From the NCBI RefSeq assembly GCF_009914755.1, contig NC_060935.1: DNA of 64,000 nt; one strand, 5' to 3'. Made by a program: the position numbers and the translations under genes. This DNA is from the human T2T-CHM13v2.0 reference genome, Homo sapiens. This document shows, one piece after another, positions 1 to 64,000 of this stretch (positions are counted from its first letter, which is position 1; each line of letters begins with the position of its first letter). The notes beneath the pieces were generated by a model that was not told the origin of the DNA, made no database searches, and saw only the letters and a program-made list of their open reading frames with translations.

Positions 1-340
1 TGGTTGCAGCTTTCCGCATCTGCCTTCGTTTCGTGTAGATTGACGCGTTTCTTTGTAATTTCAGTGTTTCTGACAAGATTTAAAAAAAAAAAAAAGGAAA
101 AAAAAAGAAAAAATGAATTTACTGCTGCAGGTTTTTTTCTCTCTCCATGTGTCACTAAGTGAAGTTTGTGCCTTCTATAGCAAAGAGAATATTTTTTACA
201 TCCTACTAACAGTAGATTTTTTTGTAGTGAACATTTTTTGTATTTTTATTTATAAGTCTCATAAGAAAAATAGCAATGTTCAGTTGTATACCTTGAATCT
301 GCAGTTAGAAGAGAATAAAGTTAATTCAGTTGTCTCTCGC
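1..340 (+). other. ZBTB16: Probable terminal 3' UTR of the upstream gene (ZBTB16/PLZF by synteny with NNMT)
   Basis: AT-rich, repeat-free UTR-like sequence ending in AATAAA (314-319) followed by GT/T-rich tracts (~325-420). Gene identity comes only from the known human gene order ZBTB16 then NNMT; no ZBTB16 coding sequence is in the window. Confidence 0.55.
314..319 (+). terminator. Polyadenylation signal AATAAA with downstream GU/U-rich element
   Basis: gagAATAAAgttaattcagttgtctctc followed by T-rich runs at ~356-363 and ~371-418; upstream TGTA motifs at ~240 and ~285. Confidence 0.6.
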
Positions 341-1110
341 TTGAAGCGTCCCACCTTTTTATTGAAGTACTTGGTTTTGTTTTGTTTTTTTTTTTTTTGT
401 TTTTTTTTGCCTTTTCTTGTGTGGGGAACATGGTAGAGGAATTAAGATTTTTGTGTGGGGACTGGGAAAAAGAAAGCTCTGTATTACACATATTTAGACT
501 TATCTATGTGTCACTTTTATGCCACATTTACAAGGCACAGATGCACTGAATAACATTTTTCTAATACTTTTTAGTTAAAAAATGTTAAATACGTTAATAT
601 CGTATGATCCTTGGTACAATGTGCTAGGTAGGCACTTGTTCACTTATTCAGCAAGACCACCATGTACCAGTTACTGTTGTCGGCGCTGGGAATTACAGCA
701 AAGGACAAACAGACAAACCCTGGCCGCCCTGGGGCTACCATGCTAGCGGGCCGCTGAGTCGGAATCCGTGGCTGTGTTAGGATAACTTGCTCAGGATTGC
801 ACGGCTGGTGAGCAGCAGTCAGAACTCCATCCACCTCTCCTGATACCAGGCCAGGTTCCTTTACTCCAGAGTTCTCAAAGCAGGGGTCTCACGTCTTCTT
901 TAGTCTTTAGAGAGACATTTTCAACTGACTCCTTAGTGGCTAAGCAAGCTTCAGAAATTTCTCAACAAGAAGCTTCCACACAATCAAAGGTCCCTGCCTG
1001 CGTCTGTAGCAGCCAAGAGCTGTTAAGAAAGGAGATTGGAGCAGGTGGCCTTGTGCAGGGGAGGGGATGGGTGGGAGGTGGCCGTGCAAGCTCTGCATTG
1101 TCATGGACGG

Positions 1111-1116
1111 AATAAA
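1111..1116 (+). terminator. Second candidate poly(A) signal of the upstream gene
   Basis: AATAAA followed ~10-20 nt later by CA dinucleotides and a pyrimidine/GT-rich stretch. Confidence 0.35.
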
Positions 1117-2029
1117 GGATTTCCACAACACTCAATGGGTACGATTCCCTCCCTGTCTCATCTCCCTGTGTCTGGGCCAAGACCTCTTCTCTGGCCCTTT
1201 CCCCGTTCCTCTTATCGGGGATAGAAGCATCGCCCTATCTTTAGCTGTAAAACCAAAGCCACTCAATCCTAGACGTGGTGCTTCAGCACCTCTGCCTGAG
1301 GCCGTCCTCACTGCCTGTCTCTGACCAAAATAACCCCTCTCCTCCTCAAGACCCAGGGGACACAGCCATGATTGTCGTGCTGGGTCACTCCGGTAGGGTA
1401 AACCCACACCGAGCATCAGGCCTGGCCTCCAGCATCACCAGGAGTCGCAGGGAGCCATCACCCCACGCGCCACCGCCACCCACCTGGGGAGCCAAACAAG
1501 GCCTGGCCTGCCAGGGGTGGCACTGGGAGGGTTACCTTTCAGCCCTGTTCTCCTGGGGCCAAGACCCGGGTCTGTCTGACCCTGGGGTTGCTGAGCAGAA
1601 ACCGCCTGGAGCTACCCCTACCACCGGACAATCTTCCCAGGAGGAGGAACAGGTGCAGCCTGGGGGCCTCCAGCCCCTAGAAGTTGCTTCTCTGTCTTTG
1701 CTTTCTCCTCTCCCTCTTTGCCGTCTGCTGTGCTTTCTTGACCCCTCCTGCCCCTCATCTTTTTCCTCTCTCCCAATCTTTTTTCTCTCCTTTCCACTCC
1801 TCCCCTCTCTTCCTCATCTGTGGTCTTTTCTCCTTTCTTTTTGCTTTTGTTTCTCTGTCCCACCTTATTTTCCCTCTCCACATATTTCTCATCTGGGAAA
1901 CCAGTCCTTAACCAAATTCTGTGTTTTGATTTTGAGCAGTTGCCACCATTCCCCCAAGCCGTCCTGATCCTGGCTTTTCTTGGGCCCCTGCCTATTTCCT
2001 CACCCCCACACTCTACTCCAACTCCCCGA

Positions 2030-2055
2030 CACACACACACAGACACACACACACA
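2030..2055. repeat. (CA)n microsatellite, interrupted
   Basis: cacacacacacagacacacacacaca. Confidence 0.85.
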
Positions 2056-2099
2056 GCCTCCTCGCCCCTCCCCCAGCTCCCCTCCCCTCCCTCAGGCCT

Positions 2100-2243
2100 C
2101 AGCTTTCTCTTGACAGATGGGAGGGCAGTGAGCACTCCCTCTTTAAAACAACATTTAATCGCCGTTTTCTGTTCTTGGACATCAAAGCTGGGGCTTAGGC
2201 GCTGTGCTGGGGTCGCGGCGGCGCGGGCGCTGGGGGAGAGGAG
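2100..2243 (+). promoter_or_regulatory. NNMT: Probable distal NNMT promoter and non-coding first exon (donor after 2243)
   Basis: TATA-like TTTAAAA at 2142-2148, local CpG cluster (ggtcgcggcggcgcgggcgc, 2212-2230), consensus 5' splice site GAG|GTGAGT (GT at 2244-2245), AP-1 TGACTCA at 2385-2391. TSS position is inferred. Confidence 0.55.
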
Positions 2244-3712
2244 GTGAGTGAATAGGGGCTGGGCTGAATGGGCTTTGTGTGACCGCCAGCTCTGCCAGCT
2301 TTACATGCTCTTTGACCCAGATATGATCTCATGGAGAGAAAGGGGCCCTGGCCAGGCCAGCCTGAGAATGCTCCCTCCGTGGCCTGACTCAACCCCTCTC
2401 CTCCCTGCCTGGGGCAGGCGGCCCCACTGCCGCCCCCTGCCAGCCCCGGCTGCCACTGCCCTCTGCCCCAACCCTGGCAATTGTGGGCAGCCTCCTCCAG
2501 AACACACTCACCAGGAGGGCACATTGCTGGGGTCAGAAGAGGGGACAGGCACCGAGGCAGGGGCTGGGAGGATGCCGCCGTGGGGCTGCAGGGTGTTCTC
2601 CAGGGACCTCAAGCGGGAGCTCCCCGCATGCCCTGTAGTCCTGGCTGGGTTCAAGGAGGCGTTTGGGTCATTTCAGCCTTAGCAGCTCTCCTCCCAGTCT
2701 CTCTGAGGAACTCCTCTCCTGACCAAAGTGGAGAGCTGAGGCCCGGCGCCAGCAGAGGTTTGCTGAAGACTCAGGCAAGTTGCAGCCTGTGAGAAGAGGC
2801 ATAAGGGAAGCCAAGGCCAAGGCCGCCTCCCTCCACTCAGCACGGCCAGGCCTTCCCATGTGGGAGCCCCTCACGCCCCTGGCACCAGGAAGGGAGGGGA
2901 TTGGGGATCTGAAGATGACTGGCCTCAGTGCCCTGCTTCAGCCCAGACCCTCTGTCACTTCCATCCTCTGCTTTGCTTGCTGCCCAGAGCGATTTTCCAA
3001 AAATGCAAATAGCATCATGTCGCTCCCTAGATGAGAGTCCCTGGTGACTCCTCAGTACTCTGAGGATGGAATTCAAACTCCTTAACAAAGTTCCAAGACA
3101 CCCTGAGTGACAGAGCCCCTGCTCAGCACCCAACTTCGTCTTAAGATCACTCTTGAGCCCCTCGGCCAACCCCTACTCTGCTCCAGCCGATGGGACCACG
3201 GGTGTTCTGGGCCACACCGAGCTCCATTCCCCTGTGGGCCTGTGCGTGTGCTGTTTCCTCTTCTGAGAGCTACGCAAACACACACACCCCTTCTGTCTGG
3301 CTCTCTCAACTTCTCCTTTTTCACTTTTCAGCTCAAACCTTCTCTCAGGAAGCCTTCCCTGGACCCCTGAAGCTAAATTAGGCATAGAGTCTCTATAGTA
3401 CCATTTAGTCACCTGTTTCCTTAACTGTCACCATTACCAGACTGTCAGTTCCTTGAGGTCAGGAATTGTGTGTTATCTATCTTTGTGTTTCCAGAGCTTC
3501 ATGCTGCCTGGCACATGATAGGCACCCGGTAAATCTTTGTTGTATAAATAGATGAAAGAAAGAGAGGGAGAAGGAGGGAAACAGAGAGGTAATTAGCACT
3601 CCAGGGCTCATGTTGCAGTTGTCAGGGGCACGTGAGAGCAGGGAAGGAGGAACATCACATGCCCGCTCGGGCACCTCCCCAGGACACGTGTACACACACG
3701 CAGAGGCCCAGT

Positions 3713-3725
3713 GGGGGGGGGGGGG
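3713..3725 (+). repeat. Poly-G tract (G13)
   Basis: 13 consecutive G in a GC-rich unique region. Confidence 0.9.
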
Positions 3726-5664
3726 CTCCTGCATCCCCACACCTGTGCTCATGTCGATTCATAGACCACCTGACCCGTGTCTGCCGCATGCCAGAGGAAG
3801 GAGCAGGAGGCAACAGGGCAGTGGTGCTTCATAGTTGGGAGCTGCCTGGGTGTTGCTGGGCAGGGTGCGGGGCAGGAGAGGGGCTGGGGGGTTGCATATG
3901 TAGACACCTGGTCCTTGGCCCATGGGGGCAGGTCCATCCCCCAGCTCTCTGTGTGGTTTCAGGCCCAGCCCCGCCGCCATCCCCACTTCCACTCGTGGGC
4001 TGGCAGGAGGGCAGGCTCCTCTCCAGGCTGCGTTTTCTGCACCCAGGGGGTGCCTCAGTGAAAGTGAACTCGCTCATTTAAACCTGACTCTGCCGCCCTG
4101 CAGCCCCCTGCAGCGCTAATTACCCTGTAGTTCTAAACTGATTGCTGTACACTAAGCTTAAGCCCTCCTTTATTTATTTACTGACTACATTAATAGCAAA
4201 GCCACGCTGCGTTCAGCCGCTCCCAACTGTACACCGGCTGGCTGCACCCGTTCCCTCATGTCTTCCCAGGGAGGCAGGGTGGAGAGATGCAGCCTGGCAC
4301 AAGGCCCCCTTACCCACCACCCTGACTGAATCTCCAGGGCCAGACAACATGAGAAATCACTGACTTCATCCATACCTACTCTGGGACCCGATGGGGCTCC
4401 TCTTATTCTGACTCTATGACAGAGTGGGAACATACAACATACAACAGCTCACCAAGCAGAGGGGTCTGCTATTCACAGCACACTCAGAATGCTGCCTTTC
4501 AGCCTTCACTTGTGGGATGAGACGCTGAGCGCTGGCCTCATTTTACAGATGGGTAAACTGAGGCTGTGGCTCCATAGCTGGTAGGTGGTATCTCAGGCAT
4601 GCTGTCCATCGCGGAGATGGCCGCCCCACTTGTCCCCACCCAGCCAGCTTTGACAATTTCTGTTGTGTGTTCCCATAACTTCTACCCCTTGCCACGAGAA
4701 AGGAAGCCCTTCCCTATGTGGAACTGAAACTGCTTTTTTGCTCTCAGCTTTTCTGCCTCATTCACCTGCTTGTCCAGAATTTGCTGGCAACTTTGGGAAT
4801 ACAGCCTTTCCTTCATTCTCAGCCTTTACCAAGCAGGTCTAAGTCAGACCTTCGATGCCAATCCCCACTTCCCTCCAGCACTCACACATCCAGGGATGTC
4901 TGGGGAGAGGAGGCCCGCTCCGGGCTCCCGTGTGGTCAAGCCCTGCTGGTTCTCCCATTCTGGGGTACAGAGGTGCTCATAAACACTGTCCTTGCCTGCA
5001 TCTCTGAGTGCCCTCAAATCCCCTGAGGCAGAGCTGGGCCCTGGCCTTGGGGCACAGCAGCTCTCTGAAGACCAGATGGGCCCCATCAGGGTGCAGCATA
5101 CGGACCCACGGAACCAAGCACCCAGGCTCTACTCTGATGCTAAATAGCTTGGTGGCTGCCGTGCGGTGCACCCTAGAGGAAGAGGGGCAGCTGAGATTTG
5201 GCAGAATCTGGGATTCAGTCGAGGGGACCTGGGTTTGAGGCCAGCTCTGCTGTGCACCGCGTGACCTTCACTGTATCTCAAAGGCTCCCGAAGGCCTCAC
5301 TTCCTCAACCCTAAGACTGGGGTCAGCAAATACCTAGCCCACCCATCCTCAGGACAATTGTGAAGCCAACTAGAGTAACGACGTGAATCAGCTTTCTAAA
5401 CACCACGATGCTATAAACGTGAGTTATCAATGGGGACAGGCTCTGGCTGGTCTGGAAGGGGAGCTGGGGTCCTAGACATTTATTTCCAGAACAGGAGCCC
5501 ACGGAGCCAGGGACCCAGGAGCCTGGGATTCTGGAGTAGTGAGGCTGCTGCCGGCATCTCCGGGACTCTGTCTCCACCTAGTGGGCACTGACTGCAGGTG
5601 CTTCTGCTGCTAAGGCCGCCTGGAAAGCAACTGGGGTTGCACATCCCCTTAAAAGCTGCCTTGG

Positions 5665-6006
<342 letters not shown>

Positions 6007-6548
6007 CTATCCCAGGTCAGGGTAGGGCTGAGTAAGGAGGGAATGTGGTTCAGATTTGTGCCAGAGAAGAAACGCTTTAAACTACTCGGGGTTGGGGGAC
6101 GGTGTTCCGCTGGGCCTTTCCAGAAGTCTTCCTAAGTCAATAGTTCTTTCTTGACTTTTCTTCTCCCATCCACCAACTGGCCATATCAAATCCAACTCCT
6201 CCCATCCCTAAAAAGCTGAGTGGGAAGCTGCTGTCAGTCAGCCCTAACCCCAGGGATACGCGAGGCCTCATCTTGCACTGAGGGAAGATCAACCTCAGAT
6301 GGAATTCAGCTTCTCGGAAGCTTTGTGACTGGGAAAGAAGCAGGCAGGCCTCGAAGGGTTTGCAGAAGGAGCCCAGAGTGCCCCTAGGGCTGGGTCACTG
6401 AGACCCTGGGACGTGACAGTAAAAGGCTGCAGGGCAATGGGACAAACTCTTACTTCCTGAGGTCCTGAACCTTCCGAAAGCCTAGAAAACCCATAATGGA
6501 GGGTCGCTGAAGTCAGCTCCTGCCTTTAAATCCAACTGCCCTTTTTAA

Positions 6549-6835
6549 ATTTTATTTTTATTTTTTATCTTCAGCTTTTAAGTTCAGGGGTACATGTGCC
6601 GGATGTGCAGGTTTGTTCCATAGGCAAACATGCGCCTTGGTGGTTTGCGGCACAGATCATCCCATCACCTAGTTACTAAGCCCAGCATTCCTTAGCTATT
6701 CTTCCTCATGCTCTCCCTTTCACCCCCAACCCAACACAGGCCCCGGTGTGTGTTGTTCCCCTCCACGTGTCCATGTGTTCTCATTGTTCAGCTCCCACTT
6801 ATAAGTGAGAACATGCGGTGTTTGGTTTTTTGTCG
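6549..6835 (-). mobile_element. L1PA 3'-end fragment, 5'-truncated
   Basis: Antisense L1 3' UTR (ggtacatgtg...gcaggtttgtt...ctcccacttataagtgagaacatgcgg), T-rich tail, TSD AACTGCCCTTTT at 6534 and 6836. Confidence 0.9.
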
Positions 6836-7212
6836 AACTGCCCTTTTAATGCAGTGAGTGAGACTGGTGCCTGTCCTAAACCCTCCACACCCCACTTTCA
6901 GCTCTCAGAACCAGTTCACCAGCCAACCCCTGCACTTGGCCTACAGATGATTTGACTGGAAGTGATCTTAGGACAGGTCATCTTTTCACTCTCCTTGCCT
7001 CTGTGCGCTTCCAGCCATCTCAAATGGATGCAACTAAATGGTTTGGAAAACCCCTCCAACACGAAACTTCTAGGATTCTAGGACTCTAGGACTCTACTAT
7101 AGAGCCAACTATAAAGATCCTCAGAAAAACACATACCCCTGGCTCCCTATCACCTGTCAGCACTTTTTAAAGCAGCAGCATTTCACTTTGTTTTCCCCTC
7201 CACGCCGACCAG

Positions 7213-7299
7213 TGTGGTCTTCAGCATAGAGTGAGCTTCTAGTGACACGAGCTGGAGGGAAAGAGGAAGTGCATCAGGACGGCTCGTCCAATGGACAAG
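7213..7299 (+). other. NNMT: Probable 87-nt non-coding internal exon of the distal-promoter NNMT isoform
   Basis: Polypyrimidine tract tttcactttgttttcccctccac followed by CAG (AG 7211-7212); strong donor AAG|GTAAGG (GT 7300-7301); unique, non-repeat sequence. Confidence 0.6.
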
Positions 7300-7610
7300 G
7301 TAAGGGAAAGATCTTCCCTAATAACTCTCCATTTGGGAAGGAGGGAGTCACAAATGGCAGGGGAGGTGGGGACACTGGCCCTCACCAGCTCAACTTGAGG
7401 AATACTCACCTTACTCTCAGAAATCTGTCGATTACCATTCCTCCTTCACCCCCATCGCAAGCATGGGTACTTGACCTTTTCCTGAATTCTCCACAGCTGA
7501 CACCAGCTGAATGCTTTTCCTGAATTCTCTGGCACAGCTGAGACCAGCCTGGGATATTTAAATTAGATTTCTCTGAAGTCTCAAGGATGGCAAAAGAAAA
7601 CAAGCACCAA

Positions 7611-8219
7611 TGAAACTGAGTACCCCCCCTGTTTCTAAGAGAAAAAAAGTTAATTTTTACAGTTATGATTATTTTCTCTTTTCTCTTTTCTCCTATTCCC
7701 TGCTTCCTACTTAGCTCTTTAGAAATGATTATAACCTTTACCTTCCCTTCACCAGACACTCCCTTCTGGGCAAGCTTATCTGACTGTGTGCTTACTTAGC
7801 AGCTCCAGAGCTGAGCTCTCTCCTACCAGGAGCTTGCGTCGAGAGACAGCAGTCAATTATTTACAACCTGAAGGGTGCCCATTACAAAACTCTTTCCCAC
7901 CTGAAGAGTATCTCAAAATCATGGCCACTTTATAACCTAGCTCTGCCCACGATGGCACCAGCTCAACCACCTGGCAGATAACGCACAAACCACGTAGACC
8001 CCACACCTGCTCGCTCCCTCCCCTGTATGCCGTTCAAATTAAGTCCCCCTTTAAAAGTCCCGAATTTCTGCCCCAAAAGTGAAGTGCTAGCCTTAAAGGC
8101 AGAAGCCTGGACTTCCTCCCCTAAGCTAAACTTTGGAATAAAGTCAGTGTCTTTATACCAGACCTCTTGTTAGTTGAACTCTATAAGTGGCAAGCAACTG
8201 AACCTCCATTTTGGTTACA
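7611..8219 (+). mobile_element. Solo LTR, ERV1-class
   Basis: TG...CA termini, exact 4-bp TSD CCAA (7607-7610 and 8220-8223), TATA-like TTTAAAA (~8050) and AATAAA (8137-8142) in LTR order. Confidence 0.85.
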
Positions 8220-8779
8220 CCAAGAACAGCATAACATTAGATCATCTGGTTCACAGGCAGCAGCATGGCTCCCATATCATGCCTTCCTGCCTGGTTCTCT
8301 GCCTGCCTTCAGGAGACAGGGCCTGTCTTTAATCCCTGCCACTGACAAGCCTGATAAAGTGAGACCCAGAGTGACGTGGGCTTCCTGTTTCTAATGGACT
8401 ATGTGTCCATCCTCTTATTAAAAGTCAGCGCCTCCTCTTGGGCTCTGGATCATATCCTCTCAGTCTTTCCAAGCCCTTTGCTCCTGTGCTTGTCTTCTGT
8501 TTGCTACATCCATTTCCCCCTCTCTTCCTAATTATTCACATCAGCATAGAACACCTCCCATTTTAGCAAACCTTTCCTTGAGCCCACATCCCCCTTTAGC
8601 TTCCACCCATATTTCTCTCTTCCTTGGAAGAGCAAAATTCTAGAGAGCTGTCTGCAGACACTGTCTTCCTTCCTTTTTCTTACAACAATTTCCAATTTGA
8701 GTTTTATCTCTGTTATTCCTTTAAAATTGTCTTTTCAAGTTCACTAGTGGTTCCACCATGCAAAATGCAATGGCTTCTT

Positions 8780-9647
8780 TGCTGATCTGAAAATATAGGA
8801 TTAACAAACTCAGTTTCTTCCTGCCACCCTCTCACAACATAGTCACATGCAGCTTCTGACACCTAATGTAGGGGGCTTCTCCCCACACACCAAGCAAGCA
8901 CTCCTCCAGTAGCTGACACCAGCTGGGTGCTCTCTAACTCAATTCCATTCCAACACTACCTACCTGGAGATAGCATCAGATCCCACAGGTTAAGGGTTCA
9001 GTCCCACAAAAGCGCCTCCCACTTCCAATGCCAATCACAAGCTCCAGGTTGTTTGATCCGTGCTTCTGATGACCAGCTATATATCAGGGTTCCCACAACC
9101 TCCTCATTGGGTTTGATTAATTTGCTAGAGTGGTTCACTGAACTTAGGGAAACATCTACATTTACCTATTTACTATAAAAGATAGTACAAAGGATACAGT
9201 TGAAGAGATGCATAGGGCAAAGTATGGGAAGGGGCTTGGCACTTCCATACCCTCCCTGGGTGTGCCACTCTCCAGGAACTTCCAGGGATGTGGCAGTCTG
9301 GAAGCTCTCTGAACCCTGTCCTTTTGGGTTTTTATGGAAGCTTCATTATATAGGCATGATTGATTAAGTTACTGGCCATTGGAAATCAACTCAACCTTCA
9401 GCCCCTCTCCCTTCCCTGGATGTTGCAGGGTAGGGTTGAAAGTCCCAACCCTCTAATTCTGCCTTGGTCTTTCCAGCAACCAGCCCCCATCCTGAAGCTG
9501 CCTATGGGCTGCCAACCCCTCAGTAAACTCATTCGCATATGAAAAGGCACTTTTTAACATAAAATCACTTTGAAGATTTCAAGGATTTTAGGAGTTGTGC
9601 GCCAAGAGACAGGGACGAAGACCAAATATATATTTCACAATATCACA
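8780..9647 (-). mobile_element. MER21-family LTR inserted in an L2 remnant
   Basis: Ends aagaccaaatatatatttcacaatatcaca (reverse complement of the MER21 5' end); internal ctacctggagatagcatcagatcccacaggttaagg motif. Left boundary approximate. Confidence 0.75.
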
Positions 9648-11003
9648 GCTGGCTTTATCTTCCTTGATCTCCCAACAGCTTTCTACATAACTGACTTGCT
9701 CCTTTTGGAAACACTTCTGGTTTCCCTTCCCTCACTGGCTGCTGCTTCTCAGTCTTGTTGGCTCACCCCATCATCTTCTTCTGCTGGAGCTCTGGATATT
9801 AGACAGTCTCTGAAAAGTTCCTTGATGCTTTTACTTTGTCTAGCTACATTCTCCCCCACCCTGATGTCTCATCTATTTCTGTTGCTTTTAGGGTGTACCT
9901 CTGGGAGATTATTCCTTAACTGTTCCCTGGCCACGTTTGAAGTGAGTCCTGGGATTGAGTCTGCCTTGGGACAGTGTGGCTTTCAGGACCAGCCCAATTC
10001 CTGCTTGTGCAAATCTGGGAGACTGAGTGTGGTTTTAAGCTTTGAGAGTCAAAGACATTATCAGGCCAGGTTCATGGACTTTTGGCAATTCAATTTCTCC
10101 GAAAATAGCCTTTGGCTGTATTTGCTTCCAATCGATTTCTTACGCCAGTAACCCATTAACCATGATTAAAGTTCTTTCCTCAACTTAGTTGTCCAATCTG
10201 TTATTATTATTATTATTATTCTGCACCGCCAAGTCTCCTTGTCAACTTCCTGGTGGTTACCTTGGGGTCATCTGCGAGTCAGCTTGGGTGGGAAAAGCAA
10301 CACCTTTAATCTGATGTTTGTCACAGTACTGAGTCTCTTTGTAAGAGAATTTTTAATAATGAGCCTTTAATGCTTGAAGCCTTTTCCAGTTTCATTCCTG
10401 TAATTTAGGGTCCAGAAGCAGGTAGCTTTCCTATATCCAAGAAAACCCAAATTTCTGGATTTTCCTCCTACTTACATTCATTTCTTCTCGGGAAATTGTC
10501 AGTTATTACCTGAACACATCTCTTCATAGTAATATCTTGCTACAAACGCTGAGGAGCAATCAACACGTACTAATATTATGTCCCCCACCCCACCTCGCTG
10601 TTTCCCTTAGAGCTATAGGCTTAGTATATACTTGGCTTAGTCTACCTTTTAAGTAGTTGCACTCAAGAGTTTTCCTAAATGTTTTACTTATGCCTATCAC
10701 AGGGCTCTTTCTAACTAGCTATCTTGCTCTTCTTCTGCCAGCAAAGGTTCTAAATAAACCTGCCACTGTCTACCTTTCTGACCATCTTCTTCCACTCTTT
10801 TCCCACCTCTATACCCAGCCTCACTGTGATTCATTTGTTTCCAGAACAGGACAGGCCTTTGCATGTGCTGTTCCCACTGCCAAGAGCTCCTTGCCCACCC
10901 CCACCCCCAGTCCCACCCCATATCTTTGCATGGCTGCCTCCTTCACATATAATTTGGGTCTTAGCTCAAATATTGCCTCTCAGTGGGGTCTTACCTGACC
11001 ATC

Positions 11004-11323
11004 TGCTATGGTTTGAATGTGTCCCCCAGAAGTTTATGTGTTGGAAACTTAATTCCTCTGCCCTCTTGAATGGATTAATATTATCATGGGAGTAGGTTTC
11101 TTACCTTGATAGTGGCTTTGTTAGAAAAACAAGCTCTCTCTGGCTTGCTTGCTCTGTCTTGCCATGCAATTCTTTCACCATGTGATGAGACGGCATAAAG
11201 GCCCACACCAGATGGCTGGTGCCATGCCCTTGGACTTCCTAGCCTCCAAAACCATGAGCTGAATAAACTTTTATTCTTTGAAAAATGATATTTAGTTATA
11301 ACAAGAGAAAATAGACTGAGAAA
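11004..11323 (+). mobile_element. MaLR LTR (MST/MLT1A type), internally deleted
   Basis: Starts TGCTATGGTTTGAATGTGTCCCC; contains ttggacttcctagcctccaaaaccatgagctgaataaa; 5-bp TSD CCATC (10999-11003 and 11324-11328). Confidence 0.85.
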
Positions 11324-11347
11324 CCATCCCATCTATAGTTTGTTTTC

Positions 11348-11658
11348 AGCTGGGCACGGTGGCTCACACTTTTAATCCCAGCACTTTGGGAGGCCAAGGT
11401 AGGCAAATCATCTGAGGTCAGGAGTTCGAGACCAGCCTGGCCAACATGGTGAAACCCCATCTCTACTAAAAACACAAAAATTAGCTGGGCGTGGTGGTGC
11501 ACACCTGTAATCCCAGCTACTCAGGAGGCTGAGGCAAGAGAATCACTTGAACCCAGGTGGCAGAGGTTGCAGTTCACCAAGATCACGTCACTGCAGTCCA
11601 GCCTGGGTGACAGAGCGAGACTCCATCTCAAATAAATAAATAAACAAATAAATAAAAA
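11348..11658 (+). mobile_element. Alu (AluS)
   Basis: Dimeric Alu sequence with (AAAT)n tail. Confidence 0.95.
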
Positions 11659-12853
11659 TCAAGTTTGTTTTTCCTAGCATTTACCACTGTTTGATATGAT
11701 CTTCTTTATTTGTTTATTTGTCATGGTTCATGTCCTAGTCTCCTGCATGTGGACCCTGTGAGAGCCAGGGCCTTGTCTGCCACCATATCCTTGATGTTAT
11801 GAACTGTGCTTGCCACACAATTGTTATGACTACAAATGCCAATACCTACATAATACTCATTGTATGCCAGCCACCGTATTAGTTCGTTGTTAAAAATATT
11901 TTAATATTTTTAATGAATTACATATATTTCTAATATACATAAAAATAGAATAATATGATCAACCCCACATAATGCCCGTCACCCAGATTCAACATCATCC
12001 AGATTCTGCCACACTTGCTTCACCTATTCTTCTGTCTTTTGTTCCTTTTCTGTCTTTCGTTTCTTTTTCCTGTCTTTTGTTTCTGCTGAAATATTTTAAA
12101 GAAAATCCCAGACATCGTGTTGTTTCACCACGACATACTCCAATTCATGCATTTTTCAAAATGAATTTTTCTCATTTAACCTCAGTGCCATTTATATCTT
12201 TCCAAAATTAGGAATGGTTCCTCCGTATCCTCACTCAGTCTGTATTCAGATTTTCCTGATTGCTTCAAAAATAACTTTTTAAAGTTGATTTATTTGAATT
12301 AAGAGCCAAATCATACCCACATACTGCATCGATTTGTTATTTCTCTTAAGTTTCATTTTCCCCATGCTGTTAACTTGTTGTAGAAAGCGGTGATTATTAT
12401 TATCTATTCAGTTATGAGATGATGAGGGCCTGAAATGGGGCTGTGTAGTAGGAGTAAAAGGAGGAAACGATCTGAAGAGACCTTATGGAGCAGAGTCATC
12501 TGGTTAACCCAGCTTTAGGCCAGTGGAGTGGCGACATCGCTGACCTTTCTGAGACACCTGGGAGCTACAAGATCAACAGTGACCTTGTTTCCTCTTACAG
12601 GGTCCCTAGTGTGACAACTGAAGGGAACTTCACAGATGAGCTAATTGTACCTTTTGTTTTAGTCCTTTTTCCAGCCTCTCCCAGCTAGGCAGAACATCTG
12701 TACAGTCCTCCCACTTGTTCACAAAGTTCCCTCTTTATCTTGCATCCTCTGGAGCTTGTTAGGAGAGGGTCAGCCTCCATACATGGGACTTACCATGGTT
12801 CCCAAACCAGCCATGCAACCAAGCTTATGATTGCTTAAAAATATACTGCAACA

Positions 12854-13192
<339 letters not shown>

Positions 13193-13349
13193 TCAGAATT
13201 TGTGGGCATGCTACCTGGGAATCTGAAAGCAGCTGTGTCATAGGTTTTGTCCGGTTTTGTCCAGTTTCGTAGTTGTTTATGGTGAAAGGCAATTCCAGTA
13301 ATTGTTACTCTGTCATGGCCAGAAGAAAAATTTCTGTTCTGATTTTTAA

Positions 13350-13545
13350 ATTTGAATTAGTTCATTTAATCCTTTCACAAATTCTAAGAGGTAGATTATT
13401 ATCCTTGTGTTTTCACACATTTTAAAAAAAAAAGCTGAGGCAAAACGAGACTAAATAACTTGTCCATGGACACATTGTGTAAGTGCTAGAGCCAGATTTT
13501 GAATCTAGGCCGTTTAGCTCCAGACTCTGTGCTCTTATACATCAA
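13350..13545. mobile_element. MIR fragment
   Basis: catttaatcct...gaggtagattattatcc...gctgaggc...taacttgtcc...gagccagattttgaatctagg core. Boundaries approximate. Confidence 0.7.
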
Positions 13546-14862
13546 CCTATTATCTTACATAATAGCTGCTTAATTAATGTATTTTGGATGAATGCAGTGA
13601 AGGCTTTCTCTTCTATCTTTCTTACCCATTTAACTTCTGTTCTCCTTGCCAGAAAAGTCTCAACCTTACCTTAATCCATTGTGTTCTCTTCTGCACCAAG
13701 ACGTCTCAGCACACTGCAGAAAATCCAACTTCTGGGCAGACTGAGTTCCTGTCAAGTTATCTGGGCTCTCAACAATCCCTAATAATTCTGTATTTCCCTA
13801 GTTTTTGCCTTCTGTTTTCCATAGAGTTCTTGTCCGAATCTCAAACACCTGCACCTCCCTATTCATTATTTTCAGGAAAAACATCATTTTCAGCTCAGTT
13901 TTCTACTCATCCCTTATAAATTTGACTTGTTTTGGCATCTGTCCTTGCCTTTCCTCCACTGTCAAAATATTTAGTGTTTCTCTATCAGAGGCTCATCCAC
14001 TTTTAGCTACTGCCCTGTCTTTCTTCCCTTTCACAGCCAAGCTTTCAGAGGTGTTGTTTGCATTTTCTGTCTGCACTTCCTCACCACCCTCTCACCTCCA
14101 GCTCACTCCATCACTGCATTCTGGCTTCTGTACTCATTACTTTATTCGTTTACTAGTGTCGACTTTTATCTTTATTAATTTTGTCATTGCATGTTATTTA
14201 AATGTACTTGTTATTCTTTTTTTAACTTCTTGGTTTAGATGCTTAATTCATGTATTAATTATCTTCTGTTATTAATATAATTAATTAAGGTCATAGATTT
14301 TCCTCTCCTTAGTGTCCTATAGATTCTTATGTGTAGAGTTTAAAAAATTCTAGAGAATTTTCAATTTTTTTGGTTTCTTCTTTGGTCCAAAAATGTTTAA
14401 GAAAAAAATTTAAAATTTCCGGGTGGTAGAGTCTTTTGTTTTTGTAATGAATATTTATTTTGTTGCAATTTGATCAGAGAATATTTTGTATTATTTCTAC
14501 CTTTTGAGAATTTAAACAATTTCTTTGAGGCTTTTTATATAGTCAGTTTTTGTGAATATTCCATGGGTACCTTGAAAAGAAGGTATATTTTCTATTTTTA
14601 GATTAGAGCATTCAATACGTGAATTAACTAGATTTGAATTATTAATTACATTTTAATATCTTCTATATTCTCATTTACTTAGGAACGTGTGAACAGAGGA
14701 AACCTGTGCCCTTTCCCTGGGCATAGCCTAGAAAGTGTCAAGACTCCAGACTCATCTCTATTCTCAATGTGGTGCTGGAGCAGAAGCAATGCTTTGATGG
14801 TTGTTTCACAGCCCAGAGTATCGTAAGCAGAGGGAGAGTGATTTCCCTTACTCCCGTCTGAG

Positions 14863-15558
<696 letters not shown>

Positions 15559-17922
15559 GTAGAGAATGGGAATAGAAGGGAGAGGGAAATTTGTTTTAAA
15601 AGAGAGAAAGACATTGAGACTGTGTAAAGGGGATGTTGCAACCTTTTAAAATCTGTGATCTCAGACCAAATTATACAATATAATCTCAGTAGGTGCCAGT
15701 AGTAGGGAAAAGTGTCAGCCCTCGTGTCTGGCACTAAGTACCACCCACCCCAACCCCAGTGATGGGAGCCTCTAAATGACTGAGATTTAATGTCTACTAC
15801 CTATTTGAATGAGGACTTGAAGAAGAAATTCAGTGCAGTTATAGAGCAGGTGCTTTTTGCACACTTATCCCCACTACATGTGTGGCTCCAGCTCAGGTCT
15901 CTCTGTGAGTTTTTGACCTGCATCTGGGTTAGATTCAATTTTTTAGCCTCAAGCCAAGCATGCTCCAAATGCAACTCCTCGTTTCTCATCATGTCATCCT
16001 CTTCACCCTCCTCTAAACCTGTTCTTCTTCCTGTGTTCCCTACTTTATGAATTACCAGCATCCACTCAGTGGTCTGGGACAGAAACCAGGGTGTTGTGTT
16101 CGGGAGCTGAAAACACTAAAGACTAAAACCCAATGAAGACATCTTCATCCTAGTATCTCACAGCTCCTGGGGGTTCACAGGAGATTTTGTTTAAAAATTA
16201 ATTAGGTATGCTACTTAAAAACCCACCGTAGAAGAGAGTGCAGTACAGTGGAGCAGAAGAGATGGGAAACCCTAAGCTGCTAAAAAGCCTGGGGGTTGGT
16301 TGAGGGGGGCATCTGTGCAGAGAAGGAACTGGAAGGAGGGAGAGGTGGTTGTGACAGAGGTGAATACCTGGGAGAGGAAGGTTCAGGAAACTTCCTTCAT
16401 TGGCTGTTCAATTCTTCACCTAAATGTCTAGAGGTGGAGCTGGGCTTGCAGGGATGGTTACTGAGTCTGAACTCTGTCAAGAAAGGCCCGGGGGATCAGA
16501 TGGTTTGCTCCTTCCTGGACAAACTCCCTGCCCTCCATGACTCTTCAGGAACCCACAGCACCTGACATCTTTTGGGTGGATTGTGAGCCCATAGCCCGCC
16601 TGGACTACTTCAAATCCAGCCGGAAACTTTTGGGAAATGGATTCCTCTATTTAACTGTGGAAGGACTACAGTGACATGATTAAGTCAGAAGCTCATCTCC
16701 TTCAACCTTGCAGGAGGTCTGTGGGTGCTCAGGGTAGCTGTGAAAACTTTAAATCAGGTGCAGCTCTACTTCAACCCTGGGGCAGGGTTAGAGAGGGAGG
16801 TGGGTGAGACCCACCAGGTAACTGACAGACACGTTGGACCTTCAGAGTGTGTGGAACTGCCCTAAGGGAAAATTTTAGTTCCACTTGATACATGGTCCAT
16901 GGTGGGAGACCCTCAAAGTCTCTGAGGTTTCTGAGGTCGAGATTTCCTGCCCCCATAAAGTCTAAGAGTTGTATCTTTGATGGTTCTGAGTGAAGCTGCG
17001 AAGGCATCAGAAAGTAGGAAGCCTCTCTCCACCTGCAGGGTGGCCTTGACTGCTCTGCCCGTCACCAGTGTGGCTCATGAAAACATCACTGTGGATGGCT
17101 TCCAGATTTGCTCCTAGGGAAACAATGGTACTAGCCAGGTTAGACCATTGAAATCAAATAACGGGTATCTTTTCATGATTAACAGGAGAAAAAATAACAT
17201 AACCCACTAGATAGACTTTTCCCACTTACAATTTTTCTGCCATAAACTTTTCTTAAACCTCTGATGCCTGCCTCAACCTACCTGCCACTGTACCCTACAG
17301 ATAAAACAAATGAGCAGGGAGCAAATGAAGAGTAGCAGCAGAACCCAGGCGTGAATGAGCATGCTAAGTTCAATAGCCTGTGTTTCTGTGTTTTCCTGGA
17401 TCTGCACGTATGTGCCTCTGATTTTATATTGCCTATGGACCTGACTACTGTAGTGTGGTATGTTTCCTGCTGGCAAAATTGTTCATAATTTGTGTATTAG
17501 AATTAAAGAGATGACTATTTCCTGTCGTTCTACAAAAAGGACCAAGATTTCCAGGTGCTCTGCCATCTGAAGACATTTAAAGACCAGTTACAGCTCAGGG
17601 ATAAGAGGGTGAAAGCTTCCAGCTTAGGCAGATGGCGAGAGGCGCTTCTTGCTGAACAAGAGGTTGGAGACTGGGCCAGAGGAGGAATTATAACAGATTC
17701 AGCTTGTTTTCTCTCCTCACTGCCTTGTTCATTTTGGAAGCCCCTTGCCAGAGTCCAAATGATATTGATATTTTGTGTCAACCCAGTCTCTCCCTAGCTG
17801 GAGAGAGGTCAAGATAGGAATAAGAGACCAAGAGTTCTGTGCGCAGACCCTATAGTCTCATTTTAGTCCCCATGCTGCCAAGCAAGATTCTTAGAACACA
17901 GTTGATACTTAATAAATGTTTA

Positions 17923-18213
<291 letters not shown>

Positions 18214-19970
18214 AGTTTGAGACCATGTTACAGATGGTCTCAGTGGGGCCATACAGCACTTCAGTGAAGAACAATTGGAATAGGAAAGCCAGTGTCCTCA
18301 TGAATGTGACCAGTTATCTCTGAACAGGTAATTTACAGTGGTCAATTGGCAGTTGAAGTGACAAAGCTTGTTCTCTACTAGTTGCTGCCACACCCCTCAG
18401 TGCCTTCCTGCTCCTAACACTCCCCTCCTACCCCTGCTCAGTGCTGGGGACTGTGCTCAGTCATGTCTAAGGCTGTTAGTGCAGATAAAATTCCAAATCT
18501 TAGAGTCTGCATTCCCAAGTGGTTGACTCTCTACACCCCAAACAAACGTGTCTCTCTAAGAAGTCTAGAGAAAGTAGAACCTTTTGGGAAAGGTGGACCT
18601 CAGAGCCATGCTTCGATACTGACGATTTAGAAATATTCTTGTTCTAAAACAGGTGGGCTGATAGGAAAGTGACTAATTGGCATTGGCCCTGAGGCCACCA
18701 TTATCAGCTCCTCTCTGCCTGTGAGTCTTTCTAGGAGACCATTGCCTCCAACTACATGGACAAGAATGTCCTGGAGCTGAACAGGTAGCAGAGACAGAGG
18801 CTGCAGTCATTTGACTGGTCTCCAGTGGTAAAATATGTATGTGAGCTTGAAGGGATTAGGCAAGGAGTTCGGTGTTTGTTTTTGCACCTTGAGGATGCCA
18901 GAGCTTCACGTGGCTCTCTGAACTAAGAATTTTCTGTGGGGCTCATGTAGAAATGGCAAGAAAGATGGAGACTAAGAAAGAAGGATGTCAGTGGAACTGC
19001 AGGAAGAAGAAAGGAAGAGTGAGTTCTATAAAGCCCCAAGGAGGGAACCAAAGTAGATGGCTAGAGACAAGCCTGGAGCCAGAAAGAAACTGTCCCAGAT
19101 GCCAAGATCTGAGCCCAAGCATATGCATAACAGGCAGGATGACAGTCAGCTGGCTTTTGATGGCAGGCAACCGTTCTGACTGGTCAGTGTTCCTGTTGTT
19201 CCAATTGCAACCTCCAGACTTTTGACCCTAAACCTGTGGAAGCTTTCTGTGGGTCTCCTGAGGTGACCTCTCACTGCTGGGAACAGGGAAACACAGAGAA
19301 GGCCATCGCTGGGATTGGAGTTGGGAATGGAATTAAGACCAATCTAACTTTGAGGCAGAATAGAATTTACTTACCTTGCGTAATTTCAGGCACCAGGAAA
19401 GTTCTCCATAGCATCTTCACTCCCAAAATACCCCACATCCTAGTTAAGTAAGAAGGTTGAAGTTGTTCATTAGGTCCTTCTTCATTTTGCTTAAGACAAT
19501 AACATTTGTAATACACTATTGAAGAGCTGTAAAGAGTAACCCTTTAAGTGCTAGTCCTTATTCATACCTCAGTATGAATGAGCCTCATAGCCTATACTAG
19601 GTATTTAAGAAGAGAATGTGACAACTGAGTGGAGTGTGTAGCCAGGAGCCACTGGAAGGGAAAGATGATGGAGGTACTGGATGTCCTCAACAACATCTAC
19701 CAAGCTCACTTTGTATTAATAGTTTTGCTCTGCTGGTTCCAGGCAGACTTTCCATTTCCCTTTGCACTTGGCTGACTTGTTTTAAGTCATGGACCAGGCA
19801 GAGAAAGAATGGGCTGATTGTCAGAAGCACATTGCAGAGACAGCCGGCAAGTGGAAAGAGCACTGACTGCAGGGTTGGCGGTCCCTAGGCTTGCCCGTGC
19901 CAATAGCTGATGTCATGACTGCATCTCCAGGACTCAGTGTCTTCATCTGTAAAAGGAGTGACCTGATTCT

Positions 19971-20242
19971 GATATTCTGAGATTCTGTGAGTGTGTGTAT
20001 GGCTTGGGGTTAGGGTTATGGTTAGGTTTTGTGTTAGAATATTCTGATATCTTGCGAGTGTGTGTATGGGTTTAGGGTTAGGGTTAGAATATTCTGATAT
20101 CTTGTGAGTGTATAGGGGTTATGGTTATGGTTAGGGTTAGGATTTGAATATTCTGATATCCTGTGAGTTGTGTATATGTTAGGGGTAGGGTTACAGTTAA
20201 GATTAGGGTTAGAATATTCTGTTATCCTGTAAGTGTGTGTAT
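19971..20242 (+). repeat. Compound minisatellite: five ~30-nt cores alternating with degenerate (TTAGGG)n spacers (interstitial telomere-like sequence)
   Basis: Core GAATATTCTGATATC(T/C)TGTGAGTGTGTGTAT at 19971, 20037, 20087, 20146 and 20212; spacers of 36, 19, 32 and 36 nt made of TTAGGG/TTATGG/TTGGGG variants. Confidence 0.9.
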
Positions 20243-21308
20243 GAGATGCAGAAAATGACCAGGAGTGATCTATATGTCCCATGAGGTAAGCTTGACCCAG
20301 CTGGCCACTCTTTCCATTTCCTTCTTTCCAGAGAGAAGTGGGCTGAAAAGGAGGAGTGTTTAAGGAAAGCGACTCAAATGTGCTTACATGTGACATTTGG
20401 AAAGAATGGCCTCTGAAACCTGCAGTCCTGCCCCTGGCCGACTGCCTCGTTTTCTCCCTGTGGTTTCAGGCTGCCCCCCCCACCCACCCTGGGTACCTGC
20501 CAAGGCACCTTGTGCCAACTTGGGACCCTGCTTCAACCCAGGGACCGTATGCTGCAAGCAGAGGCTTTGAGACCAGTGTCTACATGGTGGGGGACAAGAG
20601 GTTCTCCACACTGCCCCTAGAGAGGAATTTCTGCAGGAGCCCCTGCAGGAGACAGGCTTGGATTTGGAGAAGTTGGAGAAGGCTCAGCAGGCAGCTGAGA
20701 GCCACTTCCACGACTGCCCAGTTGACCCAGAGATGTTCTCTGTGGCCCGGCGAAGGGACTGATGCAGCAGACTTGGTAGGAGCTAGGAGTGCACAGGGGC
20801 AGGATTTCCAGCTGCCATCCTGCTACCTCATTTGCTTTCCTCTTCATTTAGTCTGTTTTATTTAGAAACCTTACCAGCAAATGCTTTTAGAGTCTTATTA
20901 TACATGATTGCCAGGTAAATAGGAATGTTGATCTCAAACAGAGAGGTTTATAATATGCTCCACTCATGGCCCAGGGAGGGAGAGAAAGAATTAGACCAGA
21001 GAAATAAAGCTGTGCTTCTTCTTGTTTCAAGGGCTCTGCAGGGTTGCATAGAGAGAAGAGGGGAGAGCCCCCCATGATCTCCTAGTTTAGGCCATTTGTC
21101 ACCACACAACTTCTGAGCCCATTCAGCACCTCCATCCTCACCCCTGCGAATACTGCAGCCCTACCCCATGAAATGAGAAGAACAGAGGTTTCCGCATCAG
21201 GAGACATGGCTTTTCCTCTTTGGCTCTCTGACTTACTTGCTCTGTGACCTTTGGTGGGTCACTAACATCTCAGAGCCTCAGTTTCCTCATCTCTGAAATG
21301 GAAATAAT

Positions 21309-21626
21309 TGCCAGGTGCAGTGGCTCACGCCTGTAATCCCAACACTTTGAGAGGCTGAGGCGGGTGGATCACCTGAGATCAAGAGTTCAAGACCAGCCTG
21401 GTCAACATGGTGAAACCCCATCTCTACAAAATACACAAAAATTAGCTGGCGTTGGGGCTCATGCCTGTAATCCCAGCTACTCGGGAGGCTGAAGCAGGAG
21501 AATCTCTTGAACCCGGGAGGTGGAGGTTGCAGTGAGATCTTGCCACTGCACTCCAGCCTGGGCGACATAGCAAGACTCTGTCTCAAAAAGTAAATAAATA
21601 AATAAAAGAAAAAGAAAAGAAAGAAA
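21309..21626 (+). mobile_element. Alu (AluS) inserted into a MIR
   Basis: Full dimer; TSD GAAATGGA(A/C)ATAAT; MIR core cctcagtttcctcatctctgaaatgg on the left continuing on the right. Confidence 0.93.
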
Positions 21627-22038
21627 GAAATGGACATAATAATACCTATCCCCAGGGTTATCGTAAGACCCCAAAGATATAATAGGAATGCACTTAGTAA
21701 ATAATTATGTGTGTGATGTGGTATGTAAGAGTTTTGGCTGACTTTATATATATGCATGAAATGAGTGGTTCTAAAGAGAGCTGGATAAGCTGTCTTCTTT
21801 CTTGATCCAACACAAACCATCTAACCCAGTCTGAGGCAGGGAGGAGGTACTTGGGGAAAGACTTTTTGAAGGAAGTAGCAGCACATTGGTGAGATGTAAA
21901 GGATATTTGAGGGTAAGCCACGTGAAGGAATGGGGTTGAGGGGTGAAGAGCAGGAATTCCCACATGCTGAGACCTGGAGAAGAAATAACATACTATGTTA
22001 GGTGAACTTCAAGAAAAGTGAAAGAACCTTAGATGTAA

Positions 22039-22962
22039 TTGTGGCACTATCCCTAGAGGGCACTACTAAGGCTGTGGTAGAACAGGACAGTGCTCCAAGC
22101 CAGCAGAGAGGACCAGAGGTAACTGTTGATAGGCATGGGTGGTGGGCAGGTAAGTGATCGATTCATTCAACAAATATTTGTGGAGTACTCTGTAAAGCTC
22201 AGTGCTAAGCTCAGCATCAGAACCTTTGCCCAGGGTTGGTCCTCATGCTAAACATAGTTGCAACACGTAAGCCCTTGACCACATTCTGCCTCATGCACCT
22301 ACTCTGCCTCTTTTTCTCTCCGTTAGTTCTGACATCGGTAGTTTTTACCTTACCCTTTACCCATTACTAAAAGAAGAAATATGTTGGCTGCTATGTTAGT
22401 CCATTTTGCAATGCCGTAAAGGAATACCTGAGACTGGGTAAATTTATAAAGAAAAGAGCTTTATTTGGCTCATGGTTCTGCAGGCTGTACAAGCATGGCG
22501 TTAACATCTGCTCAGTTTCTGTTGAGGCCTCAGGAAGCTTACAATCATGGCGGAAGGCAAGGGAGGAGCAGGCATTTCACACGGCGAGAGAGGGAGCAAG
22601 AGAGAGAGGAGGAGATGCCAGGCTTCTTTAAACGATCTGCTCTCTTGTGAAAGAGCTCACTCGTTACTGTGAGGATGGCACTAAGCCATTCATGAGGGAT
22701 TTGCTCCCACGACTCAAACACCTACTACCAGGTCCCACCTCCCACATTAAGGATTACATTTCAACATGAGATTTGGAGGAGACAAATATCCAAATTATAT
22801 CAGCTACATCAAGAATGTTCTCTTTGTACTTAGGTACAAAGGTTGTGGCACTGTCCCTAGAAGGCACTACTAATGTTCTGGGCACCTGGTGTGATAGAAC
22901 AGGCCAGTGCTCCAAGCAGGCAGAGAGTACCAGAGGTGACTGTTGGTAGGGGTGGGAGGTGG
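22039..22962 (+). repeat. Diverged direct duplication (22039-22145 and 22843-22962)
   Basis: ttgtggcactatccctagagggcactactaa...tagaacaggacagtgctccaagccagcagagaggaccagaggtaactgttgatagg versus ttgtggcactgtccctagaaggcactactaa...tagaacaggccagtgctccaagcaggcagagagtaccagaggtgactgttggtagg. Confidence 0.85.
22392..22802 (-). mobile_element. MST-family MaLR solo LTR
   Basis: Reverse complement begins TGATATAATTTGGATATTTGTCTCCTCCAAATCTCATGTTGAAATG; imperfect 5-bp TSD GCTGC/GCTAC. Confidence 0.9.
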
Positions 22963-22974
22963 ACCTAATACTCA

Positions 22975-23042
22975 TGTGTGTGTGTGTGTGTGTGTGTGTG
23001 TATTATGTGTGCATATGTGAGTGTGTGCACATGTATGTGTGG
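22975..23042. repeat. (TG)13 microsatellite with degenerate TG extension
   Basis: Pure TG run at 22975-23000. Confidence 0.9.
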
Positions 23043-23116
23043 TGATTCAGGTAGTGGAGAGTGGCTAGATCTGTCAGTGGTGTCACCACATGGGTGATGA
23101 ATGAGGTTGTATCCCA

Positions 23117-23940
23117 GGTGCTGGGGTCAGATCAGAAGTTGGATACCAGGAGAAGCTTGCAGCAGATGGGACCAGAGGCTGAGTGTTAACTCCTTCCAAG
23201 GGGAGCTCCAAGTGTACACAGGAGTGTGCAGCCAGAAAGCTGCTATGGGATGGGAAGGCATAAGGCAAAGAACAAGGCAGCCAGGCACATGTGCAGGGTT
23301 TCCAGGGCAGGTGCCCTACGCAAGACTGGGTTGCCTGGTGCTCCCCTTGCTGCATAAAGTAGGATGGACCAGCCTGGGCCACCCAGGACGAGGGTGTGTG
23401 TCCTGCGATAGGTTCTTCTAAGGACCTGGTGTTAGTTATGTGAACATTCACATTGGGAGACTATTGGCTCCTTTGATCCTCAAGTCACCATATACACGTG
23501 GGCCCAGTGTGAGTAGGTATTGCTATTGGCCTCACGGGAGAGAGGGTGATACTGACATGTACAAGGCGTGGCTAGTGACAGTGAAGAGCTTACAATTCAC
23601 TGAATTTATTAAAAAACACACAGCGTGCTTTTATTAAGTCCCCACTGAGTAGGCATGGGACTCTACTACAAGGCAGAATTTGCTAATTCTAATACAAGGG
23701 GATGATGGGAAGCACAGAAGAGGGAGGGATTAGTTCCTGCTGGGGAACTGGAGAAGACTTCATGGAGGAAGCTGCAGCGAAGATGAATCTTAAAGGAGGG
23801 TGATGGTTGGAAAGGCATTCCTGCTAGAGGAAACAACACTGCTAAAAGCATGGTGCTGGGGTCAGATCAGGAGTTGGATACCAGAAGAAGCTTGCAGCAG
23901 ATGGGACTAGAGGCTGAGTGTTAACCCCATCCAAGGGGAG
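23117..23940 (+). repeat. 89-bp direct duplication (23117-23205 and 23852-23940)
   Basis: Ungapped manual alignment, 84/89 identical. Confidence 0.92.
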
Positions 23941-26390
23941 TTTAGGAAGATGCTGGGTGAATGATGTGATGTTTCATTTGGCTCATTTGGCTCAAGGGTG
24001 GGCTCCCTATGCCAGAGCAGAAGGAGACAGTGCTAGGAAGGTAGCTCAGGCGTGGCTCTAGGAGCCCCTGCAATCAGACTTCACCAATAAGTATTCATAT
24101 ATCATTTGCCAGGTACTAAGAATGTGAGGATAACAATTTTTGCCCTCGCTGGGCTTGCAGACAGTAGTGGCAGCAGTTTATAGGAGGTGAGAGCGCACAG
24201 AAAGAAATGCCTAATTTGGGGGAGATAATGGAGTCTTTACAAAGAGGTAACATGTCCACACTGACTTTGAACTAACAGGAACTAGCAGGTTGCCAGGCAG
24301 GTGGTGAGATGAAGGTGGTGGTGGACTAGGGCGTCGAAGGTGTTTCAGGTGGAAGAAGCCACGTGACAAAGGTGGGGTCACGGAAGGATGCTGAGCGTGT
24401 TTGGGAAACCTCGATCAGGAAACATGTACTGAGAGTCTGCTATGTGCCAAGCCCCATTCTGCATTCTGAGGCCATGGAGAATGAGTCAGACAGGGAGGGC
24501 CCTGCTCTCATTCTAGTTGGGAAGGGAAGGGAAGGCAGACAATGAGAAAATAAACAAATAAAGATGAGGACATGATTTTCAGAATGGGAGAAGCCCTAAA
24601 AGTAGAAAGAATGGCACTGTGGAGAGTACCTGGGGCAGAGGGCTGGAGGGAGGGCTGAGTACAAGTGCCTGGGATAGACAGACCTGGGCTGGGCTCACAC
24701 AGCCAGATGGTGGTGTGTGAGCCGGGAGCCCCTAGGGCAAGGGTGCTAAGCCCAGTAGTCACCCTTTCACTGGACCAGAGCTCTCCAAAGGTGGAGCAGA
24801 GAACACCTCTGAAAGCAGAATCTACAGGCAGACAGGAGCTGATCCTGCCTGTTGCACACCCTGTCTGCCCGCCCTGCCCCAGAGAATCCCCTTATTCATT
24901 TTCAAGCCCTTCCTTTTTCCCTTCCAGAGAAGGGTCTTAGGTACTCAGACCTTCAGGGGAAGGTACAGGCAGTGACTGGGGTGGGTGGTCCATTCTTGGG
25001 GACAAGGCAGGTCATCCTGCTGAATGTGTGTCTCTGCGATGTGCCCTTTGGGAAAAGGAGGAACAAGGACAGCAGGATGGCTGCAGGCACCTGACCAAGA
25101 CCTGTTTTTGGATTATTTCCCTTGTCTTTCACTCTCTGGGCACAAGAGGGCAGCCAAGTCTTGAGCTTGGGGGCTGCAGGGCCAGTGGGGTGGGAGGGCT
25201 CTTCCCTCCTTTGCTTGTCCCCGGCCTGCTCATTTGCCGGCAGCCTGCACTCCTGTTCTCCCAGATCCTGACCACTGAATGAGGGAACCAGGAAGAGGAA
25301 GGCCGCAGCCAGCGCAGAGTGCCCTGACCTCCACCCGGCCATGTATTCTACATGTTGCCTCACCTCCACCACAGAAGCTGAGGCCCAGGAAAGCCAACCC
25401 AGACCTGCTGGCCCAGGGTCCCACTAGGGACGTAGGCTAGCCCATATGCTGCCTGGATGACAGACCGAGGGAGGGGCACACTAGCTGGCCTCTGGAGGAG
25501 AATTCTTCCAGCCTCTCTCTGCTGTAGTAAAAACCTCCTTAAAACCCACGAAGCTGGGGCAGTAGGACCAATTGCAGCAGATGGGGCACAATTAGCTCAC
25601 TAGATCCGTTCAATGGCTATTAAGGCCAATCCGTGCGTTAGGGCCCATGCAAGTGGGAGGAATACAAAGATGAATGGGATTCAGGCTCTTCCAAAAAGCT
25701 TACCTTCTAGTGGACAAGTGGCCATTGGAGCATAATGTGGCAAGTTTAGTGAGAGAGAGATGTTCAGAGCACTGGGGAGTATAGAGGAGGTCCATTAACC
25801 TAGCCCTGGGGGTATGGTGGAGGGAGGTCAATGAAGTCTTCCTGGAATTCATGCCCAAGCTGACTATTAAAGATAAAAGAATTTAGACAAGCAAAGGGAG
25901 GGAGGGCTTTTCAGGCAAAGGGTCAGACAGTGTGAGCAAGAAATCAAAGTCAAGACACAACATGAGAGGGATTAGAAGTTCCAGTGTGTTTGAGAAAGTT
26001 CCAGTTTGGCACTGTTTACTGTTGCAACCATTTTAATAGATACACGCTCCATGAGCTGGCTCTTGTCTCCCTCTTCAGCCAGTTGAAAGGGCTTCTTGAA
26101 CAGGTTTGCACATTTCCACAGGGGCTTTGGAGAACTGAGTTTTTCTAGGCTAGGGACTACAGGATTAGGGGAAATTGGATGCCAAAAAAGAGAATTAGAG
26201 GCAGGGAAATTAGCTTTCTGGCAGGCCTTTTTCTCTGGGGGAATGTCTTCTTCACTGTGCCTGAACAAGTGACTCCTGTGCGAACTAGAGACTGATGAGG
26301 AAATTGACAAAGGAAGGTAAAGTGACTAAAGACTTCTGTGCCTGAAATGAAGTACACTCAAGAGGAATCCAGAGGTTAAGATCATAAACC

Positions 26391-26603
26391 CCAGCCTGGG
26401 CAATGTAGTGAGATCTCCACTCTACTAGAAATTAAAAACGCCAGGCATGGTGGCATGCACCTGAAGTCCCAGCTACTCAGGAGCCTGAGATGGGAGGATC
26501 GCTTGAGCCCAGGAGGTCAAGGCTGCAATGAGTTGTGATTGCACCACTGCACTCCAGCCTGGGCCACAGAGTGAGACCCTGTCTCAACAAACGAACAAAC
26601 AAA
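26391..26603 (+). mobile_element. 5'-truncated AluJ
   Basis: End of left monomer plus right monomer with GGGAGGATCGCTTGAGCCCAGGAGGTCAAGGCTGCA. Confidence 0.85.
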
Positions 26604-26863
26604 TACCCCAAAATTGTAAACAAATACAAAAACAATAAAAAAATTAGATTCCTGCTTGATAATTAGATTCCTGCCAAAGTGATCAGGTGGACAGACTGGA
26701 AGAAATATTTACAGTGAATAAAACCAACAGGGGACAGATATTTTCTAGAATATACAAGGAACTACTGCAAATCAACAATAGGAAAAAGTCTAAAGACAAA
26801 AAGGAGCAAGAATATGACCAGGAAATGTATAGAAGAGGAAACTCCAAAAGCTAGCAAGCATTT

Positions 26864-27273
26864 TGTGACAGAGATTGTCTAACTCCTCCCCAATTTGCAT
26901 GTCCTTTTTTCAGCACACATCCAGGCTGTATTTCACAGCCCCCTTGCCTCAGGCCATGTGATGGAATTCTGACCCAAAGAATATTAACAGATTAATGTAT
27001 GGCACTACTTAGGCTGTGTCCTCAAAACCCTCGCATTCCAATCTCCTCCGAGAGCTCTCTCCCCTCCTCTGAGGGCTAGATGAAGAGAATCCAATGGAAG
27101 GCTCTGGGGCCTTAGAGCCACACAATGGAAGAAGTCTGAGTGCCGAAAGGACCACTGGGGGAGTACCCTTCCCTTGCCTGCCATCATGGTCTGTGATGTG
27201 AAAACAAACATTTATTTTGTTAAGCCACTGAGGTTTGAGGTCTGTTACATCACTTAGCTTATCTCACTGATAC
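26864..27273 (+). mobile_element. Old MLT1 LTR within an L1M remnant (~26620-27900)
   Basis: tgtgacagagattg...ggccatgtga...tattttgttaagccactgaggtttgagg...tgttac...ctgatac; flanks resemble L1 ORF2 3' end. Boundaries approximate. Confidence 0.65.
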
Positions 27274-28777
27274 TGATATGCATGTTTAGAAGTGCTCAAA
27301 CTCATCAGAGAAAGTGTACAACTTCACTTATTCTCATTAGACTAGCAAAAATTAGTATAGCAGATCATTCTAAAAATTGATGGTAGGGATGGGAGTGGGT
27401 GTGCCGATACAGGGAACCTCATGCACTGCTGATGGGGGTGTAGACTGGTATAGCCTTGCTGGGGGCAATCTGGTGGTTCTTACTCAAATTAAATATGTGG
27501 ATACCTTAGGATTCACCAGTTCTACTACTGGGAATGCCCCCCATAGGAATTCTCACACAGGTCTCTATATGAAGGAGACATGGATGTCTCTGGAATCATT
27601 GTGTTGGGGAGTTGGAAACAATCTGGGTATCTGCTCCTGGGGGTGTGGATAAATAAATGAGGGGTGCAAATCATGAAGAACGATGCAGTGGCATGAAGCA
27701 GTGGGTCACATACACACGTAATGTGATAGGGCTTTAATGCATAGTGAAAATGATGCAAATACAAATATATGCATACACAGCAGCAGCACACATTTTACCA
27801 AAATGCACATAAAGAATAGACATCAAACACCTTGGGATGGTTGTCTATGAAAGGGAAATGAGAGTGGAAAATAAAAGGGGAGGAAGAAAATATAATCATA
27901 TGAGTGAATTTCCTTCCACTGTACAGATTCTCAGTTCATTCCGAAAGCTTTTTGACAAGAGATTGAAGACTGACAATCACAGCTGTTTTACTTCCGAGGC
28001 TTAGTTTTCTTTACAGAATCTTATTTCCATGAGGTTATTACGTCTATCCTCAATTTTTAAAAAAGCTTATATTCTGCCTTTGTTGCTTTTTTTTCAATTT
28101 AATAAGCATTTTCTTTTAACCACCTGACCTCATGCTTTTTCAAAAACTAAACTAAACAAAACAATAAAGGAAGAAGAGAATTACAAGATCCAATCTTAGT
28201 CCTAACATCTTTTACCCTGAACATAAAACGATTTGCTTTTTACATAGGTAATAAACAGAGGGAGAAGAGTGAACTTCATAATCTTGATATTTGTATAGCA
28301 TTAGTAGTGATAGGACAGATGTCCTAAATAGGTATCGTACCGTTACAGTAATTAGTAGGAAGCAAAGAAAAATCAATGGAACAGAGCAGATAGCCCTAAA
28401 TCAGGTCCCAGTAAGTTTTGTAAGTAAGCATGTGACAAAGGAGCAACAAGCCGAGGAGGAAAGGAAACAAAGCAAAATAGTGCAGATAGCACAGAAGCCA
28501 CTCAGGTTTTCAGCTTTTGCCAGCAGGATATTAGGGAGGCTCCACCCTGATTTCCAGCCTCTCTGTGCCAGGCAGATGTGGATCTCCAGCAAGCTGGCCA
28601 CCTGCCACAGCAACACTGCTGGTACCTGGCTCTGCCAAAGGCCCTATCACCCTGGATGCCATCTGCCTGCAATTTACAAACTGTATAGGAGGGGTAGGTC
28701 AGGCCTGGACACCTCGTGGCTGGACTATGGAAACTGGTCCTGGCTGAGGCTCAGGAATTGCTTTCCTTTCCAAGTAG

Positions 28778-29420
<643 letters not shown>

Positions 29421-30619
29421 CCAACATGTCTTTTCTCCCATCACGCTTCTTCTTCCTTTAGCCAAGAAGCTTGCCACCTTACACCCTTCCTCTCCCTCCC
29501 TCCTTGGCATCCTTCTCAAAGCTTTCTGTAACCTGAACAATGGATTTAGAAGCCAGTGAAAATATTTGAGACGCTGGAGTATTGATAACCAGATAATTAG
29601 ATAACTAGAGTTTCTGGCTGAATCAGTGTCTTTGTGGCTATGGATTTTCAACCCAAAGCTCTACGAGAGGGCACACTGTGAGAACCAGGCAGAAGGCAGC
29701 CCTCTGCGTACATACAGTGACGCCCTTATGGTCTGCAGCCTCATTTTTACCCCAAAGGTAGCCATGACTTAAGAGTGACAAAAGAGAGAAGCTGACAGGT
29801 TGTGGACTCCAAGAAAGGGTTCTCTACCTCCCTGCAATTAAGGCTCATATTAATCAGCTCTGGACTCACCATATGCATCCACTAAAATCTAGAGCAGGCC
29901 CTGCGGGAGCACATCAAATTTGATGGGTTATAGTTTTGGTGATAATTTTGTTTATTTGCTATTAATTACCAAGCACATGAAATGCTCCCAAATTACTGAT
30001 GCCTCTTACTCCAGGAGTTGCTTAATTTGGCTCTGCCTTGGAATTCTTTCCTGGCGACTCACGCCTGCCACAAGGTATGGTTTGAGCAGAGAAAGAGGAA
30101 GAGGCTCAGTAGTTGCTTCTCTGCAACATATGTGAATACCCCACCCACAATTGCAGCAGGAAGAGGTGAAGGGAGCAGGCTCCTAATTGCTGTGGCGTAC
30201 CCAGGGGTACATTTCTTTCTTGGAGATAAGCAGAAGGCAAGGAGTGTCAAATGAGAGATCACTGCCTACAGAAGTCTGTGTCATCTCTGAAGCATCCTGG
30301 GGCCCTCTGATCTACAGTAGGCCTTGATGTCATCTGAGGCACAGAAGGACTTCTTCCAGCATTGGAAAGAAAAGCTTGGAAGGAAAGCTTCAGCTGCAGT
30401 TTCTGTAATGTTCTCCTCCATCCTTGCCCCATTTTTGCAGAGATCGTTGTTTATCCTTTAGTACCATTGAGTACCATTTAGCCCCACTGGGTAAAATTGA
30501 GTGAAAAAGAAACACTAGGTCCTGCCTCAGAGAGGAAACTTGGGAAGACCAATATTATCAAGTAGACTTGATCTCTAAATTTGTGCTTGTTTCGAGGGAC
30601 TCTGCGTCTGGATATGCAG

Positions 30620-33600
30620 GATGTTTTTTAAATTGTGAGATGCATCTACAGAAAAGTTCATAGAACATTTACATAGAGCATAAAGGTTAATATAAAATGC
30701 ATGAGCACTGGTTAGCATTGCAGGATTTTTGAAGCACCCTCTTCCCCCTGTGTTCTGTAACCTGAGCACAACTTTGTCCTCCCCAGTCACCCACAGGCAA
30801 CCACTATCCTGGCATCTAATGAAATTATCTCATTGTTTTTCTTTAGTTTTCCCACCCACTTGTGCATCACTAAATAATAAAATTTACTTTTGTTTGTTTT
30901 GGACTTTTGGACTTTATAGATTGAATAAAAAGGAAGTCTTTCTTGGGACTTTCTTCTTTCGCCCTACATCATTTGGAGAATCATCCATGCTGATGCTTGT
31001 AGTTCTAATTGGTTCATTTTCATTGCTGTACACTCCAATTTATTCTACCATTGTTGGACTTTTAGGTTGTTTCTAGTTGGGGGCTGTTCCAAACAATGCT
31101 GCTAAGAACATTCATGTTTATGTGCCAGATTTTTCTCTAGGTGTGTACCTGGACTGTAATTACTGGGCATAGGGTACGCAGCAACTCAACTCTACCAGTC
31201 AATGCCAGACTGTTTTCCATAACGCTGCACCAAGTTACATGCCTGCTAGAAATACACAAGGACATCTATTGGTCAAGGCCTTTGGTGCTGGTCAGATGTG
31301 ATTTTTGCCAGTTTGATGGCTGCATAATTGTATCTCATTGTGGTTTAATTTGCATTCCACTGATGAGATTAAGGATCTTTTCCTAGGTTTATTGGTCACT
31401 TGGATTTCCTTTCTCAGAAAGGGTCTGTTCAAGTTTTTTGTTTTCTTTATTTTCATATTGATTCACAGAAGTTCTTTGTAAATTCTGTTGTCAGAATTCA
31501 TAAATTCTTGCTTGTCAGTTTCATGTGTTGTAGTATCTTTTCCCTCTCTGTAGAGTGTCTCTTCACTCTCTTAAAGTGTCTTTGGTCGAACAGACATTCT
31601 TAATTGTAATATACTAGCATTTACAAATCTTTTATTCATGATTCATGGCTTTTGTGTCTGGTTTAAGAAATCGTTATCTGCACCCAAGGTCATAAAGATA
31701 TTCTTCTACATTACCTTCTAAATCTTTAGAGTTTTGCCCTTCATATTTAGTTTTTTAATCTGCCTGAATTGTTTTTTGTGCATAATGTGAGGTGGGGTTC
31801 TAATTCCTTATTCCTCCCTACAGATACCCAATTATCTTAGCACTATTTATTGAAAGGTCTATCTTTTTCCCCACTGATCTAAGCTATCACCTCAATCATA
31901 TATCAACTGTTCATAAAAGTACAGGTCTGTTTATGGGCTCTCTACTCTGTTCTATTGGTCTATTTGTCAATCCTACTACCAATACTACTCTGTCTTAATT
32001 ACTACAGCTTTATAATAAGTATTTATATCTGGTAGAGCAAGTCCTCCCACCTTATTTTTCTTCTTTAAGAGTAACTACTCTTGGCCCTTGGCACTGTCAT
32101 ATAAATTTTAGAGCCAGCTTGTCAAGTTTCACCAAAAAACTATTGGGATTTTAATTGGGATTTTACTGAGTCTATAAATCAATTTGGAGACAAATGACAT
32201 CTTCACCATGTGGAGTCCCCCCATCCATGAAGTGGCGTATTTCTCCATTTATTTAGGTCTTCTTTAATGTCTTTCAATAAAATTTTATTATTTTCTCCAT
32301 TAATGTCTTATACATAGTTTGCTGGATTTATTCTTAGGTACTTCATATTTTTCAGTGCCATTGTGGGCAATGTCTGTTTTAAATTTCATTGTATAGCTGT
32401 TGCTGATTAGAAATGAATTTAATTTTTATATTGATTTCATATCCAGATATTTTGCTAAACTGTTATATTGTAATAATTTACTTGTAGATTATTTTTCATT
32501 CTCTCTCTATATCATCATGTTATCTGCTAATAATAACAGTTTTTTCTTTTTCCTCCTCAATACTTACATTTTTAACCTTTTTTTAACCTGCCGTACTGTC
32601 CAGGATGTTGAATGAAATTGGTATTTGTTAACATTTTTGTCTCTGTTCAACTTGAAAGGAAAGCTTGTAAATGGGTCATCGGGAAGAGTGATGTTTGTTG
32701 AGGTTTTTGTAGGTAATCTTTATCTGATTAAGGAAGTCTTATTCTATTTCCAGTTTGGCAAGGATTGTTTTTGTTGTGAATGGATATAGAATTTAAGCTT
32801 TTTCTTTTTTTTTTTTCTGCATCTGTTGAATGGATCAGAAGATATTTTTCCTTTAACATGTACATGTGATGATTTGTATTAATTGAATTTTGAATGTTAA
32901 ATCACTTTGTATTCCTGGGAAACACTCACCTTGGCCATTGTATAGCTGCTAGAAAATTAGGCTCTTGAGTTAGATTGCCTGGGTCTAAAACTTGGCTATA
33001 CCACTGTCTAGCAGCGTGACCTGGGCAATTTACTTTACATTTTTGTGCCTTGATTTTCTCATATGCTGAAATGGGGATAATAATAGCCCTTAACTCACAA
33101 AACTTCTGTAAATTTTAGTAATATGTCCAAAATGCTTAAACCAGTTCCTGAAAAATAGTAAGCACCATATACATATTTGCTACTTTATTGACCAGACAAT
33201 AACTTGTTTAGGATTTTTATACTCATGCTCATGGGTGATTTTTAGCTTGTAATTTTTTTCTTCTCATAAGTAACCTTGATATTAGGCTTTAGCTAGACTT
33301 ATAAAGTTAGTTGAGGGGTATTTTCTCTTTTTTTATTCTCTGAGTTTGTGTAAGATTAGAATTATTGATTACTTGAATATGTGGTAGAATTCACTGGTAA
33401 AGCCATCTGCTCTGAAGATTTTGTATGAAACTAATTTTCCATTTAAATTCTTTAATGGTTATAAGGCAATTCAGATTTTATATGTGTTATATATTTATTT
33501 GGAAACCTCTAAATTTAATGTTTCAATGTATAGGCATAAAGTTATTTGTAATATCTTGTTATTATCTTTTAAATGTCTGCAGCATCTGCCATGAGGTTCC

Positions 33601-36600
33601 CCTTTTTATTCCTGACACTGGGCATATGAGCCTTCTCTCTTTTTTGCCTTGATCATTCTAGCTAGAAATTTGTTAATTGTATTTATCTTTTCAGAGAACC
33701 AACTTTTGGACCTGTTGATTCTCCCATTAATTCTTAGCTTTTGTGCTCTGCAGGATTCTCTTCTTTCTACTTTTGTCTATTTTGCTGCTCCTTTCTTAAC
33801 TTCCTCAGCTCATTAACTTTCAGTTTTTCTTCTTTACTAGTATGCATATTTGAGGACTAGAGTTCCCTTTAAATCCTGCCTTAGCTGCAACTCATGAGTT
33901 TTTATATGTAGTATTTTTATTACTACTCAGTTAGAAATATTTTATAATTTCCATTATGATTTCTTCTTTGACCCATAGGTTGTTTGTTTCTTTATTTCCA
34001 AACAAATAAGGGTGTTTTAGTTATCTTTTATTTTTTACTTTTAGCTTAAATGCATTGGTCAAATAGCAAGCCCTATATCATTTCAGCCCTTTGAAATATG
34101 TTGAGGCTTGCTTAATGGGCTAGTATGTAAGAATTTATTAAGGGCCTATGTATTCTTGAAACAAATGTGTGTCTTAGACCATTTGGGATGCTCTAACAAA
34201 ATGCCATAAACGAGGTGGCTTGTAAACAACAGAGATTTGATTCTCATAGTTCTGGAGGCTGGGAAGTACAAGATTGAGGCACCAGCAGATTCAGTGTCTG
34301 GTGAGGGCCTGTTTCCTTCTTCGTAGATAGCACTTTCTCACCGTGTCCTCATGTGGTGAAAGGGTGAATGAGCTCTCTCGGGCCTATTTCATAAGGGCAC
34401 TGATCCCATTCATGAGGCCTCTACCTTCATGACCTACCACCTCCCAAAAGACCCCACCTCCTAATACTGCTATGTTGAGCGTTAGGATTTTAACATATGA
34501 ATTTGATGGGGAACAAACATTCAAATCATAGCAGTGGGTGTTTGGGTGCATTATGTTGTATATGTCCATTAAATCAAGTTGGTTAATCCTGCTGTTCATG
34601 TAATACATATTTTAACTGATGCTTTTGTCTGTTTTTAATCCTCAACCAAATATCTTCTTATTTTACGCTTTGTATTTGTCCTTAAAGAGCTGTTTCTTTT
34701 TCTCTCCATTCTTATCTTCTTTCGAATTGATAGTATTTTGTCATTCTAGTTCTTCTGCTCTACTAATTTGGAAGTTAATACACTTTGATTATATTATTTT
34801 GTGGTGTCTAAAATTGGAGTGTAAGTATTTTATTTTGGATCCCACTAAGCACCAGTGAGGGAATGGGGAAGTGAGACAGGGAAAGCAAGCAATCTGATGC
34901 AGGGGGGATTAATGTGGAAAACTAGGGCTCAGCCACTTTAATTCCATCTTTCTTATTTTTAACCACACATGGCATTATTTTTTATGTCTATTAGAATCAC
35001 CCACATGTTGGCCTTCTCAGTTAATTCTTCATTCCTTCTTGCATTTCAGACCTTCCACTGGGGTTCACATTCCTTCTGTCTGAAATTCATCATTTAGAAC
35101 TTCCTTTAGAGAGGACGTACTAGTGGCAAGCTTTTAGTTTTGCCCGCTACTTTCTCTATTTTGTCCCAATTCTTCAAAGACTTTTTCTGGTTGTAGAATT
35201 CTAAGTTGACAATTGCTTTGTTTTAGCACATTTACAATATCATTCTCTTGTCTTCTAGCAAGCTTCCTAGTCCTGCAAAGTCAGCTGTTAGTGTAACTAT
35301 CACTTGTGTTTTTTCTGTAGATGTTTTTAACATCTTTTGTAGTCTTTGGTGTTGCAGTTTTTTATCAGTAAAATGTCTAGGAGGGAATTGCTTTTCAAAT
35401 ATTTTGCTTGTGATTCACTGGACTTCTAAACATAGTCCTTCCTAGACTGTTACAATGATTAAATGAGTTAATATGTGTAAAGCACATATAGAACAGTACT
35501 TGCACAAATAAGTGCTCAATAAATACTACCTATTTTGGATTCTGTGTATTGATGTCTGTGTCAGTTCTTAATACATTCCTTCATAGCTCCAACCCACCCT
35601 TCTGTACTCTGTGGTGTGAGAGCTAGTCTATGTCTCTTAGCTTTCTCTTTTATTTTTTCCATTTCCCTTTCTCCCTCTGCTACATTTTGCACAATTTCTT
35701 TTAGCCTATCCTCCAATTGCAAATTGGACAGATTTACAAATTGGATTTTGCACACACAACTTTCCTTTGCCAGTGTCTCTATGTTGGTTCCACCAGTGAG
35801 AGATTCTGGAGGGACATGCAAGGCTTGAGGAGGAGGAAGGGACTTACCATGTCCTGTTTTTTTGTTTGTTTGGTTTTTGTTTTGTTTTGTTTCTGAGGTC
35901 TGGTTGTGGGCTTATGATCCTGTGAGCAATCTTGGCGATGGTTGTCTGCATGCAGCTGTTGGCTCAATGCACGGCTCATCTCTGCGGTGGCATTCCTTGG
36001 GTTCCTCAGGTGTCCAGCATTCCCGCAGCAGCTGTGCTTTCTCATCAGAGCTTTTTGATGCTTGGTTCTGTGGACTCGTCCTCTAAGTTTCTAAGTTTCT
36101 CCTGGTTTCCTTGTTCTGTCAGCCCAGTGAGTTTCTGCATTTGCCACCTCTGTTACACTCCGGAGTCCACCTTTACTCTCTTAGCCATTAACCACTTTTT
36201 ACTTAGTCAATTCTTTATACTAAATTTTATATTAATAATTTCTGACTCAAGTTTAAGGTGGGTTTCTGTCTCCTGACTGGATTCTGATACAGTATTTATC
36301 ATCAGTTCTGGAAAATTCTCTGTCTTTATCTGTTTAAATATTATTCTAGTCCATTTGATCTCTCTTATCTCTCAGAAACTCCAGTCTGACATAGAGCAGA
36401 TCTTTCTCCTCTATGCTCGATGTCTCTTAGCTTTCTCTTTCACTTTTTCTATTTCTCTTTTGCCCTCTGTTACATTTTGGATAATTTTTTTTTAGCATAT
36501 CTTCCTATTTACAAATCTATTCAATTACATATAACATTCTGTCAAACTCCTCTACTGCTAATATATACAAGGTATTTTATATCTATATATCAGCATGTTT
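30620..36600 (-). mobile_element. Old fragmented antisense L1M remnant with nested MIR/LTR insertions
   Basis: T-rich antisense L1 ORF2-like motifs (tatctcattgtggtttaatttgcattcc; tatcttagcactatttattgaaa; tggtagaattcactggtaaagccatctg; tcagagaaccaacttttgg). Boundaries approximate. Confidence 0.7.
34170..34533 (-). mobile_element. MLT1A/MSTD-type MaLR LTR
   Basis: tgtcttagaccatttggg...gttctggaggctgggaagtacaagatt...caaacattcaaatcatagca. Confidence 0.85.
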
Positions 36601-37816
36601 AGCTTTTTAGCATTTTAGGCTTTCAGGAAAAGGGTGTATCTTGAGAGTTAGCCAGACATATTACTGGAACCTGATATGTCAATATTTGGAATCTTTTCTT
36701 CCAGCAAACATAAGCAATGATGGTGTTCACACTTTTGGTTTGTATCGTATTTTCTAGCAATGGATTTGGTGTAGCACCTCTGGAGTCTAGAGTGAGGTAT
36801 TTTCTAGGAGAATGCCCCACTACATTGATTTTTTGTGCATTAAGTATTGTAGCATTATTTTCTCATGAGGTCATAGCCTGGGACGATGAATCAAATTCTT
36901 TACCAGCAGACCGTGTGGGAAGAACAGCCACCAGTGAACCAAATACCCAGACAATATGGAAATAACATGTTTTTCTTTCTTCTTGCCTTCCTTCTCACCC
37001 TTTGTTTCTTCCCTTATATGTGCATTTATTTACTTATAACAAACATTTATTTAAGGGTGGGTAGAGGGTCATTACAAGGAAACGGATTCCTATCTATAAT
37101 AAAAAATCTGATTCTGACTGTAAATCTTGGAAATTTCTGGAGAGGGTAGAAAAAAATTAATGATGGAGTGAGGGGAAATGGGTACAATATCAAGGCCACA
37201 TATATGCTATATCACCACTATGTCTAAAATTCCCTGGTAAATTGACCCATGAGTGGGAATGAGGCACATTTCCCAAGGTAAGGATTCAATGTAAGGAAAG
37301 CTATCATTGAAATTCCTCAATACCTCAGATTGAATAGTAAAATACGTACTGTTAAGGCCATTTTACTCACCAAAACTGAGGCTTAAGAGTCTCAAAAGTT
37401 AGTTTTTCCAGCTGTCCATTTTACAAATTGCTAGTAGCAAACCAGGATAACAACTTACATCTTTGGACTTTCTGGATGTCTCCTGCTGTGCTCCATTACT
37501 AGGGCAGTCAGCAGAAGCAGGGAGTGTCTGTGCTCCAGCAGCAGTGCCTGGGGTCAGTCCACAAAGACACCCTGCTTCCATTCTACATCTCCTAGGTCTG
37601 TGAATTGACATTTGAAGATACAACAGTTGCAATAATCTGAGACAGTTTGCCTGCCACATGCAACTTCTTGCAATGGGCAATCTTAATACCACACAGGTTT
37701 CCTTTACTCCCTTTCCCCACCCCAACACACTTGGTGAGCAGGATCAATGACTGATCTAAGTTCAAGGGCAGAGGCTACCATTTGGAATTGCCAGAATAGA
37801 GCTGTGTGCACTCCAA

Positions 37817-38050
37817 CCAACAGTGTACAAGGGTCCCCTTTTCTCCATATCCTTGCCAGCATTTGTTATTGTCTGTCTTTTGGATAAAAGCCATTTTAAC
37901 TGAGGTGAGATCATATCTCGTAGTTTTGATTTGCATTTCTCAACTACGAGATATGATCTCACCTCAGTTAAAATGGCTTTTATCCAAAAGGCAGACAATA
38001 ACAAATGCTGGCAAGGATATGGAGAAAAGGGGACCCTTGTACACTGTTGG
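37817..38050. repeat. Near-perfect inverted repeat: 109-bp arms, 16-nt spacer
   Basis: 37817-37925 is the reverse complement of 37942-38050 with a single mismatch (T37876/G37991); spacer 37926-37941 TTGATTTGCATTTCTC. Confidence 0.97.
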
Positions 38051-38440
38051 AATGTAAATTAGTACAACCACTATGGAGAACGGTTTGGATGTTCCTCAAA
38101 AAATTAAAAATAGAGCTACCATATGACACAGCAATCCTATTGCCAGGTATATACCCAAAGGAAAGGAAATCAGTATATCCAAGAGCTATCAGCACTCCCA
38201 TGTTTATTGTAGCACTGTTCACAATAGCCAAGATTTGGAAGTACTCTAAGTGTCCATTAGCAGATGAATGGATAAAGACAATGTGGTAATACACATAATG
38301 GAGTACTATTCAGTCATAAAGAAGAATTAGATCCTGTCATTTGCAATAACATGGATGGAACTGGAGGTCATAATGTTGAGTGAAATAAACCAGGCACAGA
38401 AAGACAAACTTTGCATGTTCTCACTTATTTATGGGAGCTA

Positions 38441-38860
<420 letters not shown>

Positions 38861-39215
38861 TTAGAAAGATTGAATAAGACCTAATATTTGCTAGCACAAC
38901 AGGGTGAATATAGTAAAAAATAATTTATTTGTACCTTCAAAAATAACTAGACAAGTATAATTGGGTTGTTTGTAACACACAAAAAATAAGTGCTTGAAGT
39001 GGTGGATACCCCATTTACCCTGATGTGATTATTTTGTATTGCAGGCCTCTATCAGAATATCTCATGTAACCCATAAATATATACACCTACTCTGTACCCA
39101 CAAAAAGTTTTTAAAAAGAAAAATAAATAGCAACCGAAAAAAAAAGAGAGGGAGAAAAGAAAAAAGAAAAAAAAATCAAGTGCCTGGCTGGGTAGAATAA
39201 ATTCTAAGGCCACAA

Positions 39216-39751
39216 TGTTACTGACCATGGGTTTTTTGGCTCTCAGTGTATAGAAATTGACACAAGGCCAATAGTCTTCCCAAACATGCTTTACTGGAAC
39301 TTACGCCCTGGCATAAGGGCCACAACAAAAGAGAGAGCGAATTCTCTGGCTTGCTGACTCCTTGGAAAAAACCGGTAGGGATTTTTTTATTAGGCAAAGC
39401 ACAGGAATTGACGTCAGAGGCAGGATGTGCTGCTGGGCAAAGCATACGAGAAGTGGGGTATGCAGGTCAGCATTACTTGGTTGCAATGGTTATCTTGAGG
39501 AATGGGCCAACTGGTGGTCTGGCCAGTGGCAACAAGGCTGTAAATCAATTATTCAGCATTCCTTCCCAAGGTGGGACACCCGGCAACATTGTTTATCTCC
39601 TAAGGCCAGTTCCTGGAATTAAGTGAAAGGATGACTAATGGACATGTTGTCAGTGAGGTAGTGGTGTGGGTTTTGTGACCAGTGGGAATGCACGAAAGAA
39701 TGCTTTAGCGGGGAGTGAGCTGAAGCCAAGCCCCATCCCTACTCTGTCTCA
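39216..39751 (-). mobile_element. Probable ERVL-class solo LTR
   Basis: TG...CA termini (minus strand begins TGAGACAGAGTAGGGATGGGGCTTGG and ends GGTCAGTAACA); minus-strand AATAAA at 39386-39391; no clear TSD. Confidence 0.55.
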
Positions 39752-39757
39752 AAGTGA

Positions 39758-40093
<336 letters not shown>

Positions 40094-40699
40094 TTAAATA
40101 ATTCTTAAAGGAAGTAAAGTTAACTTTGAAAGAACTATCAGGATTTGGATTGACTGAAAGGAGTGGGGAAGCTTAGGGAGGAGGTGCTTGCCAGACACTG
40201 GGTCATGGCAGTGGTCGGTGAAGCTGCAGTTGCCTAGGGCAGGGATGGAGAGAGAGTCTGGGCATGAGGAGAGGGTCTCGGGATGTTTGGCTGGACTAGA
40301 TTTTACAGAAAGCCTTATCCAGGCTTTTAAAATTACTCTTTCCAGACTTCATCTGAGACTCCTTCTTCAGCCAACATTCCTTAGCCCTGAATACATTTCC
40401 TATCCTCATCTTTCCCTTCTTTTTTTTCCTTTCTTTTACATGTTTAAATTTAAACCATTCTTCGTGACCCCTTTTCTTGGGAGATTCATGGCAAGAACGA
40501 GAAGAATGATGGTGCTTGTTAGGGGATGTCCTGTCTCTCTGAACTTTGGGGTCCTATGCATTAAATAATTTTCCTGACGAGCTCAAGTGCTCCCTCTGGT
40601 CTACAATCCCTGGCGGCTGGCCTTCATCCCTTGGGCAAGCATTGCATACAGCTCATGGCCCTCCCTCTACCATACCCTCCACCCCCGTTCGCCTAAGCT

Positions 40700-40820
40700 C
40701 CCTTCTCCGGGAATTTCATCATTTCCTAGAACAGCCAGAACATTTGTGGTCTATTTCTCTGTTAGTGTTTAACCAACCATCTGTTCTAAAAGAAGGGCTG
40801 AACTGATGGAAGGAATGCTG
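40700..40820 (+). promoter_or_regulatory. NNMT: NNMT proximal promoter
   Basis: NF-kB-like GGGAATTTCA (40709-40718), GAS/STAT TTCCTAGAA (40723-40731), HNF1-like GTTAGTGTTTAAC (40761-40773), atypical TATA TCTAAA (40785-40790) ~135 nt upstream of the ATG. HNF1B and STAT3 control of NNMT is established knowledge. Confidence 0.75.
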
Positions 40821-40921
40821 TTAGCCTGAGACTCAGGAAGACAACTTCTGCAGGGTCACTCCCTGGCTTCTGGAGGAAAGAGAAGGAGGGCAGTGCTCCA
40901 GTGGTACAGAAGTGAGACATA

Positions 40922-41075
40922 ATGGAATCAGGCTTCACCTCCAAGGACACCTATCTAAGCCATTTTAACCCTCGGGATTACCTAGAAAAATATTACAAGT
41001 TTGGTTCTAGGCACTCTGCAGAAAGCCAGATTCTTAAGCACCTTCTGAAAAATCTTTTCAAGATATTCTGCCTAG
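40922..41075 (+). CDS. NNMT: Nicotinamide N-methyltransferase, coding exon 1 (154 nt)
   Basis: [51 protein letters not shown] matches the NNMT N-terminus; donor TAG|GTAAGT, phase 1. Confidence 0.98.
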
Positions 41076-41846
41076 GTAAGTCTGTTGTCTGCATGTCTCC
41101 CCACTAATGTGAGTCATATAGATGGAGTCTCAGGGCACGACTGGGTTTTGTGTCTCTCGTTGTTGCTTCACAGCCCTTTTGGCATCACCCATTTATTTAA
41201 CTAGGATAAAAACGAATATTGGTATAGCGATTCCACAGTTTACAAAGTGCTTTTGTATCCACTGTCTCACTTGATCAAGCAAAAGGAAACCAGAGGACCG
41301 GAGTGCTGTCCTGAGTCTACCTTGATTTGCTAGGCGACTTGAGGGAGACTTTTAGCCTCAAAGGGCCACTTAAGTGGAAATTCTAAAACAGTACCTATTC
41401 TGATCCTAACTCAAGGGAATGCTGTGAATATGCATGAGATAAAGACCTCCCAATATATGAAGAACTGGGTGATTTTTGGAGAAAGACATTATATACTCAA
41501 TTTCTTTTTTAATTAACTTTCCTTGAAAGTATTGCTTAATAGTTTTTACATTCTCCATGTAACAGACTTTCTGGATCTGGTCTTCAGTCTGTACACCAGA
41601 TGTAGATCTTTTTTACCTTCTCCTAGACCTTAAAATTCCTGGCAACATGCCTCCACCCTGGATTGGGGAATAAAAAATGAAAAGTTTTTTTTTTTTCTTT
41701 TTGACTTTAAATTTTATTAAAGTTTGAGGTTTTTCAAACTGATGTGCTTTATTTAAAATTCAAGTGAGACATTTTTAGTCTTTTTGATATTTATATTTTC
41801 TTTGTCACTATGATGTAAATTACAGGGATTTGGGGAAAATATGGGA

Positions 41847-42152
41847 TTTTTTTTTTTTTTTTTGGAGATATAGATCTCACTCTGTTGCCTAGGCTGGATG
41901 GAGTGCAGGGATGTGATCACAGCTCATCATAGTCTCGAACTCCTGGACTCAAGGGATCCTTCTGCCTCAGCCTCTCCAATAACTAGGTCTTCAGGCACAC
42001 GCCACCATGCCTAGCTAATTTTAAAATTTTTTTGTAGAGATGAGGTCTCACTATGTTGTCCAGGCTGGTCTCATCCTCCAGGCCTCAAGTGATCCTCCTG
42101 CCTTGGCCTTCCAGAGTATTGGGACTGTAGGCATGAGCCACTGTGCCTGGCC
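41847..42152 (-). mobile_element. AluJ in NNMT intron 1
   Basis: Diverged reverse-strand Alu dimer with T tail. Confidence 0.9.
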
Positions 42153-42285
42153 CAGAAAAGATGTTTTAAAAAAACATTTTGAGGGAAAAGTTGTGAACAG
42201 TAGTGGTCTGTCTTTGAGGATCGCCAGCACAGTCCCAGGGAAGACAATGTAAATTTGACTCTGCCCACTGCCATGAGATGCCTGA

Positions 42286-42525
<240 letters not shown>

Positions 42526-45239
42526 TAGAGAAACTGGTGTCTACTTCTTGGCTTTTGAAGGTACCTGAGTGATGGTTGGCAAAAGCAACAGACAGATAGG
42601 GACCAAAGAGAAATCCAAATGGAGAATGAGTGGTAACGAGAGAGCGAGAGCAAGAGAGATGAGATAGGCCCATGTGTGTGCGTGTTAGTAAATTTGTGTA
42701 TGTGCACGTGCATGTGTGCACCAGAGTAATGGAAGACACAGGGAGAGGGTTGAAGAAATGGATACTGAGCAAAGAGGAGTAAACCCCCAAATTTTCCAGG
42801 CCTTTGGGGACAAGAGCAGTGTGCAGTCAAGTACCTTGGGACCTAGGTTTAGGACAGCTGCAAGTAAAAGGCTAACCCAGCTTCTCACCAGCAGCTTTTG
42901 GATGTCAGTGCTTGTCCCTTGCCTCACTGCCATGCTGCTGTAGCCATCCAAGCCTATAGAACTTGGCTGTGAGTGTGGCTAATGCTGACATCACCAGATA
43001 CAACCAAAATCTGACTAGGTTTTTAAACTGAGGTAAGAAACATAAAGGAATTACTTGAAAAGAATTTATTAATCACCATCCATGAAAGTAGACTTTGTAT
43101 ACTCACAACTAATGGTCAAGATCTTACACTACCACATCTACATGTAAATTTATGCAAATGAATCTCATTTGTTCATGTAAATTTTAATTTCTTCCAACAC
43201 GAGAAATTGGCAATAGCCTATTAGCCAGAGGTAGCCACGCCTGCAATTCACTGTCTTTCTCATATCCTTATGCACTTCCATCTTCTGCTGATTGTCTGAC
43301 AATATCCAGTCTGTTCCCCAACTGACCATTCACTCCTGGAGCAACATTTCTCTGCTGCTATGCATATTGCTGAGACCCCACAGACTTCTTTGCAAGCTGC
43401 ATAAAAAGATGAATGTTTGCAATTATAGTATCTGCAAATAAAAATAGGTTTTGTTCTTCTATTCCAACTTTATGCTTTTTATTTATTTTTCTGCCCTTAT
43501 TATGTTGGCAAAAACTTTCAATACAATATTGAATAGAAATGATGACAGCAGACCTCTGTGCCTTATTCCATATTCTAGGATAAAAAATGTTCAATGATTT
43601 ATCATTAAGTATATTAACTATTGGTTTTTCATAGATATTATTTATCAGACTAAGTTCTGCATTCCTAGCTTTTTTGAAATTTTAATCAAATGTTGAATTT
43701 TGTCAAAATTTGTTTGCATTTATTAAGATGGTCTTATGATTTTCCTCCTGTATTCTGAAAATGTGAATTACATTGGAAAATTTTGAATGTTACACCAAAG
43801 TGGCATAAACTACTTGGTCATGAAGTATAATTGAGCTATAATTTTCTTCTAGTGTGCTTCACAAATTTTGATATCAGCATGATGCTGGCTGGAGTCATAA
43901 AATGAGTTGGGAGTGATATCCCCTCTTCTATTTTCTGAAAGAGTTTGAGTATTATTAGTATAATTTCCTTCTTAAATGATTGATAGCATTTACCAGCGAA
44001 GCCAGGTGAATCTGAAATTTTTGTGCGAGAGAAGACTTTATTAAAAACAGTATTTCTTTAATGGTTACTTGGATTTTCCGTTTGTTCTTTTGTCTGTTTT
44101 GGTAAGTGATACTTTTCAAGAAGTTTGTCCTTTTTATCTTGGTTGTCAACTTTATTGGCATTTTTTTTTTTTACAATATCCTTTTAATACCTTATTATGT
44201 CTGTAGGATCTGTAGTGATCTCTCCTCTTTCATTCTTGATATTGGTAATTTGTCTTGTTTTCTTTCTGTTGTCTTGATCAACCTTGCTACAGATTGATCA
44301 TTTTATTAATCTTTTCCAAAAACCAACTTTTGGCTATGTTGATTTTTCTCTATTGTCTGTCCATTTTCTATTTCATTGCTTTCTGCTCTTATTTTTGATC
44401 ACTTTCTTTCTTCTAGTTATTTTAATTTTAATTCTTTTCTAGTTTACTTTATTTTTTTCTAGCTTTCTAAAATGTCTTGTTTTTAATTCTTCTTTTAGCT
44501 TCTTAAGTTGGAAACTTATATCATTTATTTCACATATCTCTTTTTCTAATGTAGGCATTTAATGCTGCAAATTTCCTTTAGCACTGTTTTAACTGCATCC
44601 CATGATTCTTGTATGTGGTATTTTTATTATTTTCAAATTCAGCATATTGTCTCATTTCCTTTGTAATTTCTTTTTTGACCATGAATTATTTAGAATTATG
44701 TTGCTTAATTTCCAAAGTATTGGGATTTTTCTAGCTATCTTATTGTTATTGCTTTCAAATTAAATTTTGTTGTAGTCAGAGATTTATTTTGTGGCTCTGC
44801 ATATGGTCTATCTCAGTAAACGTTCTATGTGCTTTCTACATTGAAAAGAGTGTATATTGTTCAGTTGTAGATATAGTTTCTATAAATATCAATTAAGTCA
44901 GGCAGGTTGATAGTATCATTCAAATTTTCTACATCCTTACTGACGTTTTGTTTACTTTCTCTGTCAATTACTGAGAGAGAGTGTTAATGTCTCAAACTAT
45001 GATTGTTGATTTATCCTTTGCTCCCTATAGTTCTGTCAACATTTGCTATATGCATTTTGACACTTGTTTTTAGCTCTGTTATATACATTTTTAGGATTGT
45101 TATGTCTTCTTGATGAACTGACCACTTTACCATTGTGAAATATCTCCCTTTATTTCCAGCAATGTATTTGTCTTGAAGTCTACTTTTTCTGATGTTAATA
45201 TAGCTACATCACCCTTCCTATGCTTGCTGTTTTGCATGG

Positions 45240-46400
45240 TGTGGTGGGCAGCCTCTAAGATGGCCCCCAATAATCCTTGTGTCAGTATTTTCACCTTTGT
45301 GTAATCCCCTTCCCTAGAATATCCACTGGATTTAGTGATTCAGTACTGACAAGTTTGGTAGAATGCAGCATAGTGATGGGATATCAATTGTGATATTAAA
45401 TTAAAAGGACTACAGCACCACTACACACCTATTAGATCTAGGCCAGAATCTGGAAGACTGACAACACCAAATGCTGATGAGGCTGTGGGGAAAGAGGAAC
45501 TCTTATTTATTGTTCGTGGGAATTAAAAATGGTGTAGCCACTTTGGAAGACAATTCGACTATTCCTTGCAAAACTATTCAATCTAGCAGTTGCACTCCTT
45601 GGTATGTAACCCAGAAAGCTGCATGTATTACACTCCTCAGTATGTAACCCAAAAAGCTGTGGTATGTCTACACAAAAAGCTGCACACAGATGTTTATAGT
45701 AGCTATATTCATAATTGCCAAAAATTGGAAGCAACCAAGATGTCTTTCAGTAAGCGAATGAATAAATAAACTGTGGTACATTTAGACAATGGAATAATAT
45801 CCAGTGCTAAAAAGAAATGAGCTATCAAGCCACGAAAAGACATGGAGGAAATGTAAATACAATTACTAATTGAAAGAAGCCAATCTTAAAAGGCTACATG
45901 TATGATTCCAACTATATGACATTCTGGAAAATGCAAAACTAGGGAAGAAGTAAAGAAGATAAGTGGTTGCTAGGGGTCGGGGAGGGAGAGATAAATAGGT
46001 GGAGTATAGAGGATTTTTTAGAGCAGTGAGACTACTCTGTACAGTACTATAATGGTGGACACATGTCATTATATATTTGTCCAAATCCATGGAATGTACA
46101 ATACCAAGAGTGAATCTTAACGTAGATTACAGACTTTGGGTGATAATGGTATGCCAATGTAGGCCTTCTGCTTGATTTTGCGGTGAACCTAATATTGCTG
46201 TAAAAAACAAAATCAATTTTTAAAAAATGACAGCTTTTTATTGGGTATTCTGTCTCTATCTCACTCTCTTGTCCTGGGGAGTGAGCTTGGAACCAAATTT
46301 CCCCCAGTTGAACCAGAAAAAACAGAGAAATAAGTGTTTGTCATTTTTAGCTGCTAAATTTTGGGGATAATTTATCCTGCAGTTACATATAACTAATATA
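45240..46400 (+). mobile_element. MLT1F-like LTR split by a sense L1MB 3' fragment (~45415-46227)
   Basis: Starts TGTGGTGGGCAGCCTCTAAGATGGCCCCCAA, ends ataactaatata; imperfect TSD CATGG/CATGA; interior is L1 3' end (aattggaagcaaccaagatgtc...aaggctacatgtatgattccaactatatgacattctgg). Confidence 0.75.
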
Positions 46401-47075
46401 CATGATATATCTACATATCTTTTTCTACCCTTCTGTTTTCAGATTATGTTTTCTCTTTTTAATCCAGACTGACAATTTCTGCCTCTAACTGGATTGTTTA
46501 GTCCATTTACATTTAATGTAATTACTAATATTACAGGGTTGAATTTAAATCTACCATCTTGGTATATGATTTCTATCTGTCCCATCTGATTGTTGTTCAC
46601 CTGTGTCTTTCTTCCTGTTTTCCCTTGGTGAATGCAGTAATTTTTAGTATTCCATTTAGTATAAGTGTACATATTTTTAGTATTTATTTTTTATCTCCCC
46701 TGTTAACCTCTTCTGTGTCTTGTGTGAGTTTGTGTGGTTTTTCTAGGAATTGCAATATGCATCCTTGACATATCTATTGTCTCATGAAGGATGTAAGATA
46801 TTCCAAAAGTGTAATTTCCTTAACCGACTTTCCTGGCCCTTATGTTCTTGTCATGTATTTTATTTCTATGTATAACACTATAATACATATATTGTTATTA
46901 GTTTTGCTTTAGTTAGTAGTGATTTTATTTATTTTTATTGTCTTATTTTTAATTTTGATTTTTAAAATAAAATTTACCATCTTTACTATGTTTAAGTGTT
47001 AGTTGAATAGTGTTAAGTATAGTCACATAAGTCAGTATACAGTTTTAAACAATGTATATAACAATATATATTAAA

Positions 47076-47448
47076 CATAGGAATTTTGGACTGAATGTTT
47101 TTATCCCTCCCTCCCAATTTCTGTGTTGAAATCCTAACCCCCTTATGATGGTATTAAGAGGTCGGGGCTTTGAAAGGTCATTAGGTCATGGAGGTGGAGA
47201 CTTCATGAATGGGATTAGTGCCCTTATAAAAGGAACCCCATAGAGCTCTCTAGCTCTCCTTCTGCCATATAAAGGTACAATGAGAAGTCAGCTGTCTGTG
47301 GCCCAGAAGAGTCCTCATCAGACCCTGACCAGGCTGGCATCCTAATCTCAGACTTCCAGCCTTTAGAATTGTAGGAAATAAATTTCTGTTGTTTATGAGC
47401 CACCCAGTCTATGGTATTCTGTTACAGGAGCCCAAACTAACTAAGGCT
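47076..47448 (+). mobile_element. MLT1A-type MaLR LTR
   Basis: ggactgaatgttt...gttgaaatcctaacccc...catgaatgggattagtgcccttataaaag...gacttccagcct...aataaatttctgttgttta...aactaagg. Confidence 0.8.
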
Positions 47449-48096
47449 ATATTATGCATATATTTAAGATCTTTTATATTTACCCACATATCTTTCTTCT
47501 CTAGTGTTTTTCATTCCTTTCCCAAGATCTGTTCTTCTGTTTGGCATCATTTTCCTTCACCTGAAGAACTTATTTTAGTATTAGTTATAATGCAGTTCTG
47601 CTGGAGACAAATTCTCTTAACTTATCAAGTCGGGTAAAAAGTTAGTAATTGTTTTCCTCCCTGCTAACTTGAGGAATTTAACAATTTTTGATAACCAAAG
47701 TCCCCTGGCATCTCTCTTACCAGTATTTATTATTGAAATCTGAGATTTTAAAGTTCAAATATTGTAATTTAAAGTATTATTTTTATATTTTCTTTCAAGA
47801 TCAGTTTGGACATTTGCTTTTGGTTTGTAATCAAATTTAGAATTATTTGGACATATTTGGTGCTCATTTTATACAATTTTTCTAGATATTGAGTCTTTAA
47901 TTTTGGTTCATCTGTCAACTGAATAGATCTTCAAATATTTATTTCAAGAGGAACATACAGTGACGTGTTTTCTAAGTCCATGCATATATGAGAATGTATT
48001 TTGTCACTCTTACACATGAACAAAATCATAAAATTGTTTAAATATTGCCCCACTTTTTTTCTGACATGTAGTAAGAAGTTGAGAGAGGCTATTCTA

Positions 48097-48289
48097 TTTT
48101 TTTTAGACAGGGTCTTGCTCTGTCACCCACACTGGGGTGCAGTGGTGAGATCTCACTGTAGCCTTGACCTCCTGGGCTCAGGTGATTTCCCACCTTAGCC
48201 TCCTGAGTAGCTGGGACTACAGGTCCACACTGCCATAGCTGGCTAATTTTTTGTAGAGATGGGAGTTTTGCTCTGTTGCCCAGGCCGGT
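48097..48289 (-). mobile_element. Partial AluJ
   Basis: agacagggtcttgctctgtcaccc...gacctcctgggctcaggtgat. Confidence 0.8.
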
Positions 48290-49058
48290 GAGAGCCTATT
48301 TTCATATGCATTTTAACCTGTATACCCCTGACTTAGAATTTTATATTGGCTATAGCCTTCAAAGTGGGGCTATATTCTTCAATATAAAAATAATTTCATA
48401 CACCTTTTTTTTCTGTTGACTATGTGATTCTACAGAATGAAATTGATATTAACTAGAAACAATTGCAGCTATGACAATTTGGACAATATCTAAAGTTATT
48501 TAGTAAATAAGGAAATTCCCAGGGTTTGTAGAATCTCAGGGAAACTTTGTAATAAGTAAATAAATCTTCAGTCACTGTTAGACAACACACCTTGCCAAAG
48601 TCCAAATCATCTGTCAAGAAGGCCTTTGAAACTTTGTTCTCACTTTCTGTATCCACCACCGGCCTTTCCATCTCATTCAAAAATAAACCCTTACAATCTA
48701 GCAGGATAGTAAAAGCATTACTTATCTCACACCTGAAATGTCAGCTTGGAACAACTAGCTCTTGAGACACTGTCCCCTCCCAATCACTCTGTTGGACATT
48801 GCATTTTTGGCAGTAAATTTCTGCATTCTTATCCTTATCCTTGTGCTAGATCCTGTGGCTTTAATTATTTTAAGAATGATAATGATCCTATGCAACTCAT
48901 GTCTTTCCTGCATCTTCAAGTAGCTTTATCAACCTACAACCTATTTCCTTCAAGATGATTTCTTCTTTATCTGAAGTTTTTTCTTGTGCTAAAGGCTGCC
49001 AAAGACGTATGTACTGTCTCCTGTTCTTCTACCTCTGCATTTAAATACCACTCATTTT

Positions 49059-49236
49059 AAATTAGCTGGCCATAGTGGTGCACACCCGTATTCCCAGCTA
49101 CTGGGGAGGCTGAGGAGAGAGGATCACTTGAGCTTGGGAGATCGAGGCTGCAGTGAGCTGTGGTCACATTCCAGACTGGCTGGCAGAGTGACACTCTGTC
49201 TCAAAAATAATAAAAAATAATAATAAAAATAAATAA
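49059..49236 (+). mobile_element. Alu right monomer (FRAM/AluJ-like)
   Basis: aaattagctggcc...gaggatcacttgagc...gaggctgcagtgagc plus A-rich tail. Confidence 0.8.
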
Positions 49237-49710
49237 CCCTCATTTTTACAACTATCCAAAAAAGTTTTAAGAAAGTCAAACACTAAGATACAATTACTCA
49301 AGCTTATACAATGAACAGAGGAAAATGAGCTCTTTCCTTAAGAAATTGTAGAAGCTGCATTACTTAACCTATGGTTCCTGGAACTTGGAATGCATAGCTT
49401 AGGCTTGTGGTCCCTGGACTAGTAGTTTGACAACACGTGGGAGCTTTTAGAAATGCAGGCTGTCAGGCCCCACTAGCTACCTACAGAATCAGAACCTTCA
49501 CTGTAAGATCTGCTAAGGGTGGTATGCACATTACAGTAGAAGAAGCACTGGTGTCTGGAGCAGGGCTTCCCTCTAGGTGTGCCAGGGCACACACACAGGT
49601 GGGTGGGAATCAGTTGCAGGCATGCTGTCCAAGCTGTTTTCCTTGGCCCTCTTGACAGCAGGTGGGGCATGGACCACCTCCTGGTTGCCTCTGTAGAGAG
49701 TGGCTCCTCC

Positions 49711-51153
49711 TTTTTTTTTTTTTAATTTTTTATTATACTTTAAGTTCTAGGGTACATGTGCACAACGTGCAGGTTTGTTACTTATGTATACATGTGCCAT
49801 GTTGGTGTGCTGCACCCATTAACTCGTCATTTACATTAGGTATATCTCCTAATGCTATCCATGCCCCCTCCCCCCACCCCACGACAGGCCCCGGTGTGTG
49901 ATGTTCCCCACCCTGTATCCAAGTGTTCTCATTGTTCAATTCCCACCTATGAGTGAGAACGTGTGGTGTTTGGTTTTCTGTCCTTGAGATAGTTTGCTCA
50001 GAATGATGGTTTCCAGCTTCATCCATGTCCCTACAAAGGACATGAACTCATCATTTTTTATGGCTGCATAGTATTCCATGGTGTATATGTGCCACATTTT
50101 CTTAATCCAGTCTATCATTGTTGGACATTTGGGTTGGTTCCAAGTCTTTGCTATTGTGAATAGTGCCACAATAAACATATGTGTGCATGTGTCTTTATAG
50201 CAGCATGATTTATAATCCTTTGGGTATATACCCAGTAATGGGATGGCTGGGTCAAATGGTATTTCTAGTTCTAGATCCCTGAGGAATCACCACACTGACT
50301 TCCACAATGGTTGAACTAGTTTACAGTCCCACCAACAATGTAAAAGTGTTCCTATTTCTCCACATCCTCTCCAGCACCTGTTGTTTCCTGACTTTTTAAT
50401 GATCACCATTCTAAGTGGTGTGAGATGGTGTCTCATTGTGGTTTTGATTTGCATTTCTCTGATGACCAGTGATGATGAGCATTTTTTCATGTGTCTGTTG
50501 GCTGCATAAATGTCTTCTTTTGAGAAGTGTCTGTTCATATCCTTTGCCCACTTTTTGATGGGGTTGTTTGATTTTTTCTTGTAAATTTGTTTAAGTTCTT
50601 TGTAGATTCTGGATATTAGCCCTTTGTCAGATGGGTAGATTGTAAAATTTCTCTCCCATTCTGTAGGTTGCCTGTTCACTCTGATGCTAGTTTCTTTTGC
50701 TGGCAGAAGCTCTTTAATTTAATTAGATCTCATTTGTTAATTTTGGCTTTTGTTGCTATTGCTTTTGGTGTTTTAGACATGAAGTCCTTGCCCATGCCTA
50801 TGGCCTGAATGGTATTCCCTAGGTTTTCTTCTAGGGTTTTTATGGTTTTAGATCTAACATTTAAGTCTTTAATCCATCTTGAATTAATTTTTGCATAAGG
50901 TGTAAGGAAGGGATCCAGTTTCAACTTTCTACATATGGCTAGCCAGTTTTCCCAGCACCATTTATTAAATAGGGAATCCTTTCCCTATTTCTTGTTTTTG
51001 TCAGGTTTGTCAAAGATGAGATGGTTGTAGATGTGTGGTATTATTTCTGAGGGCTCTGTTCTGTTCCATTGTTCTACATTTCTGTTTTGGTACCAGTACC
51101 ATGCTGTTTTGGTTACTGTAGCCTTGTAGTACAGTTTGAAGTCAGGTAGTGTG
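49711..51153 (-). mobile_element. L1PA (primate L1), 5'-truncated, ~1.44 kb, antisense in NNMT intron 2
   Basis: Minus-strand ORF2 C-terminal peptides ([24 protein letters not shown]; KLDPFLTPY; HLTP...[26 protein letters not shown]), L1 3' UTR, poly-T, TSD CTCCTC(C/T)T. ORF2 is broken across frames. Confidence 0.96.
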
Positions 51154-51559
51154 CTCCTCTTAACCTCAGCATACCTGACAGAAGAAAGCTTAGGCCCCTG
51201 TCGAGGTGGCAGTTCTCTGAGGTAAATGCTCTCTGTGCAAAGACCTCCATTTCTATTTAAAAAGATGTTTGTATGTTGTCCAAAAATAGACACAGTTGTG
51301 CCAAATGTGTTCCACAAACTAGTGAACCACTTCTATTCCAAAGCATCTCTGGACTTTCACAGCTTGCAAAAGGATATTGATAAGCTTTTTCAAAACCAGG
51401 ATCTTGATGATCATGATGATTGTTTCAGTGATACCTAGGAAACATTCCCGCCTTTTACAAGGATGCCTCTCTCTTAAATAGGTGCTCTTGCCACCTTATC
51501 GCCCCAGGAAAATTCACAGGGCAGGTTAAGAAACCTTCAACTAGCTATTTCCTCAATTG

Positions 51560-52500
51560 TAAACATTTCTACTCACAGGTCTCAGAGCACTTCAAACTCA
51601 GTGTGTCCAAAACAGAGCTACCATCTGCTCCAGATCTGCTTTATTTCTGGTATTCTTAGCTCCTTGAATGGCACCATCATATAATAAATTGGACAAGCCA
51701 GAAGCTGGAAGTCAATTTGTCCTTTCCCTCTCTGTCATGTTCCATATCTAACTTAACATCAAGCTCTGTCCATTTTACTTCCTGACTTCCTCTGTAACCC
51801 ATTTCTTCCCGTGTTTACCATCACCTGGTCTCAGCTACCCCTGTCTCCCTCCTGACTGGCCTCCCACTTCCACTCTTGCCCCTCCACTCAATTCTTCTCT
51901 GTTCTGCAGCCCAAGTGACCCTCTCAAAATGTAAATCTGATCATGTCACTCTCCTCCTTAGTGCTCCCTAGTGACTCTCCAGAGCTTTTGGAATGAAAAG
52001 CAAAATTCCTGTCATGGTCCACAAAGCCCTGCCTAGTCTGGCTCCTGCCAACCTATTTCCCCACAATCCAGCCACGTTGGCTCTCTCCTCCTGTGTTTCC
52101 TGCCACCACGTGGCCTTTGCACTTGCGGTTTCCTCTTACTGGAATTTCCTCCCGCCCTCCCTGCTTGCTTCAGTCTGGTTAACTCCTACATATTTATCCT
52201 CTATATCTCTGCTTGCCCGACTCCTTTTTGGAGGAGCTTTTCCTGATCCTCTAGGTCAAGGGGAGCTCCCAACATCTCCCCATTAGTGCCATGCTCCTTT
52301 CCTTCCTTGCATTTGTCAGTTTTAATTTCCACTCCTATGAGTGATCACTGGGTTAATGCTTTCTCCCGCCACCCACCCGTCTACAATCTCCATGAGGTTA
52401 GAATCTGTTTCTCATTTGTTCATCCTTGTGTCCCCAGTGCCCAGCCTATTTCCTGAACATAGTAGAGGTTCAAAACATATTTGGAAAATACATGAATACT
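51560..52500. mobile_element. L2 remnant
   Basis: caaactcagtgtgtccaaaacagagct; aatggcaccatc; aaatgtaaatctgatcatgtcactctcct; ggcctttgcacttgcggtttcctct. Boundaries approximate. Confidence 0.7.
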
Positions 52501-53967
52501 CACATTTTGCTTTTCAGACTTTTCCTCCTAGAATATCATTCACCTGATTCGGGTGTGGGGTGTGGTCTCTGTCAAAGATGCACTAATGATTGTTCCTTGC
52601 CCGTACAATTCTCACAGTGACCTCCACGCTTACTTAGCCTTGATTTCCTTGACCTGTTTTGATGGTTCTTTCTCAGGAGAGCCTGCAGGAACTTCTGAGG
52701 ATGGGGCTTTGGGGATGTGAGGACAATGGAAAACAGCTTGTCAGGGAGATACTGATGCACTGCCAGCCTTGCTGAGACAGGGCAGGAGGAACCGCCTCTA
52801 AATCTCAGGATAGTTCACCTGGAATGTGGGAAGACATTCTCAGAAAGGGTTCTTCCCGGGGCCCTCCTCTTCATCCTTTCTTGCCTCCCTCCCTTCCTCC
52901 CCATACCCCTCAGGCTTTTATAGATGCATATTTACAGAGGACAGGGCTACCTTTTTTTGCATATTGATTCTTTTGAAAGGGCAGACCTTTAGAACTAAAG
53001 AAATGACCACACCGCTGTTAGCTTTCTGCAAAACAGCATAGCACTTTCCCGGTGTGTGTTTATTACCTACCCCATGAGCTAAACATGAGGCAAAGTAGTA
53101 ATTGGCTGGGTCTCTGGTGAGTCCATTTCCCTGCGTTGCCCCGAGGTGTATGCAGGCTTTACACAGCTACCTTGGCAACTGACTTCCCCAATGTTTGCTG
53201 TGTGTCCAAGGACAAGCAGGGATCTATGACACTGGGTGTTTCTAGCAAATTTCCCTCTCAAATTGGCACATTCTCTGTGAGCTTTGGAGACTTCACAGTG
53301 TGGCTCACAGTTTGGGAACAATTTGCATCATCATCTGACTGGTAAGTTCCAGTTCTGTGGTAACTCAAGTGTTTCAAATAGCTTAATACGCAATAGGGCA
53401 CGGAGGTTCGTTCTGCTTCTGTTGGAATCAAACACACATTTCCACAATGTTCCCGTTATACAGGATCATCCCGAAACACATCCCCCAGAACACTATGTTG
53501 TCACTACTCTACCTTTTGATATACACTTTATTATTATTCCTATGTGCAGATAGGTTACTTAAGTTTTTCTGTTCTAGATTAGTTTGTCTATTCAAATACA
53601 TGTTTCTCACACACTTCTACAGTGTTTTTCTTTTTGTTGTTATTCTTAAAGTGTTCTATGAAAACTTCCATGTTGTATCAAGGCTGGGTGGTAGCTTTGT
53701 AACTAGTTTCCCACCTTAGAATGACTGTCTGCTTTGTCCAGGACTGCAAGGGGGACTTAGAATATGGGATTTTTCAGTGCTAAAACTAGAAAAGTCTGAG
53801 ACAAATCAGGACAAAGTGGTCACCCTGCTACCATTTCTAGCCTTGATAAAGGAGCAGGTAGACCCAACCAAGGATAATTTTTGTTTTCTATGTAGATACC
53901 AGTTTAGTGGTTGGTAGGAATTCCCCCAAATCAACACCTTGCTAAGCTCATCTCTCTCTCTCTCTCT

Positions 53968-54755
53968 TTTAATATAACAGCTTATTGAGATAAAACTCAC
54001 ATACCATACAATTAATGCACCCATTTAAATTGCGAAATTCAGTAGTTTTTAGTATACTTTCAGAGTTGTGCAACCTTCATCACAATCAATTTTACAACAT
54101 TTTCATAATTCTCAAAAGAAATCCTGTACCCATTAGCAGCCACTCCCATTTCTCTCCAAATCCCTCAGCTCCTGGCAACCACTGGTCTGCTTTCAGTCTC
54201 TGTAGCTTTGCCTTTTCTGGACATTTCATATAAATGGAATCATACAATATGTGGCCTTTTGGTTCTGGCTTTTTTCATTTAGCCTGTGTCTAGAAGGTCC
54301 ATCCATGTTGTAGCATGTGTCAGAATTTCATTTCTTTTTGTTGCCAAATAATATTCCATTATATGTATATATCACATTTTATTTACCTATTCAGAAGTTG
54401 ACGGTTGCATTGTTTGCACCTTTTAGCTGTTTATAAACATTCATTACAAGTTTTTGTATGTATATATGTTTTCATTTCTCTTGGGTATATACCTAGACAG
54501 ATTTCCTGGGTCATGTGGTAACTCTATATTTAACCTTTTAAGGAACTGCCAGACTGTTTTCCAAAGTAACTGGACTATTTTACATTGTCAGCAGCAGTGT
54601 ATGTAGGTTCCAGTTTCTGCAAATCCTTGCCAACACTTGGTATTATCTGTCTTTTTTATTATAGCCGTCATAGTGATGTGAAGTGGTATCTCATGGTTTT
54701 GATTTGCATTTCTCTGATGACTGACAATGTTGAGCATCTTTTCATCTGCTAATTG
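53968..54755 (-). mobile_element. L1MB-type 3' fragment
   Basis: cagcttattgagataaaactcacataccatacaatt...ggacatttcatataaatggaatcatacaatatgtgg...ggtttttgatttgcatttctctgatg-type antisense L1 3' end. Confidence 0.85.
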
Positions 54756-55412
54756 CTAAGCTCCTTAAATGGAAAATTATAGGAAGCATAAAGCATGTTT
54801 GCAAAGAAGTGATTATATTCGCTAGGATTAAGATTTTAAGTGAATATTTAAGATGCCCATGACTAGTGTCCACTCTCTCGAATCAAGTTTTATTTAAACC
54901 ATTGACTTTTCCTCATAACTGGAAATGGTCCCAGTGAAAGTCTCCCTCACTTGCTGGAATGTGGGGCCATCTCTGCTGTCTGTCAAGCCTTGATGCCCAA
55001 GTGGCCATTTTCTCCTGGAGTCTGCATCAGATGGTAGAGTGTGTGTTTCCTGAGTGTGAGACTGGATCTGCTCCACAATGCTTTGCTGGTTAACTCCTTC
55101 CAAGAGTGCAATACCCAGGGGTCACTCCTACTCTTAGTGCTCTGGGGCCTGGGCCCTTAACACACTCAATGTTTCTTCCCCTTTTCTCACTTATCTGATC
55201 TTCTGCTACTTCTTTCTCCTTTGTCCGCCCCTGCTCTCTGGTTTCTCTTGTACACTCTGTTTATTTAATTTTGATCATTTGTTTGTTTGTTCCTTTCTTC
55301 CTCCTTTAACAAATTCAAATAGGATACAAGCCACTCTGTCCCATCTCCTGCCCTTGCCTTCTCTTCTTTCATTCTTTTATTAACTGATTTTTCTCTTGAG
55401 AAATCACCACTG

Positions 55413-55771
<359 letters not shown>

Positions 55772-56413
55772 CTACCAAAAACATGATCTCTGTCAGAAAA
55801 CATACTATCTGCAATATTTGTTGGAATCTGAGAATGGGAAATGTAGCTTTCTTCTCTCCAGGAGTGCCCTGTTCACAGCTGTGGGATAATGATCAATAGT
55901 TCCTAAAAATATCTATGGAAGACCTCACCACTCTTATTGATCAGCAACTACTGCAAAGATAATGTTTCAGCATTTGAAACCCCTTATTATTAATACTTAT
56001 TCTGTATGGGTCAAGTAGCCGCTAACTTACAGTTTGGCAGATGGATCAAGTATAATAATAATAACCTATAAATACTAATAAATGAGCCAGTATAGTATAA
56101 GTGAGTACTATACTAAGCAGTGAAGGAAGAATAATTTCATGGAGGGAAGTCCATGGTAGAAGCAGGCTGCTAGGTATTATTATCGTTTTCACATACTATT
56201 CACTTTATGAAGAGATTTAACATAGCTCAGGGTAATATGGTCTCATTCAAATGCCAAAATGACCCCTCAGTTCTTCTTTCTCTCCTTTCCCGATAGAGGT
56301 GGCCCTAAGGACACACATCTGGGACAATACGGCCATTTTTAGCCTTGACCCAAGAGATCTGGGTTCCCCATGACTGGAGTGGAAAACAATGTCTGTGGGT
56401 TTGTGTTTTTCAG

Positions 56414-56846
56414 AGTCAAGGGTCCAGAGAAGGAGGAGAAGTTGAGACAGGCGGTCAAGCAGGTGCTGAAGTGTGATGTGACTCAGAGCCAGCCACTGGG
56501 GGCCGTCCCCTTACCCCCGGCTGACTGCGTGCTCAGCACACTGTGTCTGGATGCCGCCTGCCCAGACCTCCCCACCTACTGCAGGGCGCTCAGGAACCTC
56601 GGCAGCCTACTGAAGCCAGGGGGCTTCCTGGTGATCATGGATGCGCTCAAGAGCAGCTACTACATGATTGGTGAGCAGAAGTTCTCCAGCCTCCCCCTGG
56701 GCCGGGAGGCAGTAGAGGCTGCTGTGAAAGAGGCTGGCTACACAATCGAATGGTTTGAGGTGATCTCGCAAAGTTATTCTTCCACCATGGCCAACAACGA
56801 AGGACTTTTCTCCCTGGTGGCGAGGAAGCTGAGCAGACCCCTGTGA
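56414..56846 (+). CDS. NNMT: Nicotinamide N-methyltransferase, coding exon 3 (433 nt including TGA)
   Basis: Acceptor ttgtgtttttCAG|A; encodes [22 protein letters not shown]...[10 protein letters not shown]...[19 protein letters not shown]...VARKLSRPL*. 154+208+433=795 nt, giving an intact 264-aa protein. Confidence 0.98.
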
Positions 56847-56860
56847 TGCCTGTGACCTCA

Positions 56861-56866
56861 ATTAAA
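56861..56866 (+). terminator. NNMT: NNMT proximal poly(A) signal ATTAAA
   Basis: ATTAAA 14 nt after the stop codon, followed by a GT/T-rich stretch (gttgactttagtccttgtttc). Confidence 0.75.
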
Positions 56867-57528
56867 GCAATTCCTTTGACCTGTCCAGTTGACTTTAGTC
56901 CTTGTTTCTAACTGCCAAGTCATGTGCTGAGTAGAGGCTCAGTGGTTGGGGCCCAATGGTTCATCTAGGACGGGACTAGAGAGGTCAGTCTACAAGCAAT
57001 CCATTGACCACTTACTTGGTGCTGCACACAAATGTTGGTGCTATGGGACCCAAAGATGAGCAATTAGTATTCCAGTCTTCATTGCCTGTGCTTACAAAAG
57101 AAGACCTCACTTCCCTAAACATCTAGTTATGGCGGCTCAAGCCCGTACCTGCCTACAGAGAAGTGTCTGCAGTTACTCACTATTAGTTTCCTAAGGGGGC
57201 ACTGCTGGCTCCTTCTCTCCCAGGAATGGGCTTCTCCTATTCTTTAACTCTTGCCTTCTCCCTGGAGAGGCTACCAAACCCTGGCCTCTGCCGCTGTTCA
57301 GGCTGCCATGTGGGTATAGCTGTTTGCTAGACTCCACTCTGGCCTCAGGGGCCAGAGAACAGCTGTCCAGCATTTCTGTTCATCCCAGCAATCCAAAAAA
57401 AAATTTTTTTAAGCTACAAAGATCACTCCATTTTCAAATTCAGACTCTGCCACTTATTAGCTGTTTCTCATTAGGCAAGTTATATAACCTTGCAGTGCCT
57501 CACTTTCCTCATCTATAAAATGAGATTA

Positions 57529-57894
<366 letters not shown>

Positions 57895-58532
57895 TTACAT
57901 GTAAAGGACCTAGAATATTGCATGGTGCTTGATAAACATTCAGTAAATGTTAGTTACAATCATTATTATTATACGCATCATCGTTAATATTAGTTGCCAA
58001 AGCAGCTGAGAAAAGATGGCTTATTCTCCAATCAGGAGAGAGGATTCCTGTTCTCGGCTACAGGCACTGGACTCTTTACTGGCATTGCCTTTGAGAGAGG
58101 CTGTGATACAACTCAGTTTCTATACCACATGCTGCCAATTCCTTTTTGATTTAAGAAATCTCTAGCAAACATTTAGCACTCTCCAAGCATCTTTCTTTCA
58201 TGCACCAGGCACAAGAATGAAAATGAAATCCCAGTGTCAGCTGACTCAACAGCCCTCATCTTCATAGTCCCAGAAACACCCTAAGTGCTCCCAGGTCCTT
58301 CCAAGGGCAGTAGTGTACCTGCACCAGCAGTCCCTACCCAGAATCTCCCTGTTGAGGCTCTCCTGCTCAGGCTGTGATGCTGGGGCCCCTGAGCCCAGCC
58401 TGAGGATGCTGGAAAGGGACCAATATGCCCTCTTTTGAGAAGGATACTGCCCATGCCTAACACTCTGCTTTAGATGCCTCAGAGCCATCCTGGTTTCCTC
58501 CCAGAGTGGTAAGAAACACTTTTCATTTATTC

Positions 58533-58753
58533 CAGGGATTGGTAAACTTTTCCTGTCAAGGCCCAGATAGCAAATATTTCTGGCTTTGTGGGTTATACAG
58601 TCTTAATTGCAGCTACTCAACTCTGCAGTTGTAGCAGAAGCAGCTATAGACAGTATGTAACAAATGTGCGTGTTTGTGTTCCAATAAAACTTTATTTATA
58701 AAAACAGATGGATGGATAGATTAGGCCCAAGGGTTGTAGTTTGTAGACCCCTG
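58533..58753. mobile_element. MER58A-like hAT-Charlie DNA transposon (MITE)
   Basis: Terminal inverted repeats CAGGG...CCCTG; internal gctactcaactctgc and gttccaataaaactttatttat. Confidence 0.8.
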
Positions 58754-58793
58754 ATCTAGACCCTTAAGTAGCCTTGTTTGTGCCTGAAGTTTA

Positions 58794-59409
<616 letters not shown>

Positions 59410-59573
59410 TATACATTTTCTTGTGAACAGTCTGGTCAGTTTCTTCTTATAGGAGCTCAAGGCAAGTCCAAGGGGCTGGACAAAAAATAGGCAGAATATG
59501 GTTTCTTCTGTGCTCCATCCCTGCTGTAGCACTCTCTTTCTTGCTCAATCTCCCAATCAAAACTCCTCCTTCC

Positions 59574-59694
59574 AAATGGCATGAACCCAGGAGGCAGAGC
59601 TTGCAGTGAGCCGAGATCGCACCACAACACTCCAGCCTGGGCTTGGGTGACAAAGCGAGACTCCATCTCAAAAAAAAAACAAAACAAAAAAAAG
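59574..59694 (+). mobile_element. 5'-truncated AluY 3' end
   Basis: AATGGCATGAACCCAGGAGGCAGAGCTTGCAGTGAGCC; 14-bp TSD AAACTCCTCCTTCC (59560-59573 and 59695-59708) shows it was truncated at insertion. Confidence 0.9.
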
Positions 59695-61164
59695 AAACTC
59701 CTCCTTCCTCCCCTAGTTTGAAGCATTCAATAAATACAAACAGAAAATCAGAAAACAAGGGTGGTGGGGGATGGCAGATGAAGTGTTACCTACACTAATA
59801 TTTCTCAAACTGCAAGTTGCCATTCATCAATGTATCATAAAATCAATTTGGTGCACCAAATCCACATTTTAAAAATGAATAGAGAATAAACTAGAAAACA
59901 GAATCTCAGATATTAGCACTGCATGTGGTATATTATTTTGGGAAATTTCGTTTCCATTTTACAGACATCTGTCTATCTGCACACATGTGCATATTTGTTA
60001 CTGGATCATGATATAACATGCATTTGTTACTCTAGTTTGTGATTTTTAAAACGTTTGAAAGCCACTGGGCTGTTCTTTGGGCTCTGGGACTCTGCTCTGA
60101 TAACCAACATTTTTCTTTCCCACGGAGATGAAAGACATAGCCCCTGTTCTTAAAGAACTGCAAGTCATGGGGAGAAATCGACATGCAAACAGTTAAGACA
60201 CAGCAAGACAAGGGCTCTGAGATGTGTAAGCACAGGGTGCTAAGGGGGAGGATGGGAAGAAAGGTGGCATTTGCTCTGGGCCTTGCAGACTGAATAGGGG
60301 TGTGTTTGGCAACCGAGAGGAAAAGGGCAGTCTAGGGAACAACGTGTACGAAGACATGAAATGACTCCTCCTCCTGGTAGCAGCCTCCTCACAGGTCTGT
60401 TCTCCGACGGAAGCCGGGACCTAAGTAAATATTTGGCTTCTGGTTTTTCATTTGCTTTCCTTGAAATCAAACAGACCGACCAAGTCATGAGCAAACAAGG
60501 ACTAGGGTCATTCTGGTCCTAACTTGTAAATCTCTTTGACCGCTGACCCAGCTCCGGTTTTTTAAGGTCCTACTTTCTGGGGAAATGTTCAACAGTCTCA
60601 CTTTAAGCAAACCTTTGTGATGCAGGAAGCTGCAAGTCTCTCTGTAACATCCTGGGGAGAGAGTGGGGAGAAGAAAGCTATTAAAAAGGTCGTTAACCCA
60701 TTTGGTGTCATGCAGCTCAGTCTTCGTGATTCCCATCATCTGGCTGTCAAAAGTAATAAAAGATGTCCATGGTACAACTTACTAGGCTGAGCTTTAAAAG
60801 CTATAACTGCCCCCTCTAATTTTAGTCTCAGCCAACTCGGAGAATACGAGGCAACCAATAAATCTTATGGAGGCTCAGAGAACATGGAACAAACATAGGA
60901 CTAAGGGACAGAAAACATGTGTGAATCTTAGCTTGATCACTTGATTGTTGTAAGAGCATCATTCCAGCTTTCTCAGGCTTGGGACCCTTCTGGAAAACAG
61001 GGATAATCATCATTTCTCAGGACTGCACTGAGATCAAGTGAGGTACCTGTGAAGGCATTTTGTAACCTGTTAAGTGACAAATATTAGATAACTCTGATAG
61101 TATTAACCCATTCTAGGACAGCCATTAAGCCACATGTTGCTGCATTCATGAACAGTTCCTTAGT

Positions 61165-61669
61165 AAGAAAATAAATCATTCTACCAAAAAGACATATGCA
61201 CCCACATGTTCATCACAGCACTACTCACAGTAGCAAGAGATGGAATCCAGTAGGCACCTATCAATGGTGGATCGGATAAAGGAAATGTGGTACATTTATA
61301 CCATGGAATACTATATGGCCATAAAAAATGAAATCATGTCCTTTGCACCAACATGGATGCAGCTGGAGGTCATTCTCCTCAGTGCAGTAGCCAGAAACAG
61401 AAAGCCAAATACCACATGTTCTCATGTATAAGTAGAAGCTAAACATGGGGTCAACATGGACACAAAGATGGGAACAATAGACAGTGGGGACTACAAAAGG
61501 GGGGACGAGGGAGAGGGGCAAAGGTTGAAAAACTACCTATTGTACTGTGATCACTACCCGGGTGATGGGTTCAATCACACCCCAAACCTCAGCATCACAC
61601 GATATATCCATTTAAAAAGCCTGCACATATATCCCCTGAATCTAAAATTAAAATTGAAAGAAAAAAAAA
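61165..61669 (+). mobile_element. L1 (older L1PA/L1PB) 3'-end fragment
   Basis: ORF2 C-terminus (IKEMWYIYTMEYYMAIKNEIMSFAPTWMQLEVILLS), 3' UTR and A tail. Confidence 0.88.
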
Positions 61670-62291
61670 TCTTAACACTGAAAAAACTTTCTTAATGAAC
61701 TGAGTATGGCCTTCAAAACCTGTCTTGCATATGCTTTCTATGCAAGTCAGCACCATAGGCACCTTGAATCCAGAGCCTTCTTCATAGTTGCTTATTCATT
61801 CAGAAGATGTTTCTTGCATCCCTGTTATGTGCTAGGCATTGGGCCTGAGATGAGGATCCTACAGTGAAGATGACGCAGTCTCTGGCCTCGTGGGACTTAT
61901 TTCCCTGCAAGGAAGACCAGAAAGAAATGCACTCTGACACAGCCTGAGCAGAAATGCTAGATTTTTTTTTTGGTACTCAAGTCAGCTAGGCAGGACCTTT
62001 TGCCCACCCAAATGAGACAAACCAGGCCCTTCTTACAGCTGTACCTTCTCATGTATAGATCAGCTTCACTCAAAAAAAAATGTTGAGCTAGGATTATGTG
62101 TTTAAGGAATATTATCACAAAGAAAAACACCATTGTGAGTAAAGTCACTGAAGCTTTCTGTTTCATATCTTCCAATGAAAGCAGGGATTTAAACTTTCTG
62201 AGTCTAGCCCTCTCGTCTCCCTTGCTGGCCAGTTTCACACTGAAAGGAGATGCTTTCCTTGGCCTTTCAAACGCTTTCCTTGGCCCTCTGA

Positions 62292-62310
62292 GCGCCAGCA
62301 GAGGGTGCAC
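62292..62310 (+). promoter_or_regulatory. Candidate CTCF motif
   Basis: GCGCCAGCAGAGGGTGCAC resembles the CTCF core CCA(C/G)(C/T)AG(A/G)GGGCGC; motif match only. Confidence 0.4.
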
Positions 62311-62943
62311 GTGGCTCTTGTTGAAGCCCTTCATTCCTGAATTTGACCATTTACACATGAAGGAATTTAAATTGAGTTAAACCTTCCCAAACAAGACGCT
62401 TCTCTGCAGTGTCTCCTTTTTCACAGTCTACTTATGAGGCTGCTAGGAAAAGAGAAAGAGGAATTCAGCATATTTTTCTTTAACAAAAAATATGGATAAT
62501 TATTTTTATGGATACACACATTTAAAAATTTCCCTTTTAGGTCTATACACAAAATGCAAATTTTAATAAACTGTAGAGAGGATCTTGGCCAGAATAGCAT
62601 GAGAAATGATAACTATTAGATTATGCAGTTAACTCACCATCACCTTCTATTTGCTGTTTATTCAAAGAAGAGAAAGAAGGTTTTTGTGCTTTTTCAAACC
62701 CTAGTTTTTTAATATTTAGAAAATGAAGAAGTCTTTCTATGGCTGTGGTTGCCGGCCAAACCTCTATGCTTATCACTTTAATTTGTACTTTAATAGTGTC
62801 TGATGAATTCAGGGGAAGGGTTGAGGTTGAATTTCAAACTCTCAACAACTAATTGTGAGTTATTATTGCCTTTGTTTGGACTTCAATATTGAAAGCCAGG
62901 AAGTAGTTTCTTTCCTGGTAGGTTATTGTCTCTCTTCCTTTCA

Positions 62944-63351
<408 letters not shown>

Positions 63352-63559
63352 TCACTTTGAAGCCTTCCACCTAAGCGACTGGTATTTTTCTTAAGAGCAG
63401 GTATGTAAACACTTCATTTGCATGAGGAGGAGAAAGAGGTTTCTAGAAAGGGGAGGGTAAGCAGTTAGTTTATTGCTCCTTTACCTCTCAAGGGTCCATT
63501 TCTGGCCCCTTCTCACTGCTGTCTAATATTTGTTAAATGCTATAGAAATCCCAGTCGTT

Positions 63560-63697
63560 GGTCAGGCACAGTGGCTCAGCACTTTGGGAAGCCATGGCAG
63601 GAGGATCACTTGAATCCAGGAGTTCGAGACCAGCCTGGGCAACAGAGCAAGAACCCGTCTCTACAAAAATATTAAAAAAAAAAAAAAAGAAAGAAAC
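63560..63697 (+). mobile_element. Alu left monomer (FLAM-like)
   Basis: ggtcaggcacagtggctcagcactttggg...gaggatcacttga...ccagcctgggcaac plus A tail. Confidence 0.8.
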
Positions 63698-64000
63698 CTC
63701 ATTTGTTTAATATGACCTTTGCCCTTGCAGAATTTATAATCTTGCTTGTGAGTTAACATTTACAAAATTACCAATCAAATCCTTTTATTTTAGAGGTGAA
63801 GATATGGAGACTCTAAGGGGGCAAGGAGCTTTGCCTTTCTGTGCCTTAGTCTACTGTAAATTGAAAAGTTGAATTACATATCTGTGAAGTCCAGTGTTTT
63901 ATGATTTATGAATTAGAGAACAATGCTTGTTAAAATAGAGTTCTAACTAAAGGACCACTTGGGTTAATCCCATCCTTTAAGATTCAAGTGAAATTGGCTC

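What the first reader, a model, noticed from the sequence alone, without database searches (positions are those of the whole stretch)
37806..38058. 109-bp near-perfect palindrome built from an old L1, with signs of arm-to-arm homogenisation, ~2.9 kb upstream of the NNMT ATG
Seen: arms 37817-37925 and 37942-38050 pair at 108/109 positions (the mismatch is a G:T/G:U wobble) around a 16-nt loop. Three features argue against a simple recent copy of one arm. (a) The loop (TTGATTTGCATTTCTC) is itself the L1 continuation of the left arm and is absent from the right arm. (b) Just outside the stem the left side keeps a diverged L1 segment (cactccaaccaac, compare cagtcccaccaac in the L1PA at ~50324) whereas the right side lacks 4 nt of it. 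(c) Both arms share TCTCGTAGTT where other L1 copies in this window (~31333, ~50431) read TCTCATTGTGGTT, a shared 3-nt deletion. Established: L1MA elements are tens of millions of years old, and twin-priming inversions normally overlap by only a few bases. Inference: the inverted duplication dates from insertion and the stem has been kept identical by intra-palindrome conversion or template switching. It could extrude as a cruciform near the promoter. If the distal NNMT pre-mRNA is made, it would fold into a >100-bp RNA duplex (possible ADAR, PKR or Dicer substrate).
Basis: partly seen in the sequence, partly recalled or inferred. Interest (0 to 1): 0.8.

Follow-up and report, generated by a model that had tools for sequence, protein, structure and literature searches.

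The report
Near-perfect L1 hairpin repeat upstream of NNMT
An old L1 fragment about 2.7 kb upstream of the main NNMT start carries a real, almost perfect 109-bp inverted repeat whose two arms were made alike long after the L1 arrived, a large example of a known copying-error process with no sign of a function so far.

Summary
Arms 37817-37925 and 37942-38050 pair at 108 of 109 positions around a 16-nt spacer. It is the only inverted repeat of at least 40 nt within 300 nt in the window.

The right arm is the first 109 nt of a sense L1 3' fragment running to about 39130, followed by an A-rich tail. The left arm plus spacer is one contiguous antisense L1 piece.

The L1 is old. Its body differs from the column majority of 35 related copies at 46 of 504 sites, 9.1%. 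Both arms share 5 substitutions and a 3-nt deletion against those copies. The arms' last common ancestor therefore lies in about the last 5% (95% CI 0.1-28%) of the element's residence. The identity is secondary.

When the inverted repeat itself arose cannot be settled here. I put 0.5 on origin at L1 integration (a 5' inversion with an unusually long internal duplication), later corrected by arm-to-arm template switching. I put 0.35 on a late, one-step inverted duplication. No target-site duplication was found, and no primate orthologues are held.

Cruciform and dsRNA roles are untested inference. No Rfam family reaches threshold. I rate it a new member of a known kind, of moderate to low interest.

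The parts
37805..37816 (-). Outer tail of the left piece. It is L1-like when read as reverse complement and covers the 4 nt that the right piece lacks. It is either diverged L1 or target DNA that annealed to the L1 RNA (microhomology).
   Evidence: 8 of 12 positions agree with the column majority of 35 copies, then 2 of 10 further out. The extension score is 4, reached by a 0.017 fraction of 127,952 background positions.
37817..37925 (-). Left arm: antisense L1 ORF2 3'-region sequence.
   Evidence: It carries 5 substitutions and a 3-nt deletion against 35 copies, all shared with the right arm.
37926..37941 (-). 16-nt spacer: antisense L1, contiguous with the left arm and absent from the right piece.
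   Evidence: Other copies align straight through it. 16 of 16 sites agree with the family majority. 11 of 16 bases are A or T.
37942..38050 (+). Right arm: the first 109 nt of the sense L1 fragment. It carries the one unshared change (G at 37991; the family majority is A).
38051..38563 (+). L1 body (3' part of ORF2 into the 3' UTR). A 4-nt deletion lies at its junction with the arm.
   Evidence: 82-85% identical to the 39 best-scoring other genome copies. 46 of 504 sites differ from the majority of 35 copies, and the deletions are listed.
38564..38859 (+). Alu inserted into the L1, with a 19-nt A run. GTTAGA is repeated on both sides.
   Evidence: Read directly from the sequence. Alu identity is by eye from its well-known start and is recalled, not tested against a library.
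38860..39130 (+). Remainder of the L1 3' UTR.
   Evidence: It aligns to the 3' ends of the related copies up to query positions 243-285 of 38861-39400.
39100..39175 (+). Degenerate A-rich tail of the L1.
   Evidence: Read from the sequence.

Best explanation
The repeat is the 5' end of an old, 5'-truncated L1 that integrated with a short 5' inversion. An antisense piece of about 125-137 nt (37805/37817-37941) abuts the sense element (37942 to about 39130 plus A tail). The two overlap by 109-121 nt of L1 coordinates. This is the layout of a twin-priming insertion with an internal duplication, but with an unusually long overlap and an unusually short inverted piece. It left a hairpin-capable inverted repeat with a 16-nt spacer.

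The two copies then aged with the rest of the element. Late in its history, one arm was copied from the other, once or repeatedly. The likely route is a replication template switch, in which the nascent strand folds back or jumps to the other arm (the classical quasi-palindrome correction); short-tract gene conversion is the alternative. This made private mutations, including a 3-nt deletion, common to both arms and erased the rest. Only one difference has arisen since.

Shown: the anatomy, the age of the L1, the shared private changes, and the recency of the arms' common ancestor. Inferred: origin at integration, the copying mechanism, and any effect on DNA or RNA. I see no evidence of a function. 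Transcripts from the distal NNMT start at 2171 must carry the repeat as intronic RNA that can fold into a duplex of about 109 bp. Consequences for editing or sensing are speculation.
For: Anatomy:
- The inverted repeat is confirmed.
- The left arm and spacer form one contiguous antisense L1 stretch, and the right arm continues into 1.2 kb of sense L1 with an A tail.
- No L1 homology lies in 36000-37816 apart from the left piece, so the repeat sits exactly at the element's 5' end.
- The left piece holds L1 sequence missing from the right piece at both ends: the spacer at 16 of 16, and the outer tail at 8 of 12 (background fraction 0.017).

Age:
- The body is 9.1% from the majority of 35 copies. 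Those copies are themselves 5.4-11.2% from it.

Secondary identity:
- The arms share 5 substitutions, of which 3 are carried by 0 or 1 of 35 copies.
- They also share a 3-nt deletion that 0 of 35 copies carry.
- If the arms had diverged independently, P(at most 1 difference) is 5e-8 to 4e-4. The arms' common ancestor lies at 5% of the element's age (CI 0.1-28%).

Literature (passages read):
- 17% (283 of 1,703) of 5'-inverted somatic L1 insertions carry an internal duplication.
- Microhomology is commonest at the 5' junction of 5'-inverted L1 (PMC2912911).
- Template switching homogenises the arms of inverted repeats and inverts spacers (PMC8604942; PMC5453318).
- It can both create and maintain perfect stems (PMC8794818).
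Against: - No target-site duplication was found. The best local alignment of 37770-37826 against 39100-39240 scores 12, below the shuffle mean of 13.1 (1,590 of 2,000 shuffles and 98 of 120 control windows score at least as well). For an element this old the test has little power, but it gives no support.
- The overlap (109-121 nt) is far above the reported median of 22 bp, and the inverted piece is far below the reported median of 0.54 kb.
- Both cDNA ends would have stopped within 16 nt of each other, which simple twin priming does not predict.
- There is no microhomology at the inner junction (read from the sequence).
- If the outer tail is L1, it is more diverged than expected: 4 of 12 sites, P = 0.019 at 9.1%.
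- Arm-to-arm correction of a 109-bp repeat in the human germ line is assumed, not shown.
- The substitutions shared by the arms show no GC bias (3 strong-to-weak, 1 weak-to-strong, 1 C-to-G). With five events this has no power.
Confidence: 0.5

Rival explanations
1. Late, one-step inverted duplication. The L1 was an ordinary 5'-truncated copy reaching at least 16 nt further upstream. Within roughly the last quarter of its residence, a replication template switch (four-point model) or fold-back repair copied about 125-137 nt of it in reverse complement. The copy replaced the original 5' end and flank. The arms are alike because they are young; no homogenisation is needed.
For: - One event explains both the 108 of 109 identity and the shared private changes.
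- It also explains the spacer: the copy started 16 nt upstream of the return point.
- It explains the missing target-site duplication, which would have been overwritten.
- Template-switch mutations are frequent on the human lineage: 53,666 putative events in genic regions, 31,007 forming new stems. They can make a whole perfect hairpin at once, even without a pre-existing repeat (bioRxiv 10.1101/2023.04.19.537475, passages).
Against: - The copied fragment would be several times longer than the 'few tens of base pairs' scale at which these events are described (PMC5453318, passage). I did not see a length distribution; it is in a supplementary figure.
- The event would have had to remove every upstream L1 base, so that the repeat ends up exactly at the element's 5' end.
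- The L1-like outer tail (8 of 12, background 0.017) would be chance. Otherwise the right piece's 4-nt deletion and 3-4 tail changes would have to be packed into the short time in which 218 stem sites took one change.
Confidence: 0.35
2. Recent retrotransposition of an already old L1 fragment, for example carried in another transcript, with a 5' inversion. The 'private' changes would then come from a source copy, and the arms would be young products of one RNA.
For: It would explain identical arms inside a diverged element without any later copying.
Against: No source exists in this genome. The best other match to the 623-nt body is 85% identical (40 of 14,161 candidates scored). The four other places with the same 3-nt deletion are 77-81% identical to the body. 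An Alu has since inserted into the element.
Confidence: 0.03
3. The hairpin is kept by selection as a functional RNA (a small-RNA precursor or regulatory stem) or as a DNA element of the NNMT upstream region.
For: All changes in the stem are paired. It lies in an intron of distal-start NNMT transcripts (hub annotation). It folds very stably.
Against: - No Rfam family reaches its threshold. The best is a plant miRNA-hairpin model at 118.9 bits against a gathering score of 230, and all other hits are structure-only matches to long hairpin models.
- No gene or RefSeq functional element is annotated there (hub table).
- Paired changes are equally expected from arm-to-arm copying.
- A stem of 109 perfect pairs is far longer than any need of a miRNA precursor (the last point is recalled).
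Confidence: 0.04
4. Assembly artefact: a chimeric or fold-back read built into the assembly.
For: Palindromic artefacts exist in sequencing libraries (PMC3946424, search listing only).
Against: The left piece is not a plain mirror of the right. It has its own 16-nt L1 spacer and its own outer tail, and the right piece has a 4-nt deletion at the boundary. The whole structure is 234 nt, far shorter than the long reads used for such assemblies (recalled). No reads are available here.
Confidence: 0.02

Closest known systems
5'-inverted L1 insertions with an internal duplication (twin priming)
   Same: An antisense 5' piece directly abuts a sense 3' piece of one L1. The overlapping L1 coordinates duplicate the junction region. 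There is an A tail at the 3' end and imperfect complementarity at the outer 5' junction (PMC2912911; bioRxiv 10.1101/2024.08.27.596794).
   Different: The overlap is 109-121 nt against a median of 22 bp. The inverted piece is about 130 nt against a median of 0.54 kb, so almost the whole inverted piece is duplicated and a short-spacer hairpin results. No target-site duplication was found. The arms are 99% alike in an element 9% diverged.
Quasi-palindrome correction: template-switch homogenisation of inverted-repeat arms (Ripley model; four-point model of Loytynoja and Goldman)
   Same: Changes, including an indel, are present in both arms, giving a near-perfect stem. The spacer lies in the orientation of one arm. 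This is the known outcome set of arm homogenisation plus spacer inversion (PMC8604942; PMC5453318; PMC8794818).
   Different: Described cases are mostly arms of about 10 to a few tens of nt. Here the arms are 109 nt. The before-and-after states that define such an event cannot be seen without outgroups.
Hairpins born in one step by template-switch mutation, including new primate miRNA genes
   Same: [quoted passage not shown]
   Different: The stem is far longer than a miRNA precursor. No miRNA family match reaches threshold, and no expression data are available here.
Large sex-chromosome and autosomal palindromes kept alike by arm-to-arm gene conversion
   Same: Arm identity is much higher than the age of the sequence would allow.
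   Different: Those have arms above 8 kb, and 159 of 166 have spacers above 1 kb (Warburton et al. 2004 as quoted in PMC5398296, passage). They rely on homologous recombination over long tracts. This one is 109 bp with a 16-nt spacer.
Closely spaced inverted Alu pairs
   Same: A retroelement-derived inverted repeat able to form hairpins in DNA and double-stranded RNA in introns. Such pairs are under-represented when closely spaced (PMC3215922, search listing and abstract only).
   Different: Alu pairs come from two independent insertions and are usually 10-20% diverged (recalled). Here both arms belong to one element and are 99% alike.

Membership tests
5'-inverted L1 insertion (twin priming) with internal duplication | An antisense 5' piece abuts a sense 3' piece of the same L1 family. 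| tested here: met
   39 other L1 copies align to 37806-37941 on one strand and to 37942-38058 on the other. See also the alignment of 35 copies.
5'-inverted L1 insertion (twin priming) with internal duplication | The L1 coordinates of the two pieces overlap (internal duplication), and the inverted piece reaches further 5' than the sense piece. | tested here: met
   The overlap is 109 nt (up to 121 with the tail). The inverted piece reaches 16 nt further 5'. The size is atypical against the median of 22 bp.
5'-inverted L1 insertion (twin priming) with internal duplication | A poly(A) tail at the 3' end. | tested here: met
   A-rich tail at about 39100-39175, after the L1 3' UTR.
5'-inverted L1 insertion (twin priming) with internal duplication | A target-site duplication of about 10-17 bp flanking the whole insertion. 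| tested here: inconclusive
   The best local alignment scores 12 against a shuffle mean of 13.1, and 1,590 of 2,000 shuffles do as well. At 9% divergence per copy a 15-bp duplication would barely rise above this noise.
5'-inverted L1 insertion (twin priming) with internal duplication | Microhomology between target DNA and L1 at the outer 5' junction. | tested here: inconclusive
   8 of 12 matches to the family at 37805-37816, background fraction 0.017. This cannot be told apart from diverged L1 sequence.
Template-switch or conversion-homogenised inverted repeat (quasi-palindrome correction) | Derived states, absent from relatives of the sequence, are present at mirrored positions in both arms. 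| tested here: met
   5 paired substitutions (shared by 0, 1, 4, 9 and 0 of 35 copies) and a paired 3-nt deletion shared by 0 of 35 copies.
Template-switch or conversion-homogenised inverted repeat (quasi-palindrome correction) | An imperfect repeat in the ancestor or outgroup and a perfect one in the descendant. | not testable with these tools
   No primate genomes are held. The own-genome search states that the genome has no relatives here.
De novo template-switch mutation (four-point model) | The ancestor lacks the inverted copy, and the new segment is the reverse complement of adjacent sequence. | not testable with these tools
   The second half is met for the stem (108 of 109). It is not met for the spacer or the outer tail, which have no counterpart in the present right piece. 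The ancestor cannot be seen.
Known RNA family (miRNA precursor or other Rfam family) | A score at or above the family's gathering threshold. | tested here: not met
   17 matches at E up to 1, none reaching threshold. The best is 118.9 bits against 230.
AT-rich translocation palindromes (PATRR type, as on 11q23) | Several hundred bp, very AT-rich, nearly spacer-free (definition recalled). | tested here: not met
   The arms are 40% G+C, there is a 16-nt spacer, and the total length is 234 nt.

The most novel reading that the evidence does not exclude
A hairpin repeat made when the L1 integrated tens of millions of years ago has been corrected again and again by arm-to-arm template switching in the primate germ line. 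Substitutions and even a 3-nt deletion spread to both arms, while the outermost 12 nt, cut off by a 4-nt deletion, decayed. If so, this locus, and others like it at L1 5' inversions, would be a natural recorder of the rate and tract length of quasi-palindrome correction in humans. It would also be a constitutive duplex of more than 100 bp in distal-start NNMT pre-mRNA.
Probability: 0.22. Interest if true: 0.55.

Novelty: new member of a known kind. Interest (0 to 1): 0.35.

Why it matters
Near-perfect inverted repeats of this length with a short spacer are rare. None other was found in this 64-kb window or in 140,671 nt of 40 other loci. In model systems such repeats cause fork stalling, breaks and rearrangements (PMC7999016, passages).

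This locus offers a clean, cheap test of whether the arms of a roughly 100-bp repeat are homogenised in the primate germ line or whether such repeats are simply born young. A primate alignment would settle that in minutes.

For NNMT itself nothing is shown. The repeat lies 2.7 kb upstream of the main start and inside the intron of distal-start transcripts, outside both annotated enhancers.

Tried and rejected
- **Target-site duplication:** a local alignment with shuffles and 120 control windows found nothing above noise.
- **Rebuilding the pre-insertion site from a split older repeat:** the left flank 37380-37810 is unique in the genome. The right flank holds an unrelated old repeat that starts only at about 39216. 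There is no split repeat to use.
- **In-place template switch with L1 left upstream:** no L1 homology was found in 36000-37816.
- **Source copy for a recent retrotransposition:** none was found; the best match is 85%.
- **The 3-nt deletion as a sub-lineage marker:** four other places share it, but those copies are more distant, at 77-81%. Rejected.
- **Known RNA family:** none reaches threshold.
- **Other short-spacer repeats among fetched loci, to see whether old ones stay alike:** 0 found in 140,671 nt. A genome-wide survey was not feasible with the fetch limits.
- **GC-biased change in the arms:** five events, no signal and no power.
- **Papers:** Ostertag and Kazazian 2001 and Szak et al. 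2002 are not held, so the size range of junction duplications rests on a 2024 preprint on tumours. PMC7954356 gave no event lengths in the passages found.
  - A search joining NNMT with palindrome, inverted repeat, cruciform and LINE-1 listed no paper containing NNMT among its top 10 of 460.
  - A search joining twin priming with palindrome and hairpin gave one paper with all three terms. It does not describe this kind of repeat in the passages I read.

Full report
**What is there.** The inverted repeat is exactly as described. Arms 37817-37925 and 37942-38050 are each 109 nt and 99% complementary, with 16 nt between them. The one odd pair is T37876 with G37991. As a single strand, 37800-38065 folds at -134.7 kcal/mol as DNA and -210 kcal/mol as RNA. 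In both cases 0 of 200 dinucleotide shuffles come near (z about -34 and -31). It is the only inverted repeat of at least 40 nt with arms within 300 nt in the whole window.

**Anatomy.** A search of the window's own genome with 37806-38058 found 39 other L1 copies (40 of 4,609 candidates scored). Each aligns on one strand to query positions 1-15 through 131-137 at 88-93% identity. Each also aligns on the other strand to positions 137-145 through 242-253 at 85-94%. So the left arm and spacer are one unbroken antisense L1 stretch, and the right arm is the start of a sense L1.

The sense element runs on through 38563. It is interrupted by an Alu at 38564-38859, with GTTAGA repeated on both sides. 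It resumes at 38860, ends near 39130, and is followed by a degenerate A-rich tail to 39175. Nothing in 36000-37816 apart from the left piece resembles L1. The repeat therefore sits at the very 5' end of a 5'-truncated L1 3' fragment. Its layout is that of a 5'-inverted L1 whose inverted piece (125-137 nt) is almost wholly duplicated in the sense piece.

**Age of the element.** The 623-nt body is 82-85% identical to the 39 best-scoring other copies in the genome (40 of 14,161 candidates scored, one of them the query itself). I aligned 35 copies: 29 and 6. Against their column majority, the body (38051-38564) differs at 46 of 504 sites, or 9.1%. The 35 copies themselves differ from it by 5.4-11.2%, with a mean of 8.8%.

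**The arms share changes made in this copy.** Using the left-arm row, which MAFFT aligned cleanly, the arm differs from the majority at 6 of 108 sites. One of these is only the placement of a gap.
- That leaves 5 substitutions: 37912/37955, 37903/37964, 37872/37995, 37848/38019 and 37835/38032.
- The arms' state at those sites is carried by 0, 1, 4, 9 and 0 of the 35 copies respectively.
- There is also one 3-nt deletion, shared by 0 of 35 copies.
- One search gave 9 of 108 for the right-arm row. Three of those are artefacts of where the same gap was placed, and one is the unshared G at 37991.

A 26-mer across the deletion occurs at up to 2 mismatches at only 4 other places in the genome. Those copies are 77-81% identical to this body, which is further away than the sampled relatives. 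The deletion is therefore recurrent, not a sub-lineage marker.

If the arms had diverged independently since insertion, 10-20 differences would be expected. The probability of at most one is 5e-8 to 4e-4, depending on the rate used. One difference in 218 sites puts the arms' common ancestor at 5% (95% CI 0.1-28%) of the element's residence time. The present identity is secondary.

**What the left piece has that the right piece lacks.** The spacer matches the family at 16 of 16 sites. Beyond the outer end of the stem, the right piece lacks 4 family columns. The left piece, read as reverse complement, matches the family at 8 of 12 positions (37805-37816) and then at 2 of 10. An extension score that high is reached at a 0.017 fraction of 127,952 background positions in the window.

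So the left piece is probably not a copy of today's right piece. The tail has three possible readings:
- It is L1 that escaped homogenisation. In that case 4 differences in 12 sites is high for a 9% element (P = 0.019).
- It is target DNA that annealed to the L1 RNA.
- It is chance similarity.

Microhomology is reported to be commonest at exactly this junction of 5'-inverted L1 (PMC2912911, passages).

**When did the repeat arise?** There are two live readings.

(i) It arose at integration. 5'-inverted insertions with an internal duplication are a recognised class: 283 of 1,703 inverted somatic insertions in ten tumours, with a median duplication of 22 bp and a median inverted part of 0.54 kb (bioRxiv 10.1101/2024.08.27.596794, passages). 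Small duplications at inversion junctions are also noted for germline insertions (PMC5668948, passages). This reading explains the position at the L1's 5' end and the extra L1 sequence in the left piece. It needs an unusually long overlap and a later copying step between the arms.

That copying step is a described process. Template switching between the arms of an inverted repeat homogenises them and can invert the spacer (PMC8604942; PMC5453318). It has also been proposed to maintain perfect stems (PMC8794818).

(ii) It arose late, by one template switch or fold-back repair. Such events can create a whole perfect hairpin at once and are frequent on the human lineage: 53,666 putative events in genic regions, 31,007 making new stems (bioRxiv 10.1101/2023.04.19.537475). 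This reading needs no homogenisation and explains the missing target-site duplication. Against it:
- The copied fragment would be much longer than the tens of base pairs at which these events are described.
- It would have had to erase all upstream L1.
- The L1-like tail would be chance.

Self-annealing of DNA ends during L1 integration can also give inverted duplications (bioRxiv 10.1101/2024.12.14.628481, passages). That is a variant of (i).

The target-site duplication test found nothing, but it has little power at this age. The flanks offer no split older repeat from which to rebuild the empty site. I put 0.5 on (i), 0.35 on (ii), and the rest on minor rivals.

**Rivals set aside.** A recent retrotransposition of an old fragment has no source copy. 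An assembly artefact does not fit a left piece with its own spacer and tail. A selected RNA has no support: no Rfam family reaches threshold, and the best is 118.9 bits against a gathering score of 230, from a hairpin model matched by structure only.

**Function.** Nothing was tested or can be tested here. By the hub's gene table, transcripts starting at 2171 must carry the repeat in an intron, and both annotated enhancers lie elsewhere. The stem ends 2,714 nt upstream of the main first exon and 2,872 nt upstream of the ATG. A 109-bp RNA duplex and a hairpin-prone DNA segment are physically plausible. The 16-nt spacer should lower cruciform extrusion compared with a spacer-free palindrome, following the general principle in PMC7999016 (passages). 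Effects on NNMT are speculation.

**Verdict.** This is a large and clean example of known processes: an L1 5' inversion and/or a template-switch mutation, followed by arm-to-arm copying. It is worth a quick look in primate alignments, which would decide between the readings, but it is not a new kind of thing.

Noticed in passing
window 38564-38859: An Alu with a 19-nt A run is inserted in the L1 3' region, with GTTAGA repeated on both sides. It gives a minimum age for the L1 relative to Alu activity.
   Followed up: partly
window about 39216-39600 and beyond: An old interspersed repeat starts at about 39216. At least 40 other genome copies match at 70-81% identity, most starting at the same query position, which suggests the end of a repeat unit such as an LTR. 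The family was not identified.
   Followed up: partly
G000 C11:4460335, C3:171466712, C6:90749735, C10:91049228 (loci L046-L049): Four distant L1 copies carry the same 3-nt deletion as both arms of the repeat. This suggests a recurrent slippage-prone spot in this part of L1.
   Followed up: partly
window 38048-38051: The right piece's 4-nt deletion lies exactly at the outer end of the stem, between short direct repeats (TGG...TGG). A slippage deletion at the base of a hairpin is possible but unproven.
   Followed up: no
window 37380-37810: The 431 nt left of the repeat are unique in the genome; the only match is the locus itself.
   Followed up: yes
locus L004, aligned columns about 300-345 of the alignment: One related L1 copy carries a tandem duplication of about 35 nt just downstream of the region homologous to the right arm.
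   Followed up: no
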